Below are positions 1-64,000 of a stretch of 64,000 bases of DNA, in pieces. The position numbers were made by a program, and so were the translations under genes. The notes beneath the pieces are model-generated. The model was not told the origin of the DNA, did no database searches, and was given only the letters and a program-made list of their open reading frames with translations. Position 1 is the stretch's first letter, and every line of letters begins with the position of its first letter. This stretch comes from Hyphomicrobiales bacterium (GTDB lineage Bacteria; Pseudomonadota; Alphaproteobacteria; Rhizobiales; Aestuariivirgaceae), in NCBI GenBank assembly GCA_031431295.1, contig JANPDD010000153.1, positions 8,151 to 72,150 on the forward strand, in the 5' to 3' direction.

Positions 1-919
1 CGCGGGCGCGGGCGAGATAGGCATTTTTCATGGCGGCGGTTTCGGCAAACTCCGTGTCGAGGGCAAAAGCGGCGGCGTCCTCCAAAAAAGGTTGCGAGCC
101 AAACAGCAGCGACTCGGAAACGGGCAACGCCGTGGTCACATAATCGGCCGAAGCTGCAATCCAGCCGCAGCGGAAACCGGGAAGCGCATGGGACTTCGAC
201 AGCGATGAGACAACGATGGTGCGCTCCTCAAGGTCGCTTTCGGAGAACGGCGAATGAAAAACATGGTTGCCATGAACCTGCGAGGCATAAACTTCGTCAG
301 AAATGATCCAGAGATCGTGACGCTTGGCAATGGCACCGATGGCAAGGTTTTCGGCGCGGGTGAACACCGCCCCCGTGGGGTTCGATGGCGAATTGAGCAG
401 GATCGCCCTTGTCCTTGAAGTTACAGCTTTTTCAATGGCCGCAATGTCCGGGTGAAAACCCCGGTCCGGGTCCAGCGGCACGGCCACGGGAACACCACCC
501 GGCGCCGTCACCACCGCTTCATAGGTGGCGTAATAGGGGTCCAGCAGCAGCACCTCATCGCCGGGTTCGAGCAGCGTATAGAAGGCGAGCGACAATGCTG
601 TTTGCGTGCCGGGCAGAAACAGGAACTGGTCCGCGCCGATCATGCGTCCGGTCTGGCGCGTGTAGTACCGGGACAGCGCTTCCAGCACGATGGGCTCGCC
701 GCGACCTGCCGAATAGTGCAGGCGGCCATTCTTCATCTGGCGGGCCGCCACGTCAAGAATGGCTGCAGGCGGGGCGAGGTCAGGCTCGCCAATCGACAGG
801 AAGATCAGTTTTTTGCCCTCGTTGCCGAAACTGGCGGCGCGGCGCTTGCCCTCGATATGGACGGCCCATTTTTCAGAACCAAGGCGGGACAGGCGTTCGG
901 TGACGGCAGCGTATTTCAT
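1..919 (-). CDS. PLP-dependent aminotransferase, class I/II (start in window, C-terminus beyond left edge)
   Basis: Not in ORF track because it runs off the window. Hand translation of minus strand from ATG at 919-917 gives MKYAAVTERLSRLGSEKWAVHIEG...; it contains LLNSPSNPTGAVF and SSLSKSHALPGFRCGW (SxSK PLP-lysine motif). Confidence 0.85.
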   Translation of the reverse strand, partial: MKYAAVTERLSRLGSEKWAVHIEGKRRAASFGNEGKKLIFLSIGEPDLAPPAAILDVAARQMKNGRLHYSAGRGEPIVLEALSRYYTRQTGRMIGADQFLFLPGTQTALSLAFYTLLEPGDEVLLLDPYYATYEAVVTAPGGVPVAVPLDPDRGFHPDIAAIEKAVTSRTRAILLNSPSNPTGAVFTRAENLAIGAIAKRHDLWIISDEVYASQVHGNHVFHSPFSESDLEERTIVVSSLSKSHALPGFRCGWIAASADYVTTALPVSESLLFGSQPFLEDAAAFALDTEFAETAAMKNAYLARAR

Positions 920-954
920 GGTGCTGGTCTGATAGCGGAAGCAAGGTGGCAGCG

Positions 955-3900
955 CTACTCCGGCAGGCGCTCCCTTGCCATGCGGTTGAGGCTCACATAG
1001 TCCGTCTTGCCCGAGCCCAGCGCGGGCAGCACGGCAAGCGTGAAGATATTTCGGGGGATCATCAGGTCCGCCAGCCCCAGGCGCTTCAAGCCTGTTGCTA
1101 TCTCCTTGCGATCGGGCTTCGCCAACGTGGTGAACAGCGCCAGTTGCTCACCCTTCTTCTTGTCGGGGGCGGCGACCACGGCGTGGCTTTCTTCCGGATA
1201 GAGTTCCGAAAGCTTCAATTCGATGGCGTTGAGCGAGATCATTTCACCACCGATCTTGCAGAAGCGCTTGGCCCGCCCCAGGATTGTGATGAAGCGGCGG
1301 GCGTCGACCGACACGATATCGCCCGTATCATACCAGCCATCAGGCGGCGGTTCGAGAACGCCCGGGTTGTCGGCGCGCAAATAGCCCAGCATGATGTTGG
1401 GTCCCTTCACATGGAGGCGGCCTCCTTCCTCGATGCCGGGCACGGCCTCAAGCCTGTATTCCATGCCATCGAGCAGGCGGCCCACGGTTCCGGCGCGGAA
1501 ATGCATGGGCGTGTTGACGGCGATGACGGGCGAACACTCGGTTGCGCCATAACCTTCGAGCACGCGCAGGCCGAAGCGGTCCATCCAGAGCTGGCGGTTC
1601 TCGGGCTTCAAGCGCTCGGCACCCGCCACCACCAGCCGCATGTTGAAGAAATCATAAGGGTGGGCGTTCTTGGCATAGCCCGCAAGGAACGTGTCGGTGC
1701 CGAACAACACGGTGGCACCTGTGTCGTAGCAGAGCTCCGGCACGATTTTGTAGTGCAGCGGTGAGGGATACATGAAGGTCTGGATGCCCGCCATCAACGG
1801 CAGCATCATGCCGCCTGTGAGGCCGAAGGCGTGAAATACGGGAAGGGCGTTGAAAACAATGTCCTGCGGCGTGAAGGCAATGCGCGCCGCCGCCTGCAGG
1901 CGGTTGGCATTGATGTTGCGATGGGACAGCACCACGCCCTTGGGCACGCCTTCGGAGCCCGATGTGAACAGAATGACGGCGGGTGCATGGGGGTCTGTTG
2001 CCGCACCCCTCTTGCGCAGTGACAGGGTGGTGAATGTTTTCGCCACAAGCCCGCGCAGCTTGTCAGCGGTGCCGACACTCCCACGCAGGTCTTCGAGATA
2101 GACGATCCGGCAGCGCCGGGCGAGGAGCTTCAAGTCCTCTTCCATCTCGCCCAGTTCGATGAATTTCCGCGAGGTGATGATGCTGCGCACGTCGGCTGAG
2201 GCGCAAGCCGCCGCCATGTTCACGGCACCTGTCGAGAAATTCAGCATGGCCGGCACGCGGCCATGGGCATGCAGGCCAAAAAACGTGACAACCGTTGCCG
2301 CTGCGTTGGGCAGCAGCACGGCGATGTTCTTTTCACCAGGTGTTGCCGCCGCGATCTTGCGGCCCAGGATGAAGCTGCCTAGCACGATGCGGTCGTAGGT
2401 CAGGGGCTTGCGCTGGATGTCCTCGATGATCCGGGTCTTCCGCCCATGGAGTTTTCGCGCCGCCAGCAGCGATTGCCAGAGGGTCGCATCAATCGGGGCG
2501 GTCTTGAATTGGGAGTCCGTCATCACATCATAGAGATGTTCCGCCTGGTGTTCGCGGAGTGCTGAACCCTTGAGGCCTTCGGGTGCCCTGACCGCGACGG
2601 GGGCCAAGAAGGTGATGGTGATTTTCGGGAACCACACGGTCGGCAATTTTCCGGCAAGGCGCGAAAAAGGTGTGAGGTGCGCGCCATCAATGCGCACCGG
2701 CACCAGGTGGCCGCGTGCCATCTGGGCCACGGCGGCGGGGCCTTCATAGATTTTCATGAGGCCGCCTGTGACGGTGATGCGGCCTTCAGGAAAGATCACC
2801 ACCTTGCGGCCCCGGCGCAACATGTCGACGAGGCTGCGCAGCGCTAGCGGGTTGGCGGGGTCGATGGGGCAGAGGTCAAACAGCGCGAAGGCGGGCTTCA
2901 CCCACCAGCGCCGGGCCATCTGGGTGTTGATGGCAAAGCCCGCACGCTCCGGCAGAAAGGCGGAGAGCAGGGGTCCGTCGAGAAAGGATGTGTGATTGGC
3001 CACGATGAGGGAACGGCGGCCCCGCGCCGTCACATGTTCGAGGCCCCTGACCTCCACCCGGTAGAGAAGCCGGAACAGTGCGCGCGCCACGGCGGCAAGC
3101 GTGTCATGGGGAAGGACGCCGATGATGTAAACCGCCGCCAGAAGGTTGGCAAAACCGAGGGCGAGGAAAAGCCCGCGCGCCGTCAGCCCCGCCGCCAGCA
3201 GAAGCCCGGACAGCACGGTCGCCACGATCATGAACAGGGCGTTCACGATGTTGTTGGCGCCAATGGTGCGGGCGCGCAGGTAGTAGGGTGTTCGCGTCTG
3301 CATCACGGCAAACAGCGGCACCACATAGAGCCCCGCACAAAAGGCAACGGCGGCAAGATCAAAGAGGGTGCGCAGGCCGTGGATGTTGGTCAGCAGTTCT
3401 CCAGGGGTTGCCGTTGCGCCTGCAATGGCCATGGCATTGGCGCTGCCTGCGGCAAAGTAGAGGTCGATCATGAACAGGCTCATGAGCAGGGCCGAGAGCG
3501 GCAGGAACTTCACGCTCACCTTGCCTCCCAAAAGCCTGTTGCAGAAGATGGAGCCTGACGCGATGCCGATTGAAAACAAGGCAAATATCAGTGTTGCAAT
3601 GGTCTCGGTTCCTTTCAGGCTGTCAATGGTGAACAGCGGGATCTGGGTGACAAAGACCACGCCCAGAAACCAGAACCAGGAGATGCCGAAAATGGCGTGC
3701 AGCACGGGCCTGCGGGCGGCTGCCATGGCAATGACATTCCAGGTTTCAGAGAAGATGTTCCAGTTGAGCTTGAGGTCGGGTTGGGCCGAGGGTGCCGCGG
3801 GAATTTGCCGCGCTGTCCAATAGGAGAAGACAGCGATCGCAACCATGACCACGGTCACGAGCTCACGGCCACCCGTGGCGTTGATGGCGATGGTGCCGAA

Positions 3901-4395
3901 GATTGTACCCAGCAGCACGGAGACAAAGGTTGCCATTTCCACCATGCCGTTGCCGCCCAGCAACTCGTCCTTGGTGAGGTGCTGGGGCAGGATCGAATAT
4001 TTGATGGGTCCGAAAAAGGCGGCCTGGGCACCCGCCAGAAAAATGCAGAACTGCTGCAGCGGCACGCTCGTCGTATAGAGTGCAAACACCGAAATGGCGA
4101 CGATGAAGATCTCGATGAATTTGATGCACCTGGCCATGAAGGCCTTGTCAAACTTGTCGGCGAGCTGTCCTGCAAAGGCGGAAAACAGGAAGAAGGGCAG
4201 GATGAACAGGCCCGCCGAGATGGTGTTGAGAACACCACCCTGCTCCTTGCCAAGCGTTGTCAGCAGAATGATGGAAAGGGCAAAACGGTAGGCATTGTCG
4301 TTGAAGGCGCTGAGCGCCTGGGTGACAAAGAGGGGAAGAAACCGCTTTGTTTTCAACAATGCGAATTGGCTTTTGCCAGAATTTTTGCCAGGCAT
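955..4395 (-). CDS. aas: Tri-domain fusion: MFS lysophospholipid transporter (LplT-like) + PlsC-type acyltransferase + acyl-ACP synthetase (Aas-like)
   Basis: 1146-aa ORF. N-terminal ~400 aa are multi-TM MFS-like. NHTSFLDG (HX4D) and FPEGR acyltransferase motifs follow. AMP-binding motif ILFTSGSEGVPKGVVLSHRN and C-terminal adenylate-forming domain. Confidence 0.85.
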   Translation of the reverse strand: MPGKNSGKSQFALLKTKRFLPLFVTQALSAFNDNAYRFALSIILLTTLGKEQGGVLNTISAGLFILPFFLFSAFAGQLADKFDKAFMARCIKFIEIFIVAISVFALYTTSVPLQQFCIFLAGAQAAFFGPIKYSILPQHLTKDELLGGNGMVEMATFVSVLLGTIFGTIAINATGGRELVTVVMVAIAVFSYWTARQIPAAPSAQPDLKLNWNIFSETWNVIAMAAARRPVLHAIFGISWFWFLGVVFVTQIPLFTIDSLKGTETIATLIFALFSIGIASGSIFCNRLLGGKVSVKFLPLSALLMSLFMIDLYFAAGSANAMAIAGATATPGELLTNIHGLRTLFDLAAVAFCAGLYVVPLFAVMQTRTPYYLRARTIGANNIVNALFMIVATVLSGLLLAAGLTARGLFLALGFANLLAAVYIIGVLPHDTLAAVARALFRLLYRVEVRGLEHVTARGRRSLIVANHTSFLDGPLLSAFLPERAGFAINTQMARRWWVKPAFALFDLCPIDPANPLALRSLVDMLRRGRKVVIFPEGRITVTGGLMKIYEGPAAVAQMARGHLVPVRIDGAHLTPFSRLAGKLPTVWFPKITITFLAPVAVRAPEGLKGSALREHQAEHLYDVMTDSQFKTAPIDATLWQSLLAARKLHGRKTRIIEDIQRKPLTYDRIVLGSFILGRKIAAATPGEKNIAVLLPNAAATVVTFFGLHAHGRVPAMLNFSTGAVNMAAACASADVRSIITSRKFIELGEMEEDLKLLARRCRIVYLEDLRGSVGTADKLRGLVAKTFTTLSLRKRGAATDPHAPAVILFTSGSEGVPKGVVLSHRNINANRLQAAARIAFTPQDIVFNALPVFHAFGLTGGMMLPLMAGIQTFMYPSPLHYKIVPELCYDTGATVLFGTDTFLAGYAKNAHPYDFFNMRLVVAGAERLKPENRQLWMDRFGLRVLEGYGATECSPVIAVNTPMHFRAGTVGRLLDGMEYRLEAVPGIEEGGRLHVKGPNIMLGYLRADNPGVLEPPPDGWYDTGDIVSVDARRFITILGRAKRFCKIGGEMISLNAIELKLSELYPEESHAVVAAPDKKKGEQLALFTTLAKPDRKEIATGLKRLGLADLMIPRNIFTLAVLPALGSGKTDYVSLNRMARERLPE

Positions 4396-4431
4396 GTCCG
4401 TCTCCTAGTGCATCGGGCGAGCAGTTGGAAC

Positions 4432-4477
4432 CAACTGCGAAGCGGAAGATGCACCACATTCAATTCTTTATCGCAAC
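4432..4477 (+). repeat. Diverged third copy of the conserved intergenic element seen at 11026 and 60192
   Basis: caactgcgaagcggaagatgcaccacattcaattctttatcgcaac matches 32 of 46 positions, ungapped, against the 11026 copy (hand alignment). Lies in the spacer between the aas start and the HAD gene end. Confidence 0.5.
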
Positions 4478-4522
4478 TTTTCGTACTCAACCGCTACGCA
4501 CTTGAGCGCCCGTTGCGATAGA

Positions 4523-4972
4523 TCAACTGTTCAAGAGGCTCTCTATCAGATTCTTTGTCTCCAGGTGATTGCTGCTGAGGTGGCGCGCACCTGCCGCGGC
4601 AAGTTCTGCCCGCCGCGCCGGACTGGTGGAAAAGCCGATGAAGTGGACGGCATTCCTGAGACCCGCATCCACATCGGTCACGTTGTCACCGACATAGACG
4701 ATGCGGTTGGCTGAACGGCCGGATGCGGCAAGCCGCGCGTGGTAGTCCCCGACGATTTTGGTTTAGTGGATGACGGGAATGCCGTTCGCTGCCATGATCT
4801 CATCGGCAATGTCATCATCATTGCGGATGCGGTAGGAGTTCCAATTGCGCGAGAGCGATGACGGAGGAACCCATGCTTCAAAAGCGCCAAAGAACACATC
4901 CTCTTCGGCTGCCGTCAATTCGAGAAGCACGCCATCGACATCAAAAACAACAGCGCGGTCCTGTGGCATCAC
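4523..4972 (-). pseudogene. HAD-superfamily hydrolase interrupted by an in-frame TAA
   Basis: ORF 4763-4972 carries HAD motif I (VVFDVDGVLLE) and stops at TAA (4765-4763). The same frame continues TKIVGDYHARLAASGRSANRIVYVGDNVTDVDAGLRNAVHFIGF... (HAD motif IV GDxxxD) to TGA at 4525-4523. Confidence 0.7.
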
Positions 4973-6588
4973 GCCTCCACCATGCGCGGCGTCATTTCAA
5001 TGAGGGTGGGGCCATCGGCTTTCAATGCGGTGGCAATGGCCGTGGCCAACGCCTTCAGCGTCTCCGGCCTTTCGGAAGCGCAGCCATAGGCCCTGGCGAG
5101 TGCCTGGAAATCCGGATTGCGCAAGGTGACGGCATTGGGCTGGATGCCTTTCCTCACCATGTCGTCGCGGATCTCGCCCAGCGCGTCATTGTTCCAGAGC
5201 AGGATGATCAGGGGAATGCCCAGTTCCACGGCGGTGCCGATTTCGTTCAGGGTGAACTGGATGCCATAGTCGCCGATCAGTACGGCAACCGGGCATTTTT
5301 TCCCCACGCCGACCTTGGCGCCGATCCCGGCGGGAAGGGCAAATCCAAGTGTCGCAAAACCATTGGGATGATACCACTTGCCCGGAACGTCCATGGGAAA
5401 GTCTTCATTTGCGGCATAGGCAATCTGCGTCATGTCGGAGGCAATCACCGTCTCCCGGGGCAGGCCTTCCCGGATCACCTGCAGGACCTTGCGGAGTGCC
5501 ACCCGCAACGGGCCAAATGTTTCGCTGGCCCGCAGCCTCGCTGCCGTCTCAAGCCCCAGGTTTTTTGTGCTGGCGGAGTTGCGGATGCGTGCAGCCATGA
5601 ATGCGAGTGCGGCCCGGGAATCCGACAGGATCGGGAGGTAAGCCGCATGGGGCCGGACAAGGCTTCCCGGATCGAGGTCGATCCGGATGAGCTTGCCCTT
5701 GATGTCGATGAGGGTGGCATCAATGCGGTAACCGTCCCAGAAGTCTGTCTCGGAGAGTTCCGTCCCCACCGCAAGCACCACATCGCTCTGGGCAATCAGC
5801 TGTTTTGCGCCACTGCGCGACAGGTGGAAGCCCGCCGAAAGGGGATGCGACTCGGGAAAGACGCCTTTCCCCGCAACGGTGGTCATCACGGTTGCGCCAA
5901 TCCGCTCGGCAATGACCAGGGCCTCAGCACTTGCGCCCCTGGCACCGCCGCCCAGGATCATCAGGGGTTGGCGGGCCTCCTCCAACAAACGGGCAGCGCT
6001 TTCCAGGACGTCGTCGGCGCCGCGCGGTATTTTTGGCATCACCCGCGCCTGCCAGCCGGGGCCTGCGGGGGCACTCAGCAGATCGACGGGAATTTCGAGA
6101 TAGCAGGGCCGTGGCCGCGACGTTGCAAAGATGGAGAAGGCCTCGGCAATCGCATCCCTGATGTCTGCTGCTGTCAGGGCCTGGCGGGCAAAGCTCGTGA
6201 CGGCCTGGGCCACCGTCAACTGGCTGCGCATCTCATGCAGGCGGCCCCGGCCCTGGGCGCTGTCGCCGATGTCAAGGCAGGAGGAGACCACCAGCATCGG
6301 GCTTGAATCGGACCAGGCCTGGCCCATGGCTGTCAGAATGTTGGTGAGGCCGGGACCCGTGATCGTAAAGCACACACCGGGCCGGCCCGTGGCCCTGGCG
6401 TAACCATCGGCCATGAACCCTGCCCCCTGCTCGTGGCGGGTGAGGATGTGCCTGATCCCGGAGCGCGGCAGGGCGCGGTACATTTCAACATTGTGAACGC
6501 CCGGAATGCCAAAGATCGTGTCCACGCCATAGGCCTCCAGCAGGCCCACAAGCGCCTCGCCGGCGGAAAGTTCAGGTCTCTGGCTCAT
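4969..6588 (-). CDS. Thiamine-diphosphate-dependent enzyme (acetolactate synthase-like fold; candidate 2-ketoarginine/5-guanidino-2-oxopentanoate decarboxylase AruI-like)
   Basis: 539 aa. N-terminal TPP-pyrimidine domain (GVDTIFGIPGVHNVEMY, HEQGAGFMADGYARATGRPGV) and C-terminal TPP-binding GDYG...NN motif region. ATGA overlaps with both flanking genes. The specific substrate is inferred from neighbours only. Confidence 0.85.
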   Translation of the reverse strand: MSQRPELSAGEALVGLLEAYGVDTIFGIPGVHNVEMYRALPRSGIRHILTRHEQGAGFMADGYARATGRPGVCFTITGPGLTNILTAMGQAWSDSSPMLVVSSCLDIGDSAQGRGRLHEMRSQLTVAQAVTSFARQALTAADIRDAIAEAFSIFATSRPRPCYLEIPVDLLSAPAGPGWQARVMPKIPRGADDVLESAARLLEEARQPLMILGGGARGASAEALVIAERIGATVMTTVAGKGVFPESHPLSAGFHLSRSGAKQLIAQSDVVLAVGTELSETDFWDGYRIDATLIDIKGKLIRIDLDPGSLVRPHAAYLPILSDSRAALAFMAARIRNSASTKNLGLETAARLRASETFGPLRVALRKVLQVIREGLPRETVIASDMTQIAYAANEDFPMDVPGKWYHPNGFATLGFALPAGIGAKVGVGKKCPVAVLIGDYGIQFTLNEIGTAVELGIPLIILLWNNDALGEIRDDMVRKGIQPNAVTLRNPDFQALARAYGCASERPETLKALATAIATALKADGPTLIEMTPRMVEA

Positions 6589-7700
6589 TTGAAAATCCGT
6601 TCTGGTGAAATGTCGGAAAGCTTGAGGCCCCGCGCCACAACGCTGACAGGCAACGCTGTTTCGAGAATGAGCGAGGCCGCCGTTTCGGACAGCGCCGGGC
6701 TTGACTGGATGCCATAGCCGCCCTGGCCCGCGAGCCAGAAAAAACCATCCGCATACGGATCAAATCCGACGACTGGGTTGCCATCGGGGGCGAAGGTGCG
6801 AAGCCCGCCCCAGCGGTGGCCAAGCCTTGTCACGTCAAGCGACGTTGCCTCCTGCAGGCGGGCCACGCCTCTTGCGATCTCCATGTCATCGGCATAGGCG
6901 TCGTGGGGTTCAACCGGTGTGGCATCGGCGGGTGACACGATGAGCTTTCCGCTTTGCGGCTTGCAATACCAGGTTTCCGCCACGTCGAGGGCAAGTGGCC
7001 AGTCCTTGATGGTGTCGGCATTTTCAATCGGGACGGTGGCAACGGAGCGGCGCTTGGGCGTGAGGCCCATGGGCCGCACACCCCCGAGTTTAGCCACCAT
7101 GTCACTCCATGCGCCTGCGGCATTGACCACGACGGGGCTTGCGAAAATGCCGTGTTCGGTTGCCACCTGCCATTGGCCCTGACGAAACAGAAGCCCCTTG
7201 ACCTGGTGGGCGAGGCACAATTCCCCGCCACGCTCCTTGAACTGGCGCAGGTATCCGCGGTGGATGAGGTCAACCTCGAGGTCACCGGTGTTGGGGTCGA
7301 GAAACACCCGCTTGGCATAGTTGCCACGCAGGACCGGGAATATCTCCTGGGCGGCGCGCACCGAGATTTCGGCAAGGCCGCTCGACTTCTCGAGAAGGTC
7401 CGCTGCGTCCGGTTGCTGGTCTTCCGGCATCAGAAAAAGCGTGTCGCGGGGGGTGATCAGGGGTGCGGCGGCAAATCCCCGGGGCGGATCGCGGAAGAAA
7501 TTTTCGGACGCCCGGGTCAGGGCCAGCATGGGCGGGGGGCCGTAGTTGGGTGCGAACATGGCAACCGAGCGGCTGGTGGCATGATAGCCCGGGCGCTCTT
7601 CCATCTCGATGGCGACGACACGCCTGTGCGCCGCGAGGTGGGCCGCAACCGAGGCCCCCGCAATGCCCGCGCCGATCACGATGATGTCGAAAGATCTCAT
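6585..7700 (-). CDS. FAD-dependent amino-acid dehydrogenase/oxidase (DAO family; DauA D-arginine dehydrogenase-like)
   Basis: 371 aa. Rossmann motif IVIGAGIAGAS. DAO-family blocks PGYHATSRS, VNAAGAW, GVRPMGLTPKRRS, FFWLAGQGGYGIQSSP. Confidence 0.8.
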   Translation of the reverse strand: MRSFDIIVIGAGIAGASVAAHLAAHRRVVAIEMEERPGYHATSRSVAMFAPNYGPPPMLALTRASENFFRDPPRGFAAAPLITPRDTLFLMPEDQQPDAADLLEKSSGLAEISVRAAQEIFPVLRGNYAKRVFLDPNTGDLEVDLIHRGYLRQFKERGGELCLAHQVKGLLFRQGQWQVATEHGIFASPVVVNAAGAWSDMVAKLGGVRPMGLTPKRRSVATVPIENADTIKDWPLALDVAETWYCKPQSGKLIVSPADATPVEPHDAYADDMEIARGVARLQEATSLDVTRLGHRWGGLRTFAPDGNPVVGFDPYADGFFWLAGQGGYGIQSSPALSETAASLILETALPVSVVARGLKLSDISPERIFK

Positions 7701-7796
7701 GGGGCCAGGCTAACCCATGGGCAGACATGTTGTCACGCACTGGTGGCTTGAGAGTTGCCGGTGAAATGATAGCCTCCACCTGCAAGGGAGTTTCAC

Positions 7797-8774
7797 ATGC
7801 CAAACCGTTCCGCCTTCAACCAGCCCGTTTCGGGACTTGTGACGCCACGCTTTGGCGGTATCGCAACGTTCTTCCGCCTGCCCCATGTGGCTCTGGCGGA
7901 GGCAAAAGACATTGACATCGGGATCGTCGGCATCCCGTGGGACGGGGGTACCACCAACCGCCCGGGCCCGCGCCATGGACCCCGGCAAATGCGCGACCAG
8001 TCTTCCCTGGTCCGGCGCATGCACCAGACCTCGCATGTCGTTCCCTATGACCTCGCGAATGTCGCGGACCTCGGCGATTGCGCCGTCAATCCTGCCAGTG
8101 CTGATGATACGCTGAAGCGTGTTGAGCAGTATTTTGATGCCCTGGTGGCCAAGGGCATCAGGCCCCTGTCGGCGGGCGGAGATCATTTGTGTTCGCTGCC
8201 GGTGTTGCGCGCCATCGGCAAGAAAAAGCCCGTGGGCATGATCCATTTTGATGCCCACACGGATCTCTATGACGGCTATTTCGGCGGCTTCAAATATACC
8301 CATGGCACACAGTTCAGGCGCGCCATCGAGGAGGGCGTGCTTGATCCCAGGCGCACGATACAGATCGGTTTGCGCGGCTCGATGTATGATCTCGAAGACT
8401 TTGAGTATGGCGAGAAAATGGGCGTGCGCCTCATGCGGATCGAAGAGGCCATGGAACTCGGGCCGCACAAGGTCATGGAAATTGCGCGGCGTGTGGCGGG
8501 AGACGGCGAAACCTATGTGAGCTTTGATATCGACATGCTGGATCCGGTCTATGCGCCAGGAACAGGCACGCCGGAAATCGGCGGCTTCACAAGTTTTCAG
8601 GCCCAGCAGTTGCTGCGCGGCCTAGGTGGTGTGAACATCGTCGGCGCCGATGTGGTGGAGGTGTCGCCGCCCTTCGATCCCTCAGGCCTCACGGCCTATG
8701 CCGGAACGGTGATGATGTTCGAAATTCTCTGCCACATGGCCGAAACTGTGGCGAGGCTGCGCCCGCAGACCTGA
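7797..8774 (+). CDS. Ureohydrolase family (agmatinase / guanidinobutyrase-like)
   Basis: 325 aa. Arginase-fold metal-binding motifs GGDHLCSLP, IHFDAHTDLYD, SFDIDMLDPVYAPGTGTPEIGG. Confidence 0.88.
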   Translation: MPNRSAFNQPVSGLVTPRFGGIATFFRLPHVALAEAKDIDIGIVGIPWDGGTTNRPGPRHGPRQMRDQSSLVRRMHQTSHVVPYDLANVADLGDCAVNPASADDTLKRVEQYFDALVAKGIRPLSAGGDHLCSLPVLRAIGKKKPVGMIHFDAHTDLYDGYFGGFKYTHGTQFRRAIEEGVLDPRRTIQIGLRGSMYDLEDFEYGEKMGVRLMRIEEAMELGPHKVMEIARRVAGDGETYVSFDIDMLDPVYAPGTGTPEIGGFTSFQAQQLLRGLGGVNIVGADVVEVSPPFDPSGLTAYAGTVMMFEILCHMAETVARLRPQT

Positions 8775-8813
8775 ACACTCCGGTGTCGCTTTCGCTGAAT
8801 TCCAATCCCGCAG

Positions 8814-10415
8814 GTGCGGACCTTGCCAGTGTCACGTGATGTGGGCCATGCCAACGCCATGACGATTCGAAAGCACGTCCTGCTTTTTGCTGCCGGGGCA
8901 GCCGCCAGCCTCGCCATGCCGCCCGTTGGGCAATGGTGGGTGTTGTTTGTGGCCCTGCCGTTTCTGCTGCACCAGATTGAAGGCATTTCAAATGGGCAGG
9001 CCAAGAGGAGACTGCTGGCGGGATTTTGCGCCGGATTGGTGTTTGGAGCCGGATATTTCGTGGCCGCCCTGCACTGGATCTCCTTTGCGTTTTTCGTCGA
9101 TGCCGCAACCTATCTTTGGATGATGCCGTTTGCGCTTGGCGGACTGGCGCTGATCCTTGCGCTCTATTGGGGGGTTGCTGCGGCGGTGAGTGTCATGGTC
9201 CCGGCGTGGCTGGTGCCGCGGCATGTTTCACTGGCGTCACTGCTTGCCATTGCGGAATGGCTGCGCGGCCACGTGCTCACGGGTTTTCCATGGGCAGCGC
9301 CCGGCCTTGCCGTGGATGGCATGGGCGGAATTGCGCAACTCGCAAGCATCATCGGCATGCCGGGTCTCACGTTTCTGGTCATGCTGTGGTCGTTCATTCC
9401 ATTTGTGCTGTGGCGGCAGCGCGGCTTGCCTCTGCGATTGAGATTACGGCAGCACGTGCGCCCGGCACTTTTGTTGTTGTGCTTGCCGATCGCGTGGGCG
9501 TGGGGTGCGTATCGTCTTGCGGAAATGCCAACCGTGTTGCGTGACGATGTCGCGCTGCGCCTCGTGCAACCCAATATCAGCCAGAACGACAAGTGGCGAC
9601 AGGACAACGCCGCCCAAATTTTTGCGCAACTGCTCGAGCTCAGTGGCGAGGCAGCCAGCGGCCAACGCGAGATCGTCATCTGGCCCGAATCGGCCCTGCC
9701 TTTTTTTCTGGATGAAGAACCGGCGGCCCTGCAGCGCATTGCCGACAGGCTGGGGCCGGAGCGCCGGCTGCTGACCGGAGCCATCCGCCGCAGCGGTGTC
9801 GGCACGGTGAACGAGAAATATTTCACCAGCATCCTTCTCGTTGACGGGATGGGTTCGGTGCGTTCTGCCTATGACAAGTGGCGGCTCGTTCCCGGCGGGG
9901 AAATCCTGCCTTTCGAGCCGTTGCTGGCACGGCTCGGATTTCGCAAGCTCGTCAGTCTGCCGGAAAGTTTTACCGCAGGTCGGGGTCCCGCTGCCATTGA
10001 CGTACCGGGCGTGGGGCCAGCCGGGGCTCTCATCTGCTACGAAATCATCTTCCCGCATTTTCTGGTATCAACGATACGCCCGATGTGGCTGGTCAATGTC
10101 ACCAACGACGGTTGGTTTGGAAGATCCGCCGGTCCCTATCAGCATCTGGCACAGGCGAGGCTGCGCGCCCTTGAGCAGGGCCTGCCCGTGGTCCGTGCCG
10201 CCAACACCGGCATTTCAACGATCATTGATCCGCTAGGGCGAACAACAGCTTCGAGCAAGCTTGCTGAGGCGGGTGTCGTCACAGGTCGTTTGCCGGTGGC
10301 AATCGGCATGACAGTCTATGCTGGCTGGGGCGACTGGATGTTGGCATTTTGCCTTTGTGTTGCGCTGCTGGTGTCATGCAACTGCCCGCTTCCTAGGCAA
10401 AAGCAAAAGCATTGA
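8814..10415 (+). CDS. lnt: Apolipoprotein N-acyltransferase
   Basis: 533 aa with N-terminal multi-TM region and C-terminal CN-hydrolase domain (IVIWPESALPFF, ICYEIIFP). The true start may be the internal Met at about 8859 (MTIRKHVLLF). Confidence 0.9.
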   Translation: MRTLPVSRDVGHANAMTIRKHVLLFAAGAAASLAMPPVGQWWVLFVALPFLLHQIEGISNGQAKRRLLAGFCAGLVFGAGYFVAALHWISFAFFVDAATYLWMMPFALGGLALILALYWGVAAAVSVMVPAWLVPRHVSLASLLAIAEWLRGHVLTGFPWAAPGLAVDGMGGIAQLASIIGMPGLTFLVMLWSFIPFVLWRQRGLPLRLRLRQHVRPALLLLCLPIAWAWGAYRLAEMPTVLRDDVALRLVQPNISQNDKWRQDNAAQIFAQLLELSGEAASGQREIVIWPESALPFFLDEEPAALQRIADRLGPERRLLTGAIRRSGVGTVNEKYFTSILLVDGMGSVRSAYDKWRLVPGGEILPFEPLLARLGFRKLVSLPESFTAGRGPAAIDVPGVGPAGALICYEIIFPHFLVSTIRPMWLVNVTNDGWFGRSAGPYQHLAQARLRALEQGLPVVRAANTGISTIIDPLGRTTASSKLAEAGVVTGRLPVAIGMTVYAGWGDWMLAFCLCVALLVSCNCPLPRQKQKH

Positions 10416-10564
10416 AATGAAATTCTCCGGCGCTTTTGATTGTTTTACATGGCGAATTGTACTATTTTAGTCAGGTAACTGTGCGGAGTTCGTTCTTCCT
10501 TTGCATGACAAGAAAAACAATAACGCCGTGACTTAACTCGGCTGGGGGCAAGGGTCTGAGGGAA

Positions 10565-10969
10565 ATGGCGAGACGCGAGCCGAACTATATCGATGTCCAT
10601 GTCGGAATGCGCATGCGGATGAGGCGGCAATTCATCAGCATGAGTCAAGAGCGGCTGGGTGAGTTGTTGGGCATCACATTCCAGCAGGTGCAAAAATATG
10701 AAAAGGGCGCCAATCGCATCAGCGCCAGCAGGCTGTTCTATTCTGCCAAGACACTTGGCGTGCCGGTGCAGTTTTTCTTTGAGGGACTGCCTGGCCTGGA
10801 GAATGACGGCGGGTTGGCCGAAGGCGGCCGGGCGGATGACATTCTTGCGCCGCTCATGACACCGGAAGGGGTGCAGCTGGCCAAGGCTTTCCGTGAAGCG
10901 GACACCATCCATAAACGCAAATTGATCGTGGCCCTGGCCCGTCAGGTGGTCGATTCCAAAAATCCCTAG
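10565..10969 (+). CDS. XRE-family helix-turn-helix transcriptional regulator
   Basis: 134 aa. HTH_3 signature MSQERLGELLGITFQQVQKYEKGANRISASRL. Sits in the conserved position between lnt and metK. Confidence 0.85.
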   Translation: MARREPNYIDVHVGMRMRMRRQFISMSQERLGELLGITFQQVQKYEKGANRISASRLFYSAKTLGVPVQFFFEGLPGLENDGGLAEGGRADDILAPLMTPEGVQLAKAFREADTIHKRKLIVALARQVVDSKNP

Positions 10970-11025
10970 GTCACGTCCTGGAGCAAGGGGCAAGCACGTG
11001 GTCCAGGCTTTCGCCGAGATGACGC

Positions 11026-11100
11026 CACTTGCGAAGCGAAAGTTGCTCCGGATTCAATATGCTGCAGCAACCTATCTGCTTTCAATTGAACGCAGGGTGC
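11026..11100 (+). repeat. Conserved intergenic element, copy A (metK upstream region)
   Basis: cacttgcgaagcgaaagttgctccggattcaatatgctgcagcaac matches 60192-60237 at 43 of 46 positions. The ttcaattgaacgc block is shared downstream. Confidence 0.75.
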
Positions 11101-11265
11101 TTTCGTTTTTGAAGGGCGCGTTCAAGACCGACAAGACACGGCCGGAATTTGAACCGGCATGAATTGTGTTGCGGGCGTCTTGGCGCTTGACCCCATTTCA
11201 AGAGGCTGCCATTAACTCCCGCGCAACACATAAAGACTCCTTTATATCGATTTGACGAGGCAGAA

Positions 11266-12456
11266 ATGGCGCGCAAGAACTACGTATTCACCAGCGAAGC
11301 CGTGTCGGAGGGCCATCCTGACAAGGTTTGCGACCGCATCTCCGATGAAGTGGTTGACCTGTTCTTCCGGGAGGCCCTGGCCGAGGGCATGGACCCGTGG
11401 GCGGTTCGGGTGGCGTGTGAAACCCTTGCCACCACCAACCGGGTGGTGATTGCCGGCGAGTATCGCGGGCCCGCCTCGGTCACGCCAGCCAAGATAGAGG
11501 CGGCGGCGCGCCAGGCAATCCGTGACATCGGCTATGAGCAGAATGGCTTCCATTGGCAGACCGCCAAGATCGAGATCCTGCTGCACGGCCAATCCGCCGA
11601 CATTGCCAAGGGTGTGGATGCCGCAGCCCACAAGGACGAGGGAGCGGGCGACCAGGGCATCATGTTCGGCTATGCCTGTGATGAAACGCCGGACCTGTTG
11701 CCGGCACCGCTTTATTACTCACAGCGCATCCTGCATCTTCTGGCCCAGGCGAGGCATGGCGGTGAAAAGCGCCTGGGTCCTGACTCCAAAAGCCAGGTCA
11801 CCGTGCAATACAAGAACGGCAGGCCGGTTGCCGCCACGCAGATCGTGGTGTCGCACCAGCATCTCGATGAAAGCATGACTTCCGCCGATGTGAGGAAGCT
11901 CATTGAACCCTATGTGCGCAAAGCACTGCCCAAAGGCTGGGTCACGAAAGACACGGTGTGGCATGTGAACCCCACGGGAAAGTTCTTCATCGGCGGCCCC
12001 GATGGCGACGCGGGCCTCACCGGCCGCAAGATCATCGTTGACACCTATGGCGGTGCGGCACCCCATGGTGGTGGTGCCTTCTCCGGCAAGGACCCGACAA
12101 AGGTTGACCGTTCGGCGGCTTACGCGGCGCGCTATCTTGCCAAGAACATCGTTGCCGCCAAGCTGGCCTCGCGCTGCACGATCCAGCTTTCCTATGCCAT
12201 CGGCGTGTCGCAGCCATTGTCGGTCTATGTGGATACCCACGGCACCGGCAAGGTGAAAGAGGACAAGTTGGAAAAGGCGATCCGCAAGGTCATGGATCTT
12301 TCCCCGCGTGGCATCCGCACCCATCTTGATTTGAACAAGCCCATCTATGCTCGCACCGCAGCCTACGGCCATTTCGGCCGCAAGGCCGAGAAAGACGGCG
12401 GCTTTTCCTGGGAGCGCACAAACTTGGTGAAGAAGCTCAAAGCTGCGGTGAAGTGA
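11266..12456 (+). CDS. metK: S-adenosylmethionine synthetase
   Basis: 396 aa. [51 protein letters not shown] motifs. Confidence 0.97.
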
Positions 12457-13106
12457 CGACACCTTCACCACGGCATCAATTCTACGGGCGGCGCAAGGGG
12501 AAACCTTTGCGCCGTCATCATTCAGAGCTGATGCTGTCACTGCTGCCTGGCATTTCCGTTGACCTCGCCGATCCATTGGCGCTGACGCAGAAGCGGTGCT
12601 GGCTTGAGATCGGTTTTGGCGGTGGTGAGCATGTGGCCCATCAGGCGGTGCTGCATCCCGATGTTTCGTTGATCGGCGCCGAGGCCTTTCAAAACGGTGT
12701 GGCCAAGCTCCTCGCCCATATCGAAGAAAAAGCCATCGGCAACCTGCGGGTTCACTATGGCGACGCGCGCGACCTCATGGAGGCTTTGACGGATGCCGTG
12801 TTTGAACGCATTTACCTGCTTTATCCCGATCCGTGGCCCAAGGAACGCCAGAAGAAACGGCGCTTCGTCAATGCTGCCAACCTCACACATATCCACCGGC
12901 TCCTCAAACCCGACGGCCTGTGGCTTTTTGCCAGTGACATACCGGACTACGTGGGCTGGACCCGAGAGCACGTCTCCGGTCATGGCGGCTTTGTGGAGGA
13001 AGGCGACCCTACGCAGCCTTACGAGAATTGGACGCGCACGCGCTATGAAGCCAAGGCCATCCGTGAAGGGCGTGTTCCCGCCTATCTCACCTTCCGAAAA
13101 CGGTGA
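12453..13106 (+). CDS. trmB: tRNA (guanine-N7)-methyltransferase
   Basis: 217 aa. [13 protein letters not shown]-binding motif and [16 protein letters not shown] signature. Start overlaps the metK stop. Confidence 0.9.
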
Positions 13107-13185
13107 ACTGCCAAAGAAGCAGTTTTGCGGGCTTCCCAGTTTGTTCTATGGCTGTGGCAATTCTGTCATAAACGGAGGCGGGCCC

Positions 13186-13830
13186 GTGTTCCACCTGATC
13201 AAGTCCATCATGCCGAAGGAAGAGAAGTTTTTTGATCTCTTCGAAGCCCATGCCGCAAAGGCGCAGGAGGCAGCGCTCTCGCTGCGCGCCATTCTCGATG
13301 GTGGAAAAGCCGTGGCCGACAATTGCGCCACCCTCTCCCGCCAGGAGGAGGAGGCCGACCATATTTCCTACGAGGTCATGCAGGCCATCCGCCGCGCCTT
13401 CATCACACCGTTTGACCGGAGCGACATCAAGGCCCTGTCGTCGGCGCTGGATGATGCCATTGACCAGATGAACAAGACCGGCAAGGTGGTCATGCTCTAT
13501 GATGTCAGGGCCTTTGAACCCAACATGCGCGCCATGGCGGACCGGGTGATCATGCTTGGCAAGCTGACGGCGGAAGCGCTGCCGCTCTTGCGCAACATCG
13601 GCCAGCACTCCGCGAAACTCCACACCCTTGCCGGTGAGATCAGCAAGATCGAGGAACAATCGGACCAGTTGAATGACGAGGGCCTTCGCACCCTCTACAA
13701 GGGCAGGGCCAAAAAAGACCCGCTGGCCTTCATTGTCGGCGCGGAACTCTATGAGCATCTCGAAAAAGTCTGCGACCGGTTTGAAGATGTGGCTCACGTG
13801 ATGAGCGACATCGTGATCGAGCACGCCTGA
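13186..13830 (+). CDS. DUF47 / PhoU-like phosphate-transport regulator
   Basis: C-terminal part of track ORF 12793-13830. GTG at 13186 is preceded by a GGAGG RBS. VFHLIKSIMPKEEKFFDLFEAHA is a typical DUF47 N-terminus. Paired with the PiT transporter downstream. Confidence 0.8.
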   Translation: MFHLIKSIMPKEEKFFDLFEAHAAKAQEAALSLRAILDGGKAVADNCATLSRQEEEADHISYEVMQAIRRAFITPFDRSDIKALSSALDDAIDQMNKTGKVVMLYDVRAFEPNMRAMADRVIMLGKLTAEALPLLRNIGQHSAKLHTLAGEISKIEEQSDQLNDEGLRTLYKGRAKKDPLAFIVGAELYEHLEKVCDRFEDVAHVMSDIVIEHA

Positions 13831-13846
13831 TCCGGGAGCCCAGCCC

Positions 13847-14848
13847 ATGGACCCCACTGTTGTCACAACCACGCTGGTCTTCCTGATCGGCGTCGCCCTC
13901 CTGTTCGATCTCATCAACGGCATGCATGACGCGGCAAACTCGATTGCCACCGTCGTTTCCACCCGTGTGCTCAAGCCATTTCATGCTGTGTTATGGGCGG
14001 GCTTTTTCAACTTCGCAGCCTATTTCATTTTTGACACCCATGTCGCCAATACCATCGGCAAGGGCCTCATTTCGCCGGATCTTGTGGACAACGCCGTGAT
14101 CTTCGGGGCCCTGATGGGGGCCATCACGTGGAATCTCATCACCTGGTGGGGCGGCATTCCCTCATCATCGTCGCATGCGCTGGTGGGTGGCATCGTGGGA
14201 GCCGGCGTCACCAAGGCTGGATTCTCGTCCATCGTCTGGGGCGGGCTGTCAAAAACCCTTTATGCCATTGTGCTGTCGCCACTGACGGGGTTCATTCTCG
14301 GCATTCTGCTGGTGATCATTATAAGCTGGCTTTTTGTGCGCGCCAACCCGGCCTTTGCGGACGCATTCTTTCGCAAACTGCAGCTGTTGACGGCGGCTTT
14401 GTTTTCGCTGGGTCACGGCAGCAATGACGCGCAAAAAACCGCCGGCATCATCGCGGTCCTGCTTTACTCAAACGGCTTCTATGAAGAGTTCACGGTGCCA
14501 GGATGGGTCATCCTGTCGTGCTATAGTGTCATGGGGCTGGGTACGATGCTGGGCGGGTGGCGCATCGTCCACACCATGGGCTCAAGGATCACCAAGCTGG
14601 CGCCCATGCAGGGGGCCTGCGCCGAAACGGCCGGCGCGTTGACGCTGTTTGCCGCGACAAATCTTGGCGTCCCCGTCTCGACAACCCATACGATTACGAG
14701 TGCGATTGTCGGCGTTGGATCGGTCAAACGCGCTTCGGCTGTGAGGTGGGGATTGGCCGGACGCATCGTCTGGGCATGGGTCATCACCATCCCGGCCTCG
14801 GCCGCGCTGGCAGCGGCGTTCTACTGGCTCGCCACGCACGTCTTGTGA
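13847..14848 (+). CDS. pit: Inorganic phosphate transporter, PiT family
   Basis: 333 aa, multi-TM. GMHDAANSIAT and GSNDAQKTAG PHO4 repeat motifs. Confidence 0.92.
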   Translation: MDPTVVTTTLVFLIGVALLFDLINGMHDAANSIATVVSTRVLKPFHAVLWAGFFNFAAYFIFDTHVANTIGKGLISPDLVDNAVIFGALMGAITWNLITWWGGIPSSSSHALVGGIVGAGVTKAGFSSIVWGGLSKTLYAIVLSPLTGFILGILLVIIISWLFVRANPAFADAFFRKLQLLTAALFSLGHGSNDAQKTAGIIAVLLYSNGFYEEFTVPGWVILSCYSVMGLGTMLGGWRIVHTMGSRITKLAPMQGACAETAGALTLFAATNLGVPVSTTHTITSAIVGVGSVKRASAVRWGLAGRIVWAWVITIPASAALAAAFYWLATHVL

Positions 14849-15264
14849 TGGCTACACCGGAGCAAGTTGCGGCGCTGTGCTGGCGCAAGAAAAAATCAGG
14901 GATCGAAATCCTGCTCATCACCTCGCGGGAAACCAGGCGTTGGGTCATCCCCAAGGGCTGGCCCATGCCGGGACTGAAGAATTACAACGCCGCGCGCCGC
15001 GAGGCCTTTGAAGAGGCGGGCGTTGAAGGCCATGTGAGGCGAAAGCCGATCGGCACGTACCGCTACCACAAGCGCGGCGGCGGCAGCCCCACCGCCATCG
15101 CTGTGACAGTCTACAGCCTTGAGGTGAAACAACAGCGCAGGTCCTGGCCCGAAATGAAAGAACGCAAGCGGGCCTGGTTCACGGCCCTTGAGGCCCAGCA
15201 CCTTGTGCAGGAAGCGGAACTGAAGCGGCTGTTCCGGCGCATCGAAAAGCGCCAAAGAGTTTAG
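14848..15264 (+). CDS. NUDIX hydrolase
   Basis: ATG at 14848 overlaps the PiT TGA by 1 nt. NUDIX box GWPMPGLKNYNAARREAFEEAGVEG. Confidence 0.85.
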   Translation: MATPEQVAALCWRKKKSGIEILLITSRETRRWVIPKGWPMPGLKNYNAARREAFEEAGVEGHVRRKPIGTYRYHKRGGGSPTAIAVTVYSLEVKQQRRSWPEMKERKRAWFTALEAQHLVQEAELKRLFRRIEKRQRV

Positions 15265-15288
15265 GGCACGTCCGGCGCGCCACTTGCC

Positions 15289-15543
15289 TCAAGACTGCGA
15301 ATGCGGGGCGGGCGGCGAATTGGGCACGTGCAGGCTCTGGTTCATGTCACAGGGCTTGTTCAGCACCGTCCAACTGGAATTGTTCAGCACCATTTCACAG
15401 CGCGCCAGCGTTGGGCCATCGGCGGACGTGATGCAGGCGGTCTCGCCCTGCTTTGCTTCACCGCTGGCATAGAGGCATTTGCACGCCGCGTGTGCGGGTG
15501 CCGCAGCGGCACAAAGAGCAAGGGCAAGCAAAATCCTGTCCAT
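15289..15543 (-). CDS. Small secreted Cys-containing hypothetical protein
   Basis: 84 aa. Signal peptide MDRILLALALCAAAAPAHA followed by several Cys. Coding status inferred from the ORF and signal peptide only. Confidence 0.5.
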   Translation of the reverse strand: MDRILLALALCAAAAPAHAACKCLYASGEAKQGETACITSADGPTLARCEMVLNNSSWTVLNKPCDMNQSLHVPNSPPAPHSQS

Positions 15544-15808
15544 GGCGCCATGAGGCTCTTTCGCCGGGGCAAAGTCAAATCACATTAGGGGACTTGACCG
15601 GGTTCGTGGCCCAGCGAAGAAACCATTTGCATAGCCTTTGCCGTGCTTGGCGCCCTTCCCGGGGGTGCTCAGTCCGAAAATTCCAAGCGCTTCATTTGCT
15701 GAAAAATTCTCGGCATCACCCAGAAGCCATTTCCTCAGTTTTCTGATTAGCTTGGAGGAATTGACCTACTGGACCCTCCTTTGAGAAAGTGCCAGGTTGC
15801 TTTTCGCG

Positions 15809-16123
15809 ATGCAAGGTCCCAACACACTGATTTGCTATTGTTACCGCGATGCCGGGAATACAAAATTCTGGGGCGAGTTCGTTGTGTTAGGCCAAGTCAC
15901 GCGAAAGCAACTTGAGAAATTCTTGTTCGATGGTGAGTGGTTTGTTCCGGAACAGATTGGACTCAATCACTTGCTTAAGGAGCCGTGGTCGAAACTCGAC
16001 CATATATTGCACGAACTGCATGAATTTGAAGACACGGAAAGAACAGACCATTTTTGCGGTGCCGACGAATTGATTGAGAAATTTGAGTGTGCTCACACAA
16101 AGGGTTGGTTTGACGGGTACTAA
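15809..16123 (+). CDS. Small Cys/His-containing hypothetical protein, first gene of the islet operon
   Basis: Track ORF 15797-16123; the ATG at 15809 gives MQGPNTLICYCYRDAGNTKFWGEF... with CxC near the N-terminus and CGADELIEKFECAH near the C-terminus. The stop TAA overlaps the next ATG (TAATG). Confidence 0.6.
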   Translation: MQGPNTLICYCYRDAGNTKFWGEFVVLGQVTRKQLEKFLFDGEWFVPEQIGLNHLLKEPWSKLDHILHELHEFEDTERTDHFCGADELIEKFECAHTKGWFDGY

Positions 16124-16971
16124 TGACCATGGCGACACAGCGCGGCACCGACTGGAGCGTTGATGAGGTTGAGGTCTGCGTCGCAGCCTACTTCGATCAT
16201 TTGGCCTTGGAACTCACGGGGAACACATTCAACAAGGCACAGTTATATCGGGACTTATCCGAGCAGACGGGTAGAACTGCCAAATCTATTGAGTTCAAAT
16301 TTCAAAATATATCAGCAATCCTAAATGCCATAGGTCGCGAATGGATGACGGGCTTAGCTCCATTGGCAAATTACCAAGAACTTCTCGCACAGAAGGTTTC
16401 CCAGCACATCGTCAGAATTGATGATCTTCCACTGAATTCACTGGTCGACCTGCAAAACGAAACGTTAGGGTTGAGCGAATCCGCATCTTTCTATTTGGAG
16501 GCTCCGCCTGAGCTGCGCAGGTTGTCAGACGACCCTCCAGAATATATTGCGGCCCTCGCTCGCAAATTCGATCCAGTTGAACGGGACATCAAGAATCGGG
16601 CGCTTGGTGAAGCTGGGGAGCAGTTTATCTTCAACCACGAAAAGCGCTTCCTCTCACTTATTGGACGAAGAGACCTTGCTAATAACGTGAGGTGGACAGC
16701 AAGAGAAGAAGGCGATGGGGCAGGCTACGATGTGTTGAGCTTTACGGACCGGGGAGAGAAAAAATACATCGAAGTAAAGACGACAGTTGGAAGCGAGCGA
16801 ACGCCTTTCTTTGTTAGTCGCAATGAACACAGGTTTTGCAAACATAATTTAGAGCATTACAATCTCGTTCGAATCTTCAATTTTCGCAAAGGAATGAGGG
16901 GGTTTGAACTTCGTGGAGATATTGAGCAATATGTTCGACTGTCGACTGAGAGTTATCGCGCCGAGTTCTGA
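16123..16971 (+). CDS. DUF3883-like (restriction-endonuclease fold) domain protein with an N-terminal WS-DE helical domain
   Basis: 282 aa. C-terminal GEAGEQFIFNHEKRFL...GYDVLSF...KYIEVKTT...FFVSRNEHRF...YNLVRIFNF matches my recollection of DUF3883 and carries a D...ExK nuclease-type motif. The N-terminus DWSVDEVEVCVAAYF...RTAKSIEFKFQNISAIL resembles the leader domain of many HNH/restriction-like proteins. Confidence 0.65.
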   Translation: MTMATQRGTDWSVDEVEVCVAAYFDHLALELTGNTFNKAQLYRDLSEQTGRTAKSIEFKFQNISAILNAIGREWMTGLAPLANYQELLAQKVSQHIVRIDDLPLNSLVDLQNETLGLSESASFYLEAPPELRRLSDDPPEYIAALARKFDPVERDIKNRALGEAGEQFIFNHEKRFLSLIGRRDLANNVRWTAREEGDGAGYDVLSFTDRGEKKYIEVKTTVGSERTPFFVSRNEHRFCKHNLEHYNLVRIFNFRKGMRGFELRGDIEQYVRLSTESYRAEF

Positions 16972-16979
16972 ATGTTGGG

Positions 16980-17189
16980 TCATCCGCTTTCAACCCACAG
17001 CACATTCATCCCATCCGTATCTACCGCCACCACTCCAATATTCCGGTCCTCGGCTTTCGCTGCACAGGCGCTTTGATAGGTCGGCGCGAGAATGTTCTCG
17101 GCACTCTGGGCGACAAATCTTTCATATGCATGAGACCCCTTCGGCGGGAGCACGAGCATAAAAATTAGAAATGTGAGCATCCCGCACAT
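16980..17189 (-). CDS. Small hypothetical protein with N-terminal hydrophobic helix
   Basis: 69 aa, MCGMLTFLIFMLVLPP... Convergent with the DUF3883 gene. Preceded on the minus strand by TTGACT-17nt-TATATG and the palindrome atcctacaataggat (17192-17206). Confidence 0.4.
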   Translation of the reverse strand: MCGMLTFLIFMLVLPPKGSHAYERFVAQSAENILAPTYQSACAAKAEDRNIGVVAVDTDGMNVLWVESG

Positions 17190-17306
17190 ATATCCTACAA
17201 TAGGATAAAAGTCAAGAAGAATCTCGACCCTTGTGCCGTGTCTGCAAAAGGCCTATGGGAGGCCCACGAATTCACTCACATAGCCACGCAAGTGGAACAT
17301 GAGGGT

Positions 17307-17333
17307 GGGTCCCGAAAGGGACCCGCTTTTTTT
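17307..17333 (+). terminator. Strong intrinsic terminator 24 nt upstream of rimP
   Basis: gggtccc-gaaa-gggaccc followed by gcttttttt. No annotated plus-strand gene ends here. Confidence 0.8.
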
Positions 17334-17357
17334 ATTGCCTGAAGCAGACCTGACAGA

Positions 17358-17987
17358 ATGACCGAACGACTTGCAAGGGAGACCGGACCCGCAGCGCGCA
17401 TCGCAGCACTTGCGGAGCCTGTGCTGGCGGACCTTGGCTTCCGGCTGGTCCGGGTCAAGCTCAGCGGCAGCACCGTGCAGGTCATGGCGGAGCGGCCGGA
17501 CGGCACCTTCACCATTGACGACTGCACGAATTTCTCGCGGGCCTTTTCGCCGGTCATGGATGTGGAAGACGTCATGTCCGGACGCTACCATCTGGAAGTG
17601 TCATCACCCGGCATTGACCGGCCCCTGGTGCGGCCTGCGGATTTCGAGGATTGGGCAGGCCATGAGGTCAAGCTCGAGATGGCGGTGCCGCAGGCGGGGC
17701 GCAAGCGTTTCAAGGGTGAGCTTGAGGGCTACACGCAAGGCGAAGTCAGGCTGTTCATTGAAAATCCGGAAGGTCCGGCGAAAGAGCCTGTGCTGATCGG
17801 TGTGCCCTTTGCCGATATCGGCGAAGCGCGTCTTTCGCTCACTGACAAACTGATCGCGGCGGCCAAGGCAAGGCGTGCCGCACACAACGATGCGGTCGGG
17901 GATGCCTCCGACTTTGATGGCGAGATCAAGACCCCCGAAGATGACGACGGGGACGAGGACGAAGAAAAAGGAAACGACAATGGCTAA
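17358..17987 (+). CDS. rimP: Ribosome maturation factor RimP
   Basis: 209 aa. [18 protein letters not shown] and [14 protein letters not shown] motifs. Acidic C-terminal tail. Directly upstream of nusA. Confidence 0.92.
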
Positions 17988-19581
17988 TGCTGTCAGTGCC
18001 AACAGGCTCGAGCTTCTGCAGATTGCGGATGCCGTGGCGCGCGAGAAGTCGATCGACAAGGAAATTGTGCTCGAAGCCATGGAAGACGCCATGACGCGCG
18101 CGGCGAAGCAGCGCTACGGCCTCGAAAATGAAATCCGCGCCGAGATTGACCCCAAAACCGGCGAGACCAGGCTCAATCGCCTTTTGCAGGTCGCCGAAAC
18201 CGTCGAGGATGACGCCAAGCAGATTTCGCTTGCCGAAGCGACAAAGCGCAACCCGGCAGCGCAAGTTGGTGATTTCATCGCCGAGCCGCTGCCGCCAATC
18301 GAATTTGGCCGCATCGCCGCCCAGAGCGCCAAGCAGGTGATCGTGCAAAAGGTGCGCGATGCCGAGCGCGACCGGGTCTACGAGGAGTTCAAGGACCGCA
18401 TCGGCGACATCATCAACGGCCTCGTCAAGCGCGCCGAATACGGCAATGTCATCGTTGACCTCGGGCGCGGTGAAGGCATCGTGCGGCGCGACGAAACGCT
18501 GCCGCGTGAAACCTTCCGCCCGGGCGACCGCATCCGGGCCTACATTTACGACGTGCGCCGCGAACAGCGGGGCCCGCAGATTTTCCTGTCGCGCACGCAC
18601 CCGCAATTCATGGCCAAGCTCTTCGGCCAGGAAGTGCCGGAAATCTATGATGGCGTCGTCGAGGTTGTTTCCGTTGCCCGAGATCCCGGCAGCCGCGCCA
18701 AGATCGGCGTGCGCTCGAAGGACAGTTCCATTGATCCGGTGGGTGCGTGTGTCGGCATGCGGGGCTCGCGCGTGCAGGCCGTCGTCAACGAGTTGCAGGG
18801 CGAGAAGATCGACATCATCCAGTGGTCGCCGGACGTGGCGACGTTTGTGGTGAACGCGCTCGCCCCCGCCGAAGTTGCCAAGGTCGTGCTTGATGAGGAA
18901 ACAGAGCGCATCGAAGTGGTGGTGCCGGATGAGCAACTGTCACTCGCCATCGGGCGGCGCGGCCAGAATGTGCGGCTGGCCTCGCAGCTCACGGGCTGGG
19001 ACATTGACATCATGACGGAGGCGGAAGAGTCGGAACGCCGCCAGAAGGAATTCACTGCCCGCACGCAGCGCTTTGTCGATGCGCTTGATGTGGATGAAAC
19101 CCTGGCGCAGCTCTTGGCCTCCGAGGGCTTTGACCAGGTTGAGGAAGTGGCCATGGTGGAGGCGCGGGAAATTTCCTCCATCGAAGGGCTTGACGAGGCA
19201 ACCGCCGAAGAATTGCAGAACCGTGCCAAGGCCTACCTGGAAAAGGAAGCCGCAGAGCTCGAAGAAAAGCGCCGTGCTCTTGGTGTCGGGGATGACCTTG
19301 CAGGGTTCGAGGGTCTTTCAGGACGCATGGTCGTGGCGTTGGGTGAGGTCGGGGTGAAATCGCTCGAGGATTTCGCCGATCTTGCCAGTGATGACCTGAC
19401 CGGGTGGAACGAACGCAAGAACGGTGAAACCGTGAAGCACAAGGGCCACCTGTCGGAACACGGCATCGACGCGGGCGAGGCCGAGGCGCTGATCATGAAG
19501 GCCCGTGTGCAACTCGGGTGGATTGAGGCACCTGCCGACGTCGAGGCGGTGGTTGCCGCTTCAGAGGAGCAGGACGCCTGA
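17980..19581 (+). CDS. nusA: Transcription termination/antitermination factor NusA
   Basis: Internal ATG of track ORF 17875-19581. [30 protein letters not shown] is a canonical NusA N-terminus, followed by S1 and KH domains. Overlaps rimP by 8 nt. Confidence 0.95.
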
Positions 19582-19610
19582 GCGAGACCTTCCCAGCAAG
19601 CGAGGCGGAA

Positions 19611-20195
19611 ATGCCAGAGCGCATGTGCATCGTGACCCGCGAAGTCATGGATGAGGCAGCGCTTCTGCGGTTTGTTGCAGCGCCGGACGGCACGGTGGTG
19701 CCTGACCTCAAGCGCAACCTGCCGGGACGCGGCGTGTGGGTGAGCCTTGACAGGGCAAAACTGGCCGAGGCCACAAGCAAGAACCTGTTTTCCAGGGGTT
19801 TTGCCTGCAAGATGCAAGCGGACCCTGAGTTGCCGGATCGCCTTGCCCGCCTGCTGCGTGCCGACATCGTTTCCTGCCTCTCTCTTGCCCGCAAGGCCGG
19901 TGAAGCTGTGTCGGGGTTCATGAAAGTGGAAGAGGCGCTGAAGCGGGGACCGGTCAGGGTGTTGCTGCATGTGGCCGATGCGGGCGACGACGGGGTCCGG
20001 AAACTCAACCGGCTGGCGGGCGAAAATGCGCGCATTTGCAGCTTCATGACAATGGCCGAATTGGATTTGGCATTTGCCAGGGCAAATGTGGTACACGCAG
20101 CCGTGGCCGCGGGCGGCTTGGCTGAAAAACTGGTATTCCACCTGGGTCGCCTGGCGGCCTATGAAGGTTTGCCATTCACCTCGAAGACGAATTGA
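19611..20195 (+). CDS. ylxR: YlxR/DUF448 RNA-binding protein with L7Ae-like C-terminal domain
   Basis: 194 aa. MCIVTREVMDEAALLRFV...LPGRGVWV signature. Conserved position between nusA and infB. Confidence 0.85.
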   Translation: MPERMCIVTREVMDEAALLRFVAAPDGTVVPDLKRNLPGRGVWVSLDRAKLAEATSKNLFSRGFACKMQADPELPDRLARLLRADIVSCLSLARKAGEAVSGFMKVEEALKRGPVRVLLHVADAGDDGVRKLNRLAGENARICSFMTMAELDLAFARANVVHAAVAAGGLAEKLVFHLGRLAAYEGLPFTSKTN

Positions 20196-20237
20196 AGACA
20201 TTTTGCAGACTTGGGACTTGAAGTCAGAAAACGGATT

Positions 20238-22811
20238 ATGAGCGATACGACGGATAACAAAGACAAGACTGGTTCTGCCAAACCCGGTGGCACGCTGACC
20301 CTCAAGCGGCCTGCCGTGGAGCAGTCGCGCGTCAAGCAGAGCTTCTCCCATGGCCGCAGCAAGTCGGTTGCGGTCGAGATCAAGCGCAAGCGTTTTGGCG
20401 ATGACAAGGCAACTGCCGAGGCAAAGCCCGCCTTCAAGCCGCAGCCACGTGTTGCAAACGCGCCGAGCGTTGCCGCCAAGCCAACGAGTCCGGCCCCCAG
20501 CCGGCCCGGCGTTGTTCTGCGCACCCTGACCAGTGACGAGCGTGAGGCCCGTGAACGGGCCTTGAGTGATGCCCGGGTGCGCGAGGCCGACGAGCGCAAA
20601 CGCCAGGAAGAAGATCTGGTGCGGCGCAAAGTCCAGGACGACCGTGACCATATCGAGCGGGAGGCCGCCGCCAAGCGCAAGGCCGAGGATGACACCCGCC
20701 ACCAACAGGAAGAACAGGGCCGCCGCAAGGCGGAAGAGGCCGCCAAGAAACTCGCGCCGAAGGGACCGGCGCAGGATGATGACGAAAGCGACGGGCGCAG
20801 GCCTGGTGGCGGCCGCCCGGGCGCTGCACGTGCCGGTTTTGCGCGGCCTGGAACGGCGACGCGGGTGATCAAGGCGCCGGTGCCGACACGAACCAAGGCC
20901 GATATCGAAAAGAAGGGCATGCGCGGCCGGTTGACGGTTGCCAATGCGCTGGATGAAGACGGCAATGAGCGCGGCCATTCGGTTGCCGCCTTCCGCCGCC
21001 GCACCGAGCGCTTGAAGAACAAGGCCCATGGTTTCCAGATGCCAACCGAAAAGATGACCCGCGAGATCATCATCCCCGAGGCCATTACCATCCAGGATTT
21101 GTCGAACCGCATGGCGGAGCGCGCCGTCGATATCATCAAGCTCTTGATGAAGCAGGGCCAGATGTACACGATCAATGACGTGATCGATGCCGACACGGCC
21201 CAGATCATTGCCGAGGAGATGGGCCACAAGGTGAAGCGCGTGTCGGAATCCGACGTGGTTGAAGGCCTTGATGCCGAAGTGGATACGGACGAGCAATTGA
21301 AGCCGCGGCCGCCTGTTGTTACCATCATGGGACACGTGGACCACGGCAAGACGTCCCTGCTTGACGCAATCCGCAAGACCAATGTTGTATCCGGCGAAGC
21401 GGGCGGCATTACCCAGCATATCGGTGCCTATCAGGTGAAGACTGATCGCGGCCTCATCACCTTCATCGATACGCCTGGCCATGAGGCTTTCACGTCCATG
21501 CGCGCGCGGGGGGCCAAGGCCACGGATATTGCCGTTCTTGTCGTTGCCGCGGATGATGGCGTGATGCCGCAGACGGTTGAATCGATCAATCACGCGAAAG
21601 CGGCGGGCGTTCCCATTATCATCGCCATCAACAAGATGGACAAGCCCAACGTGAACCCCACACGGGTGCGTACGGACTTGCTGCAGCACGATCTGGTGGT
21701 GGAGAGCATGGGCGGCGACGTGCTTGACGTCGAGGTCTCGGCGCTCAAGGGCACCAATCTTGACAAGCTGCTTGATACCATCCTGCTGCAAGCTGAAGTC
21801 CTTGACCTCAAGGCCAATCCGGACCGTGAGGCATCCGGCCTTGTGGTGGAAGCGCAGCTCGACAAGGGCCGGGGGCCTGTGGCCACTGTCCTCGTGCAGC
21901 GCGGCACGCTGAAACACGGCGATATCTTCGTAGCCGGGTCTTCCTGGGGCCGTGTGCGCGCACTCATCAATGAAAAGGGTGAGCAGCTCAAGTCGGCCGG
22001 TCCCTCTGTTCCCGTGGAAGTGCTGGGCCTCAACTCGGCACCGGAAGCGGGTGACCGTTTTGACGTGGTGCTGACGGAAGCCCGCGCCCGTGAGATCACT
22101 GATTATCGCGAACGCCAGCGCCGCGACAAGCGCGGTTCGAGTGCGGCGCGCGCCTCGCTTGAAACCATGATGAGCCAGATCAACCAGTCGGGCCGCAAGG
22201 AATTCCCGATCCTGATCAAGGCCGACGTGCAGGGCTCGGCTGAGGCCATCGTGCAGGCTCTGGAAAAAATCGGCAATGAGGAAATCCGCAGCCGCGTCGT
22301 TCACTATGCTGTGGGTGGCATCAGCGAGAGCGACATTGCGCTTGCGTCTGCCTCTGGTGCCGTGGTGCTGGGCTTCAATGTCCGTGCCAATGGCCAGGCC
22401 CGTGATGCGGCACAGCAGCAAGGCATCGAGATCCGCTATTACAACATCATCTACGACCTGGTTGACGACATCAAGGCGGCGATGAGCGGCAAGCTCGCTC
22501 CGGAAATGCGTGAAACCTTCATCGGCAACGCCAGGATTTTGGAAGTCTTCAACATCACCAAGGTCGGTAAAGTTGCAGGTTGCCAGGTCACCGAAGGAGC
22601 CGTGCAACGCGGCAACAAGGTCCGCCTTATCCGCGACAGCGTGGTCATCCACGAAGGCACACTCTCGACGCTCAAGCGCTTCAAGGACGAAGTGAAGGAA
22701 GTGAACGCCGGCCAGGAATGTGGCATGGCCTTCGAGAAGTACGAAGACATGCGCGCCGGCGATGTGATCGAATGCTTCCGTGTTGAGAGGGTGGAGCGCA
22801 AGCTGGCGTAG
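20238..22811 (+). CDS. infB: Translation initiation factor IF-2
   Basis: Start chosen at [10 protein letters not shown] within track ORF 20211-22811. GTPase motifs [24 protein letters not shown]. Charged N-terminal region. Confidence 0.96.
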
Positions 22812-22854
22812 GGGCGAGCGCCTCAACCGCCAATTTCATGCGAGGTAACAAGCT

Positions 22855-23472
22855 GTGACGATGGCCGGTCTTTTGTTGTTTGCCGCGATTTACGCGGCGT
22901 TTGTGATTTCGCCTGGCCCAGGCGTTGCCGCAGTGGTTGCGCGCGGAATGGCGCAGGGAACCAAATCAGCCGGGGCCTATATTGCAGGTTTTGTGCTTGG
23001 GGATTTGATCTGGTTTGGCATCGCCACTTCCGGGTTGGCGGTCATTGCCGAGACATTTGAATTTTTATTCAGCGCCATCAAATATGCCGGCTGCGGTTAT
23101 CTTTTGTATGTCGCCTACAAATTATGGACAGCGCCTGTCGTGAGTTCAGAGATTGCCGCGGCAAAGAGCCGGGTGAATGCCTGGAACAGTTTTTTTGGGT
23201 CGCTTGCCATTGCTTTGAGCAATCCAAAAGTCATCGTTTTCTTTATGTCGATTTTGCCCCTGGTCGTTGATATCAAAATGATGACTGGCTTGGCAGCATT
23301 GGAATTTGCTGGCGTCATTGTTTTGGTTTTCGCGCCGTTGCAATTCCTGGTGTTGCTTGGTGCCAATCAAATCAGATGCATATTCCGCACCGAGAGCGCG
23401 CTGAAGCGGCTGAACAGGGCGACTGCCGGAATTATGGTTGGAACTGCCGTGGCGATAGCCCTGCGGCGTTGA
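22855..23472 (+). CDS. LysE/RhtB-family amino-acid exporter
   Basis: 205 aa, about six TM segments, SPGPG motif near the N-terminus. Inserted between infB and rbfA. Confidence 0.8.
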   Translation: MTMAGLLLFAAIYAAFVISPGPGVAAVVARGMAQGTKSAGAYIAGFVLGDLIWFGIATSGLAVIAETFEFLFSAIKYAGCGYLLYVAYKLWTAPVVSSEIAAAKSRVNAWNSFFGSLAIALSNPKVIVFFMSILPLVVDIKMMTGLAALEFAGVIVLVFAPLQFLVLLGANQIRCIFRTESALKRLNRATAGIMVGTAVAIALRR

Positions 23473-23493
23473 TGTGAGTTTGAAAAGGTAAAT

Positions 23494-23874
23494 ATGGCCA
23501 CCTCTGCTGACCCCTCGCAACGCATGCTGCGTGCCGGAGAGCTGATCCGCCATGCGCTGGCGGAAGTGTTCGCGCGCGGCGAAACCGGTGACCCGGAACT
23601 GGAAAAGCTCGGTGTCAGTGTGGTCGAGGTGCAAATGTCGCCCGACCTCAAGATCGCCACGGCCTATGTGCGGCCACTCATTCAGGGGAAGGAACAGAAA
23701 CTGCTTTATGCCTGTACCCGGAACCAGAAATACATGCGCGGGCTGATTGCACCAAAAGTTGACATGAAATTCATGCCGCAGCTCCGGTTTCGGGTCGATA
23801 CCGCATTGGATTACGCCAGCAAGATCGATGAGCTGCTGAAAAGCCCCGATGTGGCGCGAGACTTGAAGAAGTAG
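23494..23874 (+). CDS. rbfA: Ribosome-binding factor A
   Basis: 126 aa. QRMLRAGELIRHALAEVF and VEVQMSPDLKIATAYV motifs. Confidence 0.92.
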   Translation: MATSADPSQRMLRAGELIRHALAEVFARGETGDPELEKLGVSVVEVQMSPDLKIATAYVRPLIQGKEQKLLYACTRNQKYMRGLIAPKVDMKFMPQLRFRVDTALDYASKIDELLKSPDVARDLKK

Positions 23875-23904
23875 GTTGGTTTCTGGTTCTGAACCGGGCG
23901 TGAT

Positions 23905-25542
23905 CTATGCCGCGCCGCGCCTTGCGGTTTGTTGCGTTTCGCTGGACAGTTGCTCACGGCCATTCTGGCGGTCATTTTGGCGGCCGTGCTGGCTGTCATT
24001 TTGGGACTTGCCCTGCACGGTTTCGGCGAGGCTCTTGATGGCCTGATCGACCGACCTCACGGATTGGGTCACGTGTTCTGCGAGCCTGGCATTGTTTTGG
24101 GCCACATTCTCCAGATAGGTGACGCTCTTGTCGATCTGCTGCACACCTTCGGCCTGCTCATTGCAGGCATTGGAGATGTTCATGACCAGGTCAGCGGATT
24201 GCCGGGTCGATGCGGCGATCTTGACCATGCTTTCGTTCAGTGTGGTGGCGAGCGCGGTGCCTTCTTCGAGTTGCTTGCGGCTTTCGCGGATGTGGACGTG
24301 GATGTCCTTGAGGGCGCTGGCACTGCGCTGGGCCAGGGCGCGCACCTCGGAGGCAACCACGGCGAAACCGCGCCCCAAATCGCCGGCGCGGGCTGCTTCA
24401 ACTGCGGCATTGAGGGAGAGCAGGTTGGTCTGGAAGGCAATCTCCTGGATGAGATCGGTGATCGACAGGACGCGGTGGTTGGTTTCGGAGATCTGGGAGA
24501 TGGCGTCGCGGACATTCGACGAGATTTGACTGCCCTCAAGGGCCAGCGTGTTCGCGGTCGTTGCAAGGTCCCGGGCGGTGTGGGAGTTGTCGGCACTTTG
24601 GCGGATGGCTGCCGCCAACTCGCGGATGGCGGCCGACATTTCCTCCAGATTTGCCATTTGCTCGTCGGTTTGGCGCGACAGGGTGTCTGCCCCGCCATTG
24701 AGGGATTTTGTGCTGCCGCTGATTTGTGACAGGCTGTCCCTCGCCTGGCGCAGCACGCCATCAAGGCGTTGGCTTTGGCCCTCGAACTTTTCCCGAAGTG
24801 CCGTGACTTCGGAGATGTCGACGAGGCTGATGATGGCGGACTGGACTGTTTCATGGTCAAGGCGCTTCCAGCCCGAACTCATGACAAGAAGTCTCCTGCC
24901 CTTCTGGCTTTCAACGTGCACGCCCGATTCATACCGGCAGGGCGCTCCGGGAAATCCTGGTGGAGAGGCGTCAAGCAGCGTTTGCACGTCTCGCAGGTGG
25001 GAGGGTGCGCCCTTGAGCCCAAGGTAATCGACAAGCAAGCTGTTCGAGTAACCGACGTTTCCCTGCTCGTCGACCTGGAGAACGCCGACGGGTACGGCCT
25101 CCGTCAGCAGCTTCTGCTGGGCCTCGCGCTTTTTCAGCTGTGTCAGATCACTGTTGGTGCCCAGCACATAGGTTTTTCCATTCGCTCCAGTGACCACGGT
25201 CTTGCGCGTAAGCACGGGTACGCGTTTGCCGGTGGAAGCATTGTCGACCTCTTCCTCGATCACGTATTCCTTGCGCGTTTCGAGCAGTTTGCGTTCACGC
25301 TCCATGTAGCCCTTGGCCAAGTCCGAGACATGGATTTCAAGATCCGACTTGCCAATCAGTTCGGCACCCGTCCTGCCGCAAATTTCGCGTTGCGCGCGGT
25401 TGGCAAGCACGAAGCGGAGTTCGGAGTCCTTCGCATAGACCGGTGTTGGCAGGTTCTCGATGATGGTCGCGAGGACATCCAAGTCCTGAACCTGCATTTC
25501 TTCCCCAAGCGGTTTGGGGGCGGCTCTTCGACGGGAAAACAT
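23905..25542 (-). CDS. Soluble methyl-accepting chemotaxis protein with PAS domains
   Basis: 545 aa with no TM segments. PAS-like N-terminal half. MCP signalling domain [40 protein letters not shown]. Confidence 0.88.
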
Positions 25543-25839
25543 GTGCTATGATCCTAGGAAGGACACGAGGCCTTAAAGTCTTGTTGGGAAGCAAACAGAC
25601 GTCTTGGATTTGTGCAAGCAAGCCAACTGGGCTGAAACAATTGTTGTGCCAATCCTGGGTCGATGCATTCGCTTCGTCACTTCCGATTGGATTGAAATGA
25701 GTGAAGACGAAACTATGCCAACAAGGTAACCAATTGGTAAAAGCATGCTCATGAGCCTGATTGCCAAAATGCCTGTGACCCTGCCCTCAGTTTTGGGATC
25801 AGGTGTGCGAAAACAGCCGCGGCACCGTGGGGTCATTGA

Positions 25840-26808
25840 ATGAAGGGTACTGGAAACAGGCAAAAACTGAACGGCTGGGTGGCGCTCGACAAGCCGCGTG
25901 GTCTGACCTCCACCCAGGCATTGGGAAAAACGCGCTGGCTGTTTGGTGCCGAAAAAGCCGGACATGGCGGCACACTAGATCCCCTGGCATCAGGCCTGCT
26001 GCCGATCGCATTCGGCGAGGCAACGAAAACCATACAATGGGCCATGGAGGGGACCAAAACCTATCAGGTGACGGCAAGATGGGGATTCGAAACAACAACA
26101 GATGACCTCGAAGGTGATATAGTTTCGAATCGAAACAAATTTGATTTAAACAATGATAATAACATCTTACCGCGCAACATGAATTTTGCTGCAATGCAAT
26201 ATAAGCTGGTGGAGGTGCTTCCTAGCTTCGTTGGTGCGGTGCGACAAATACCACCGGCCTATTCTGCCATCAAAGTCAATGGTGCCCGGGCTTATGATCT
26301 GGCGCGGGCCGGAGAGACTGTGCAACTCGAAGCGCGCAGCGTGCAAATTGACAGTGTAAAGATTGAATCATGGCCGACCCCGTCTGAAACCACCTTTGAA
26401 GTTGTATGTGGCAAGGGCACCTACATCCGCTCACTCATCCGAGACTTGGGCCGGGCCACGGGGTGGCTGGGCCATGTTGTGAACTTGCGCCGCCTTGCCG
26501 TGGGACCGTTTCACGAAGCGGACATGATTTCGCTGGCAAAACTCGAAGAGTTGCGCCATAGGGACGCCAGCGAAAACAGCCTTGCGCCTTTCCTTCGCCC
26601 CATTGAGACCGTGCTGGACGGCATCCCGGCATTGGCCGTGATGGATCAGGATGCGCAACGTCTCAGACAAGGCCAGTCGGTTTTGTTGCGCGGGAATGAA
26701 AACCCGGCGTCGGCGGAGGTGGTTTTGGTGACCCATGACGGAAAGGCCTTCGGGCTGTGTTCCATCGACAAGGGATCATTGAAGCCCAAGCGATTGTTCA
26801 ACCTCTAA
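25840..26808 (+). CDS. truB: tRNA pseudouridine(55) synthase
   Basis: 322 aa. [13 protein letters not shown] and [15 protein letters not shown] catalytic motif. [16 protein letters not shown]. Confidence 0.93.
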
Positions 26809-26828
26809 CTCCAGTGGAGATGCACGAC

Positions 26829-27098
26829 ATGACGATTACGCCTGAGCGCAAGAGCGCGCTCATCAAGGAAAATGCCACAACCAAGGCTGACACGGGTTCG
26901 CCGGAGGTTCAGGTCGCCATCCTGACCGAGCGCATCAACGCGCTCACCGACCACTTCAAGGCCCACAAGAAGGACAACCACTCGCGCCGCGGCCTCTTAA
27001 AAATGGTCAGCAACCGGCGCAGCCTTCTCGACTATCTCAAGCGCAAGGACGAGAGCCGCTACCAGGCGCTCATCAAGAAGCTCGATATCCGCAGGTAA
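26829..27098 (+). CDS. rpsO: 30S ribosomal protein S15
   Basis: Internal ATG of track ORF 26757-27098 with a GGAGA RBS about 9 nt upstream. [36 protein letters not shown]... Confidence 0.95.
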
Positions 27099-27109
27099 CA
27101 AAGACCATA

Positions 27110-27193
27110 CCCTCCCCTCGGGGAGGGATACAGGATGGGGCAGCCCGCGTGTTCAGCGGTCGAACCACTCCTGCCCCTCCCTGTCGGGAGGGG
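27110..27193 (+). promoter_or_regulatory. Two GC-rich stem-loops in the rpsO-pnp spacer (rpsO terminator / pnp leader processing candidates)
   Basis: ccctccc-ctcg-gggaggg (27110-27127) and cccctccc-tgtc-gggagggg (27174-27193). Neither has a T-run. About 250-nt leader before pnp. Confidence 0.6.
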
Positions 27194-27346
27194 TGAGTGA
27201 ACACATGAGCGGGCGGACACCGAACAGCCGCCTCGCGTCCCCGTCTCAGATGAAAGCAATAGGGTTTTCGTCTTTGTCCAAAGGGGATGCCGTCCAGAAG
27301 ATCGGTGCAACAGCGGCGGCGAAGGACAATTGAAGGAATAAAAAAG

Positions 27347-29491
27347 ATGTTCAACATCGACGTAGAAGAATTGGATTGGGGCGGCAAGCAGCTCCGCATG
27401 GAAACGGGGCGCATTGCCCGCCAGGCCGATGGTGCCGTACTCGTCACCATCGGTGAGACAACAGTCCTCGCCACCGCCGTTGCGGCGCGCAGCGAAAAAC
27501 CTGGCATTGATTTCTTCCCGCTCACGGTCAACTACCAGGAAAAGACCTATGCCGCTGGCAAGATTCCTGGTGGCTACTTCAAACGCGAAGGCCGCCCGAC
27601 GGAACGCGAAACACTGATTTCGCGCCTCATTGACCGACCCATCCGCCCCTTGTTTCCTGCTGGCTTCCTGCATGAAACCCAGGTGATTGCCACGGTCCTT
27701 TCCTATGACCTGGAAAACGACACCGACATTGCAGCACTCGTCGCCACATCGGCGGCCCTCACGCTCTCCGGCATTCCCTTCATGGGTCCCATAGGGGCAG
27801 CACGCGTCGGTTATGTTGACGGTGCTTATGTCCTCAACCCCACAATCGAGCAGCAGAAGCTTTCGCAGCTTGATCTCGTGGTCGCAGGCACCCAGGACGC
27901 GGTGCTGATGGTCGAATCGGAAGCAAGCGAACTTTCGGAAGACGTCATGCTCGAGGCCGTCATGTTCGGCCACCGGGGCTTCCAACCCATCATCGAAGCC
28001 ATCATCAGGCTTGCCGAACGCTCGTCACGCGAGCCCCGTGATTTCAAGCCCAAGGACCACACGGCCCTTTATGCGGCAGTGAAAAAACAAGCCGAAGCGG
28101 ACCTGCGCAAGGCCTATGCCATGCCCAAGAAAGAAGAGCGCCAGAACGCGGTGGCCAAGACCAAGGATGCCGTGAAGGCGGCCCTCGTCAAGAAGGAGGA
28201 CCCGAACGCGCCCTCCGAACAGGCGGTGGGTGAAAACTTCAAGCATCTTGAAGCCGACATTGTGCGCAACAACATTCTCGACACGGGAAAACGCATTGAT
28301 GGCCGCGACACCACCACGGTGCGCCAGATCATCGCTGAAACCTCCGTGCTGCCGCGCACCCATGGTTCGGCACTGTTCACACGCGGCGAAACGCAGGCGC
28401 TGGTCGTGACCACGCTCGGCACCGGCGAGGACGAGCAGTATATCGACACACTCGATGGCCTCACCAAGGGCAAGTTCATGCTGCACTACAACTTCCCTCC
28501 CTTCTCGGTGGGTGAAGTGGGCCGCATGGGCGCCACGGGCCGCCGCGAAATCGGCCATGGCAAACTCGCCTGGCGCGCCATCCATCCGCTTCTGCCGAAG
28601 CCGGAGGATTTCCCCTACACGGTGCGCCTGGTCTCCGAGATCACCGAGTCCAACGGCTCCTCCTCCATGGCCACGGTGTGCGGATCATCGCTTGCTCTGA
28701 TGGACGGCGGTGTGCCGATGAAGGCGCCCTGCGCCGGCATCGCCATGGGGCTCATCAAGGAAGGCGAGCGCTTTGCCGTGCTGTCGGACATTCTGGGTGA
28801 TGAAGACCACCTGGGCGACATGGACTTCAAGGTGGCAGGCACTGCGAGCGGCATCACGGCACTGCAGATGGACATCAAGATCACCGGCATCACCGAAGAG
28901 ATCATGCGGGTCGCGTTGTTCCAGGCCAAGGAAGGCCGCATGCACATTCTCGAAAAAATGTCGGAAGCGCTGGAGAAGGCGCGTCCGGGCCTTGGCGAGC
29001 ATGCGCCGCGCATCGAGCAGATCAAGATCCCGACGGACAAGATCCGTGAAGTGATCGGCACGGGCGGCAAGGTCATCCGCGAAATCGTCGAAAAGACCGG
29101 TGCCAAGATCGACATCCAGGACGACGGCACCATCAAGGTGGCGTCTTCGTCCGGTGCCGCGATCACGGCGGCCCTGAAGTGGATCAAGTCCATCGTGTCG
29201 GAACCGGAAGTCAACGAAATCTACGAAGGCAAGGTCGTTAAGATCATGGAATTCGGCGCTTTCGTGAATTTCTTTGGCGCTCGCGATGGCTTGGTGCACG
29301 TCTCGGAGTTGGCGCCCCAACGTGTTCAGAAGGTGAGCGATGTCGTGAGCGAAGGCCAGATGGTCAAGGTCAAGTTCCTCGGCATGGACAACCGCGGAAA
29401 GATCAGGCTTTCGATGAAAGTGGTCGATCAGGCTTCGGGCGAAGACTTGTCGAAGAAGCAGGCTGAAGCAGCACCTGCCGACGCCGAGTAA
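27347..29491 (+). CDS. pnp: Polyribonucleotide nucleotidyltransferase (PNPase)
   Basis: Start at [16 protein letters not shown] within track ORF 27287-29491. Two RNase PH domains, a KH domain and an S1 domain ([16 protein letters not shown]). Confidence 0.97.
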
Positions 29492-29515
29492 ATCATCAAA
29501 CCACGGATGAATTTG

Positions 29516-29543
29516 AACGCCGGGGAAACCCGGCGTTTTGTTT
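29516..29543 (+). terminator. Intrinsic terminator after the live pnp
   Basis: aacgccggg-gaaa-cccggcgtt followed by ttgttt. Confidence 0.85.
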
Positions 29544-29556
29544 GTGATGTGTCCGA

Positions 29557-29585
29557 TTGACATCCATACCAGTTTGGTATAGGCA
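29557..29585 (+). promoter_or_regulatory. Putative higBA promoter with operator palindrome
   Basis: TTGACA at 29557-29562. Perfect palindrome atacca-gtt-tggtat at 29566-29580 overlaps a TATAGG/TAGGCA -10 candidate just before the higB ATG. Confidence 0.55.
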
Positions 29586-29591
29586 TATGCC

Positions 29592-29882
29592 ATGCATGTC
29601 ATCGCCAAGCCAGCGCTGATCCGCTTTTGGGAACAACATCCGGACGCGCGGTCATCGTTGATGGCATGGTACAAAGTCATCCGGGAAAACAACTATGCGA
29701 GTTACGTCGAGTTGAAGAAAACCTTTGCGACCGCCGACCGTGTGAAGGGACTGACCGTGTTCAACATATCAGGGAACAAGTATCGCCTGATCGCCGCGAT
29801 CCACTACAACAGGCACAAAGTCTACATTCGCCGTGTGCTCACACATGCCGAATATGATCTTGGGAAATGGAAACAGCCATGA
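29592..29882 (+). CDS. higB: Type II toxin HigB (mRNA interferase)
   Basis: 96 aa. MHVIAKPALIRFWEQHPDA...VFNISGNKYRLIAAIHYNRHKVYIRRVLTHAEYD is typical of the HigB family. The toxin precedes the antitoxin, as in hig loci. Confidence 0.85.
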   Translation: MHVIAKPALIRFWEQHPDARSSLMAWYKVIRENNYASYVELKKTFATADRVKGLTVFNISGNKYRLIAAIHYNRHKVYIRRVLTHAEYDLGKWKQP

Positions 29883-30295
29883 AACACGAAATCATTTCGA
29901 CGGGACATCTGCTCAAGACCTGGAAGCCGTTCCGGGATGTGCTCGGATTTTCCACCATCCGCACAACGAAGGACTATGCCCGTGCAAATGCCGTGATGGA
30001 TCAATTGCTGGATGAGATTGGCGAAGATGAAAACCATCCATTGGCCGGGGTGCTTGAGTACTTGTCCATCCAGGTTTTGGCGTATGAGGCTGAGCGCGTC
30101 AGCATCCCAGATGCACCGCCGCGCGATGTGCTGCGTTTCCTGATGGAACAGCACGGACTCTCGCAGTCTGATCTCGGTGATTGCGCGCCGCAAAGCAGGA
30201 TTTCCGAGATTCTGAACGGGCGGCGGGAAATCAGCAAAGAACTGGCAAAGGCATTGGCTGGCAAGTTCGATGTCAATGTAGGCGTATTTATCTGA
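29879..30295 (+). CDS. higA: Type II antitoxin HigA (XRE HTH)
   Basis: ATGA overlap with the higB stop. C-terminal [43 protein letters not shown]. Confidence 0.85.
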
Positions 30296-30301
30296 GACTC
30301 G

Positions 30302-30438
30302 AGTTCCCCGGCATGGACAACCGCGGCAAGATCAGGCTTTCGATGAAGGTCGTGGATCAGACGACGGGCGAAGACCTGTCGAAAAAGCAAGCTGCCGAAG
30401 GTGGCGACGAAGGCGGGGATGAGAAGACGGGGGACTGA
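30302..30438 (+). repeat. Displaced copy 2 of the pnp 3' end
   Basis: Encodes [44 protein letters not shown]. Aligns with pnp 29374-29491, with mostly synonymous differences up to the tail. Confidence 0.9.
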
Positions 30439-30466
30439 GGTCACTCACACCTGTGAAAGAATTGAG

Positions 30467-30500
30467 CGCGGGTGCAGAAAGGTGCCCGCGTTTTTCTTTT
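30467..30500 (+). terminator. Intrinsic terminator after pnp-tail copy 2
   Basis: cgcgggtgc-agaaag-gtgcccgcg (9 bp including 2 GU pairs) followed by tttttctttt. Confidence 0.8.
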
Positions 30501-30523
30501 GCGCTCAACACAAAATCTAACAC

Positions 30524-30559
30524 CTTGTAAAGACCCATTACAAGTGCTATTAAAAGTGC
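30524..30559 (+). promoter_or_regulatory. Putative promoter/operator of the second TA cassette
   Basis: TTGTAA-17nt-TATTAA. Inverted repeat cttgtaa...ttacaag (30524-30544). Direct repeat aagtgct x2. Confidence 0.5.
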
Positions 30560-30576
30560 TGAAAAAGGCAAATTCA

Positions 30577-30825
30577 ATGACTCACCAAATTCACGCAACG
30601 ACCACCGCCAGCGTTACAGAACTGAAAAAGAACCCGATGGGCATTGTAGCTGCGGGGGAAGGTTTCCCGGTGGCCATTCTTAATCACAACGAGCCGGCCT
30701 TTTATTGCATTCCTGCCAAAGCCTATGAGGCCATGCTTGAGCGGCTGGAAGACCTGGAACTCAACGCCATCGCCGATGCCCGCGAAGGCCAGACCGTCCA
30801 CAAGGTCCGGCTCGATGAGCTATGA
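30577..30825 (+). CDS. Phd/YefM(StbD)-family antitoxin
   Basis: Internal ATG of track ORF 30472-30825 (the upstream part of that ORF covers the terminator). MTHQIHATTTASVTELKKNPMGIVAAGEGFPVAILNHNEPAFYCIPAKAYEAMLE is a typical Phd/YefM fold sequence. Confidence 0.8.
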   Translation: MTHQIHATTTASVTELKKNPMGIVAAGEGFPVAILNHNEPAFYCIPAKAYEAMLERLEDLELNAIADAREGQTVHKVRLDEL

Positions 30826-31096
30826 ACTGGCCTTCCTTGATGCGGCGCTGTAGGAATGGCGCAAACTCGACAGCCAGACCCGGGACCAGTTCAAGGCCAA
30901 ACTGGAAGAGCGGCTTCAAAACCCCAAAATCCCCTCGGCGCGACTGAATGGCCCGAAGGACCGCTACAAGATCAAGCTGCGCAATGCCGGATACAGGCTC
31001 GTCTATGAAGTAAGGGACCAGCAGTTGATCGTACTTGTTGTCGCGGTGGGAAAACGCGAGCGGAATGAGGTGTATAAGGCGGCGGAACGGCGGTGA
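30815..31096 (+). pseudogene. relE: RelE/StbE-family toxin with a premature in-frame TAG at codon 13
   Basis: Hand translation: MSYELAFLDAAL*EWRKLDSQTRDQFKAKLEERLQNPKIPSARLNGPKDRYKIKLRNAGYRLVYEVRDQQLIVLVVAVGKRERNEVYKAAERR*. TAG at 30851-30853 sits where the family has Lys (ALKEW). No downstream in-frame Met. Confidence 0.8.
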
Positions 31097-31121
31097 GGGA
31101 GACGAGGACAAAATCGTCTAA

Positions 31122-31262
31122 GTCAAGTTCCTCGGCATGGACAACCGCGGAAAGATCAGGCTTTCGATGAAAGTGGTCGATCAGGTGACGGGCGAAGACC
31201 TGTCGAAGATGCAGGCTGCCGAAGGTGGCGCTGACGGCGGGGACGAGAAGACGGGGGACTGA
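31122..31262 (+). repeat. Displaced copy 3 of the pnp 3' end
   Basis: First 64 nt are identical to 29369-29432. Encodes [46 protein letters not shown]. The tail resembles copy 2, not the live gene. Confidence 0.92.
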
Positions 31263-31288
31263 AGCTTACAACGAATACAGGAATGATG

Positions 31289-31318
31289 GGCGCGGGGTGT
31301 GTTTAGCCCCGCGTTCGT
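31289..31318. terminator. Stem-loop after pnp-tail copy 3, overlapping the stop of the convergent 255-aa gene (bidirectional terminator candidate)
   Basis: cgcgggg-tgtgtttag-ccccgcg followed by ttcgttt. Confidence 0.6.
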
Positions 31319-32070
31319 TTCAAGAATTCCTCCCGGGAGATGCTGGTAGTCGGAAGATTTCCATTGGACTGAAGAATGAGTTCGACTCTGATGCCGTTGT
31401 ACCCATCTTCATCTCTGGTAAAACTGAACTGCCTGTTGGCTACCGAATAAATTGTTTCGTCGCCAAAAAACCGATCTTCTCCGTACCAAGTACTGCCCGC
31501 GACGTAAAAAAGTTCAAAGGTGCCGAGCGGCATCTTTGATTCCAGTGTTTGTCCAGCCCTGACGTAATACGACGCTACTGTAAGGCCTTTGCCATCAACC
31601 AAATACACAAAATAGTCTGCGTTTGAGGAAACGCCTATCTTAAACGGAGCAACGCTACTTTTCGGAGCCTTGCCAAAGCGACCAGTTTCAGGTCGAGCCA
31701 GGCCAAAAACTTCCTCATCAGTGAGCTCTTTTTTCCCGAGGTCGCTCCAGTCCAAGTCATCGGGTTTGGCGCTTGTAGCTTCCGCAGTATCTGTTTGGTC
31801 CACAGAGGTGCCAGCCGCCGATGGAGCTACTGTCCTCTGGGAATTCTCGGAAACAACTGCGGTGCGTGGCAACAAGAACATCGTCCCAAAAGCGCCAACA
31901 ATTATTCCGATTAGAAGGAGGCGCCCGCCGCTTCCGCCAGATCTGCGAGGAATTGCGATCAAAACTCTACCGCAGTTTCCACAAGCCACGCTGGACGAAA
32001 TAGTGGGTGGAACACTATTCAGCGTATTACAGGATGAGCATTGAAGGAGGTTGTCTGCCATGGCGACCAA
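31303..32070 (-). CDS. Hypothetical membrane-anchored protein: N-terminal double CxxC zinc ribbon, one TM helix, conserved-looking C-terminal beta-rich domain
   Basis: 255 aa. CSSCNTLNSV...CGNCGRVL. TM segment LLLIGIIVGAFGTMFLL. C-terminal DYFVYLVDGKGLTVASYYVRAGQTLESKMPLGTFELFYVAGSTWYGEDRFFG. Lower GC by eye. Confidence 0.7.
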   Translation of the reverse strand: MVAMADNLLQCSSCNTLNSVPPTISSSVACGNCGRVLIAIPRRSGGSGGRLLLIGIIVGAFGTMFLLPRTAVVSENSQRTVAPSAAGTSVDQTDTAEATSAKPDDLDWSDLGKKELTDEEVFGLARPETGRFGKAPKSSVAPFKIGVSSNADYFVYLVDGKGLTVASYYVRAGQTLESKMPLGTFELFYVAGSTWYGEDRFFGDETIYSVANRQFSFTRDEDGYNGIRVELILQSNGNLPTTSISREEFLKRTRG

Positions 32071-32112
32071 CTTGCAGTGGACGACCTACAGTCACATAAT
32101 TGGCGACATGGT

Positions 32113-32408
32113 TCAAGGATGCGGCGTGATCGCGATGATTGTGATCACGTCTTTTCCGGGGCCGTAGTGCCAGAACACGCGGTAAGCGCCGGGCGTGTTG
32201 TTTTCCGCGTAGGCTTCAAAGATACCCTCGCCAAACTCGCCTGCGAGGCCGTTGTATTTGTGTGTATTAAGTCCGGGGTGGCGAGGGTTGTTTTCAAGAT
32301 GTGCCAATGCCTTGTGAACCGCCTTGCAGCGCTTTCGAAGTGCCGGATTGGCCTCAAGATCATCATCTGCGCATTTGCCTCAGAAGTAAACTTGACGCGG
32401 AAGGGCAC
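32113..32408 (-). pseudogene. Putative ParE-like/RelE-superfamily toxin disrupted by a 1-nt frameshift
   Basis: GTG at 32408 opens VPFRVKFTSEANAQM, then the coherent sequence continues in the -1 frame: DDLEANPALRKRCKAVHKALAHLENNPRHPGLNTHKYNGLAGEFGEGIFEAYAENNTPGAYRVFWHYGPGKDVITIIAITPHP*. Restoring one G in cagatgatgatc (to cag atg gat gat c) joins the frames. Family assignment is from memory of ParE-like toxins ending ...ITPHP. Confidence 0.55.
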
Positions 32409-32416
32409 AGGACGCC

Positions 32417-32677
32417 CTATGCGCCAAGATGCTTCTTGAAACTACCGCGCGAGGTGACACGACCAGCAGCAGATTCTGCAAGTCCCCGCCTGACGCTCTC
32501 CAAAGCTTCAGGGTTCTTGAACAGCCAGCTCTCCCGCAGCGGAATCTCAACAAAGGGCACCAGCACGATGCTTCCATCTTTTTCCTGGCGGGCGTGAAAA
32601 CTCGAGATGCCCTCAGCCAGCTTGCCGAGCGTGACACGGCCCTTGGAATCAGGCCGAAGATTGAGTGTTTGTGTCAT
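32417..32677 (-). CDS. AbrB/SpoVT(MazE)-fold antitoxin
   Basis: MTQTLNLRPDSKGRVTLGKLAEGISSFHARQEKDGSIVLVPFVEIP is a swapped-hairpin AbrB-type motif. Start taken at the second Met of track ORF 32417-32695. Palindrome gtgggaaat-agtcc-atttcccac (32680-32702) lies just upstream. Confidence 0.7.
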   Translation of the reverse strand: MTQTLNLRPDSKGRVTLGKLAEGISSFHARQEKDGSIVLVPFVEIPLRESWLFKNPEALESVRRGLAESAAGRVTSRGSFKKHLGA

Positions 32678-32708
32678 AAGTGGGAAATAGTCCATTTCCC
32701 ACTAACCT

Positions 32709-33707
32709 TCAAGTGGGCTGCAAACCTCTCGCCTTCGCGTACTCCAGGCACGCCTCCCACGGCCTGATGGAGGCAGACGTGGTGATCCCGTGCAGCGATG
32801 TGGCGGCACTGGCATTGGCCAGCGCCAGACATTGCCCGAGCGGCCAGTCCTCGTGGATCCCAAACAACATGCCGGCATGGAAGGCATCACCGGCACCCAC
32901 CGCACTGACGATCTCTGCCTGCGGCACATTCACGGCGGCGGCCCGCACCACTTCACCCGACTTCGTTGCAGCGACAGCGCCCATGGGATGGTGAATGGCG
33001 GCGATCTCGCCAACGCCCAAGGCCAGAAGGTTGCGTGCTGCCGCCTCGGCCAGTGCCCAGTCAAAACGGCCCTCGCGCAGCACGGGCAGTCCGCCCACAA
33101 TTTCAGCTTCCGAGTCATTGATGATGAAATAGTCGAGCAGCGGCAGGCAAGGCCTGGTGTAAGTGCGTTGCGTCTTGGCCGGGACAGGGCAGAGTTCCAT
33201 GCAGGTCTTGAAGCCGCGCCGCTTCACGGCCGTCAGCACCGTGCGCCAGCCATCGCTCTTGTCCATGGACGACGAGAGCCCCGGCGAACCCAGATAGAAA
33301 ATTTTTGCCGTGTCCTGTGTCGGCAAGAGGTGTCCGGCTGCCAGCGTGTCATTGGCGCCGGGGCGATAGAAGAAGGTGCGCTTTCCGGTTTTGGCCGCCG
33401 TCATGACGTGGGTGTAGTCGGTGTTGATGTTGGCCACACGCCTGATACCGGAGACATCAAGGCCTGCCGCCTTGGCATTGTTTAGAAACACATCGCCATA
33501 CTGATCATCCCCAACCACGCCGATCATCGCCACGGGAAATGGTGCGGCAAGCCTGATCAGGCTGGTCGCGGCATTGTGGGGCGGCCCCCCGGCGGAGAGT
33601 ATGCATTCGCGGATGAAGGAAATCTGCTCTTCCTCCGGCCAGGTTTCGATCACGTTGTTGACATCGAGAACGGCAGTTCCTGCGCAAATGATGCCGGAGC
33701 GAGCCAC
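32709..33707 (-). CDS. PfkB-family carbohydrate kinase
   Basis: 332 aa. N-terminal GxG-rich sheet (IICAGTAVLDV). C-terminal ATP motif VSAVGAGDAFHAGMLFG. Confidence 0.85.
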   Translation of the reverse strand: MARSGIICAGTAVLDVNNVIETWPEEEQISFIRECILSAGGPPHNAATSLIRLAAPFPVAMIGVVGDDQYGDVFLNNAKAAGLDVSGIRRVANINTDYTHVMTAAKTGKRTFFYRPGANDTLAAGHLLPTQDTAKIFYLGSPGLSSSMDKSDGWRTVLTAVKRRGFKTCMELCPVPAKTQRTYTRPCLPLLDYFIINDSEAEIVGGLPVLREGRFDWALAEAAARNLLALGVGEIAAIHHPMGAVAATKSGEVVRAAAVNVPQAEIVSAVGAGDAFHAGMLFGIHEDWPLGQCLALANASAATSLHGITTSASIRPWEACLEYAKARGLQPT

Positions 33708-33715
33708 TACACTGT

Positions 33716-34708
33716 CTATCCCCGATAGCCGTCCAGCACAGGTTCCGTGATTTTCCGGTCGTCCTCCAGCGCCCGCACAGGCTTCAACTTCTTGCCTGCA
33801 AGGATGGCATGGTATTCAACAACGGCCTGTTCCGGCGTCACGTCACGTTCAATGACACGGCGGAACATGCGCACGAGATCAATGGGGCTTTCCGAAAGCT
33901 TGATCTTGCGTCCGAAAAGGGCGACGCGGGCCCCTGATTTCTCGCCCTGGTGCAAGAGCTCGAAAGTGTCGCGGGTTGTGCCGCCCGAACCGCCCAGAAT
34001 GCCCACCACAAGGCCAGAATCATAGCCTGCCAATTCCTCCATCCAGCGCCGCCCGTTGAAGGGGATCTTGAGAAAGAGCGGCCGGTCGGCACTGGTCATG
34101 CCGGCAATGGTGCGCAGGATGTTGTCATTGACAAAGGCCGGCACCTGTTCAGGCGACAGGCGCTCCGGGGCGTTGGGGTTGAAGACTTCGAGGAAGTGGC
34201 GGAACTTGAGGCGTGCCGCCTCGGCGCGGAATTCATTGTAGGCCAAGAGTGAATTGTAGTCCCGCTCAAGATTGTTGTTGAAGGTGACGGAGTAGAGGCC
34301 AAGGTCAGCGAAGCGTTTGCAATGGGCGAGGTTTGCGGTGCGGAAGGGGCGCGACATTTCGTTTGTGTAGGATGAGTGACGGGCGCGCCAGATGTCGGTT
34401 GCGTCATTGGCGCGGATCGCCGGTGTGACGGGTGACTTCTTGAACACGCCGGACACCGCCACGGCCTCCAGCGACGAGGCCGCCGCCAGCATGATGTCAA
34501 GTCCGCCACGCTTCACCATGTCAATGATTGATGCGCGGAAGTTCTGCGCCGATTCAAATGGTCCGTGGGGATGGGCCAAGTCCCTGGGGCCGGTCGATGA
34601 TGCGCCGCCGGACATTTCGGGATCCTTGGCGTCGGCCAGAATGAAGTCTCGCGGCGTGTATTTTCCTGAGGTCATTTTCCGCAGTTTGATGTCGAGCGAC
34701 TTGGCCAT
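33716..34708 (-). CDS. Hypothetical protein, possibly aldolase-type TIM barrel, operonic with the PfkB kinase
   Basis: Start at MAKSLDIKLRKM with a GAGGAA RBS, inside track ORF 33716-34762. FLKIPFNG, VVGILGGSGGTT and ALFGRKI resemble class-I aldolase/DhnA-like strands. The fold assignment is tentative. Confidence 0.6.
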   Translation of the reverse strand: MAKSLDIKLRKMTSGKYTPRDFILADAKDPEMSGGASSTGPRDLAHPHGPFESAQNFRASIIDMVKRGGLDIMLAAASSLEAVAVSGVFKKSPVTPAIRANDATDIWRARHSSYTNEMSRPFRTANLAHCKRFADLGLYSVTFNNNLERDYNSLLAYNEFRAEAARLKFRHFLEVFNPNAPERLSPEQVPAFVNDNILRTIAGMTSADRPLFLKIPFNGRRWMEELAGYDSGLVVGILGGSGGTTRDTFELLHQGEKSGARVALFGRKIKLSESPIDLVRMFRRVIERDVTPEQAVVEYHAILAGKKLKPVRALEDDRKITEPVLDGYRG

Positions 34709-34785
34709 GCTTTCCTCACTTGATCTCGATGGGCTTATGGCGGCACATTGACCTTGAAACAAGACGCGAGGGCCGCGCGCGGGCC

Positions 34786-35505
34786 ATGAGAAAAACGCTG
34801 GTCATGATTCCGGCTTTTGGCTGTGATGCAGGGCTCTATCGGGCAATTGAAACGGCGTTGACTGGGATGGCCGATCTGCAAACGGTCATCGCTGACGGAC
34901 GCCACTTCGACGCCATGGTAGCGGGTGTGCTGGCGAAGGCGCCCGAAAAATTCATCATCCTTGGCACGTCGATGGGCGGACGGCTGGCGCTGGAAGTGGC
35001 ACTTGCTGCTCCCGGTCGTGTGCAGGGGCTCGTGGTGATCGGGGCGGGGGCCGGCGGCGTTGTCGATCCGGCAGCAGGACTTCTCCGTTCAGCCCGCATT
35101 CGCGGAGGTGAAAAGGAGACCGTTCTGCGCGAGATGGGTGATATGACGTCCCATTTGCCGGGTCCAAAGGGACCTGCAACGCGCCAAGCCTTCGTGGCCA
35201 TGGGCAGCACCATGGATGTTGAGCGCCTGGCGCGACAGTCGGATGCCTTGGCGCACCGGATCGACCGCTGGCCTCGACTTGCCGAGATCACCTGCCCGAC
35301 GCTGTGCCTGTGGGGTGACCATGACCAGTTCAGCCCGGCAGCGGATGGGAAAAGACTGGCTCAAGGGGTGCAGCGCGGCCGTTATGTGGAGATCAAGGAC
35401 TGCGGACATTTCCCGACGCTGGAATATCCGGCGGAAGCCGCCATGCTGATTTCCAGGTGGCTGCAGGACGAGGTTCAGTTTGAAAATCAGGCCGCACTGG
35501 CATAG
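34786..35505 (+). CDS. Alpha/beta-fold hydrolase
   Basis: MRKTLVMIPAFGCDAGLY... Nucleophile elbow GTSMGG. C-terminal DCGHFPTLE histidine motif. Confidence 0.8.
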   Translation: MRKTLVMIPAFGCDAGLYRAIETALTGMADLQTVIADGRHFDAMVAGVLAKAPEKFIILGTSMGGRLALEVALAAPGRVQGLVVIGAGAGGVVDPAAGLLRSARIRGGEKETVLREMGDMTSHLPGPKGPATRQAFVAMGSTMDVERLARQSDALAHRIDRWPRLAEITCPTLCLWGDHDQFSPAADGKRLAQGVQRGRYVEIKDCGHFPTLEYPAEAAMLISRWLQDEVQFENQAALA

Positions 35506-36920
35506 GCCAATGCCCCCATCATGCCGGAATTCATGTGGTAGAGATGGTGGCAGTGGAAGGCCCAGGTGCCGGGATTGTTGGCGTCGAACTGGATGGTTAT
35601 AACATTGTCTGGCGGCACAAGAACCGTGTCGCGGATGGCCCCATTGATGCGTTGCCCGTTGATCTCGACAACCTTGAAATAGTGGCCGTGCAGATGCATG
35701 GGGTGGGACATCGTGGTGTCATTGCGGAGGATCATCTCATAGCGCTCGCCTTCGCGCACGGTCATGATCGTGTCGTGCAGGGAGTATTTGTCGTTGAGGC
35801 CCCAGAGATAATCCGCGCCCCCGCCTGTCAGCCTGACGATTTCACTGCGCGAGACAGCAATTTCAGGGGGAACGGCAACGGAGCGGAGTCTTCCCTCAAG
35901 GGAGAGATCAAGTGCCGGTTGCACCTCACCCTGGTCCGACAGGCGCGCCACCGCGCCCTTGCCCTGGCGTAGTATGATGCCCCCCTGCAGTGTTGAACCT
36001 TCGCTTCTGAACAGGATGGGCCAGGCACCTGGTCCCGGTGGAAGCTGCAATCGGATATCGGCACGCTGGGCGATGGCGAGCGGAAAGCGCGATCCCCCGA
36101 CGGCATGGATGGATTTGCCATCAACGGCAATGATCTCACCTGAAAGCGCGCCCAGATCGATCCACAGATTGCTGGCGGCACAGGCATTGATGAGGCGCAG
36201 CCGCAGGCGGCCCATTCTTTCGACGCCAACGATTTCAGGATCGTCGAGTGTGCGGTCATTGGCAAGCAGGGCATCATAGGCAATGTCACTGAGCATGCCA
36301 GGCATCGATGAGGCTGGCATGGATGAAGCTGGCATGGCGTGTCCCGCATGGGCGCCGCTGCCAGCCTGCAGTTCGGCGAGAATGTCCTTGGGATCGCGGA
36401 AGGTGAAATCATGGAGCATGACCACATGTTCCTGTTCGTCAAACAGGGGTGTTTCGGTCTCGCGGATGATGAGGGGGGCCGCCAGCAGGTGCTGCTCTTG
36501 CAGGCCAACATGGGAATGCATCCAATGGGTGCCAGCCTCGCGGTTGGCAAAATCATAAGGGCGGGTTTCACCGGGCCTGATCGTGGGGCCAGACAGCATG
36601 GGGGTTCCATCCATGGCAGGGGGCGGCGTCAGGCCGTGCCAGTGGATGAGCGTCTCCTCTGCAAGGTCATTTTTGATGCTGACCGAAAAGCGTGGGGCCA
36701 GCACCATGCTGATGCCGTGACGCCCGGCGGCATCAATGAGGCCATAGACTTTCGCTGCCTTTCCCTTGACCTCCAAAATGCGGCTTGTTGCCGCAAGTGC
36801 GATGGGGTTGGACCAGGCCGGAGACGGCGCAATTGCAGTACTGGCGAGGGCCGCCGAGCCTGCAAGAAAATGGCGCCGCGTCAGGGCTTCACGGCGTGAT
36901 GCGGTGTTGTGTTCTGTCAT
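35487..36920 (-). CDS. Multicopper oxidase (CopA/PcoA-like), Tat-exported
   Basis: 477 aa. Twin-arginine signal RRHFLAGSAALAST. Copper motifs HWHGL and HCHHLYHMNSGMM. Met-rich repeat MPASSMPASSMPGM. Confidence 0.9.
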   Translation of the reverse strand: MTEHNTASRREALTRRHFLAGSAALASTAIAPSPAWSNPIALAATSRILEVKGKAAKVYGLIDAAGRHGISMVLAPRFSVSIKNDLAEETLIHWHGLTPPPAMDGTPMLSGPTIRPGETRPYDFANREAGTHWMHSHVGLQEQHLLAAPLIIRETETPLFDEQEHVVMLHDFTFRDPKDILAELQAGSGAHAGHAMPASSMPASSMPGMLSDIAYDALLANDRTLDDPEIVGVERMGRLRLRLINACAASNLWIDLGALSGEIIAVDGKSIHAVGGSRFPLAIAQRADIRLQLPPGPGAWPILFRSEGSTLQGGIILRQGKGAVARLSDQGEVQPALDLSLEGRLRSVAVPPEIAVSRSEIVRLTGGGADYLWGLNDKYSLHDTIMTVREGERYEMILRNDTTMSHPMHLHGHYFKVVEINGQRINGAIRDTVLVPPDNVITIQFDANNPGTWAFHCHHLYHMNSGMMGALAYASAA

Positions 36921-37147
36921 CGTGCTAAAATGCCAGCATGGTGAAGAGATTGTAAACTGAAAATTCTGTCATGTGCCCAAGACGGAGCGCAACCGCGCCG
37001 GAAAATCCAAGGAAGTCAATATAGTATCCGCCGCCACTGCGAATACAGAGATATGCGGAAGATTTTAGTGACCGCGTTAAAACCACGGCAAGTTGCATGA
37101 TGTATTGCCGATTTGTAATGATGGCTTTGGTGACACGGGAGTGAATC

Positions 37148-37324
37148 GTGCGGGCTTTGACAAGGATTGCCAGGCAATATGTCGCCGATGAAGACGGCGC
37201 CACGGCCATTGAATATGTGATTATCGCAGCTTCACTGACGCTCGCCCTGGTTCCCGGGTTCTATTGGGTATCGGATGCGATGACAACCAAGTTCGGTTTC
37301 CTGATCAGCTTCATCCTCGGCTGA
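37148..37324 (+). CDS. flp: Flp/Fap-family type IVb pilin
   Basis: 58 aa, shorter than any ORF listed in the track. GTG start follows an in-frame TGA. VRALTRIARQYVADEDGATAIEYVIIAASLTLALVPGFYW... contains the Flp motif (G-ATAIEY plus a hydrophobic helix). Confidence 0.8.
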   Translation: MRALTRIARQYVADEDGATAIEYVIIAASLTLALVPGFYWVSDAMTTKFGFLISFILG

Positions 37325-37346
37325 TTTCAGCGGCCCGCACGGCGCG

Positions 37347-38318
37347 CTAAAGCCCGCGACCGATCCCGAGAAATTTCTCGCGGCGCTGGGTGCGCAACAC
37401 ATCTCCAGAGACGCCTTCGAGGGCTTGCAACGCCCTTGCAATGGCTTCGCCGCCCTCGGCGATAGCCTGTTCCGGCTTGCGGTGGGCGCCACCAAGAGGT
37501 TCCTGCACGATCTCGTCAATGACGCCGAGTTTCTTCAGGTCCTGGGCCGTGATCTTGAGAGCGGAGGCCGCATCCTTGGCCCGGGCGGGATCGCGCCACA
37601 GGATCGATGCGGCACCTTCAGGCGAAATGACACTGTAGATTGCGTGCTCCAGCATCAAAACCGAATTTCCCGTGGCGATGGCAATGGCGCCACCGGAACC
37701 GCCCTCCCCGATGATCAGCGAAATCAGCGGCACGCCAAGCGACAGGCAGCAATCCGTGGAGCGTGCAATGGCTTCGGCCTGGCCGCGCTCTTCCGCCTCA
37801 ACACCGGGATAGGCACCGGATGTATCAACAAGTGTGATGACAGGGAGGCCAAAACGGTCCGCCATTTCCATCAGTCGCACGGCCTTGCGGTAGCCTTCGG
37901 GTTTGGCCATTCCCCAGTTGTGTTTCAACCTGCTGTGGGTGTCACTGCCCTTTTCCTGACCGATCACCACGACGCCACGGCTGCGGAAACGGCCAAGGCC
38001 ACCGACAATCGCCTCGTCTTCGGCAAATTTCCGGTCGCCTGCCAGGGGCACAAAGTCGCTGATGAGTGCCTTGATGTAGTCGAGTGCATGGGGCCGTTCG
38101 GGGTGGCGGGCAACCTGTTGCTTGTGCCAAGGCTCAAGGTTGGCATAGAGGTCAGCCAGAATCCTCGCGGCCTTTTTCTCGAGCGACTTCACATCATCGG
38201 CAATTGATACCGAGGCATCGCCCTGGGCAAGGGCCCGCAACTCGGCAATTTTCCCCTCCAGTTCGGCGAGGGGGGCCTCAAAATCCAGGAATGCCTGCAA
38301 GATCAACCTCGAAACCAA
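37347..38318 (-). CDS. accA: Acetyl-CoA carboxylase carboxyltransferase alpha subunit
   Basis: 323 aa. [38 protein letters not shown] motifs. Confidence 0.96.
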
Positions 38319-38370
38319 TTCTGGACCTGTTACTGACGGGCAGGCATTCGAATGTCAACTTTGTCGAATG

Positions 38371-39420
38371 TCAACGGCGTTTCCGGGTGCGGCCTTTTTG
38401 AACAGCAGGGCCATCGGAGTGGCGTGACCCTGACCGTTGAGACAGGGAATTTTTCGAGAGGGGATGATAGGTTTCAACGGCCGCCATCAGACGTTCACCC
38501 TGGACATGGGTGTAGATCTGCGTTGTTGAAATGTCGGCGTGACCCAACATCTGCTGCACCGCTCGCAGGTCCGCGCCATGATTGAGAAGTGCAGTGGCAA
38601 AGCCGTGCCGCAAGACGTGCGGTGAAATGCTGGCCGGTGAAAGCCCGGCGCGCGCGGCAAGTGCCTTCAACTCAATGGCGAAATGCTGGCGTGTGAGTGC
38701 GCCTGATTTTCCATGGGATGGAAAGGCCCAGGGGTTCTGTGTCTCTGTCCTGCTGGCACGCAACAACAGATAGTCATCAATGACGGCGCGGGCCGCCGCC
38801 GACAGGGGGACGATCCGTTCCCGCCCGCCCTTGCCCTTGATCGTCAGCATGTCGCGTTCAGCGGCCAGTTGGCGGCAGGTCAAGCCGACGAGTTCGGACA
38901 CGCGCAATCCGGTTGCCGAAAGCAGGGTCACGAGGCAGTGGCGTCGCCAAGCCTTGAAGGCCTTTCTGGCGTTGCTGCCCCTTGCTTCTGCGGAAGCAGT
39001 CTTGATCAGTGAGGCAATACCAGCGGCAGACAGCGTCCGTGGCAGGGCCCGATCAAGTCTTGGCCCTTCGACAATGAGTGCGGGGTTCTCGCTGCTGATG
39101 CCTTCGCTCAGGAGAAAGCCATGGAACTGGCGGATGGCAGAAAGCCGTCTCGCCTGGGTCCGCGCCGCCAGCCCATGGGCCTCAAGCCTTTCGAGGTAGC
39201 TGCGAATATGCTGGGTGCTGGCGTACGGCGGGCTTGCACCATTGGCGGCGAGACTGGCCGCATAGTCGGCAAGGTCACGGCCATAGGCGAGGAGGGAATT
39301 TTTCGCGGCCCCCCGTTCAGCTGCCATCATTTCCAGGAAACGGCCAATCAGATGGTTTTGGCGGTTTTGGCGGTCCTTGCGGCCCGGGGCTTGTGCACTA
39401 GTCCTGTCGGAGTTTCTCAT
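38371..39420 (-). CDS. xerD: Site-specific tyrosine recombinase XerD
   Basis: 349 aa. FLEMMAAERGAAKNSLLAYGRDL N-terminal SAM-like domain. Catalytic HVLRHGFATALLNHGADLRAVQQMLGHADISTTQIYTHV. Confidence 0.9.
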   Translation of the reverse strand: MRNSDRTSAQAPGRKDRQNRQNHLIGRFLEMMAAERGAAKNSLLAYGRDLADYAASLAANGASPPYASTQHIRSYLERLEAHGLAARTQARRLSAIRQFHGFLLSEGISSENPALIVEGPRLDRALPRTLSAAGIASLIKTASAEARGSNARKAFKAWRRHCLVTLLSATGLRVSELVGLTCRQLAAERDMLTIKGKGGRERIVPLSAAARAVIDDYLLLRASRTETQNPWAFPSHGKSGALTRQHFAIELKALAARAGLSPASISPHVLRHGFATALLNHGADLRAVQQMLGHADISTTQIYTHVQGERLMAAVETYHPLSKNSLSQRSGSRHSDGPAVQKGRTRKRR

Positions 39421-39752
39421 GGGGCAGCGGCCGGATCACATCGGATTGTTCAGGCGGGAATGTTGCCAAGGCCAAGGCCCCGCCATAGACGGCTCCAGCA
39501 ATGGCTGAGACGACAATGATAAATTTCAGAAAATCGGGAATCACGTGATCAGTTTACAATTTTGGGAATTCATGCCCGCGCAACGCATTTTGACAGAAAG
39601 AAACTTGCCATGCACCAAAAAACTCTCAGCACTAATTCTCCGGCCCGAAAGGGCGGGTTTTCCGGTTTGCCGTGCGGGCGGCATGCCGGTGTGCGTTTGC
39701 ACCTCAATGTTTCAATCCGTCGGGAATATGCTGTAGAAGCCCACATCCTGAC

Positions 39753-40388
39753 ATGGCAAAACGCTCCACCAGCAAAGAACTTGAACTTGCCAAAGCCTCC
39801 CTGCGCGGCCGGGCAATCGTTCTTGTGGGACTGATGGGGGCTGGAAAAACAAGCATTGGCCGCAGGCTTGCCGACAAACTGGGGCTCAAATTTGTCGATG
39901 CTGACCACGAGATCGAGGCAGCGGCGGGAAAGACAATTGCCGATATATTCACTGAGCATGGCGAAAGCTACTTCCGGGACGGGGAACGCAAGGTGATCGC
40001 GCGGCTGATGGATGACGGCGAACAGGTTTTGGCAACGGGCGGTGGTGCCCTCATGAATGCGGAGACGCGTACGCGGATCAAGACGGGCGGCATTTCCGTG
40101 TGGCTCAGGGCCGACATTGACCTGCTGATGAAACGGGTGATGAAGCGCAATGACCGGCCGCTGTTGCGCGGCGACGACCCGGAAGCCGTGATGCGCCGTC
40201 TCATGACCGAGCGCCATCCCGTTTATGCGCAAGCCGATATCACGGTTGAAAGCCGTGACGTGCAACACATGCAGATGGTGAATGACGTCATCCGCGCCCT
40301 TGCCCATTTTGGTAACGGGACTGAGCAGGATGCGGCGATGGTGCCGGTCGGGGACAAGGTCTGGGACAAGGTCGGGGACAACACATGA
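39753..40388 (+). CDS. aroK: Shikimate kinase
   Basis: Internal ATG (MAKRSTSKE) of track ORF 39672-40388. P-loop LVGLMGAGKTSIGRRLA. FRDGERKVI motif. Confidence 0.9.
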   Translation: MAKRSTSKELELAKASLRGRAIVLVGLMGAGKTSIGRRLADKLGLKFVDADHEIEAAAGKTIADIFTEHGESYFRDGERKVIARLMDDGEQVLATGGGALMNAETRTRIKTGGISVWLRADIDLLMKRVMKRNDRPLLRGDDPEAVMRRLMTERHPVYAQADITVESRDVQHMQMVNDVIRALAHFGNGTEQDAAMVPVGDKVWDKVGDNT

Positions 40389-41503
40389 GCACCATCCGCA
40401 CGCTGGGTGTCGCCCTTGGGTCCCGTTCCTACGACATCATGATTGGTGAAAATCTGCTGTCGCAGGCAGGACGTCTGCTGCAGCCGCATCTGCGGCGGCC
40501 CTACACGGCCATCGTCACGGACGAAAACGTGGCCCGGCACCACCTCGCGGCGTTTCAAGCAGCGCTGAGTGCCGCTGGTGTTGAGAGTGAAGCGATCGTG
40601 TTGCCTGCGGGCGAAGGAACCAAGAGCTATGCAGCCCTTGCCGATCTCTGCGAGAAACTTCTGGCGCTTGGCATTGAGCGCCGCGATTGCATTGTGGCGT
40701 TTGGCGGCGGGGTGATCGGCGACCTTGCAGGATTTGCCGCCGCCATTTTGCGGCGCGGGGTCAACTTCGTGCAGATTCCCACGACGTTGCTGGCGCAAGT
40801 CGATTCTTCTGTCGGTGGCAAGACCGGCATCAACTCGGCCCATGGCAAGAATCTGATCGGGGCCTTCCACCAGCCGCAGTTGGTCATTGCAGATCTGACA
40901 CTGCTCAAGACCTTGCCGGCCCGCGAACTGGCAGCAGGCTATGCGGAAGTGGCGAAATACGGATTGCTCGGCGACCTTGCCTTTTTCGAGTGGCTTGAGG
41001 GCCATGTGGACAAGGTCATGGCCTGCGACATGGCAGCGATCGCCCACGCCGTTGACGTGAGCTGTGCCGCAAAAGCCCGCATTGTCGCGGAAGATGAAAC
41101 GGAAACCGGTGTCAGGGCGCTGCTCAATCTCGGGCATACCTTTGGCCACGCGCTGGAAGCGGGTGCTGGCTATTCGTCGCGGCTTCTGCACGGTGAGGCC
41201 GTGGCCATCGGCATGGTGCTGGCATTCCGCTATTCGGAAAAAATGGAACTCTGTGCGCCACAGACGGCGGCACGGGTGGCGTCGCATTTGAAGCGCGCGG
41301 GCCTTCCCACCCATGTGAGCCAAATCAGCGGGCCGCTGCCTTCCCCGGCAGGCCTGCTTGCGCTCATGCGCCAGGACAAGAAAGCGGTTGCGGGCAAACT
41401 CACGTTCATACTGGCGCGCAGGATTGGGGAGGCATTTGTTGCAAGTGACGTTGCCGATACGGACGTCCTGTCATTTCTGGAGGAGGATGTTAAATCACGA
41501 TGA
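40385..41503 (+). CDS. aroB: 3-dehydroquinate synthase
   Basis: 372 aa. FGGGVIGDLAGFAAA, VDSSVGGKTGIN, GHTFGHALE motifs. ATGA overlap with aroK. Confidence 0.95.
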   Translation: MSTIRTLGVALGSRSYDIMIGENLLSQAGRLLQPHLRRPYTAIVTDENVARHHLAAFQAALSAAGVESEAIVLPAGEGTKSYAALADLCEKLLALGIERRDCIVAFGGGVIGDLAGFAAAILRRGVNFVQIPTTLLAQVDSSVGGKTGINSAHGKNLIGAFHQPQLVIADLTLLKTLPARELAAGYAEVAKYGLLGDLAFFEWLEGHVDKVMACDMAAIAHAVDVSCAAKARIVAEDETETGVRALLNLGHTFGHALEAGAGYSSRLLHGEAVAIGMVLAFRYSEKMELCAPQTAARVASHLKRAGLPTHVSQISGPLPSPAGLLALMRQDKKAVAGKLTFILARRIGEAFVASDVADTDVLSFLEEDVKSR

Positions 41504-42801
41504 ACGCCGAAATTGGATATGCGGTGGCCCTGATCGCCTGCCTGATCATCATCTCCGCGTTTTTCTCAGGGGCTGAAACAGGTCTGACCGCGGCCTCGCG
41601 TGCAAGGCTCACCGAAATGGAACGGCGCGGCAGCTCACGGGCCAAATCAGCCCTCAAGCTTCTGGAAATGCCGGAGCGGCTGATCGGTTCGCTGTTGCTG
41701 GGAAACAACGTGGCCAACATCACGGCGTCCGCCCTGGCAACGGCGGCCCTCATCAAGGTCTTCGGGGACAGTGGCGCTGTCATTGCCTCGGCGGCGATGA
41801 CGGTGCTGATCCTGATTTTTGCCGAGGTCATGCCCAAGACCTATGCCATCACCTATCCCGAGCGGGTGGCGACGGCGGTGGCACCGCTCATGCGAATTAT
41901 TGCCGCCATTCTCGGACCTGTTGTTCTTGCAGTTGAATTCATCGTCAAGACAACCCTCAAGGTGTTTGGCGCCAACATCGACGACAACGCCAACGTGCTG
42001 TCCGCCCATGACGAATTGCGCGGCGCCATCGACCTTCACCACAAGGAGGATTCGCTGGTCAAGAAAGACAAGGACATGCTGGGCGGCATCCTTGATCTCA
42101 AGGATCTTGAGGTCGCCGATGTCATGATCCACCGCACAAAGATGGTGACACTCAATGCCGGTGAACCGGTGAATGCCATCATCGCGGAAATGTTGAAAAG
42201 CGGCCACACGCGCATTCCCGTGTGGAAGGAAAAGCCCGACAACATCATCGGTGTGCTGCATGCGAGGACGCTGTTTGCGGCAGTGCAGAAGGCCGAAGGT
42301 GATGTCGCGAAGGTGAAGCTCGAAGACATCCTGTCCGACCCCTGGTTTGTGCCGGACACACGGCCACTCGAAGACCAGCTCAACGCCTTCCTCAGGCGGA
42401 AAGCGCATTTTGCCATTGTGGTGGATGAGTATGGCGAAGTGCAGGGGCTGCTGACGCTGGAAGACATCATTGAAGAGATTGTGGGTGACATCAAGGACGA
42501 GTTTGACGCCGTGCAGACTGGCGTGCGCAAGTCCAAGGACGGCTCGCTCATCATTGATGGGGCTGTGCCGCTGCGCGATCTCAACCGGTCATTTGACTGG
42601 AGCCTTCCGGATGAGGAGGCAACCACGCTCGCGGGCCTTGTGATCCATGAGGCGCGGATGATCCCGGCGGTGGGCCAGATCTTCAATTTTCACGGTTTCC
42701 GGCTGGAAGTGTTGAAAAAGAAGCGCCAGCAGCTCACATCGATCCGTGTGACGCGGCTTGAGTTGCCCGAAGCGCCGTCAGGTGCGGATAAAAGCGGTTA
42801 G
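41500..42801 (+). CDS. HlyC/CorC-family transporter (DUF21 + CBS pair + CorC_HlyC)
   Basis: 433 aa. N-terminal TM DUF21, CBS pair region and C-terminal transporter-associated domain. Confidence 0.88.
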   Translation: MNAEIGYAVALIACLIIISAFFSGAETGLTAASRARLTEMERRGSSRAKSALKLLEMPERLIGSLLLGNNVANITASALATAALIKVFGDSGAVIASAAMTVLILIFAEVMPKTYAITYPERVATAVAPLMRIIAAILGPVVLAVEFIVKTTLKVFGANIDDNANVLSAHDELRGAIDLHHKEDSLVKKDKDMLGGILDLKDLEVADVMIHRTKMVTLNAGEPVNAIIAEMLKSGHTRIPVWKEKPDNIIGVLHARTLFAAVQKAEGDVAKVKLEDILSDPWFVPDTRPLEDQLNAFLRRKAHFAIVVDEYGEVQGLLTLEDIIEEIVGDIKDEFDAVQTGVRKSKDGSLIIDGAVPLRDLNRSFDWSLPDEEATTLAGLVIHEARMIPAVGQIFNFHGFRLEVLKKKRQQLTSIRVTRLELPEAPSGADKSG

Positions 42802-43085
42802 CCCGCTTCCTTGCCTGCGGGGATCACTTCGATTGCCAGGGCGTGGACGCGGCCAGCCAGTTCGGCGGCAAGCGCTGCATGGATGGCCCGATGCTGGGCC
42901 AGGCGGGTCAGTCCCAGGAGGGAGCTGGCCCTGATCCTGACGCGGAAGTGGCTTTCGCCAGCCGGGCTGGCGCCCGCATGGCCACGGTGCAGGTGGCTTT
43001 CATCGATCACCTCGAGGTGGTCCGGTGCCAGTGCGTCATTGAGTTTTTGCACAATGGTTTTGCCAACCGGGCCCAAATCCGCCAT
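42798..43085 (-). CDS. BolA-family protein
   Basis: 95 aa. LEVIDESHLHRGHAG...HFRVRI...HRAIHAAL motif set. Confidence 0.88.
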   Translation of the reverse strand: MADLGPVGKTIVQKLNDALAPDHLEVIDESHLHRGHAGASPAGESHFRVRIRASSLLGLTRLAQHRAIHAALAAELAGRVHALAIEVIPAGKEAG

Positions 43086-43139
43086 AAGTCATTCCCCTAA
43101 ATTCTTGAAGCCGCGTGATGCAGCTACCATAATTGAATC

Positions 43140-43739
43140 ATGAAGCTCGACTCAAAATATTTCGACAAAATCAGGGTGAAACCCCGCGGTGCCAAGCCTG
43201 AACCCAAGGCGGAACAGGCTTGCGAATGGCCGGGCTGCGACAAGCCAGCCCGTCACAAGGCGCCGAAGGGGCGCACTGCAGAAGGCCAGTTCCACCACTA
43301 CTGCACCGCCCATGTGCAGGAGTACAACAAGACATACAATTATTTCGCCGGCCTCGCACCTGACAGCATCTCCGACTACCAGCGGGCAGCGCAACTGGGC
43401 GATCGTCCCACCTGGAAGCTTGGTCAGAACGCCCATGCCAATGCCGGGGCCACACGCGGGACTGCGCGGCGCTATGCCGACCCGCTCGAAATTCTGGGCA
43501 AGGCAGCGCGCAAGGCGGCTGAACAAAAGCTCGGTCGAGCCTTGCGCAAGAATGAGCTCCATGCCCTGCAGACGCTCGGTCTTGATGAAAATGCAACACC
43601 GCAGGACGCCAAGACCAAATACAAGCTGCTGGTGAAGCGGCTGCACCCCGATGCCAATGCAGGAAGCCGCGCCAACGAGGATACCTTGAAGGCGGTGATC
43701 CACGCTTACGACACTTTGAGGGCCAGCGGCTTCTGCTGA
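43140..43739 (+). CDS. J-domain (DnaJ-like) protein
   Basis: 199 aa. C-terminal J domain with KTKYKLLVKRLHPDAN (HPD motif). Conserved neighbour of cobS in alphaproteobacteria. Confidence 0.85.
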   Translation: MKLDSKYFDKIRVKPRGAKPEPKAEQACEWPGCDKPARHKAPKGRTAEGQFHHYCTAHVQEYNKTYNYFAGLAPDSISDYQRAAQLGDRPTWKLGQNAHANAGATRGTARRYADPLEILGKAARKAAEQKLGRALRKNELHALQTLGLDENATPQDAKTKYKLLVKRLHPDANAGSRANEDTLKAVIHAYDTLRASGFC

Positions 43740-43836
43740 CTTGCCCGAAGCCCGGCAAAAGATTACAAGCAACGATCCCCTGAATGAGTGACGGATCAAT
43801 CGGGCCTTGACCGGCCCCGTGACAGAGTGAGTTGAG

Positions 43837-44829
43837 ATGACCTTGAAGGCCAATGGTGCAGTGCCGGGCGCGCCCGAGATACTGATTTCGGTTTCGCAGC
43901 TGTTCGGATTTCATTCGAACATGCAGGTTCCCGCCTTTGCCGATAAATCCGAGCATGTGCCCGACCTCGATCCGGACTACCTGTTCAACCGGGAAACGAC
44001 ACTCGCTATTCTTGCAGGCTTTGCCCATAACCGCCGTGTCATGGTCGCGGGCTATCATGGCACCGGCAAATCAACCCACATCGAGCAGGTGGCGGCGCGC
44101 CTCAATTGGCCCTGCATCCGCATCAACCTCGACAGCCACATCAGCCGCATTGACCTGATCGGCAAGGACGCGATCGTTCTCAAGGACGGCAAGCAGATCA
44201 CCGAATTCCGCGAGGGCATCCTGCCCTGGGCCTATCAGCACAATGTGGCACTGGTGTTTGATGAATATGACGCGGGCCGGCCTGACGTCATGTTCGTGAT
44301 CCAGCGCATCCTCGAATCATCGGGCAAGCTGACACTGCTGGACCAGAGCCGGGTCATTCGCCCGCACCCGGCCTTCAGGCTTTTTGCCACCGCCAACACG
44401 GTGGGCCTCGGCGATACCACGGGCCTCTATCACGGCACCCAGCAAATCAACCAGGCGCAGATGGACCGCTGGTCGATTGTGACGGCACTCAACTACCTGC
44501 CGCACGCCCAGGAAGTCGGCATCGTGCTGGCGAAATGCAAGAGCTTTGACACCGACAAGGGCCGCAAGATCCTCGCCAACATGGTGCGGGTTGCCGATCT
44601 CACGCGCAATGCCTTCATGCAGGGCGATGTTTCAACGGTCATGAGCCCGCGCACGGTGATCACCTGGGCGCAGAATGCCGAGATCTTCGATGGCGATCTG
44701 GGTTACGCCTTCCGGCTCACCTTCCTCAACAAGTGTGATGAGCTCGAGCGGCCCATCGTGGCCGAGTTCTACCAGCGCTGCTTTGGCGAGGAACTGCCGG
44801 AATCAGCGGCGCGCCTCGCCATCGCCTGA
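43837..44829 (+). CDS. cobS: Cobaltochelatase subunit CobS (AAA+ MoxR-like)
   Basis: 330 aa. Walker [25 protein letters not shown] Walker B region. Confidence 0.92.
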
Positions 44830-44841
44830 CGGTTTGCAGCC

Positions 44842-46719
44842 ATGACGCAAGGCAAGGACGACCGGGCCGAGCGCTTCAAGGGGGTGCTTGGCGCCGCCAT
44901 GAAAACCATGGCGCTTGATCCTGAACTGCATGTGAGTTTCGGCAACGAGCAGCCTGGCCTTTCGGGCCACAAGGCAAGGCTGCCGCAGGTGAACAAGAAC
45001 ACCTCGGCCCGCGACATCGCCATCACGCGGGGGCTGGCAGACAGTTTTGCGTTGCGCCTGTCAAACCATGCGGATGCGATCCACAGCCGCTACTTGCCGC
45101 AGGGCAAGAATGCGCGAGCGGTTTTCGACGCGGTGGAGCAAGCCCGCATCGAAGCCATAGGTGCCAATGCCATGCCGGGTGTCAAACAAAACCTGGCGGT
45201 GATGCTGGACGACAAATATGCCCGCGCCGTCCTGAACCGGGCCCACAGCCGGGGCGACACGCCGCTTGAAGAGGCGGTGGGCCTGATCTTGCGCGAGCGC
45301 TTGACGGGAGAAGCGCCGCCCGCGGCTGCAAAGGCCTATGTCGATCTCTGGCGGCAATGGGTTGAAGAGAAGGCGGCCGGCGAGCTTGACCATCTGAAAG
45401 ACGCGTTGTCTGACCAGCAGGCCTTTGCGCGGCTGTCACGTGAGTTGATCTCGGCCCTCGACATGGCCGATGAGCTTGGCGATGACCCCGACGCCAGCGA
45501 CGAGAATGACGAGCAGGACGCCGCGGAAGACGAGGGCGAGCGCAATGAAACTCCTGAAGGCCAGGAGCAGGACAGCGAATCCGAAGCCGAAAAGATGGAA
45601 AAGGCGGACGGTGAAACCGAATCCTCCGAAATGGAATCCCAGGCCATCGACACAGATGACCAGCCTGACGATGATGAGGCGGAACAAGACAGTGACGGCG
45701 AAGAGCCCTTCCGCCCGCAGCTGCCCTTCTCGTCCAACACGTCAGACGATTTTTACAAGGTTTACGCCCAGATGTTTGATGAAGTGGTGGAGGCGGACGA
45801 TCTTTGCGACGCCGAGGAGCTGACGCGGCTTCGCGCCTATCTCGACAAGCAGTTGTCGAACCTGCAGGGTGTCGTGGCGCGGTTGGCAAACCGCCTGCAG
45901 CGCCGGCTCATGGCGCAACAGAACCGCTCCTGGGAATTCGACCTTGAAGAAGGCATTCTCGACGCGGCCAAGCTGATGCGCGTGGTCATTGATCCCATGC
46001 ATCCCCTGTCCTTCAAGATGGAGAAGGACACGCAGTTCCGCGATACGGTGGTGAGTCTGCTGATTGACAACTCCGGCTCCATGCGCGGGCGGCCCATCAC
46101 CGTTGCCGCAACCTGTGCCGACATTCTGGCGCGAACCCTGGAACGCTGCAGCGTCAAGACGGAAATACTGGGCTTCACCACCAGGGCCTGGAAAGGGGGG
46201 CAGGCGCGGGAAAAATGGCTTGGTGCGGGCAAGCCCGCCAATCCGGGGCGCCTCAACGACCTGCGCCACATCATCTACAAAACTGCGGATGAGCCATGGC
46301 GGCGGGCGCGGAAAAACCTCGGCCTGATGATGCGCGAAGGCCTGCTCAAGGAGAACATCGACGGTGAAGCGCTGATCTGGGCGCACAACAGGCTGCTCGG
46401 CCGCCCGGAGCAGCGCCGCATCATGATGGTGATATCAGACGGCGCGCCGGTTGACGATTCAACCCTGTCGGTCAATTCCGGCAACTACCTTGAGCGCCAC
46501 CTGAGGCAGGTGATCAGCGACATTGAAACGCGCTCGCCCATCGAACTCATCGCGATCGGAATCGGCCACGATGTCACGCGCTATTACAGGCGCGCCGTCA
46601 CCATTGTTGACGCGGAAGAGCTGGGCGGCGCCATGACCGACAAGCTGGCGGAATTGTTCGAGGACAAGGCGACAGCCGGACCAGCGCCACGCATGCCACG
46701 GCGGCGCAGGGCGGCCTGA
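44842..46719 (+). CDS. cobT: Cobaltochelatase subunit CobT (acidic linker + vWA domain)
   Basis: 625 aa. Long D/E-rich linker. v[17 protein letters not shown]. Confidence 0.92.
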
Positions 46720-46730
46720 GTCGGTGAGCA

Positions 46731-47558
46731 CTATTTTGGTCTGAGCGCAGCAGCGAGACTGGCTTTCGCCGACCCTGGTTTCAGGGGTTGTTGCTGGGAG
46801 GGGTGGGGCTTCCACGCCAGCGCCCAGGCGATCTCAATCGTTGCCGCAACGCGGCCGTCGGCACCGGCATGATTGCGGAGATAGATTTCGGACACCCGCG
46901 CCAGCAGGCGGCGCGAGGTAAAACGTCTGCTGCGGTCCGCCAGCGGATTGGCGAACCCTGAGGCCTTGATCTCGCGCATCAGGGATAAAGCATCGGCATA
47001 GCGCAAGGTCACCCGGTCCATGTCCGCCACGGGGAGCGCCAGACCGGCGCGCTGCAGCAGGCTTCCAGCCTGGCGCAGATCAATCATGGGGGCAACGCGC
47101 GGTGTCACCCCTCCAGTCAATTCGCTCTCCGCGGCAAGCCAGCACTGGCGCAGTTCCGGCAACGTGTCGCCCGCGAAAAACGCAAACAGTGCCAGTCCGT
47201 CAGGGCGCAGGGCCTTTGACACCTGGGCCAGATAACCCGGCACATCATCGATCGTTTGCAGGTCGAGCAGGCTCACAAGGCAATCAAGACTGGCCGGTTC
47301 AAGTTTCAGGTCTGTCTCAATGCCTGGCGGCAACACCTTGATGTTCAAAAACTTTCCGGTGCCTCTCATGACCTCAAGAACGGGATCAGGGCGCACCGCA
47401 ATGAGGCAGGCATCGGAAAATTGATGATTGATGACGGCAAGGCGGTCTTGCAGCTCCTGGGCCATGTGCCGGTCGATGTGGCGGGCAGCCTCACCTGTGG
47501 CGATGTGCTGGCGCCTCAGGTAGACAATACGGTCAAAGATATGGTCAGGTTCCGCCAT
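46731..47558 (-). CDS. Class I SAM-dependent methyltransferase
   Basis: C-terminal 275 aa of track ORF 46731-48371, starting MAEPDHIFDRIVYLRRQ. The upstream part of that ORF is antisense to comF. The ATG shares the CCATGG with the divergent comF start. Confidence 0.8.
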   Translation of the reverse strand: MAEPDHIFDRIVYLRRQHIATGEAARHIDRHMAQELQDRLAVINHQFSDACLIAVRPDPVLEVMRGTGKFLNIKVLPPGIETDLKLEPASLDCLVSLLDLQTIDDVPGYLAQVSKALRPDGLALFAFFAGDTLPELRQCWLAAESELTGGVTPRVAPMIDLRQAGSLLQRAGLALPVADMDRVTLRYADALSLMREIKASGFANPLADRSRRFTSRRLLARVSEIYLRNHAGADGRVAATIEIAWALAWKPHPSQQQPLKPGSAKASLAAALRPK

Positions 47559-48357
47559 GGTGGACGAGCCGATAGCCGAAATCACCCCGCTCAGCCAGCG
47601 CGGCGCTGCGGCATTGCGGGGCTTTTGGCATGGCTTCGTTGACTGGTTGACGCCACCCAAATGCCTGTTCTGCGGCGATGATGTCAGTGTGGGGGCGGGG
47701 CTCTGTCCGGCCTGTTGGCAGAAGCTCCATTTCATCGATGAGCCGGTGTGTGAGGCGCTCGGACTGCCCTTCGAATATGACCAGGGCGAGGGCGCGTTGT
47801 CGCCACAGGCCATTGCTGATCCACCATCCTGGAACCGGGCGCGGGCTGCCGTCGCCTTTGACGAAAGCTCACGGCAGCTCGTGTATCTGCTCAAGTATCG
47901 CGACCGGCAGGAGGCGGGGCTTGCCATGGCGCGCATGATGCTGGGGCCGGGGCGCAAGTTGCTGCAGGACTGTGACGTGATTGTTCCGGTGCCGCTGCAC
48001 AGCTTGCGGCTGTGGCGGCGACGGTTCAACCAGGCGGCATTTCTGGCGCGCGCGTTGGCGGAGCGGGCGGGCAGGCCCTGCGCGCTTGAAACCCTCATGC
48101 GCCACAAAGCCACCCGCCCGCAGGTGGGACTGACGGCGCAGGAGCGTGCAAAAAATGTGCGGCGGGCCTTTGCTGTCGATGCAGATAGACGTGCCACCAT
48201 CGATGGCAAATCAGTCCTGCTGGTGGATGATGTGCGCACCACCGGAGCAACGGCGGGAGCTTGTGCCGAGGCGTTGAAGGAAGCAGGTGCGCGCCAGGTG
48301 GACGTGTTGAGTTTCGCCCTTGTCCTCGAGCCAGCGCGGCTACATATTGACGCGTGA
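47557..48357 (+). CDS. comF: ComF-family phosphoribosyltransferase-like protein
   Basis: 266 aa. N-terminal zinc-finger CLFCG...CPACW. PRTase motif VLLVDDVRTTGATA. Confidence 0.88.
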   Translation: MVDEPIAEITPLSQRGAAALRGFWHGFVDWLTPPKCLFCGDDVSVGAGLCPACWQKLHFIDEPVCEALGLPFEYDQGEGALSPQAIADPPSWNRARAAVAFDESSRQLVYLLKYRDRQEAGLAMARMMLGPGRKLLQDCDVIVPVPLHSLRLWRRRFNQAAFLARALAERAGRPCALETLMRHKATRPQVGLTAQERAKNVRRAFAVDADRRATIDGKSVLLVDDVRTTGATAGACAEALKEAGARQVDVLSFALVLEPARLHIDA

Positions 48358-48369
48358 CAGGTTGATGCC

Positions 48370-48627
48370 ATGCCAAACGTTACGATTTACACCACAGCAA
48401 GTTGCTATTTCTGCCACGTTGCCAAGAACCTTTTGCGCCGGAAGAATATCGCTTTCACGGAGATTGACGTGAGCGGGGACTGGGGTTTGCGCCGCGACAT
48501 GATGAAATTGGCGAACGGCAGGCACGCGGTTCCGCAAATTTTTGTCGGCTCGACCCATGTGGGCGGGAGCCATGAGCTTCAAGCACTTGAATCGCAGGGC
48601 GGGCTTGACCGCCTGCTGGCAGCGTGA
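48370..48627 (+). CDS. grxC: Glutaredoxin 3
   Basis: 85 aa. Active site CYFC. Conserved VPQIFVGSTHVGG. Confidence 0.93.
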   Translation: MPNVTIYTTASCYFCHVAKNLLRRKNIAFTEIDVSGDWGLRRDMMKLANGRHAVPQIFVGSTHVGGSHELQALESQGGLDRLLAA

Positions 48628-49508
48628 TGCCAGGTTTGCAATCCGGTTTGGAGCCTGGCCCAAATCTTGGCCCGTTCAAGGCCGCCCTCGTGCAGATGCG
48701 TTCGGGCCGCGACATGGAGATCAATCTGGCTGCGGCGGCCGAATTGATCGGCCAGGCGGTGGCAGGTGGCGCGCAGTATGTGCAGACACCTGAGGTCAGC
48801 AACATCCTCGAACCTGACAAGGAAAGGCTGAAGGCCATCGCCAGGGCCGAAAGCGACGATGTCTACGTGCGCGGATTTGCAGGCTTGGCGCAACAGCACC
48901 GCATCTGGCTCCATGCCGGATCGCTGGCGCTCAAGGGCGAAGGTGGAAAACTTTGCAACCGCAGCCTGCTGTTTTCCCCGGAGGGAAAGATCGCCGCCCG
49001 CTACGACAAGATCCATCTCTTCGACATTGATCCGCCTTCGGGTGAGAGCCACCGGGAATCAAAGACCTACGCCGCAGGCACGGCAGCCGTTTGCGCCGCG
49101 ACATCCTTGGGAAATTTTGGTCTTGCCATCTGTTATGACGTGCGCTTTCCGATGCTGGCAAACGCCCTTGCCAATGGCGGTGCCATCATCATCACCTATC
49201 CTTCCGCCTTTACGGTGCCAACGGGCGAGGCCCACTGGCATGTGCTGCTCAGGGCGCGGGCCATTGAAACGGGCAGTTTCGTGCTGGCGGCAGCGCAAGG
49301 CGGCATGCATGAATGCGGCCTCGCCACCTATGGCCATTCGCTGGCGGTTTCCCCCTGGGGGGAGATCCTGGCGGAAGCCGGTGACGAACCCACGGTGGTG
49401 TTTGCCGATATTGATCCGGCCGAGTCTCTCGCCGTGCGCCGCCGCATTCCGGCCCTCGCGCATGCGCGATCCTTTGACTTGAAACCGGCTGCAATGATAG
49501 CTAGCTGA
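48624..49508 (+). CDS. Carbon-nitrogen hydrolase (Nit/nitrilase superfamily)
   Basis: 294 aa. KAALVQM, YDKIHLFD, ICYDVRFP (catalytic Cys) motifs. The start may be a few codons downstream. Confidence 0.88.
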   Translation: MMPGLQSGLEPGPNLGPFKAALVQMRSGRDMEINLAAAAELIGQAVAGGAQYVQTPEVSNILEPDKERLKAIARAESDDVYVRGFAGLAQQHRIWLHAGSLALKGEGGKLCNRSLLFSPEGKIAARYDKIHLFDIDPPSGESHRESKTYAAGTAAVCAATSLGNFGLAICYDVRFPMLANALANGGAIIITYPSAFTVPTGEAHWHVLLRARAIETGSFVLAAAQGGMHECGLATYGHSLAVSPWGEILAEAGDEPTVVFADIDPAESLAVRRRIPALAHARSFDLKPAAMIAS

Positions 49509-49513
49509 GCCCC

Positions 49514-49957
49514 ATGATCCGCTATGATCTCATTTGCGAGAAAGGCCATGAGTTTGATGGCTGGTTCTCGGATTCGGGCGCCTATGAGAAACAGGCCAGG
49601 CGCGGCTTTGTCGAGTGCGCACATTGTGGTTCCAAAAAGATTGCAAAGCAGGTGATGGCCCCCAATGTGGGTGCAAAATCAAACCGCAAATCAGCACCCA
49701 GCCAGCAGATGGTGGCGGGACCCGTTGACCCCCGCATGCAGGCGATGATGGCGATGATGCGTGAAATGCGCGCCCATGTGGAGAAGAACGCTGAGCATGT
49801 GGGCGACAGCTTCGCCAAAGAAGCCCGCAAAATTCACTACGGCGAAACCGAGGAGCGCGGCATCTACGGCAACGCCACGCGCGACGAGGCGGTTGAACTG
49901 ATCGAAGAAGGGATCGAGGTGCATCCCCTGCCGCGCCTGCCGGAGGACGGGAATTGA
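49514..49957 (+). CDS. DUF1178 zinc-ribbon protein
   Basis: 147 aa. MIRYDLICEKGHEFDGWF...CAHCGS is typical of DUF1178. Confidence 0.8.
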   Translation: MIRYDLICEKGHEFDGWFSDSGAYEKQARRGFVECAHCGSKKIAKQVMAPNVGAKSNRKSAPSQQMVAGPVDPRMQAMMAMMREMRAHVEKNAEHVGDSFAKEARKIHYGETEERGIYGNATRDEAVELIEEGIEVHPLPRLPEDGN

Positions 49958-49961
49958 ATGT

Positions 49962-49980
49962 GGTAGCAATTCTTGCTACC
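49962..49980. promoter_or_regulatory. Perfect palindrome upstream of parD (candidate operator)
   Basis: ggtagcaa-ttc-ttgctacc, 9 nt before the parD ATG. Confidence 0.6.
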
Positions 49981-49988
49981 ATGCTCCC

Positions 49989-50270
49989 ATGAGCAACGTC
50001 GAAAAAATTTCGGTCGCCCTTCCGAAAACCATGACCAAATTCCTGAAGCGGGCTGTTTCGGGCGGGCGATACGCTTCCACCAGCGAAGTGGTGCGAGAAG
50101 CGCTTCGCGACTGGCAGGAAAAACAGGAAGCTCCACCGCTGTCGCTCGAGGATCTGCAGCGTCTTTGGCAGAAAGGTGTTGATAGCGGGCCGGGCAAATT
50201 TGGCTCTTTTGACGCCGTGCTTGCAGAGGCAAAACGCCGCGTGGCTTCGCGCAAGGCCGGCGCGGTGTGA
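49989..50270 (+). CDS. parD: ParD/CopG-type ribbon-helix-helix antitoxin
   Basis: 93 aa. ISVALPKTMTKFLKRAVSGGRYASTSEVVREALRDWQ RHH signature. Confidence 0.85.
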   Translation: MSNVEKISVALPKTMTKFLKRAVSGGRYASTSEVVREALRDWQEKQEAPPLSLEDLQRLWQKGVDSGPGKFGSFDAVLAEAKRRVASRKAGAV

Positions 50271-50566
50271 AGCGCTACGGCGTCAAACTTTCAGACGCTG
50301 CCGAGAATGATCTGATCAAGCTCTATGAGTGGGTCCATGACGCGGCAGGCGAGGCCGTCGCTGATCGATTCTATGGACGCTTGCGGCAGGCAGCCGAGTC
50401 CCTTCAATACTTCCCGGAACGCGGCGTGTTGCGTGAAATCATCGCGCCGGGTGTGCGCCTGTTGATCGTTGGCAATCATGTGATTCTTTATCGGGTTGAA
50501 GAAAGCGCTGTGGACGTAAAGCGCGTGGTGCACGGCTCGGTGGATTTGACCAAACTGTTCAGATGA
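50267..50566 (+). CDS. parE: ParE/RelE-family toxin
   Basis: 99 aa. 4-nt overlap with par[13 protein letters not shown]...YFPERG...[19 protein letters not shown] is a typical ParE pattern. Confidence 0.85.
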
Positions 50567-51314
50567 TCCGCTCCGCCACCACCATGTAATTCACACCCAT
50601 ATCGCGGGAGCGGCGCCATTCGCCGGCAAGCGGGTGATAGGCGATGCCGGTTTCAGCGACGACATTTGTGCCGCCTGCTGTGAGCCAGGACTTCAACTCT
50701 TCCGGAGTCACAAATTTTTCCCATTGGTGGGTGCCTTTCGGCAGCCACCCCAAAACATATTCCGCACCGACGATGGCGAGGGCAAAGCTCTTCCCCGTGC
50801 GGTTGAGGGTGGCGACGATCATGAGGCCACTGGGTTTGAGCATGGAACAACAGGTTGCTGCGAAAGACGCAGGGTCGGCCACATGCTCGATCACTTCCAT
50901 GTTGAGGATCACGTCGAATTTTTCGCCTGCTGATGCCAGGGCCTCGGCGGTGCCCACGCGGTAGTCGATCCCCAGTGCCATCTCGGCGGCATGGACAGTG
51001 GCGGTCTTGATGTTTTTTTCGGATGGATCAACGCCGACGACTGTGGCCCCCAGCCTGGCCATGGGTTCGCACAAGAGGCCGCCGCCGCAGCCGATATCGA
51101 GAAAGCGCAGGCCTTCAAAAGGGCGGCGCACAAGGGGATCACGGGCAAGCCGCGCCGTCACCTGGTCCTTGATGTAGTCGAGGCGCACGGGATTGAAGAC
51201 GTGCAGCACGCCCATCCTGCCCTTGGGATTCCACCATTCAGCGGCCAGTTTTGAGAATTTTTCGACTTCTGCCGGATCAAGGCTGGATGGCACTGTGGCT
51301 GTATCGATTGTCAT
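50559..51314 (-). CDS. ubiG: Ubiquinone biosynthesis O-methyltransferase
   Basis: 251 aa. [21 protein letters not shown] and [13 protein letters not shown] motif. Its 3' end overlaps the parE 3' end by 8 nt. Confidence 0.93.
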
Positions 51315-51486
51315 GTCCCGCTCCTACCACATTTTCTGCCTGCTCATGTTGCATCGCTTTGCCGCGTCCACTATGAACCGCTCCAACGCCTCCGGGGATT
51401 CCCATTCAGCCCTTACAACTGGCCGAAATCATTGATGATTTCCGGGCGCACCGAGATTTAGGGACGACAAAAGGATTCTGGGGCCC

Positions 51487-52740
51487 ATGGGCCGTTTGGT
51501 AATGAAGTTTGGCGGCACGTCGGTTGCGGATATCGAGCGCATCCGCAATGTGGCGCGCCATGTGGAACGGGAAGTGAAGGCCGGAAACCAGGTGGCTGTG
51601 GTTGTGTCCGCCATGTCAGGAACCACCAACCAACTGGTGGATTGGTGCCGCCAGGCCGCTGCCGTGCATGACGCCCGTGAGTATGATGCGGTCGTTTCTA
51701 CCGGCGAGCAGATCACGGCAGGGCTTCTCGCCATTGTGTTGCAGGACATGGGCATTCCGGCGCGCTCCTGGGCCGGCTGGCAGATTCCGATCGAGACCGA
51801 TGGCGTGCATGGTTCGGCGCGGATGACGGAGATCAACGGCGACGAAATCATCCGCCGCATGGAGCAGGGCCAGGTGGCTGTGGTGACCGGTTTTCAGGGG
51901 CTCGGGCCGGACAAGCGGGTTTCGACCCTGGGGCGCGGCGGTTCTGACACATCGGCCGTTGCCATGGCGGCGGCCCTGCAGGCGGCCTGCGACATCTATA
52001 CCGATGTGGATGGCGTCTATACGGCTGATCCGCGCATTGTTTCGGCGGCCCACAAGCTTGACCGCATCTCCTATGAGGAAATGCTGGAACTGGCGTCCTT
52101 GGGTGCCAAGGTGCTGCAGACCCGCTCCGTTGAATTGGCCATGGTTTACAAGGTGCCGTTGCAGGTGCGCTCGTCCTTCGAGGCCCCCGACAGCCCGAAC
52201 CAGAACAAGCCCGATGGCACGGGTCCTGGAACAATCGTATGTGAAGAGGACAAGATCGTGGAACAGCATGTTGTCAGCGGTATCGCCTATTCCCGTGACG
52301 AGGCGAAGGTTTCAATCCGCCATGTGAAGGACCTGCCCGGAGTTTCGGCCGCCATTTTCGGGCCGTTGGCGGAAGCCGATATCAGCGTCGACATGATCGT
52401 GCAGAATGTCTCGTCTGATGGTGCTTTCGCAGACATCACCTTCACGCTGGCGCGCAAGGATTTGCGCAAGGCCATCGACGTCATCAATTCCATGAGAGAC
52501 AGGGTGGGCTTTGAGGACGTGGTTCATTCGGCTGATGTGGCCAAGGTTTCGGTCGTTGGCATCGGCATGAGGAGCCATGCCGGCGTTGCCGCCCGGATGT
52601 TCAAGTCACTGGCCGACAAGGGCATCAATATCCAGGCCATCACCACCTCGGAAATCAAGGTCTCGGTGCTGATCGACGAGGCCTATACTGAACTTGCGGT
52701 TCGGGCCTTGCATCAGGCTTATGGATTGGACAAGAAGTAG
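51487..52740 (+). CDS. lysC: Aspartate kinase
   Basis: 417 aa. VMKFGGTSV, VVVSAMSGTTN, and two C-terminal ACT domains. Confidence 0.95.
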   Translation: MGRLVMKFGGTSVADIERIRNVARHVEREVKAGNQVAVVVSAMSGTTNQLVDWCRQAAAVHDAREYDAVVSTGEQITAGLLAIVLQDMGIPARSWAGWQIPIETDGVHGSARMTEINGDEIIRRMEQGQVAVVTGFQGLGPDKRVSTLGRGGSDTSAVAMAAALQAACDIYTDVDGVYTADPRIVSAAHKLDRISYEEMLELASLGAKVLQTRSVELAMVYKVPLQVRSSFEAPDSPNQNKPDGTGPGTIVCEEDKIVEQHVVSGIAYSRDEAKVSIRHVKDLPGVSAAIFGPLAEADISVDMIVQNVSSDGAFADITFTLARKDLRKAIDVINSMRDRVGFEDVVHSADVAKVSVVGIGMRSHAGVAARMFKSLADKGINIQAITTSEIKVSVLIDEAYTELAVRALHQAYGLDKK

Positions 52741-52791
52741 GTTGATGTCTGTCATGCATTTTCCCTCATCCGTCCGCTCAGTGCGCGGCCA

Positions 52792-52814
52792 CCTTCTCCC
52801 GCACGGGGAGAAGG
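52792..52814 (+). terminator. GC-rich stem-loop after lysC (REP-like; lacks a T-run)
   Basis: ccttctccc-gcacg-gggagaagg, embedded in the ccctcatccgtccgctcagtgcgcggccacc context typical of Rhizobiales intergenic repeats. Confidence 0.5.
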
Positions 52815-52869
52815 ATCGTGTAGCCGTTGCCATTTATCTGCGCCACAAACGCCCCTAAGGACACGTTCC

Positions 52870-55134
52870 ATGCCCAGTGCCACACTCGGCCCGCGTGTCC
52901 TCCTCAGACGGCTCCGGGAAGTGATGGCGGAGCCGGAGACAGCACAGGCCAAACTTGACAAGATCGTGATGATCATCGCCGCCAACATGGTGGCGGAGGT
53001 GTGCTCGATCTATGTCATGCGGCCGGGTGACGTGCTTGAGCTTTATGCCTCGGAAGGCCTCAAAGCCGAGGCCGTCCACAAGTCCAAGCTCAAGTCAGGT
53101 GAGGGTCTCGTTGGCATCATCGCCGAACAGGCGATCGGCCTCAATCTCGCTGACGCGCAACACCATCCCGCCTTCAAATACCTGCCGGAAACGGGCGAGG
53201 AGATTTACCAGTCCTTCCTCGGTGTGCCGGTCATGCGCGGCGGTTCGGTCATCGGTGTGCTGGTCGTGCAAAACCGCACACAGCGCCACTATTCCGAAGA
53301 AGAAGAAGAGGCCCTGCAACTCACCGCCACGGTGCTGGCGGAAATCATTGCCTCGGGCGAGCTCAAGGAAGTGGCGCGCGAGACGGCACTCGATGTGGCG
53401 CATTTGCGCAGCCACAACCTGCGTTTCGAAACCCTGGCCGAAGGCATTGCGCTGGGCAATGTGGTGTTGCACGAACCGCGCGTCGATATCCGCAACCTGA
53501 TCGCCGAAAGCATTCCCCTTGAGCTGACGCGGCTCGAGGACGGCGTGAAGCGGCTGAGGGCGCAGGTCGATGAACTGCTGGACGGATCGGAAGCCATGCG
53601 GGCCACGGACTATTCCGATGTGCTTGAGACCATCCGCATGTTTGCCCATGACAAGGGCTGGATCGGGCGCCTGCGGGATGCCGTGCAGACGGGCCTGACG
53701 GCGGAAGCGGCCGTTGAGCGCGTGCAGAATGAAAACCGCGCCCGCATGATGCGCATCCAGGATGAGTATTTGCGCGAGCGCATGCATGACCTGGATGACC
53801 TGTCGAACCGTCTGCTGCGCATCCTGACGGGTGCTGCGGCAACAGCATCGCGTACCGACCTGCCGGAAAATTCCATCATCGTCGCCCGCAACATGGGGCC
53901 TGCGGAATTGCTCGACTATGACCGCAGCAAGGTTCGCGGTGTCATTCTTGAGGAGGGTGGCAAGACCAGCCATGTGGCCATCGTGGCGCGCGCCCTGGGC
54001 ATTCCCGCCGTTGGCCTGGCGGCGGGACTCATTGATCTTGTTGATCCCGGCCATGACATTATCGTCGATGGAGGTACTGGCGAAGTCTTCGTGCGGCCCA
54101 ATCCGGAACTGCAGCGGGCCTATGCGGAAAAGGTGCGGTTCTACGCCCGCAAGCAGGCACAGTTTGCGGCCTTGCGGGACCTTCCCGCCGTCACAAAGGA
54201 TGGCCAGGACATAGAGCTCAACATCAATGCAGGACTCATCGTCGACCTGCCACACTTGCAAGATTCAGGTGCCGCGGGCGTTGGCCTCTACCGCACCGAG
54301 CTGCAGTTCATGATGGCGCAGCGTTTCCCGCGCCTGTCCTCACAGGTCCGCCACTATGCGCAAATCCTGGAACAGGCCAATGGCAAGCCGGTGGTGTTTC
54401 GCACCCTCGATATCGGGGCGGACAAAACGCTGCCCTATTTGCGCCAGCCGCGCGAGGAAAATCCGGCACTGGGCTGGCGCTCGATCCGTATGGCGCTCGA
54501 CAGGCCGGCGCTGTTGAACCTGCAGATCAGGGCCATGCTGGTGGCAGGCGAGGGCCAGGACGTGCGCATCATGTTTCCCATGATTGCCGACGTGGATGAA
54601 TATCTGCAGGCCAAGGCGGTGGTCGACAAGGAATTTGCCCTGCTCAAGGCACGCAAACACAAGATGCCGCGCAGCCTCAGTCTCGGCGTGATGATCGAAA
54701 TCCCGTCGCTCATTTGGCAACTGGACCATCTCTTGCCGCTGGTGGACTTTGCCTCCATCGGCTCCAACGATTTGGTGCAGTTCCTCTTTGCCTCGGACCG
54801 TGGAAACCCCAAGCTCGCGGGGCGCTATGATCCCTTGTCGCCGTCGGCCCTGTCAGCCATGCGCTTGATTGTGGAAAAAGGCATCCAGCACGGCAAGAAG
54901 GTGACGCTCTGCGGTGAACTGGGCGGGCGTCCGCTGGAGGCGATGGGGCTCGTCGGCATTGGCATGAATTCCATGAGCATGGTGCCATCGGGCATTGGCC
55001 CGGTGAAGGCCATGATCCGATCACTCGACCAGAAAAAACTCTGGGCCTTCATGGAGCCGATGCTGCGCTCGGCCCGCCATTCGCTGCGCGCCGACCTTCT
55101 GGAATTCGCCAACAGGAATGGGGTGGTGATTTGA
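52870..55134 (+). CDS. ptsP: Phosphoenolpyruvate-protein phosphotransferase PtsP (EI-Ntr, GAF + EI domains)
   Basis: 754 aa. N-terminal GAF domain. EI motifs GGKTSHVAIVARALGIP and FASIGSNDLVQF. Confidence 0.94.
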   Translation: MPSATLGPRVLLRRLREVMAEPETAQAKLDKIVMIIAANMVAEVCSIYVMRPGDVLELYASEGLKAEAVHKSKLKSGEGLVGIIAEQAIGLNLADAQHHPAFKYLPETGEEIYQSFLGVPVMRGGSVIGVLVVQNRTQRHYSEEEEEALQLTATVLAEIIASGELKEVARETALDVAHLRSHNLRFETLAEGIALGNVVLHEPRVDIRNLIAESIPLELTRLEDGVKRLRAQVDELLDGSEAMRATDYSDVLETIRMFAHDKGWIGRLRDAVQTGLTAEAAVERVQNENRARMMRIQDEYLRERMHDLDDLSNRLLRILTGAAATASRTDLPENSIIVARNMGPAELLDYDRSKVRGVILEEGGKTSHVAIVARALGIPAVGLAAGLIDLVDPGHDIIVDGGTGEVFVRPNPELQRAYAEKVRFYARKQAQFAALRDLPAVTKDGQDIELNINAGLIVDLPHLQDSGAAGVGLYRTELQFMMAQRFPRLSSQVRHYAQILEQANGKPVVFRTLDIGADKTLPYLRQPREENPALGWRSIRMALDRPALLNLQIRAMLVAGEGQDVRIMFPMIADVDEYLQAKAVVDKEFALLKARKHKMPRSLSLGVMIEIPSLIWQLDHLLPLVDFASIGSNDLVQFLFASDRGNPKLAGRYDPLSPSALSAMRLIVEKGIQHGKKVTLCGELGGRPLEAMGLVGIGMNSMSMVPSGIGPVKAMIRSLDQKKLWAFMEPMLRSARHSLRADLLEFANRNGVVI

Positions 55135-55146
55135 TTTCCGGGTCAG

Positions 55147-55575
55147 TCAAAGCGGCAGCTTGCCCTTCACATGGGCGTAGATGAAATCGTTGGTCTGGCG
55201 CGTGTAGTCATGCACCAGTTCCGCAACGATGAGCTTGTGGGTTTCGGCACCCAGCGCCTTGCGCAACAATCCGAGGGCCGATGCGGGGGCGACCAGGACC
55301 AGTCGGTCGAATTCCTTGCGCGCCGTTCCCGTCTCCAGTGTCTCTGCCAGGGCATAGAGAAACCTGTCTTCGTCACGCCGTTCCTGCGTTGGTTTGAAGA
55401 CAGGTGTGTGGTGCACGCCCGCCGCCAGTTCAGACCGGTGGTGGGCGAGGTGCGGATCGTGTTTGCCGGCAAGCGGCAGTTCGCTCACACCTTCATCGCG
55501 GTGTGCATTGAGCAGGATGCGGGCGTGCCCGCCGTCTGCCACCACAATCCAGGTCTTGCGGGTTTCATCTCTCAT
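55147..55575 (-). CDS. Host-attachment family protein
   Basis: Start at MRDETRKTWIVVADGGHARILLN within track ORF 55147-55644. The pattern matches my recollection of the Host_attach family. Confidence 0.7.
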   Translation of the reverse strand: MRDETRKTWIVVADGGHARILLNAHRDEGVSELPLAGKHDPHLAHHRSELAAGVHHTPVFKPTQERRDEDRFLYALAETLETGTARKEFDRLVLVAPASALGLLRKALGAETHKLIVAELVHDYTRQTNDFIYAHVKGKLPL

Positions 55576-55749
55576 TTGTGCTGCTCCATCATGACGACGG
55601 TCAGGATGCAGGGACGGAAGGGTCACTGCCTTGACCAGGATCAAGTGTGGTCCACGTTAGGGCAACATTCACCATTTATGTCCATTCTCAATGGTTGATT
55701 AGCAAAGGTTAACGGCGGTCCCTGGCCGCTGGGTTGAGGATTGTGTGTG

Positions 55750-56865
55750 ATGGACCAGCAGTATCGCGACGATTTCAGTGATGACGGCAAGACGGCCAAC
55801 GGCGGCAGCGCAAGGCAAGACCTGCGGCCAAAGCCCGACGGCATCACGGACCCGGCCGGCGAGGCGGGCTGGTATTTGGAGAGGGAGCGGCTTTCACGCG
55901 GGCTTTCATTTGAGGATGTTGCGCTTGCAACCGGCATTCATCCCTACCACGTGGAGGCCATCGAATTTGGTGACATGACGCGCATGCCACCGCGTCTTGA
56001 GGCGCTTGAGATGGTGGCAGCCTATGCCGATTTCTTGGGCTTTGATCCTGAGCCGCTGCTGCAGCACTATGTGAGCTTTCTGCCCCTGCCACAGGTGGCG
56101 CCGCGCCGCCATCCGGCCAATCCGGCCCCGATGATGAGTGCCAAGATCCTGCCGTTTGGCAAGTTTCCGAGAATTCCGGCACTCAACATGCGCTCCCTCA
56201 ATTTGCCCGCCATGCCCGGCGGCCGCAACGGCACCGTGGCTTCGATTGCCGCCGTGCTTCTGCTTTTGACCGGCGGCAGTTGGATGATGCTGGGGCCAGA
56301 CAATGCTGCGCCGGAGATTGAGATGCTGGCCGAGTCCGGTGATCCCATGCCCACCGCCACGACCGGACCGGAAGCGGCCGACATCCAGGTGACCGACAGC
56401 GCCCTGCCAGCCGCCAGTGACCCGATCGAGCTTCCTGTTGCCAGCGACAGTGACCGCGAAGCTGACCAGGCAGGCGACCTTGGTGCCTTTATTGCCGAAC
56501 AGGTGGGCGAGAGTGATCCGCAGCCTGTGGCGACCACCAGCAAGCCCGTTGAAATTGCGCGGGTTGATTCAGGCGGCGGGCGCATTTTTGGCGACAGTGA
56601 TCCAAATATCCGCGTGGTGCTGAAAGCCACCAAGGCCCTGTGGCTGCTGATCGAAGATGGCCAGGGCAACCGTGTGGCCACACAGATGCTGAACCCCGGT
56701 GACATCTATCGGGTTCCCAACCGCGACGGCCTTGTGGCCATAGCCCAGGATGGCGGATCGCTTGTCTATCTGGTTGATGGCGTGGAAAAAGGCGTGCTTG
56801 GCCATCCGGGCGCACTGCTCGCAGCCGAACCGCTGGACGCCAAGATCCTTGAAGCAAAGGGTTAA
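55750..56865 (+). CDS. RodZ-like protein (HTH + TM + DUF4115)
   Basis: MDQQYRDDF... HTH LSRGLSFEDVALATGIHPYHVEAIEFGD. TM segment VASIAAVLLLLTGGSWMML. C-terminal DUF4115-like VVLKATKALWLLIEDGQGN. Confidence 0.8.
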   Translation: MDQQYRDDFSDDGKTANGGSARQDLRPKPDGITDPAGEAGWYLERERLSRGLSFEDVALATGIHPYHVEAIEFGDMTRMPPRLEALEMVAAYADFLGFDPEPLLQHYVSFLPLPQVAPRRHPANPAPMMSAKILPFGKFPRIPALNMRSLNLPAMPGGRNGTVASIAAVLLLLTGGSWMMLGPDNAAPEIEMLAESGDPMPTATTGPEAADIQVTDSALPAASDPIELPVASDSDREADQAGDLGAFIAEQVGESDPQPVATTSKPVEIARVDSGGGRIFGDSDPNIRVVLKATKALWLLIEDGQGNRVATQMLNPGDIYRVPNRDGLVAIAQDGGSLVYLVDGVEKGVLGHPGALLAAEPLDAKILEAKG

Positions 56866-56874
56866 CCCAAGCTC

Positions 56875-56913
56875 AATCCGGTGCCAATCCGGCCCCAATC
56901 CGGCCCAATCCGG
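56875..56913. repeat. Four phased copies of AATCCGG
   Basis: Copies at 56875, 56886, 56897 and 56907 (spacing 11, 11, 10 nt), between the rodZ-like stop and the prfA start. Confidence 0.8.
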
Positions 56914-56952
56914 TTTGAACTGGACTGCAAAGACGCGTAAGAGGCGGCGCAC

Positions 56953-58029
56953 ATGGCCGCCCTTCCCGTCGAAAAACTTGACCGCATTATCGAACGTTTT
57001 GCCGCGATCGCGCACGGGCTGACAAGCGGTGCGACGGGCGAGGCCTTCGTCAGGCTTTCCAAGGACTATGCCGAAGTCGAACCTGCGGCAAAGGTGGCTC
57101 AGATGCTGCGCGATTCCTCTGCCGAAATGCAGGGGCTGGCGGAGTTGATCGCAGGCGGCGGCGAGCTTGCCGCCATGGCAGAGGCCGAAGCCCGCGCCCT
57201 TTCTGGCAGGATTGCAGCACTTGAGACCGAAATGCGCCTGATGCTGTTGCCCAAGGATGCCGCTGACGCGCGCAATGTCATTCTCGAAGTCCGCGCCGGA
57301 ACCGGCGGCGATGAAGCGGCAATCTTTGCGGGCGACCTGTTCCGCATGTACCAACGCTATGCGGCCTCGCAGGGCTGGCGCGTCGAGGTGATCTCGTCAA
57401 GCGACGGCGAGCATGGTGGCTACAAGGAAGTGATTGCCAACATTTTTGGTGCGGGCGCCTATGCCAAGATGAAATTCGAATCCGGTGTGCACCGGGTGCA
57501 GCGCGTGCCAGACACCGAAACGCAAGGCCGCATCCACACCTCTGCCGCCACGGTGGCGGTTTTGCCGGAGGCCGAGGAAGTCGACATCAAGATCGAGGAC
57601 AAGGATCTGCGCATTGACGTCTACCGGTCATCGGGTCCGGGCGGCCAGTCGGTGAACACGACGGACAGCGCCGTGCGCGTCACCCATCTTCCGACCGGCC
57701 TTGCCGTGGCGCAGCAGACGGAAAAATCGCAACTCAAGAACAAGAACATGGCGATGAAGCTGTTGAGGGCCAGACTCTACGAGCGCGAGCGTGAACGCAT
57801 TGATTCAGAGCGCAGTGCTGCGCGCAAAGGGCAGGTGGGTTCGGGGGACCGCTCGGAACGCATCCGGACCTATAATTTTCCGCAGGGGCGGCTCACCGAC
57901 CATCGCATCAACCTGACGCTCTACAAGCTGCCGGAAATCATCGAGGGACCGGCCCTGGAGGAAGTGATTTCCGCCCTGATTTCGCACCGGCAGGCGGAAC
58001 TTCTGGCTGAGCAAGATGCCGGGCGTTAA
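56953..58029 (+). CDS. prfA: Peptide chain release factor 1
   Basis: 358 aa. PET-type recognition region [13 protein letters not shown] and [11 protein letters not shown] (GGQ). Confidence 0.96.
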
Positions 58030-58876
58030 CACCTACGGCGAGGCCTTGGCGACCGGTCGCCAGCTCCTGGAAAAAATGGGCATCGAAACCGCGGCACTTG
58101 ATGCGAGGCTGCTGCTGCGGGCTGCGACCGGCCTTGAACATGCCGACCTGATCTTGCACCTGGAGCAAACTGCAAGCCCCATGGAAATCAACCAGTACAA
58201 TGGCTGGCTCGTGCGGCGGGCGCGCTTTGAACCCGTCTCGCGCATCATTGGCATGCGGGAATTCTATGGCCGGGAATTCAGCCTGTCGCCCGATGTGCTT
58301 GATCCCAGGCCCGACACTGAAACGCTTGTTGACCTTGTGCTCTCCCGTCATGGAGCCGAAACGGCACGCAACGTCATTGATCTGGGTTCCGGCAGCGGTG
58401 CCATCATCGTCACGCTGCTGGCGGAGCGGCCACTTTGGACCGGCACAGCCGTTGACATTTCCCGCAACGCGTTGGCGTTCACGTCCATCAACGCCAGGGA
58501 TCATGGTGTGGCAGAAAGGCTCACTTATTTTGCCGGTTCTTGGTTTGACGGTATCGCGGGCCTGTTTGATGTCATCGTTTCAAATCCACCCTACATCCGC
58601 AAGGCCGATATTGCGGGCCTGCCCATGGCTGTTCAGGGCTATGATCCGCATCTAGCGCTGGATGGCGGTGCTGATGGCCTTTCATGCCATCGTGCCATTG
58701 CCACTGGTGCTGCCAGGCACCTTGCGCCAAATGGCATGATCGCCGTGGAAATCGGTGCTGGCCAGGAACCTGACGTGAGCGGCATTTTTGCAGCCCGGGG
58801 CCTTTCACTCGTTGAGAGTCGCCCTGATCTTGGCGGCCATGTACGGGGGCTCGCCTTTAGGGCATCTTTAGGCTGA
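58016..58876 (+). CDS. prmC: Release-factor glutamine N5-methyltransferase
   Basis: 286 aa. [13 protein letters not shown] motif and VSNPPYI catalytic motif. Overlaps the prfA end. Confidence 0.92.
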
Positions 58877-59199
58877 TTTGCGGCCACAGAAATATTCATT
58901 GGAATCGGCCCGCATATGGGCTATCTGAACAGATGTAACCCCTGCCTTTTGCGAGTGTTCAGCCGAAAGCGCCGGGTTTTGCTCCCTAGACAAAAGCGAA
59001 ATCCGTCCCTCACGAATGTACAAGCAAGGCGATGAATGTGTCCCACCGGGGACACGTGCGACGGTGGCGGGGTGTGCAACCAGGACAATTTGATTGCTCG
59101 GTTTGATTGACCTTTGACTCGACACCATTCCCGTCTTGCGGTGCGCCCCACGTTCGCGTGGTCGGGTGCGTTTGCCTGATGCTTCCATAGGGACCCCAC

Positions 59200-60093
59200 A
59201 TGAGACCCGGACAGAACAACAACTACAAGAACCGCAACCGCAACCGCAACCGCCGCCACACTGGCAGTGGTGGAGGAAGCGGAAATAATGGTGGCAATCC
59301 CAATAACCGGGTGCTGGATTCAAACGGCCCCGACGTCAAACTGCGCGGCACGCCACAAACCATTGCCGAGAAATACATGCAGCTGGCGCGCGATGCTCAT
59401 ACCTCCGGCGACCGGGTGATGGCGGAAAGCTATTACCAGCATGCCGACCACTATTATCGCCTGTGGCTGGCGGCCCAGCCAGTGGGTCAGCCCATCCAGT
59501 TCTTGCGCCGCAGCGAGGAAGACCTGGAAGACGGTGAAGGCCAGGAGAGCGATGAGGAAGGTCCTGTCGAAGCAGGCGGAACAGAAGCGCCTGAGGCTGC
59601 AGAGGGCGGTGCCGCGCCGGAGAGAACCACTGAAGCTGAAGGCGAGCCCGGCGAAGATGGATACCAGAACCGTACCCAACGGCCGCGTGAACCCCGTGAC
59701 CAGAACGGGGGTGGCCGTGAGCGCAATCGCAGCAACCGCTGGCCGCGCCGCAATGATCGCGACAGTGGCAGTGGCAATCGTGAGGGCAATGCCGTTGAGG
59801 CACCAGAGGCGACAGACGCCAGCCAGGGTGAAGGCACCCCAGCGCCTGAAGTGCAATCGCGCGGGGAGCGTTCTGAACGGCCCCCGCGGCGCGAACGCAA
59901 TGATCCCGCTGCAGGCGATGACCGGGGTGACTGGGAAGCCCCGTCGTTTCTGAAGCGTCCTGTGCCAGTGACAGCTGTGGATGCTGCAAATGAGGGCGAA
60001 GCTGCCCCGAGCGAGCGAAAGCCCCGCGGCCGCCGCCCACGCTGGGGTGAGGACGTCGTCTCCGCCAACGAGCCGACATCGGGCGAAGAATAG
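59200..60093 (+). CDS. DUF4167 domain protein (low-complexity R/N/E-rich)
   Basis: 297 aa. VLDSNGPDVKLRGTPQTIAEKYMQLARDAHTSGDRVMAESYYQHADHYYR is the DUF4167 core. Conserved position between prmC and clpB. Confidence 0.8.
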   Translation: MRPGQNNNYKNRNRNRNRRHTGSGGGSGNNGGNPNNRVLDSNGPDVKLRGTPQTIAEKYMQLARDAHTSGDRVMAESYYQHADHYYRLWLAAQPVGQPIQFLRRSEEDLEDGEGQESDEEGPVEAGGTEAPEAAEGGAAPERTTEAEGEPGEDGYQNRTQRPREPRDQNGGGRERNRSNRWPRRNDRDSGSGNREGNAVEAPEATDASQGEGTPAPEVQSRGERSERPPRRERNDPAAGDDRGDWEAPSFLKRPVPVTAVDAANEGEAAPSERKPRGRRPRWGEDVVSANEPTSGEE

Positions 60094-60191
60094 CACTTCG
60101 ACATTCTCGAAAGGGCAACCGGCCTCTTGCCGGTCGGAAACCGCCTCCCCATATCCCTGTCATTCAAGAGCAACGGGCGAGCAAGTGGAAT

Positions 60192-60262
60192 CACTTGCGA
60201 AGCGAAAGTTGCTCCAGATTCAATATGCTACTGCAACCTGCGTTCAATTGAACGCGAGTTGC
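60192..60262 (+). repeat. Conserved intergenic element, copy B (clpB upstream region)
   Basis: cacttgcgaagcgaaagttgctccagattcaatatgctactgcaac...ttcaattgaacgc; see copy A. Confidence 0.75.
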
Positions 60263-60383
60263 TGTAGGGGGGTAATGCAGCCATGCCCAAACGGGGTGGC
60301 ACCGCACGCCTGCAACTCTAAACCCATGACGGCGTTTGCCGGGGGCCTTCGGGACCCGCTGGACGTGCCGAGGCGAGGATGAG

Positions 60384-63002
60384 ATGGATTTTGAAAAATA
60401 CACCGAGCGTTCGCGCGGCTTTATCCAGTCGGCGCAAGCCCTCGCGTTGCGCGAAAGCCACCAGCGCTTTTCGCCGGAGCATGTGCTCAAGGTGCTGCTG
60501 GACGATGCGGAAGGACTTGCCGCAGGTCTCATCAATGCCGCAGGCGGTGATTCCCGCCAGGCCCTCAAAGGGGCAGAGGCCGCCCTTTCCAAAATGCCAA
60601 AGGTTTCGGGTGGCGGTGCCGGACAGGTCTTTCTGGCACCTGAGATGGCAAGGGTCTTTGAGGCCGCCCAAAAGATTGCAGACAAGGCCGGCGATTCATA
60701 CGTGACGGCCGAACGGCTGCTGCAGGCCCTTGCCTTGGAGCAGAGCGAAGCTGCGAAAATCCTGAAGTCTGCGGGGGTGACGGCGCAGGGCCTCAACACC
60801 GCCATCAATGCCATCCGCAAGGGCCGCAACGCAGATACCGCGTCTGCCGAACAGGGCTATGACGCGCTCAAAAAATATTCCCGCGATCTCACGGAAGCCG
60901 CGCAAGCAGGCAAGCTTGATCCGGTCATTGGCAGGGATGAGGAAATCCGCCGCGCCATTCAAGTCCTGTCACGGCGCACCAAAAACAATCCCGTGCTCAT
61001 TGGCGAACCGGGTGTCGGCAAGACGGCCATTGCCGAAGGCCTGGCGCTGCGCATCATCAAGGGCGATGTGCCTGAGAGCCTGAAAGACAAGAAGCTGATG
61101 GCGCTCGACATGGGGGCCATCATCGCGGGGGCCAAGTATCGCGGTGAATTCGAAGAACGGTTGAAGGCCGTGCTGTCGGAGGTGACAGCGGCTGACGGTG
61201 GAATCATCCTGTTCATCGATGAAATGCACACGCTTGTTGGCGCTGGCAAGTCAGAAGGGGCCATGGACGCTTCAAACTTGTTGAAGCCCGCCCTGGCGCG
61301 GGGTGAACTGCATTGTGTGGGTGCGACGACGCTGGACGAGTATCGCAAGCACGTGGAAAAGGATGCCGCCTTGGCACGGCGCTTCCAGCCGGTGTTCGTG
61401 AACGAGCCCACAGTTGAAGACACGATTTCCATTCTGCGTGGCATCAAGGAAAAATACGAGCTGCATCACGGTGTCAGGATTTCCGACGCGGCCATTGTTG
61501 CGGCGGCCACATTGTCGAACCGCTACATCTCGGACCGCTTCCTGCCCGACAAGGCCATCGACCTGATGGATGAAGCAGGCTCGCGGCTGCGCATGCAGGT
61601 CGATTCGAAGCCGGAAGAACTGGACGAGACTGACCGCCGCATCATGCAGTTGCAGATCGAGCGCGAGGCCTTGAAAAAGGAAACCGACAGCGCCTCCAAG
61701 GACCGCCTTTCACGGCTGGAAAAGGAGTTGGCAGAGACAGAAGAAAAGTCCGCCGCCATGACCCGCAACTGGCAGGCGGAGAAGGAAAAGCTTGCCACAG
61801 CTTCCAAACTCAAGGAGGAGCTGGAGAATGCACGCCATGAACTCGAGACTGCCCAGCGCAAGGGTGATTTTTCCCGGGCCGGCGAACTGACATATGCACG
61901 CATTCCCGAGCTCGAAAAGAAGCTTGCCGCGGCGGAGGACGCGGGCTCCTCACACATGCTGGAAGAGGCCGTGACGGCGAGCCACGTTGCCCAGGTTGTT
62001 TCGCGCTGGACCGGCATTCCCGTCGACAAGATGCTGGAAGGCGAGCGCGAGAAGCTGCTTTCCATGGAAGATGCGCTGGCCAGGCGCGTGGTGGGGCAGG
62101 CCGATGCTGTTCAGGCGGTCGCCACTGCCGTCAGGCGCGCCCGCGCCGGCCTGCAGGATCCCAACCGGCCCATTGGGTCGTTCATGTTTCTTGGCCCCAC
62201 AGGTGTCGGCAAGACGGAGTTGACCAAGGCGCTGGCCGCGTATCTGTTTGATGACGAACATGCCATGGTCCGGATCGACATGTCGGAATACATGGAGAAG
62301 CATGCAGTATCGCGCCTCATCGGTGCGCCTCCCGGCTATGTCGGTTATGAAGAGGGTGGCGCACTCACCGAGGCTGTGCGGCGCAGGCCCTATCAGGTTG
62401 TGCTGTTTGACGAGATCGAGAAAGCCCACCCTGACGTGTTCAACGTGTTGCTGCAGGTGCTTGATGACGGCCGCCTGACCGACGGCCAGGGCCGCACGGT
62501 TGATTTCAAGAACACGCTGATCATCATGACATCAAACCTTGGCTCCGAGCATCTGGTGAAACTGGGTGAAGATCAGGATGTCGATGTGGTGCGGGACGAT
62601 GTCATGGAGGTGGTGAAGCGCACCTTCAGGCCGGAATTCCTCAACCGGGTCGATGAGATCATCCTGTTCCACCGGCTGAAGCGGGTGCACATGGGTGCCA
62701 TCGTCGAAATCCAGATGCAGCGTCTTCTCAAATTGCTCAGTGAACGGAAGATTTCACTGACGCTCTCGGAGGCGGCGCACACCTGGCTCGCCGACAAGGG
62801 CTATGACCCGGCCTATGGGGCGCGGCCATTGAAACGGGTGATCCAGAAGTCAGTGCAGGATCCGCTGGCAGAGGCCATCCTGGCGGGCCGCGTCAGTGAT
62901 GGCGAAAACGTGGGTGTTGATGTGGTCAACGGCCAGATTGCCATCAACGGCATGGTGGGCGGTGCGCTACCCAAGGCCAGCAACGTGGTGACGCTGCATT
63001 GA
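60384..63002 (+). CDS. clpB: ATP-dependent chaperone/disaggregase ClpB
   Basis: Start at [18 protein letters not shown] within track ORF 60336-63002. Two AAA+ modules ([20 protein letters not shown]) and the coiled-coil M-domain. Confidence 0.97.
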
Positions 63003-63017
63003 CGGGTTAAAGCTACG

Positions 63018-63138
63018 GCCACCCCCTCAGTCACTTCGTGACAGCTCCCCCAACAAGTTGGGAGGAGCGGGGTGTTTGTGAGTTTCCCTGCTCCCTCAGC
63101 TTTGCTGGGGGAGCTCCCCGAAGGGGTGAGGGGGTGGC
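63018..63138. repeat. Long nested GC-rich palindromic (REP-like) element after clpB
   Basis: Outer arms gccaccccctca (63018-63029) / tgagggggtggc (63127-63138). Inner arms agctccccc (63043-63051) / gggggagct (63107-63115). Confidence 0.75.
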
Positions 63139-63172
63139 TGTGACGTGTGGCTTTTCATGTTAATCACGCCGC

Positions 63173-63538
63173 ATGACCCTCGACGACTACAACACGTATT
63201 GCAAATCCCTCCCCCACACTGCCCATGTGGTGCAGTGGGGTGGGGCGCATGTGTGGAAGGTGGGCGGGCAAAAGGGCAAGGTCTTCGCGGTGTGCTGGGA
63301 CGAAGGTACCGCAGGCCTTCACATCACCTTCAAGTGTTCCGAGATGAGCTTTGACCTGTTGAAAGAGCAACCGGGTCTGCGGCCCGCACCCTATTTTGCC
63401 TCGCGTGGAATGAAGTGGATCCAACGCTTCAATGACCAGTTCATGGATGATGCGGCGCTGAATGACTACCTGCGTGAAAGCCACAGGCTTGCAGCATTGA
63501 ACCTGCCGAAAGGCGTTCGGCTGACCTTGGCATTTTGA
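63173..63538 (+). CDS. MmcQ/YjbR-family protein
   Basis: 121 aa. Start MTLDDYNTYCKSLPHTAHVVQWGGAHVWKVGGQKGKVFAV matches my recollection of the YjbR family. Confidence 0.75.
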   Translation: MTLDDYNTYCKSLPHTAHVVQWGGAHVWKVGGQKGKVFAVCWDEGTAGLHITFKCSEMSFDLLKEQPGLRPAPYFASRGMKWIQRFNDQFMDDAALNDYLRESHRLAALNLPKGVRLTLAF

Positions 63539-63552
63539 CCTACTGCCCGGTT

Positions 63553-64000
63553 CTATTGCCCGGCTTGGGCGACCTGCGTTGAGCTTGGCGCCTGCTGCAT
63601 CATGGCGAGCACGCGCTGCTTGTTGGACCGGAAGTTGCGAAGATCCTTGCCTGCCAGTTGGCGTCCGCCAGCGGCGCGGATGACGGACGGATTGACGGGC
63701 TTGTTGCTGACGCGAACCTCGTAGTGCAAGTGTGGTCCCGTGGAACGCCCGGTCGAACCCACATAGCCGATCACCTGGCCCTGGTTCACTTTTGAGCCGC
63801 TGCGGATGCCGGCGGCAAGGCGGCTCATGTGGGCATAAAGTGTTTTGTATTTCTTGCCATGTCTCAGCACGATGGTATTGCCGTAGGTGCCGTGGCGGCC
63901 CGCGAGATCAACAACTCCCGAGCCTGCGGCGCGGATCGGTGTTCCCGTGGGCGCACCAAAATCAACGCCGGTGTGCATTTTCGAGTAGCGCAGAAGCGGG
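63553..64000 (-). CDS. M23-family metallopeptidase (C-terminal part; N-terminus beyond right edge)
   Basis: HTGVDFGAPTGTPIRAAGSGVV and GYVGSTGRSTGPHLHYEV (LytM HxH motif). The reading frame stays open to the window end. Confidence 0.85.
   Translation of the reverse strand, partial: PLLRYSKMHTGVDFGAPTGTPIRAAGSGVVDLAGRHGTYGNTIVLRHGKKYKTLYAHMSRLAAGIRSGSKVNQGQVIGYVGSTGRSTGPHLHYEVRVSNKPVNPSVIRAAGGRQLAGKDLRNFRSNKQRVLAMMQQAPSSTQVAQAGQ

Follow-up and report, generated by a model that had tools for sequence, protein, structure and literature searches.

The NOV_C/DUF3883 family has been placed in the PD-(D/E)xK superfamily (PMC3424549); among DUF3883 enzymes, activity has been shown only for YenY4I, in which DUF3883 is the domain that carries out catalysis (PMC6765204). 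PD-T4-1, a system with a related nuclease domain, was found experimentally to be anti-phage (Vassallo et al. 2022, PMC9519451) and is classed as a nuclease-NTPase (bioRxiv 10.1101/2025.07.10.664194). PDC-S36 is a single-gene (S class) candidate, one of the 145 PADLOC PDCs that Payne et al. list as untested (bioRxiv 10.1101/2024.01.29.577857); PADLOC derived it from genes lying inside loci of BREX, DISARM or type I RM systems (10.1101/2024.01.29.577857). A literature search for the name PDC-S36 returned no paper that mentions it.

Here we describe a low-GC islet in a 64,000-nucleotide stretch of DNA from a Hyphomicrobiales bacterium (the window; all coordinates are positions in it), which carries a PDC-S36 gene directly preceded by a gene for a small protein. 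The earlier note on this DNA could not place the pairing among the defence systems known to it. The nuclease can now be placed, as PADLOC PDC-S36, while its pairing with the small gene is indeed uncatalogued.

The islet and its borders

The GC content is 0.59-0.64 in the flanks and drops to 0.45-0.52 from about 15600 to about 17200. The islet as delimited here (15600..17190, ~1.6 kb, both ends approximate) has a value of 0.488 and the whole window one of 0.595; the AT-richer stretch reported between a NUDIX gene and rimP is thus real (49% GC vs 60%). Its limits follow from the GC drop and from comparison with the closest relative, locus L017, in which similarity starts near 15660, the islet-specific part stopping near 17190. 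On the left lie a NUDIX ORF (Pfam E 2.4e-9) and an ORF for an 84-aa protein with a signal peptide; on the right lies RimP (RimP_N E 3.3e-21), in a rimP-nusA-infB cluster. The surroundings within the 64-kb window are housekeeping genes, not a defence island. No mobility gene is present among the islet ORFs, a scan of the islet borders for direct or inverted repeats and tRNA genes gave nothing convincing, and the ORFs of 13-20 kb include no methyltransferase.

The islet contains two genes on the same (+) strand, the 104-aa and 282-aa ORFs, which were found where the earlier note had put them and which have one base in common, in the TAATG at 16121-16125. A consensus scan upstream of the small gene showed no sigma-70 promoter. 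The two ORFs did not arise merely by chance, because their dN/dS values against the closest relative are low (0.08 for the small gene, 0.10 for the PDC-S36 gene) and many homologues exist.

Further downstream, a 69-aa ORF (16980..17189, - strand) had been read as a membrane-protein gene converging on the operon from a promoter with the palindrome ATCCTAcaaTAGGAT. The ORF and the palindrome both exist, but the ORF is judged not to be a gene: it is unconserved, it has no homologue in any locus compared, its segment shows 33% identity to L017, where part of it is deleted, and in the source metagenome a related strain omits it altogether (joint 16967->17191). The palindrome (ATCCTAnnnTAGGAT, 17193-17207) is not its promoter and is part of a conserved block of non-coding DNA upstream of rimP (17190..17335, + strand). 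This block occurs in single copy and also includes a 67-nt stretch (17269-17335) that is 95.5% conserved, and an intrinsic terminator (17301-17330) with a T-run. A search of the block against Rfam gave no family at threshold; a match to the L20 leader was rejected, being sub-threshold and reflecting the terminator. The block probably terminates the islet operon, or else serves the rimP region as a leader or small RNA.

The PDC-S36 nuclease and the small protein

The second gene (16123..16971, + strand) encodes the 282-aa protein, which matches PADLOC model PDLC05008 (PDC-S36) with an E value of 2.8e-95 (317 bits), over residues 7-282 and profile positions 3-279 of 280. Its C-terminal part includes a NOV_C/DUF3883 PD-(D/E)xK domain (residues 166-256; 16618..16890, + strand; PF13020, E 1e-18, 67.6 bits vs a cut-off of 22.1), so that the DUF3883 identity, which the earlier note had proposed, is now a Pfam assignment. 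The motifs GYDVLSF, KYIEVKTT, SRNEHRF and YNLVRIFNF are all read in the translation, and the proposed D...ExK arrangement corresponds to a predicted catalytic triad of D203 (16729-16731), E217 (16771-16773) and K219 (16777-16779), whose codons span 16729..16779 of the + strand. All three residues are invariant in 36 of 36 homologues (42-84% identity). The AF2 model of the protein (pLDDT 90.7) shows strands at residues 204-207, 213-220, 246-252 and 259-264 and a helix at 233-241 in the C-domain. The top Foldseek matches (SPARDA DREN, Cas4, Hjc, HinP1I, AvaII and MGME1) are all PD-(D/E)xK nucleases and all non-significant, the best having an E value of 0.25. We infer from these features that the protein cleaves DNA.

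The N-terminal helical domain (about residues 8-100; 16144..16422, + strand) has helices at residues 13-31, 38-49, 53-69 and 86-100 in the AF2 model (pLDDT 94-97) and carries the signature W11...E15...GRT...S55-I-E-F-K59-F-Q-N62. Its 109 N-terminal residues have no Pfam match, and by Pfam they contain no recognised modified-base reader (PUA, SRA, EVE, DUF3427 or SBD). The suggestion that this domain is common to HNH restriction-type nucleases was supported by hhalign, which aligned it with the N-domain of HNH_2 nucleases over 50 columns with a probability of 92% (E 6.7e-7). A plain HMM of the domain did not recover the HNH_2 N-domains, and the homology is moderate evidence because only the profile-profile comparison detected them. 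The domain is presumed to be a DNA-recognition domain.

The first gene (15809..16123, + strand) encodes the 104-aa protein, whose translation opens MQGPNTLICYCYRDAGNTKF. It belongs to a family with 1,279 cluster representatives (cut-off E<=1e-3), which is characterised by a ~100-aa domain with the motifs Y-x-Y-R-D-x-x-N-x-K, F-x-P, G, D-D-H and W. According to the family alignment, Y12, K19 and D64 are invariant, and Y10, R13, D14, N17, G28, F45, P47, G51, H65 and W100 are more than 90% conserved; the polar residues are kept from Alphaproteobacteria to gut phages, and one member has DDR instead of DDH. The possible CxC...Cx10CxH metal site of the earlier note had to be abandoned, since none of these Cys and His residues is conserved, and the cysteines and the CxH are substituted even in close homologues. 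No match to the small protein was obtained in Pfam, NCBIfam, PADLOC or PHROGs, and a fold search against PDB and BFVD and a profile search against PDB sequences gave nothing significant. The model is of moderate quality (pLDDT 72, built from four sequences) and predicts a beta-rich protein, and neither a helix-turn-helix nor a DNA-binding antitoxin domain was found. The family is the new part of the islet, absent from the databases searched.

Several relationships were tried for the small protein and rejected. It is not a detached PUA-like reader (hhalign probability 0.3%), it is not related to the N- or C-domain of PDC-S36 (probability below 1%), and it shows no similarity to the 97-aa N-terminal extension of enterobacterial PDC-S36, which speaks against this extension being a fused small domain; the extension weakly matches the ScoMcrA head domain (E 0.068). 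The segments fused to the small domain vary, most of them being acidic and unannotated, and no known domain recurs among them, so the fusions give no functional clue.

Linkage of the two genes and candidate functions

Fifteen adjacent pairs of the small gene and PDC-S36 were found, the present locus and 14 others, in four arrangements: the small gene lies upstream on the same strand in ten pairs, convergent in three, divergent in one, and downstream in one. Five pairs show a one-base overlap or a gap of 2-3 bases. All three homologues of the small protein found by word search lie directly upstream of a PDC-S36 gene, and the small gene adjoins PDC-S36 in five of 12 genome loci as well as in locus L106. 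The co-occurrence expected from the earlier note is thus borne out by these pairs, but it is one-sided. The small partner is present with about six of the 16 PDC-S36 genes sampled without bias and missing from the other ten; pairing is seen in about 40% of close alphaproteobacterial relatives, and none of 1,191 plasmid records of PDC-S36 includes the small partner. Loci L004 and L005 share a site; the small gene is missing from L004, where PDC-S36 is intact with a dN/dS of 0.038. Because the roughly 60% of PDC-S36 genes without a partner stay under purifying selection, the small gene is accessory and not an obligate antitoxin. Its absence from that share and from the plasmid records indicates that PDC-S36 works, or at least persists, alone.

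PDC-S36 occurs on enterobacterial resistance plasmids, where it is carried inside IS26 structures, in prophages, and in many environmental genomes. The module has a GC content of 43-51% in hosts of 54-67% GC, and is compositionally foreign in every host examined; the genomic contexts are unrelated, which agrees with the horizontal acquisition that had been proposed. Other sites include tRNA-gyrB (L002) and the neighbourhood of uvrB (L107, L108); one context is near GmrSD/HNH, EcoRI-methylase and BrnA genes, and in two others EcoRII-C follows the module. At the rimP site, the dS of the islet is 0.8-1.3, similar to that of rimP (1.0).

In the wider small-protein family, 80 metagenome loci with 128 immediate neighbours were surveyed. 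HNH_2 nucleases are the commonest neighbour (20 of the 128) and match models that PADLOC calls 'HNH / Type II restriction enzyme'; the same neighbours include C5 DNA methylase (four), NOV_C (three), SLFN/DUF2075 helicase (three), EcoRII-C (two), PLD (two), Mrr_cat (one) and YhcG (one). A nuclease neighbour is missing in about 50 of the 80 metagenome loci and in 60 of 62 viral loci. Phage and mobile-element copies of the domain are solo or fused, and in a quick tree the nuclease-linked members group apart from those of mobile elements. Some partners are PUA-HNH nucleases with a reader domain of their own.

The islet is probably a restriction or defence-type nuclease module, and it is fairly likely that the small protein is functionally coupled to the nuclease. 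The evidence leans slightly towards a horizontally circulating two-gene restriction-type cassette, composed of a stand-alone nuclease and an accessory gating subunit. In such a cassette, the three- or four-helix N-terminal domain of PDC-S36 would recognise DNA; a linker would join it to the NOV_C/DUF3883 PD-(D/E)xK domain, which would cut by means of D203, E217 and K219; gene 1 would be translationally coupled to gene 2 through the TAATG overlap; and the small protein would bind a ligand or a nucleic-acid feature and so decide when, or which DNA, the adjoining nuclease cuts. We infer here that the two proteins make contact and that regulation runs from the small protein to the nuclease. A gating module is preferred over a neutralising antitoxin because the nearly invariant polar positions (Y, Y, R, D, N, K, D, H) are constant whatever the partner nuclease. 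That the small protein senses or gates through a bound ligand or DNA feature is a tentative proposal, held at less than even confidence, and the sensor reading is weakened because the PUA-HNH partners already carry their own reader domain. Solo or fused copies in phages and mobile elements would plausibly interfere with such nucleases. It is rather doubtful that the small domain is a new widespread gate of HNH_2 and PD-(D/E)xK restriction nucleases, captured by phages and conjugative elements as a counter-defence decoy or inhibitor.

A small upstream gene with a one-base overlap is also the classic layout of a type II toxin-antitoxin pair, in which PDC-S36 would be toxic and the small protein an antitoxin released or degraded on infection, leading to abortive infection. 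Close homologues of the small protein were never seen without PDC-S36, and phage-borne homologues could serve as anti-toxins. This explanation is nevertheless unlikely: solitary PDC-S36 remains intact under purifying selection in the comparison of L004 with L005, the partner is missing from ten of the 16 unbiased genes and from the plasmid records, convergent and divergent arrangements disrupt operon coupling, the small protein lacks the DNA-binding domain of an antitoxin, and constancy of its polar residues across different nucleases is unusual for antitoxins. The same residues (Y, R, D, N, K, D, H), invariant from Alphaproteobacteria to gut phages, look catalytic, and might suggest that the small protein modifies DNA or a nucleotide, or reverses a modification, protecting self DNA in a non-canonical R-M system, with phage copies shielding phage DNA. 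The family does recur beside C5 methyltransferases, EcoRII-C and modification-dependent PUA-HNH nucleases, and has solo copies in phages and plasmids, like orphan methyltransferases. Yet a protein of about 100 aa would be a very small enzyme of this sort, nothing resembling a known enzyme fold or family was found, DDR replaces DDH in one member, and the nuclease persists without the small protein, which classical R-M logic would not tolerate; we regard a modification enzyme as quite unlikely.

The frequent lack of a nuclease neighbour in the metagenome and viral loci, together with the single-gene entry in PADLOC, would also fit two independent genes, the small one being a mobile-element or anti-defence gene that tends to arrive at the variable sites where restriction genes also land. 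Such independence is very unlikely, however, as adjacency survives four arrangements and many hosts, five pairs overlap by one base or are only 2-3 bases apart, the share of HNH_2 among neighbours is far above any plausible background, and tree clades correlate with partner type. Least probable of all is that PDC-S36 is a selfish free-standing homing-type endonuclease rather than a defence gene. Mini-islets of 1-1.7 kb without an integrase do sit between housekeeping genes (NUDIX-rimP, tRNA-gyrB, beside uvrB), and the architecture of a presumed DNA-binding domain plus a nuclease would suit this role. On the other side, the islet at the rimP site looks vertically inherited, judging from its dS relative to rimP, and is under strong purifying selection; no empty site or homing junction was found in the source metagenomes, whose contigs are fragmentary, with no joint spanning the islet; plasmid copies lie within IS26 structures; and the PADLOC family was drawn from BREX, DISARM and type I RM loci.

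The restriction-type cassette with an accessory gate would matter for several reasons. PDC-S36 is widespread and present on more than 1,000 enterobacterial resistance plasmids. Proof that it is a functioning nuclease defence would raise it from an item in a catalogue to a system, and it would also be useful to know that a subset of PDC-S36 uses a dedicated accessory subunit common to HNH restriction enzymes. The small-protein family, which has no solved structure, offers a well-defined and inexpensive subject for study; it might account for the way in which single-polypeptide restriction nucleases choose their targets or are kept from self-damage, and the copies that phages carry might form a new anti-restriction family. 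If the reading of gating and phage capture were true, the small domain would be a restriction component shared by hosts and viruses that is in no database yet.

Comparison with known systems

Compared with type II toxin-antitoxin modules and C protein-restriction operons, the islet has the same small upstream gene overlapping the nuclease gene, but the small protein is non-HTH and predicted beta-rich, and gene order is variable. A type II toxin is kept only with its antitoxin, unlike PDC-S36, which is solitary in L004 and on plasmids. As in type IV restriction, no cognate methyltransferase lies beside the nuclease, although some relatives are near C5 methyltransferases; the modified-base reader domain of type IV systems is found neither in PDC-S36 nor in the small protein.

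YenY4I and McaZI, stand-alone modification-dependent restriction enzymes described by Lutz et al. (2019, PMC6765204), share the DUF3883/NOV_C catalytic domain with PDC-S36, and some enzymes of this type have DUF2075/Schlafen NTPase neighbours, as does the small-protein family. They differ in carrying PUA and/or DUF3427 readers fused N-terminally, where PDC-S36 has a different, helical domain with no recognisable reader. PD-T4-1 has a related nuclease domain, and its PADLOC models match PDC-S36 residues 155-242 (E 2.5e-14); this match spans about 90 residues (profile positions 244-332 of 383) and not the full length, and PDC-S36 lacks the NTPase and has a different N-terminus. HNH_2 nucleases (PF13391, COG3440), which are about 250 aa long and in some cases fused to C5 methyltransferases, have the same N-terminal W...E...GRT..S/A-V..K..N-F domain as PDC-S36, joined to a His-Me finger catalytic domain instead of PD-(D/E)xK.

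The closest match is PADLOC PDC-S36 itself, which covers the nuclease over its whole length, as it does its relatives and the enterobacterial plasmid copy. It is defined as a single gene, whereas the small gene described here lies outside the PADLOC models. The islet is a useful new lead and not a new kind of system: a catalogued nuclease accompanied by an accessory partner from a family of its own.

The low-GC islet upstream of rimP

The composition scan of the window gave a GC content of 0.45-0.52 between about 15600 and 17200 versus 0.59-0.64 in the flanks (48.8% for the islet, 15600-17190, and 59.5% for the window), so the AT-rich stretch between a NUDIX gene and rimP described in an earlier note is real. 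As claimed there, it carries two overlapping genes on the plus strand, a small gene (15809-16123, 104 aa counted from ATG) and the PDC-S36 nuclease gene (16123-16971, 282 aa), whose stop and start codons share a TAATG overlap, and every motif quoted for them was found in the translations. The islet is bordered by the NUDIX gene, an 84-aa ORF and rimP-nusA-ylxR-infB. The 84-aa ORF (15289-15543, minus strand), located between the NUDIX gene and the islet, encodes a signal peptide and several cysteines, has host-like GC and no Pfam match, and is unaligned in the closest relative (L017), where the islet also lies at rimP.

ORF, repeat and tRNA scans revealed no integrase, tRNA or terminal repeats marking the islet, and no empty-site variant was recovered from the source metagenomes; the DNA itself derives from an uncultured bacterium of freshwater sediment or groundwater. 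The module keeps its low GC content (43-51%) in hosts of 54-67% GC, which is consistent with horizontal circulation. Compared with L017, the small gene has a dS of 0.83, the nuclease 1.31 and rimP 0.99, while dN/dS is 0.08 and 0.10 for the small gene and the nuclease, respectively. At the rimP site, the islet seems to be old.

The 69-aa membrane ORF that had been proposed at the right end of the islet does not hold up as a gene, since the segment shares 33% identity with L017, where part of it is deleted, and a related strain skips from 16967 to 17191. The palindrome ATCCTAnnnTAGGAT lies in the segment 17190-17215, which is 88% conserved, with the same arms and a different loop in L017. A single-copy 67-nt block (17269-17335) is 95.5% identical to L017, above the flanking genes. 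It closes with a strong intrinsic terminator that has a 13-bp stem and lies 26 nt upstream of the rimP start codon; no Rfam family matched this block. Taken together, 17190-17340 is a conserved non-coding element upstream of rimP, which could be an operon terminator, a rimP leader/attenuator or a small RNA.

The PDC-S36 nuclease and its N-terminal domain

The 282-aa protein aligns with the PADLOC model PDC-S36 over its whole length (E 2.8e-95), and Pfam NOV_C, the former DUF3883, is matched at residues 166-256 (E 1e-18). D203, E217 and K219, together with N234, E235 and R250, are invariant in an alignment of 36 homologues (42-84% identity), which bears out the DUF3883 domain with a D...ExK arrangement recognized earlier. 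DUF3883 has been placed in the PD-(D/E)xK superfamily (Steczkiewicz et al. 2012, PMC3424549), and it is the catalytic domain of YenY4I, an experimentally active modification-dependent enzyme (PMC6765204). The AlphaFold model of the protein is confident (pLDDT 90.7); its best PDB fold matches (SPARDA DREN, Cas4 SSO0001, Hjc, HinP1I, AvaII and MGME1) are all PD-(D/E)xK nucleases, none of them significant (best E 0.25), and sequence-profile search yielded no solved relative. Assignment to the fold therefore draws on Pfam and the motif rather than on the structure search. PDC-S36 belongs to a set of 145 candidates that were picked out as genes embedded in BREX, DISARM or type I RM loci ('guilt by embedding'; bioRxiv 10.1101/2024.01.29.577857), and is absent by name from the searchable literature. 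One homologue (L008, 990-1839) is broken into two overlapping ORFs (123 + 177 aa) by a frameshift or an assembly error, with the upstream small gene and the downstream EcoRII-C-like gene both intact.

In the AlphaFold model, residues ~8-100 of PDC-S36 form four confident helices, for which no Pfam family was found. This domain resembles the one at the N-terminus of HNH_2 nucleases of ~250 aa (profile-profile probability 92%, E 6.7e-7, 50 columns), a link that plain HMM search missed and that supports the 'leader domain' of HNH/restriction-like proteins suggested in the earlier note. Along their entire length, the HNH_2 proteins concerned match PADLOC models named 'HNH / Type II restriction enzyme', and AlwI, BbrI and HphI belong to HNH_2 group 6 (PMC5714182). 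We infer that the shared N-terminal domain recognises DNA.

PDC-S36 genes also occur alone. The E. coli plasmid pEc55_1 (L101, NZ_CP059131.1) encodes a 378-aa PDC-S36 protein (WP_000080860.1, 5710-6846, PADLOC E 6e-107), whose gene is flanked by IS26 copies beside aac(6')-Ib-cr/blaOXA-1/catB3 and tet(A) and has no small partner; identical or near-identical genes are carried by conjugative plasmids of Escherichia, Klebsiella, Salmonella, Acinetobacter and Pseudomonas. Its N-terminal extension (5710-6000, first ~97 aa) has no Pfam family and shows a weak alignment to the head domain at the N-terminus of ScoMcrA, a Type IV enzyme (PDB 5zmm, E 0.068, 84 residues), with the motifs DSKAIAGVA and SGG in common. 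Solitary PDC-S36 genes directly upstream of uvrB were found in two distantly related genomes (L107, 6001-9593; L108, 6001-10123; 54% and 42% identical to the protein of the window); this position may be a site of repeated insertion or point to a functional link. About 25 of the 59 viral or proviral IMG/VR contigs (L171-L229) have PDC-S36 starting ~15 nt from the edge of the contig or provirus, and this terminal gene is either prophage-end cargo or host flank taken in by the boundary caller.

The small protein family and its neighbours

Neither the 104-aa protein (Pfam, NCBIfam, PADLOC) nor 94 members of its wider family (Pfam, PHROGs, PADLOC, NCBIfam) matched any known family. Word-indexed search recovered three relatives, while exhaustive profile search recovered 1,279 cluster representatives at E<=1e-3 (169 at E<=1e-10). 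The proposed Cys/His metal site fails, as its residues vary even in close homologues; the conserved positions are Y10, Y12, R13, D14, N17, K19, G28, F45, P47, G51, D64, H65 and W100. One member beside an intact PDC-S36 (L106, 5684-5998) has DDR instead of the nearly invariant DDH, so not every member strictly needs H65. The structure model is of moderate quality (pLDDT 72, built from only four sequences) and has no fold match in PDB or BFVD, nor did the family profile match PDB sequences. Profile-profile comparison ruled out a detached PUA-like domain and a relationship to either PDC-S36 domain.

All three database homologues lie directly upstream of a PDC-S36 gene in unrelated contexts, namely the same rimP site in a related MAG, metabolic genes, and an HTH-methylase fragment with EcoRI-methylase, GmrSD/HNH and BrnA genes nearby. 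Among species-dereplicated genomes, the small gene directly adjoins PDC-S36 in 5 of 12 full-length loci (three upstream on the same strand, two convergent). Four more PDC-S36 look-ups added one pair. Five others, including one divergent and one with the small gene downstream, came from scans of metagenomes and viral contigs that started from the small family; the total is 15 adjacent pairs in four arrangements.

Across 80 metagenome loci of the small family, PDC-S36 is next door in only four. HNH_2 nucleases are found beside the small gene most often: profile search places one in about 24 loci, and Pfam assigns to HNH_2 20 of the 128 unique immediate neighbours, of which ~13 have the shared N-terminal domain and ~7 a PUA-like N-terminus. 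Other neighbours include C5 methylases, EcoRII-C, Schlafen/DUF2075 helicases, McrB-like, NERD-UvrD, PLD, Mrr and YhcG nucleases, and an Erythrobacter plasmid has the small gene directly after one for a cytosine methyltransferase. In L081, L089, L093 and L095, it directly follows a single polypeptide of 667-719 aa combining C5 cytosine methyltransferase, shared N-terminal domain and HNH_2, with an EcoRII-C gene next in three of the four. This unusual methylase-nuclease fusion sits within an EcoRII-like R-M locus, and its HNH part, instead of acting in restriction, might serve as a Vsr-like repair nickase.

On 62 viral contigs, the small domain almost never adjoins a nuclease or methylase and often lies inside 180-315 aa proteins. 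It is also present in Brevundimonas jumbo phages: in vB_BpoS-Papperlapapp (L103, 3935-4471) it is within a 178-aa hypothetical protein, as in four sister phages, all with ~350-kb genomes and surrounded by runs of hypothetical genes. In gut Firmicutes elements from human-gut metagenomes (L061-L065, L071, L056), the small-family gene either precedes genes for DUF4314 and a strongly acidic protein or forms a fusion with DUF4314; related loci have ParA-type genes nearby, and these copies have the look of cargo carried by conjugative elements or phages. In a quick neighbour-joining tree, built without bootstraps, members linked to nucleases group separately from those of mobile elements. Members linked to PDC-S36 spread over at least three of its clades, which suggests that partners were swapped between nucleases having the shared N-terminal domain.

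Proposed function of the two-gene module

The two genes could be independent neighbours; their adjacency persists through rearrangement, which argues for functional coupling. This coupling is one-sided, because PDC-S36 often lacks the small gene. The co-occurrence expected by the earlier note holds for the 15 pairs, but not for about 10 of 16 PDC-S36 genes sampled without bias or for any of the 1,191 plasmid records having a PDC-S36 relative. A toxin-antitoxin pair is another rival. Two Hoeflea genomes share an insertion site, one with and one without the small gene, and homology restarts exactly past the small-gene stop codon; as PDC-S36 is intact in both (dN/dS 0.038), an obligate antitoxin is ruled out.

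According to the best-supported reading, the islet encodes a restriction-type endonuclease and an accessory subunit. The nuclease would join a DNA-recognition domain to the PD-(D/E)xK domain, and the small protein would serve as a small gate or sensor binding a ligand or DNA feature. We favour such a role over a simple protein inhibitor, since the polar residues are kept whichever nuclease is the partner, and also in phage copies. The small protein might otherwise be a non-canonical modification enzyme, or the nuclease a homing-type selfish one. The PDC-S36 nuclease is already catalogued and is a known kind of candidate; the small family and its habitual pairing with HNH_2 / NOV_C restriction nucleases were not found in the libraries or literature searched. 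Overall, the islet is a two-gene version of a known candidate system, whose new part is the small family together with this pairing.

Follow-up and report, generated by a model that had tools for sequence, protein, structure and literature searches.

Displaced pnp ends bracketing toxin-antitoxin pairs in a Hyphomicrobiales bacterium point to serial insertion at a recombination hot spot

How did the end of a housekeeping gene come to stand three times in a row, with toxin-antitoxin (TA) pairs between the copies? The question is raised by the pnp locus of a Hyphomicrobiales bacterium, where the terminal ~125 nt of pnp, an essential gene whose product degrades RNA, together with a pnp-type terminator, occur at 29369-29548, 30299-30503, and 31103/31122-31318 of the 64-kb stretch of DNA analyzed here (the window). 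The first two copies bracket higBA, and the second and third bracket phd/relE. A first-pass annotation had read this arrangement as the serial insertion of TA-only cassettes belonging to a distinct, unnamed class. As a whole, that interpretation is partly supported. We favor insertion-duplication in which homology to pnp serves as the anchor, whether through a single crossover or through homology-facilitated illegitimate recombination (HFIR), at a probability of roughly 0.58, and ordinary recombination at a hot spot, rather than a new kind of mobile element, is the most likely source of the pattern.

Across the window, no direct repeats 45 nt or longer and spaced by up to 10 kb occur other than the pnp-tail family, with BLAST E-values between the copies of 1e-23 to 1e-42. 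Pairwise comparison found the copies where they had been placed (29369-29491, 30302-30438, and 31122-31262; details in Table 1). The left 64 nt of copy 1 (29369-29432) are, as had been noted, 100% identical to 31122-31185 in copy 3, which beyond 31185 tracks copy 2. Divergence in the shared core is 5 to 12%, with ~38 nt near-identical in all three copies. Copy 2 was described as differing mainly at synonymous positions, and indeed 7 of the 11 codons that distinguish it from copy 1 in the shared part differ synonymously; this skew indicates that each copy was a functional end of the gene while it evolved, in a lineage of its own. The codons AGG-CTT-TCG are common to all three window copies and absent from nine relatives. 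Behind every copy lies a stem-loop (fold z-scores of -4.2 to -5.0), so the claim of a terminator for each copy holds in that respect, and a terminator scan recovers T1 and T2 as canonical; it holds less well for T3, where a good stem is joined to a poor U-tract and overlaps the stop of a convergent 255-amino-acid (aa) open reading frame (ORF). The junction of copy 2 lies 3 to 6 nt past the higA stop and that of copy 3 lies 7 to 25 nt past the relE stop, both being unique sequence with no shared k-mers. GC content is 0.49 to 0.55 in the islet versus 0.58 to 0.64 in the flanks. The inserts are flanked by repeats of the 3' end of pnp, and the proximal copy leaves the pnp ORF complete.

Table 1. 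Features of the pnp-pfkB region, in window coordinates
Feature	Position	Strand	Basis
pnp, live PNPase, 714 aa	27347..29491	+	ORF; 8000 PNPase homologues, best 93% identity
Last ~60 nt of pnp, probable imported tail code	within 27347..29491	+	Tail-type comparison
Tail copy 1, the live pnp 3' end; right half of foreign type	29369..29491	+	Repeat comparison
T1, intrinsic pnp-type terminator, travels with higBA	29515..29548	+	Terminator scan; fold z = -4.2; homologous to terminator before higBA in L090
Putative TTGACA promoter and palindromic operator for higBA	~29553-29590	+	Sequence
higB (29592-29882) and higA (29879-30295), intact type II TA pair	29592..30295	+	Pfam HigB_toxin 6e-29, HTH_3; full-length versus homologues
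Tail copy 2, displaced pnp 3' end	30299..30438 (30302 alternative start)	+	Repeat comparison; colinear with L090 live tail
T2, pnp-type terminator, predicted now to end higBA	30464..30503	+	Scan, fold; homologous to L081, L083, L086 pnp terminators
phd/stbD antitoxin, intact	30577-30825	+	Pfam PhdYeFM
relE/parE toxin, pseudogene, TAG at 30851-30853	30815-31096	+	Pfam ParE_toxin; NCBIfam RelE_StbE
Tail copy 3, displaced pnp 3' end; weaker similarity back to ~31103	31103..31262, exact from 31122	+	Repeat comparison
T3, pnp-type terminator stem, weak U-tract	31288..31318	+	Fold z = -5.0; resembles L085 pnp terminator
255-aa ORF, Cys-rich N-terminus, hydrophobic segment	31303..32070	-	Within low-GC islet, GC 0.49-0.53
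Third TA pair: antitoxin 32417-32695, frameshifted toxin 32113-~32410	32113..32695	-	Three-frame translation; homologous to intact L091 pair
pfkB-family kinase, conserved right border of variable interval	32709..33707	-	Pfam PfkB; same border in L086-L088, L092-L093

To ask where each tail came from, we compared the locus with relatives, all Aestuariivirga-like Hyphomicrobiales. The nearest PNPases (91 to 93% identity) end ...GGDEKTGD, as do copies 2 and 3, confirming the Gly/Asp/Glu-rich tail that had been reported in these two and absent from the live gene; the live tail ends ...AAPADAE, the PNPase type of a sister clade. The right half of copy 1, with T1, is nearest to L096 and L090, lineages of the AAPADAE type, and the right halves of copies 2 and 3, with their terminators, are nearest to L081, L083, L085, and L086 of the GGDEKTGD clade. 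The presence of the GGDEKTGD ending in the relatives with the highest whole-gene identity supports the earlier proposal of this type as ancestral and of the live tail as a likely import, and copy 3 is probably the ancestral tail of the window's lineage. From ~29235 on, upstream of the repeat, the window pnp no longer shows affinity to L086/L087, its closest clade, which suggests that the imported tract begins within the gene body. Window positions 30299-31093 (copy 2, T2, and phd/relE) are colinear with the live pnp end, terminator, and phd/parE of L090, and T1 with higBA matches L090 6842-7587. Two stacked events, with phd/relE arriving first and higBA last, are the best explanation for the window.

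The cargo is also informative about order. Each bracketed unit, 0.8 to 0.9 kb long, comprises a tail, a terminator, a promoter, and two TA genes, and adjacent small genes with Pfam HigB_toxin, HTH_3, PhdYeFM_antitox, and ParE_toxin domains identify the pairs as type II systems, in the positions between the copies originally assigned to higBA and stbD/relE. HigA is 85% identical to its best homologue. An in-frame TAG interrupts relE at codon 13, where the homologues in L089, L090, and L094 have a conserved Lys13; since relE is a pseudogene, higBA is the sole live TA system of the two that are bracketed. The islet reaches 32708, beyond copy 3, with the 255-aa ORF, which has no Pfam or NCBIfam match, and a third TA pair beginning 13 nt past the stop of pfkB. 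Toxin decay rises with distance from pnp, from the intact proximal higBA through the nonsense mutation in relE to the frameshifted distal toxin, and fits a proximal pair that is the youngest. This gradient, together with the colinearity with L090, supports serial insertion of units of tail, terminator, and cargo. In the displaced tail of copy 2, the conserved FLG motif has a Leu-to-Pro change. All three TA cargos end 0 to 25 nt after a stop codon, and, judging from their placement, the displaced tails and terminators now serve as the predicted 3' ends of the upstream TA operons.

Beyond the window, the pnp-pfkB interval differs in gene content in all nine relatives, and its modules occur in shuffled order; the best explanation is that the interval is a hot spot of recombination in the genus. 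The intervals hold many non-TA genes, and cargo is heterogeneous and in both orientations. In L086, an SDR gene is followed, 83 nt after its stop, by a decayed displaced pnp tail; in L096/L097, an ankyrin gene is followed by a full second tail and terminator and then by hicAB, with the L096 tail junction in an intergenic spacer beside the ankyrin gene, which is convergent and on the opposite strand. Orphan-tail ORFs (P0241 and P0244) are present in other samples. The duplicated length of tail plus terminator is 125 to 200 nt in the window, L086, and L096. In pnp positions, the left edges of the four displaced tails fall at ~29343 (L096), 29350-29369 (copy 3), 29370 (copy 2), and 29413 (L086), and this spread of ~70 nt argues against a single site, although it may also reflect attP homology lengths or later erosion. 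Cargo is stacked with no intervening tail in L089, L090, and L094, and in L089 brnTA abuts a 5'-truncated higA, an insertion coupled to deletion. Comparison of these regions downstream of pnp supports serial insertion but not a distinct class of TA-only mobile cassettes: the tails also flank SDR and ankyrin genes, their edges vary, some TA stacks are tail free, one of the two bracketed TA cassettes is dead, and the pattern fits known outcomes of insertion-duplication and HFIR (PMC3240628).

Both processes have been described in S. pneumoniae, Acinetobacter baylyi, Pseudomonas stutzeri, and E. coli conjugation, where incoming DNA with one-sided homology gives mostly single-crossover products, with locus duplications of 109 to 950 bp, HFIR being rarer (PMC3240628). 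Applied to pnp, DNA from a related strain would enter with the conserved gene as its homologous anchor. A fragment running from the pnp 3' end through the terminator into cargo could recircularize and integrate by a Campbell-type single crossover in the tail homology, or the homologous end could recombine in pnp while an illegitimate join links the opposite end to the resident tail, as in HFIR. By both routes, the donor tail and terminator would complete pnp, and the resident tail would be pushed downstream as a noncoding scar. Cargo lying between two tail copies could then reach naive relatives through an ordinary double crossover or be lost by loop-out between the repeats. TA pairs would resist loop-out and may be overrepresented because their loss is penalized. 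We infer the enzymes (RecA with host functions), an intermediate that is circular or linear, and a selective role for TA addiction.

The locus has the features of these processes, with a conserved anchor, pnp, on one side, a variable nonhomologous junction on the other, and a duplication of ~0.1 to 1 kb or, in L089, an insertion with deletion, as HFIR predicts. Likeness to the known cases extends to the foreign DNA beside a one-sided anchor and the lack of a dedicated recombinase and, for HFIR, to junctions with little or no homology. In contrast, the known cases are low-frequency laboratory events, whereas the insertions at pnp are natural, repeated, and stacked, swap a coding end between clades, and are enriched in TA cargo. 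Some observations run against insertion-duplication. Copies 2 and 3 have left edges within ~20 nt of each other and the cargos end close to stop codons, which is tidier than random illegitimate joins predict; the sharing of AGG-CTT-TCG needs gene conversion or unsampled close donors; and the 64-nt identity of copies 1 and 3, skipping copy 2, is poorly explained if import began upstream of the repeat.

In the main rival explanation, the units are site specific and CIME-like, having lost an integrase or never had one, with the pnp 3' end as attL and attR. They would have accreted in tandem, and the integrase mobilizing them in trans would be encoded at another place in the genome or come from a pnp-targeting helper island. 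Repeats of a target 3' end flanking the units, with an incoming copy that restores the gene, are a hallmark of 3'-end integrators and tandem accretion; copies 2 and 3 have left edges that almost coincide, and the cassettes are compact, with boundaries conserved between genomes. We nevertheless consider this origin unlikely. No recombinase is encoded in the window's islet (whose ORFs are HigB, HigA, Phd, RelE, the 255-aa ORF, and the antitoxin/toxin pair), in agreement with the first-pass annotation, or in the pnp-pfkB intervals of the nine relatives. The 64-kb window has a single recombinase gene, which is thus the nearest, of XerD/XerC type (38374-39420); it lies beside accA and in the same place in L087. 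The units have no integration or transfer genes that would be remnants of an ICE or IME and, at 0.8 to 0.9 kb, are far below the described size of CIMEs. A cognate integrase-bearing element was found neither in the window nor in the nine genus-level loci, 80 species-level loci show no such element and no tail duplicate within 10 kb, and no viral or phage contig carrying the pnp tail was found. The mixed cargo, its two orientations, the tail-free stacks, and the scattered left edges also count against site specificity, and an inverted repeat sits in conserved coding sequence and may be due to chance. CIMEs and tandem accretion at ICE/IME attachment sites have been described (PMC5704250, which cites Pavlovic et al. 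2004 on the subject). CIMEs, which are ICEs or IMEs in decay and measure several kilobases, rely on a cognate element that bears an integrase and occupies the same site; the pnp units resemble them in being att-bounded in form and free of integration and transfer genes and differ in that no cognate element or remnant was found at pnp here or in relatives. It is very unlikely that the pnp tail and terminator are the genuine site of a dedicated trans-acting recombinase that stacks minimal promoter-bearing cassettes behind pnp; such a system would be an integron-like platform with the coding end of a housekeeping gene as its attachment site, swapped at each capture.

Two known systems were set aside. 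A Xer-dependent integrative element (IMEX) is not supported, given the lack of a dif-like site, with no match to the dif core at up to 3 mismatches in the whole window. Integron cassettes are not supported either, as no integron integrase was found and the window's only recombinase scores below integron cut-offs, and the units bear their own promoter, with repeats made of coding sequence and terminator and not attC (attC being judged informally).

Transfer rather than serial insertion could also account for what is seen in the window, if the stack, or most of it, was imported ready-made by a double crossover, the left one in the pnp body and the right one in copy 3 or beyond. The drop in affinity from ~29235, the AGG-CTT-TCG codons shared by all three copies and missing from sampled relatives, and the clear exchange of interval modules among genomes are all consistent with such an import. 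It would, however, only move the origin to a donor, as serial insertion-duplication would still be required somewhere, and copies 2 and 3 match, in their right halves, the clade of the window's closest relatives, which fits a local origin of at least copy 3; we regard import of the stack as quite unlikely. It is extremely unlikely that the assembly strung together variants of a single locus from different strains by way of the pnp core they have in common. The contig is probably from a metagenome or draft assembly, and a near-identical core of ~38 nt might invite such an error, but the stop/copy junctions are both unique, the copies have diverged from each other, and like architecture occurs on contigs obtained independently, from other samples and with other assemblers (L086; L096/L097, three contigs).

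The arrangement at pnp has parallels in other known systems. Prophages and islands that integrate at gene 3' ends donate a functional end, with mostly synonymous differences, and leave the old end as a distal pseudogene fragment; e14 and phage 21 integrate in the 3' end of E. coli icd and leave the icdC fragment. At tRNA and tmRNA genes, islands leave tandem displaced 3' fragments whose order is the order of arrival. Such elements bring their own integrase and cross over at a fixed core, unlike the pnp units, which are 0.8 to 0.9 kb, lack an integrase, and have variable fragment edges. Chromosomal type II TA islets sit between core genes and decay in place, as does ccdO157 between folA and apaH, and some E. 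coli TA loci are said to alter flanking coding ends. The pnp cargos are likewise small autoregulated operons in a conserved intergenic spot, patchy among relatives, with toxins lost to point mutation and antitoxins that persist. They differ in that each arrival is marked by the displaced end of the neighboring gene and its terminator, which makes both the order and the mechanism of arrival readable.

The first-pass annotation described the 3' end of pnp, with its terminator, as present three times and bracketing toxin-antitoxin (TA) cassettes, and the coordinates, copy-to-copy BLAST E-values (1e-23 to 1e-42), and stem-loops agree with that description. Elsewhere in the 64-kb window, direct repeats of 45 nt or more lying no further than 10 kb apart are absent. 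A strong stem-loop follows every tail copy (z-scores of -4.2 to -5.0). The stem-loops behind copies 1 and 2 (T1 and T2) have the canonical form of intrinsic terminators; the one behind copy 3 (T3), with a poor U-tract, extends over the final codons and stop of the convergent 255-aa ORF. All three are homologous to the pnp terminators of relatives. As each copy carries a pnp-type terminator, the repeated unit is the pnp tail plus its terminator, ~200 nt in length.

Features of pnp and the downstream islet (window positions)
Feature	Position	Strand	Remarks
pnp (PNPase)	27347-29491	+	preceded by truB and rpsO
Tail copy 1 (live)	29369-29491	+	last ~125 nt of pnp
higB	29592-29882	+	full length; between copies 1 and 2
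higA	29879-30295	+	full length; between copies 1 and 2
Tail copy 2	30299/30302-30438	+	repeat of pnp 3' end
Phd/StbD antitoxin	30577-30825	+	intact; between copies 2 and 3
RelE/ParE toxin	30815-31096	+	in-frame TAG at codon 13 (30851-30853); between copies 2 and 3
Tail copy 3	31122-31262	+	repeat of pnp 3' end; fainter similarity extends back to ~31103
255-aa ORF	31303-32070	-	Cys-rich N-terminus, hydrophobic segment
Third TA pair	32113-32695	-	antitoxin (32417-32695) intact, toxin frameshifted

The live pnp ends in ...AEAAPADAE*, and copies 2 and 3 end in ...GG(D/A)(E/D)GGDEKTGD*. PNPase homologues place the source organism as an Aestuariivirga-like member of Hyphomicrobiales, with no exact database match to the window PNPase on record. 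The closest of these homologues (91 to 93% identity, P0002-P0009) end in ...GGDEKTGD, and ...QEAAAAPADAE is the ending of a clade at ~90% identity (P0014, P0016, P0017, P0025, P0030-P0034, P0038, and P0039), so that the tail now displaced is of the ancestral type and the live one is an import, the outcome required by the first-pass annotation's own test. In DNA comparisons, the pnp loci nearest to copies 2 and 3 in their right halves, terminators included, are L081, L083, L085, and L086, all of the window's own clade; for the right half of copy 1 together with T1 they are L096 and L090. The body of pnp is nearest to L086 and L087 (92% and 91%) up to ~29234, the 240 nt before 29235 being 92% identical to L086; the 134 nt directly upstream of the repeat (29235-29368) are 80 to 84% identical to every relative. 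Crossover mapping by sliding-window identity, with nearest relatives just ~85% identical in DNA, resolved no more than the point, ~29235, beyond which clade affinity is lost. This local break suggests a recombination tract and a start of the last import within the gene body.

Seven of the 11 codons that differ between copies 1 and 2 are synonymous, and such mainly synonymous differences argue that each copy evolved as a functional gene end in a lineage of its own and that the divergence is not that of a duplicate decaying in situ. A long target-site duplication was ruled out, as the differing tail types are live in relatives and the differences are mainly synonymous. Copies 1 and 3 are identical over 64 nt (29369-29432 and 31122-31185), a stretch that could mark either a crossover or a tract of conversion, and past it copy 3 tracks copy 2. 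The codons AGG-CTT-TCG are common to all three copies and absent from nine relatives, which points either to conversion between copies or to close donors outside the sample. The left edges of copies 2 and 3 are separated by ~20 nt at most.

The cargo between these tails is in different states of preservation. A TTGACA promoter and a palindromic operator lie upstream of higBA. The premature TAG in relE, which had escaped the first reading, occupies a codon that is Lys13 in three homologues (L089, L090, and L094). The islet extends beyond 31318 with the 255-aa ORF, which had no match in Pfam or NCBIfam and has the lowest GC content of the islet (0.485), and then with the third TA pair, whose toxin is frameshifted when set against the homologous pair in L091 (4527-5214), which is intact. 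This pair begins 13 nt past the stop of the pfkB-family kinase (32709), which bounds the islet, and a promoter of its own would not fit. GC content is 0.49 to 0.55 in the islet versus 0.58 to 0.64 in the flanks, and all TA cargos finish 0 to 25 nt past a stop codon. Judged from the reading frames, the only live toxin is in the cassette nearest pnp, higBA.

Related blocks are found in other genomes. Over its whole length, window 30299-31093 (copy 2, T2, phd, and relE) aligns with L090 5905-6668, which comprises the live pnp tail of that locus, its terminator, and phd/parE, and window 29516-30258 (T1, promoter, and higBA) aligns with L090 6842-7587. In L090, higBA is distal to phd/parE, with the T1-like terminator still ahead of it. 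The order in L089 is pnp-brnTA-truncated higA-phd/parE, the higA remnant abutting brnA and phd directly with no intervening tail. From these alignments, tail-terminator-TA blocks are common to several genomes, and the gene orders indicate that the newest arrivals adjoin pnp, with older material displaced outward and truncated or trimmed. The chronology proposed in the first-pass annotation, serial insertion with each arrival donating a new tail, is supported by the tail types and by the colinearity with L090.

Variation at this site extends across the genus. Among nine genus-level loci with enough sequence, the gene sets between pnp and pfkB are all different, and none of the nine intervals holds a recombinase. 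Contents include SDR, RlmL, fasciclin, PRC, LprI, DUF3429, BrnA, isochorismatase, AsnC, and several TA pairs, with the same modules at varying distances from pnp. Displaced tails have arisen independently in other loci: L086 has an SDR gene and then a decayed pnp tail with an internal deletion, and in L096/L097 (three contigs, from different samples) an ankyrin-repeat gene encoded on the other strand separates the live tail and terminator from a second, complete tail and terminator, with hicAB following. Short orphan-tail ORFs occur in other samples (P0241 and P0244, one clearly decayed). In pnp coordinates, the four displaced tails have their left edges at ~29343 (L096), ~29350-29369 (copy 3), ~29370 (copy 2), and ~29413 (L086). 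Other orphan-tail candidates were discarded: P0254 proved to be a pnp that frameshift errors had broken in a long-read contig of 2x coverage, L095, a long-read contig at 2x coverage, has its pnp split by such errors into seven ORFs, and P0253 starts with MCIRDS, resembling translated sequencing adapter, the last two being database artifacts. Outside the genus, no tail duplicates within 10 kb were found among 80 species-level alphaproteobacterial pnp loci, and the phenomenon is therefore not general; a DNA pattern scan of metagenomes returned five short loci only, each single-copy.

The islet ORFs include no recombinase or transposase, as first noted, and among 20 neighboring ORFs the sole recombinase is an XerD/XerC-type gene (38374-39420) adjoining accA, which has the same arrangement in L087 and is therefore a core gene. 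The window has no tRNA genes and no dif-like site for Xer, and no Rfam family matched between 26.5 and 33 kb. Plasmid searches found homologues of the TA genes, never beside a pnp fragment, and viral contigs carried no pnp tail, leaving a plasmid co-integrate and a phage attP origin unsupported.

General recombination anchored on pnp is, on sequence grounds, a better fit than a dedicated element, because there is no recombinase, the cargo is heterogeneous and in both orientations, the edges vary, one insertion is coupled to a deletion, and stacks occur with and without tails. A fragment with one-sided homology can recircularize and integrate by a single crossover, duplicating 109 to 950 bp of the homologous locus, and, less frequently, homology-facilitated illegitimate recombination combines homologous exchange at one end with an illegitimate join at the other (PMC3240628). 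Incoming DNA would recombine through pnp homology by either route, and both would yield exactly the product seen at this locus. We infer that cargo between two tails, having homology on both sides, would pass by an ordinary double crossover into relatives still lacking it, that the same repeats would expose it to loop-out, and that an active TA pair would penalize this loss, leading to TA enrichment and to decay once the toxin is inactivated.

The new class of TA-only, integrase-free element suggested earlier is not supported, since the cargo in relatives is not TA-only and the edges vary. General recombination does not account neatly for the closeness of the copy 2 and 3 edges, the cargo ends near stop codons, the shared codons, or the 64-nt identity, and the sequence covers 64 kb of the genome. 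Cassettes resembling cis-mobilizable elements (as defined in PMC5704250), mobilized in trans, are therefore retained as an unlikely reading, and an integron-like platform at pnp as a still more doubtful one. The literature searched held no account of exactly such a pattern.

The locus is best read as a natural stack of insertion-duplication scars at a hot spot, in which a housekeeping gene has had its coding end swapped. Many horizontal-transfer hot spots in bacteria lack recognizable mobile-element genes, and gene entry there is mostly inferred. The main value of this locus is that entry route and arrival order would be directly readable at an element-free hot spot, the displaced pnp ends serving as time-stamped scars of recombination anchored on a conserved neighbor. 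As a by-product, the C-terminal tail of essential pnp is exchanged between clades. The pile-up of TA pairs gains a concrete, testable reason, in that repeat-flanked cargo would loop out easily unless its loss kills the cell, with decay setting in after toxin death. The genus offers a natural series of intermediates (full copies, eroded copies, and copy-less stacks) usable for measuring rates.

In this genus, core genes seem often to have small genes inserted between them. Relatives have additional TA pairs elsewhere in this conserved operon region (L089 5927-6510, L090 1805-2385, and L088 3835-4420): RelB3/ParE between rbfA and truB, and a HicB-like antitoxin gene (L088 3835-4185) adjoined upstream by an unannotated 84-aa ORF. 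In the window, a chemoreceptor gene (23905-25542) occupies the rbfA-truB gap. The spacer from rpsO to pnp holds GC-rich palindromic repeats (CCCTCCCC...GGGGAGGG type, 27108-27190), comparable REP-like elements are found between TA cassettes in L090 (6690-6740 and 7640-7686), and a related short element is present in L088 and L092-L094. Upstream of nusA, an ORF at 16123-16971 carries a NOV_C (NO VEIN C-terminal) domain, a domain frequent in defense-island proteins.
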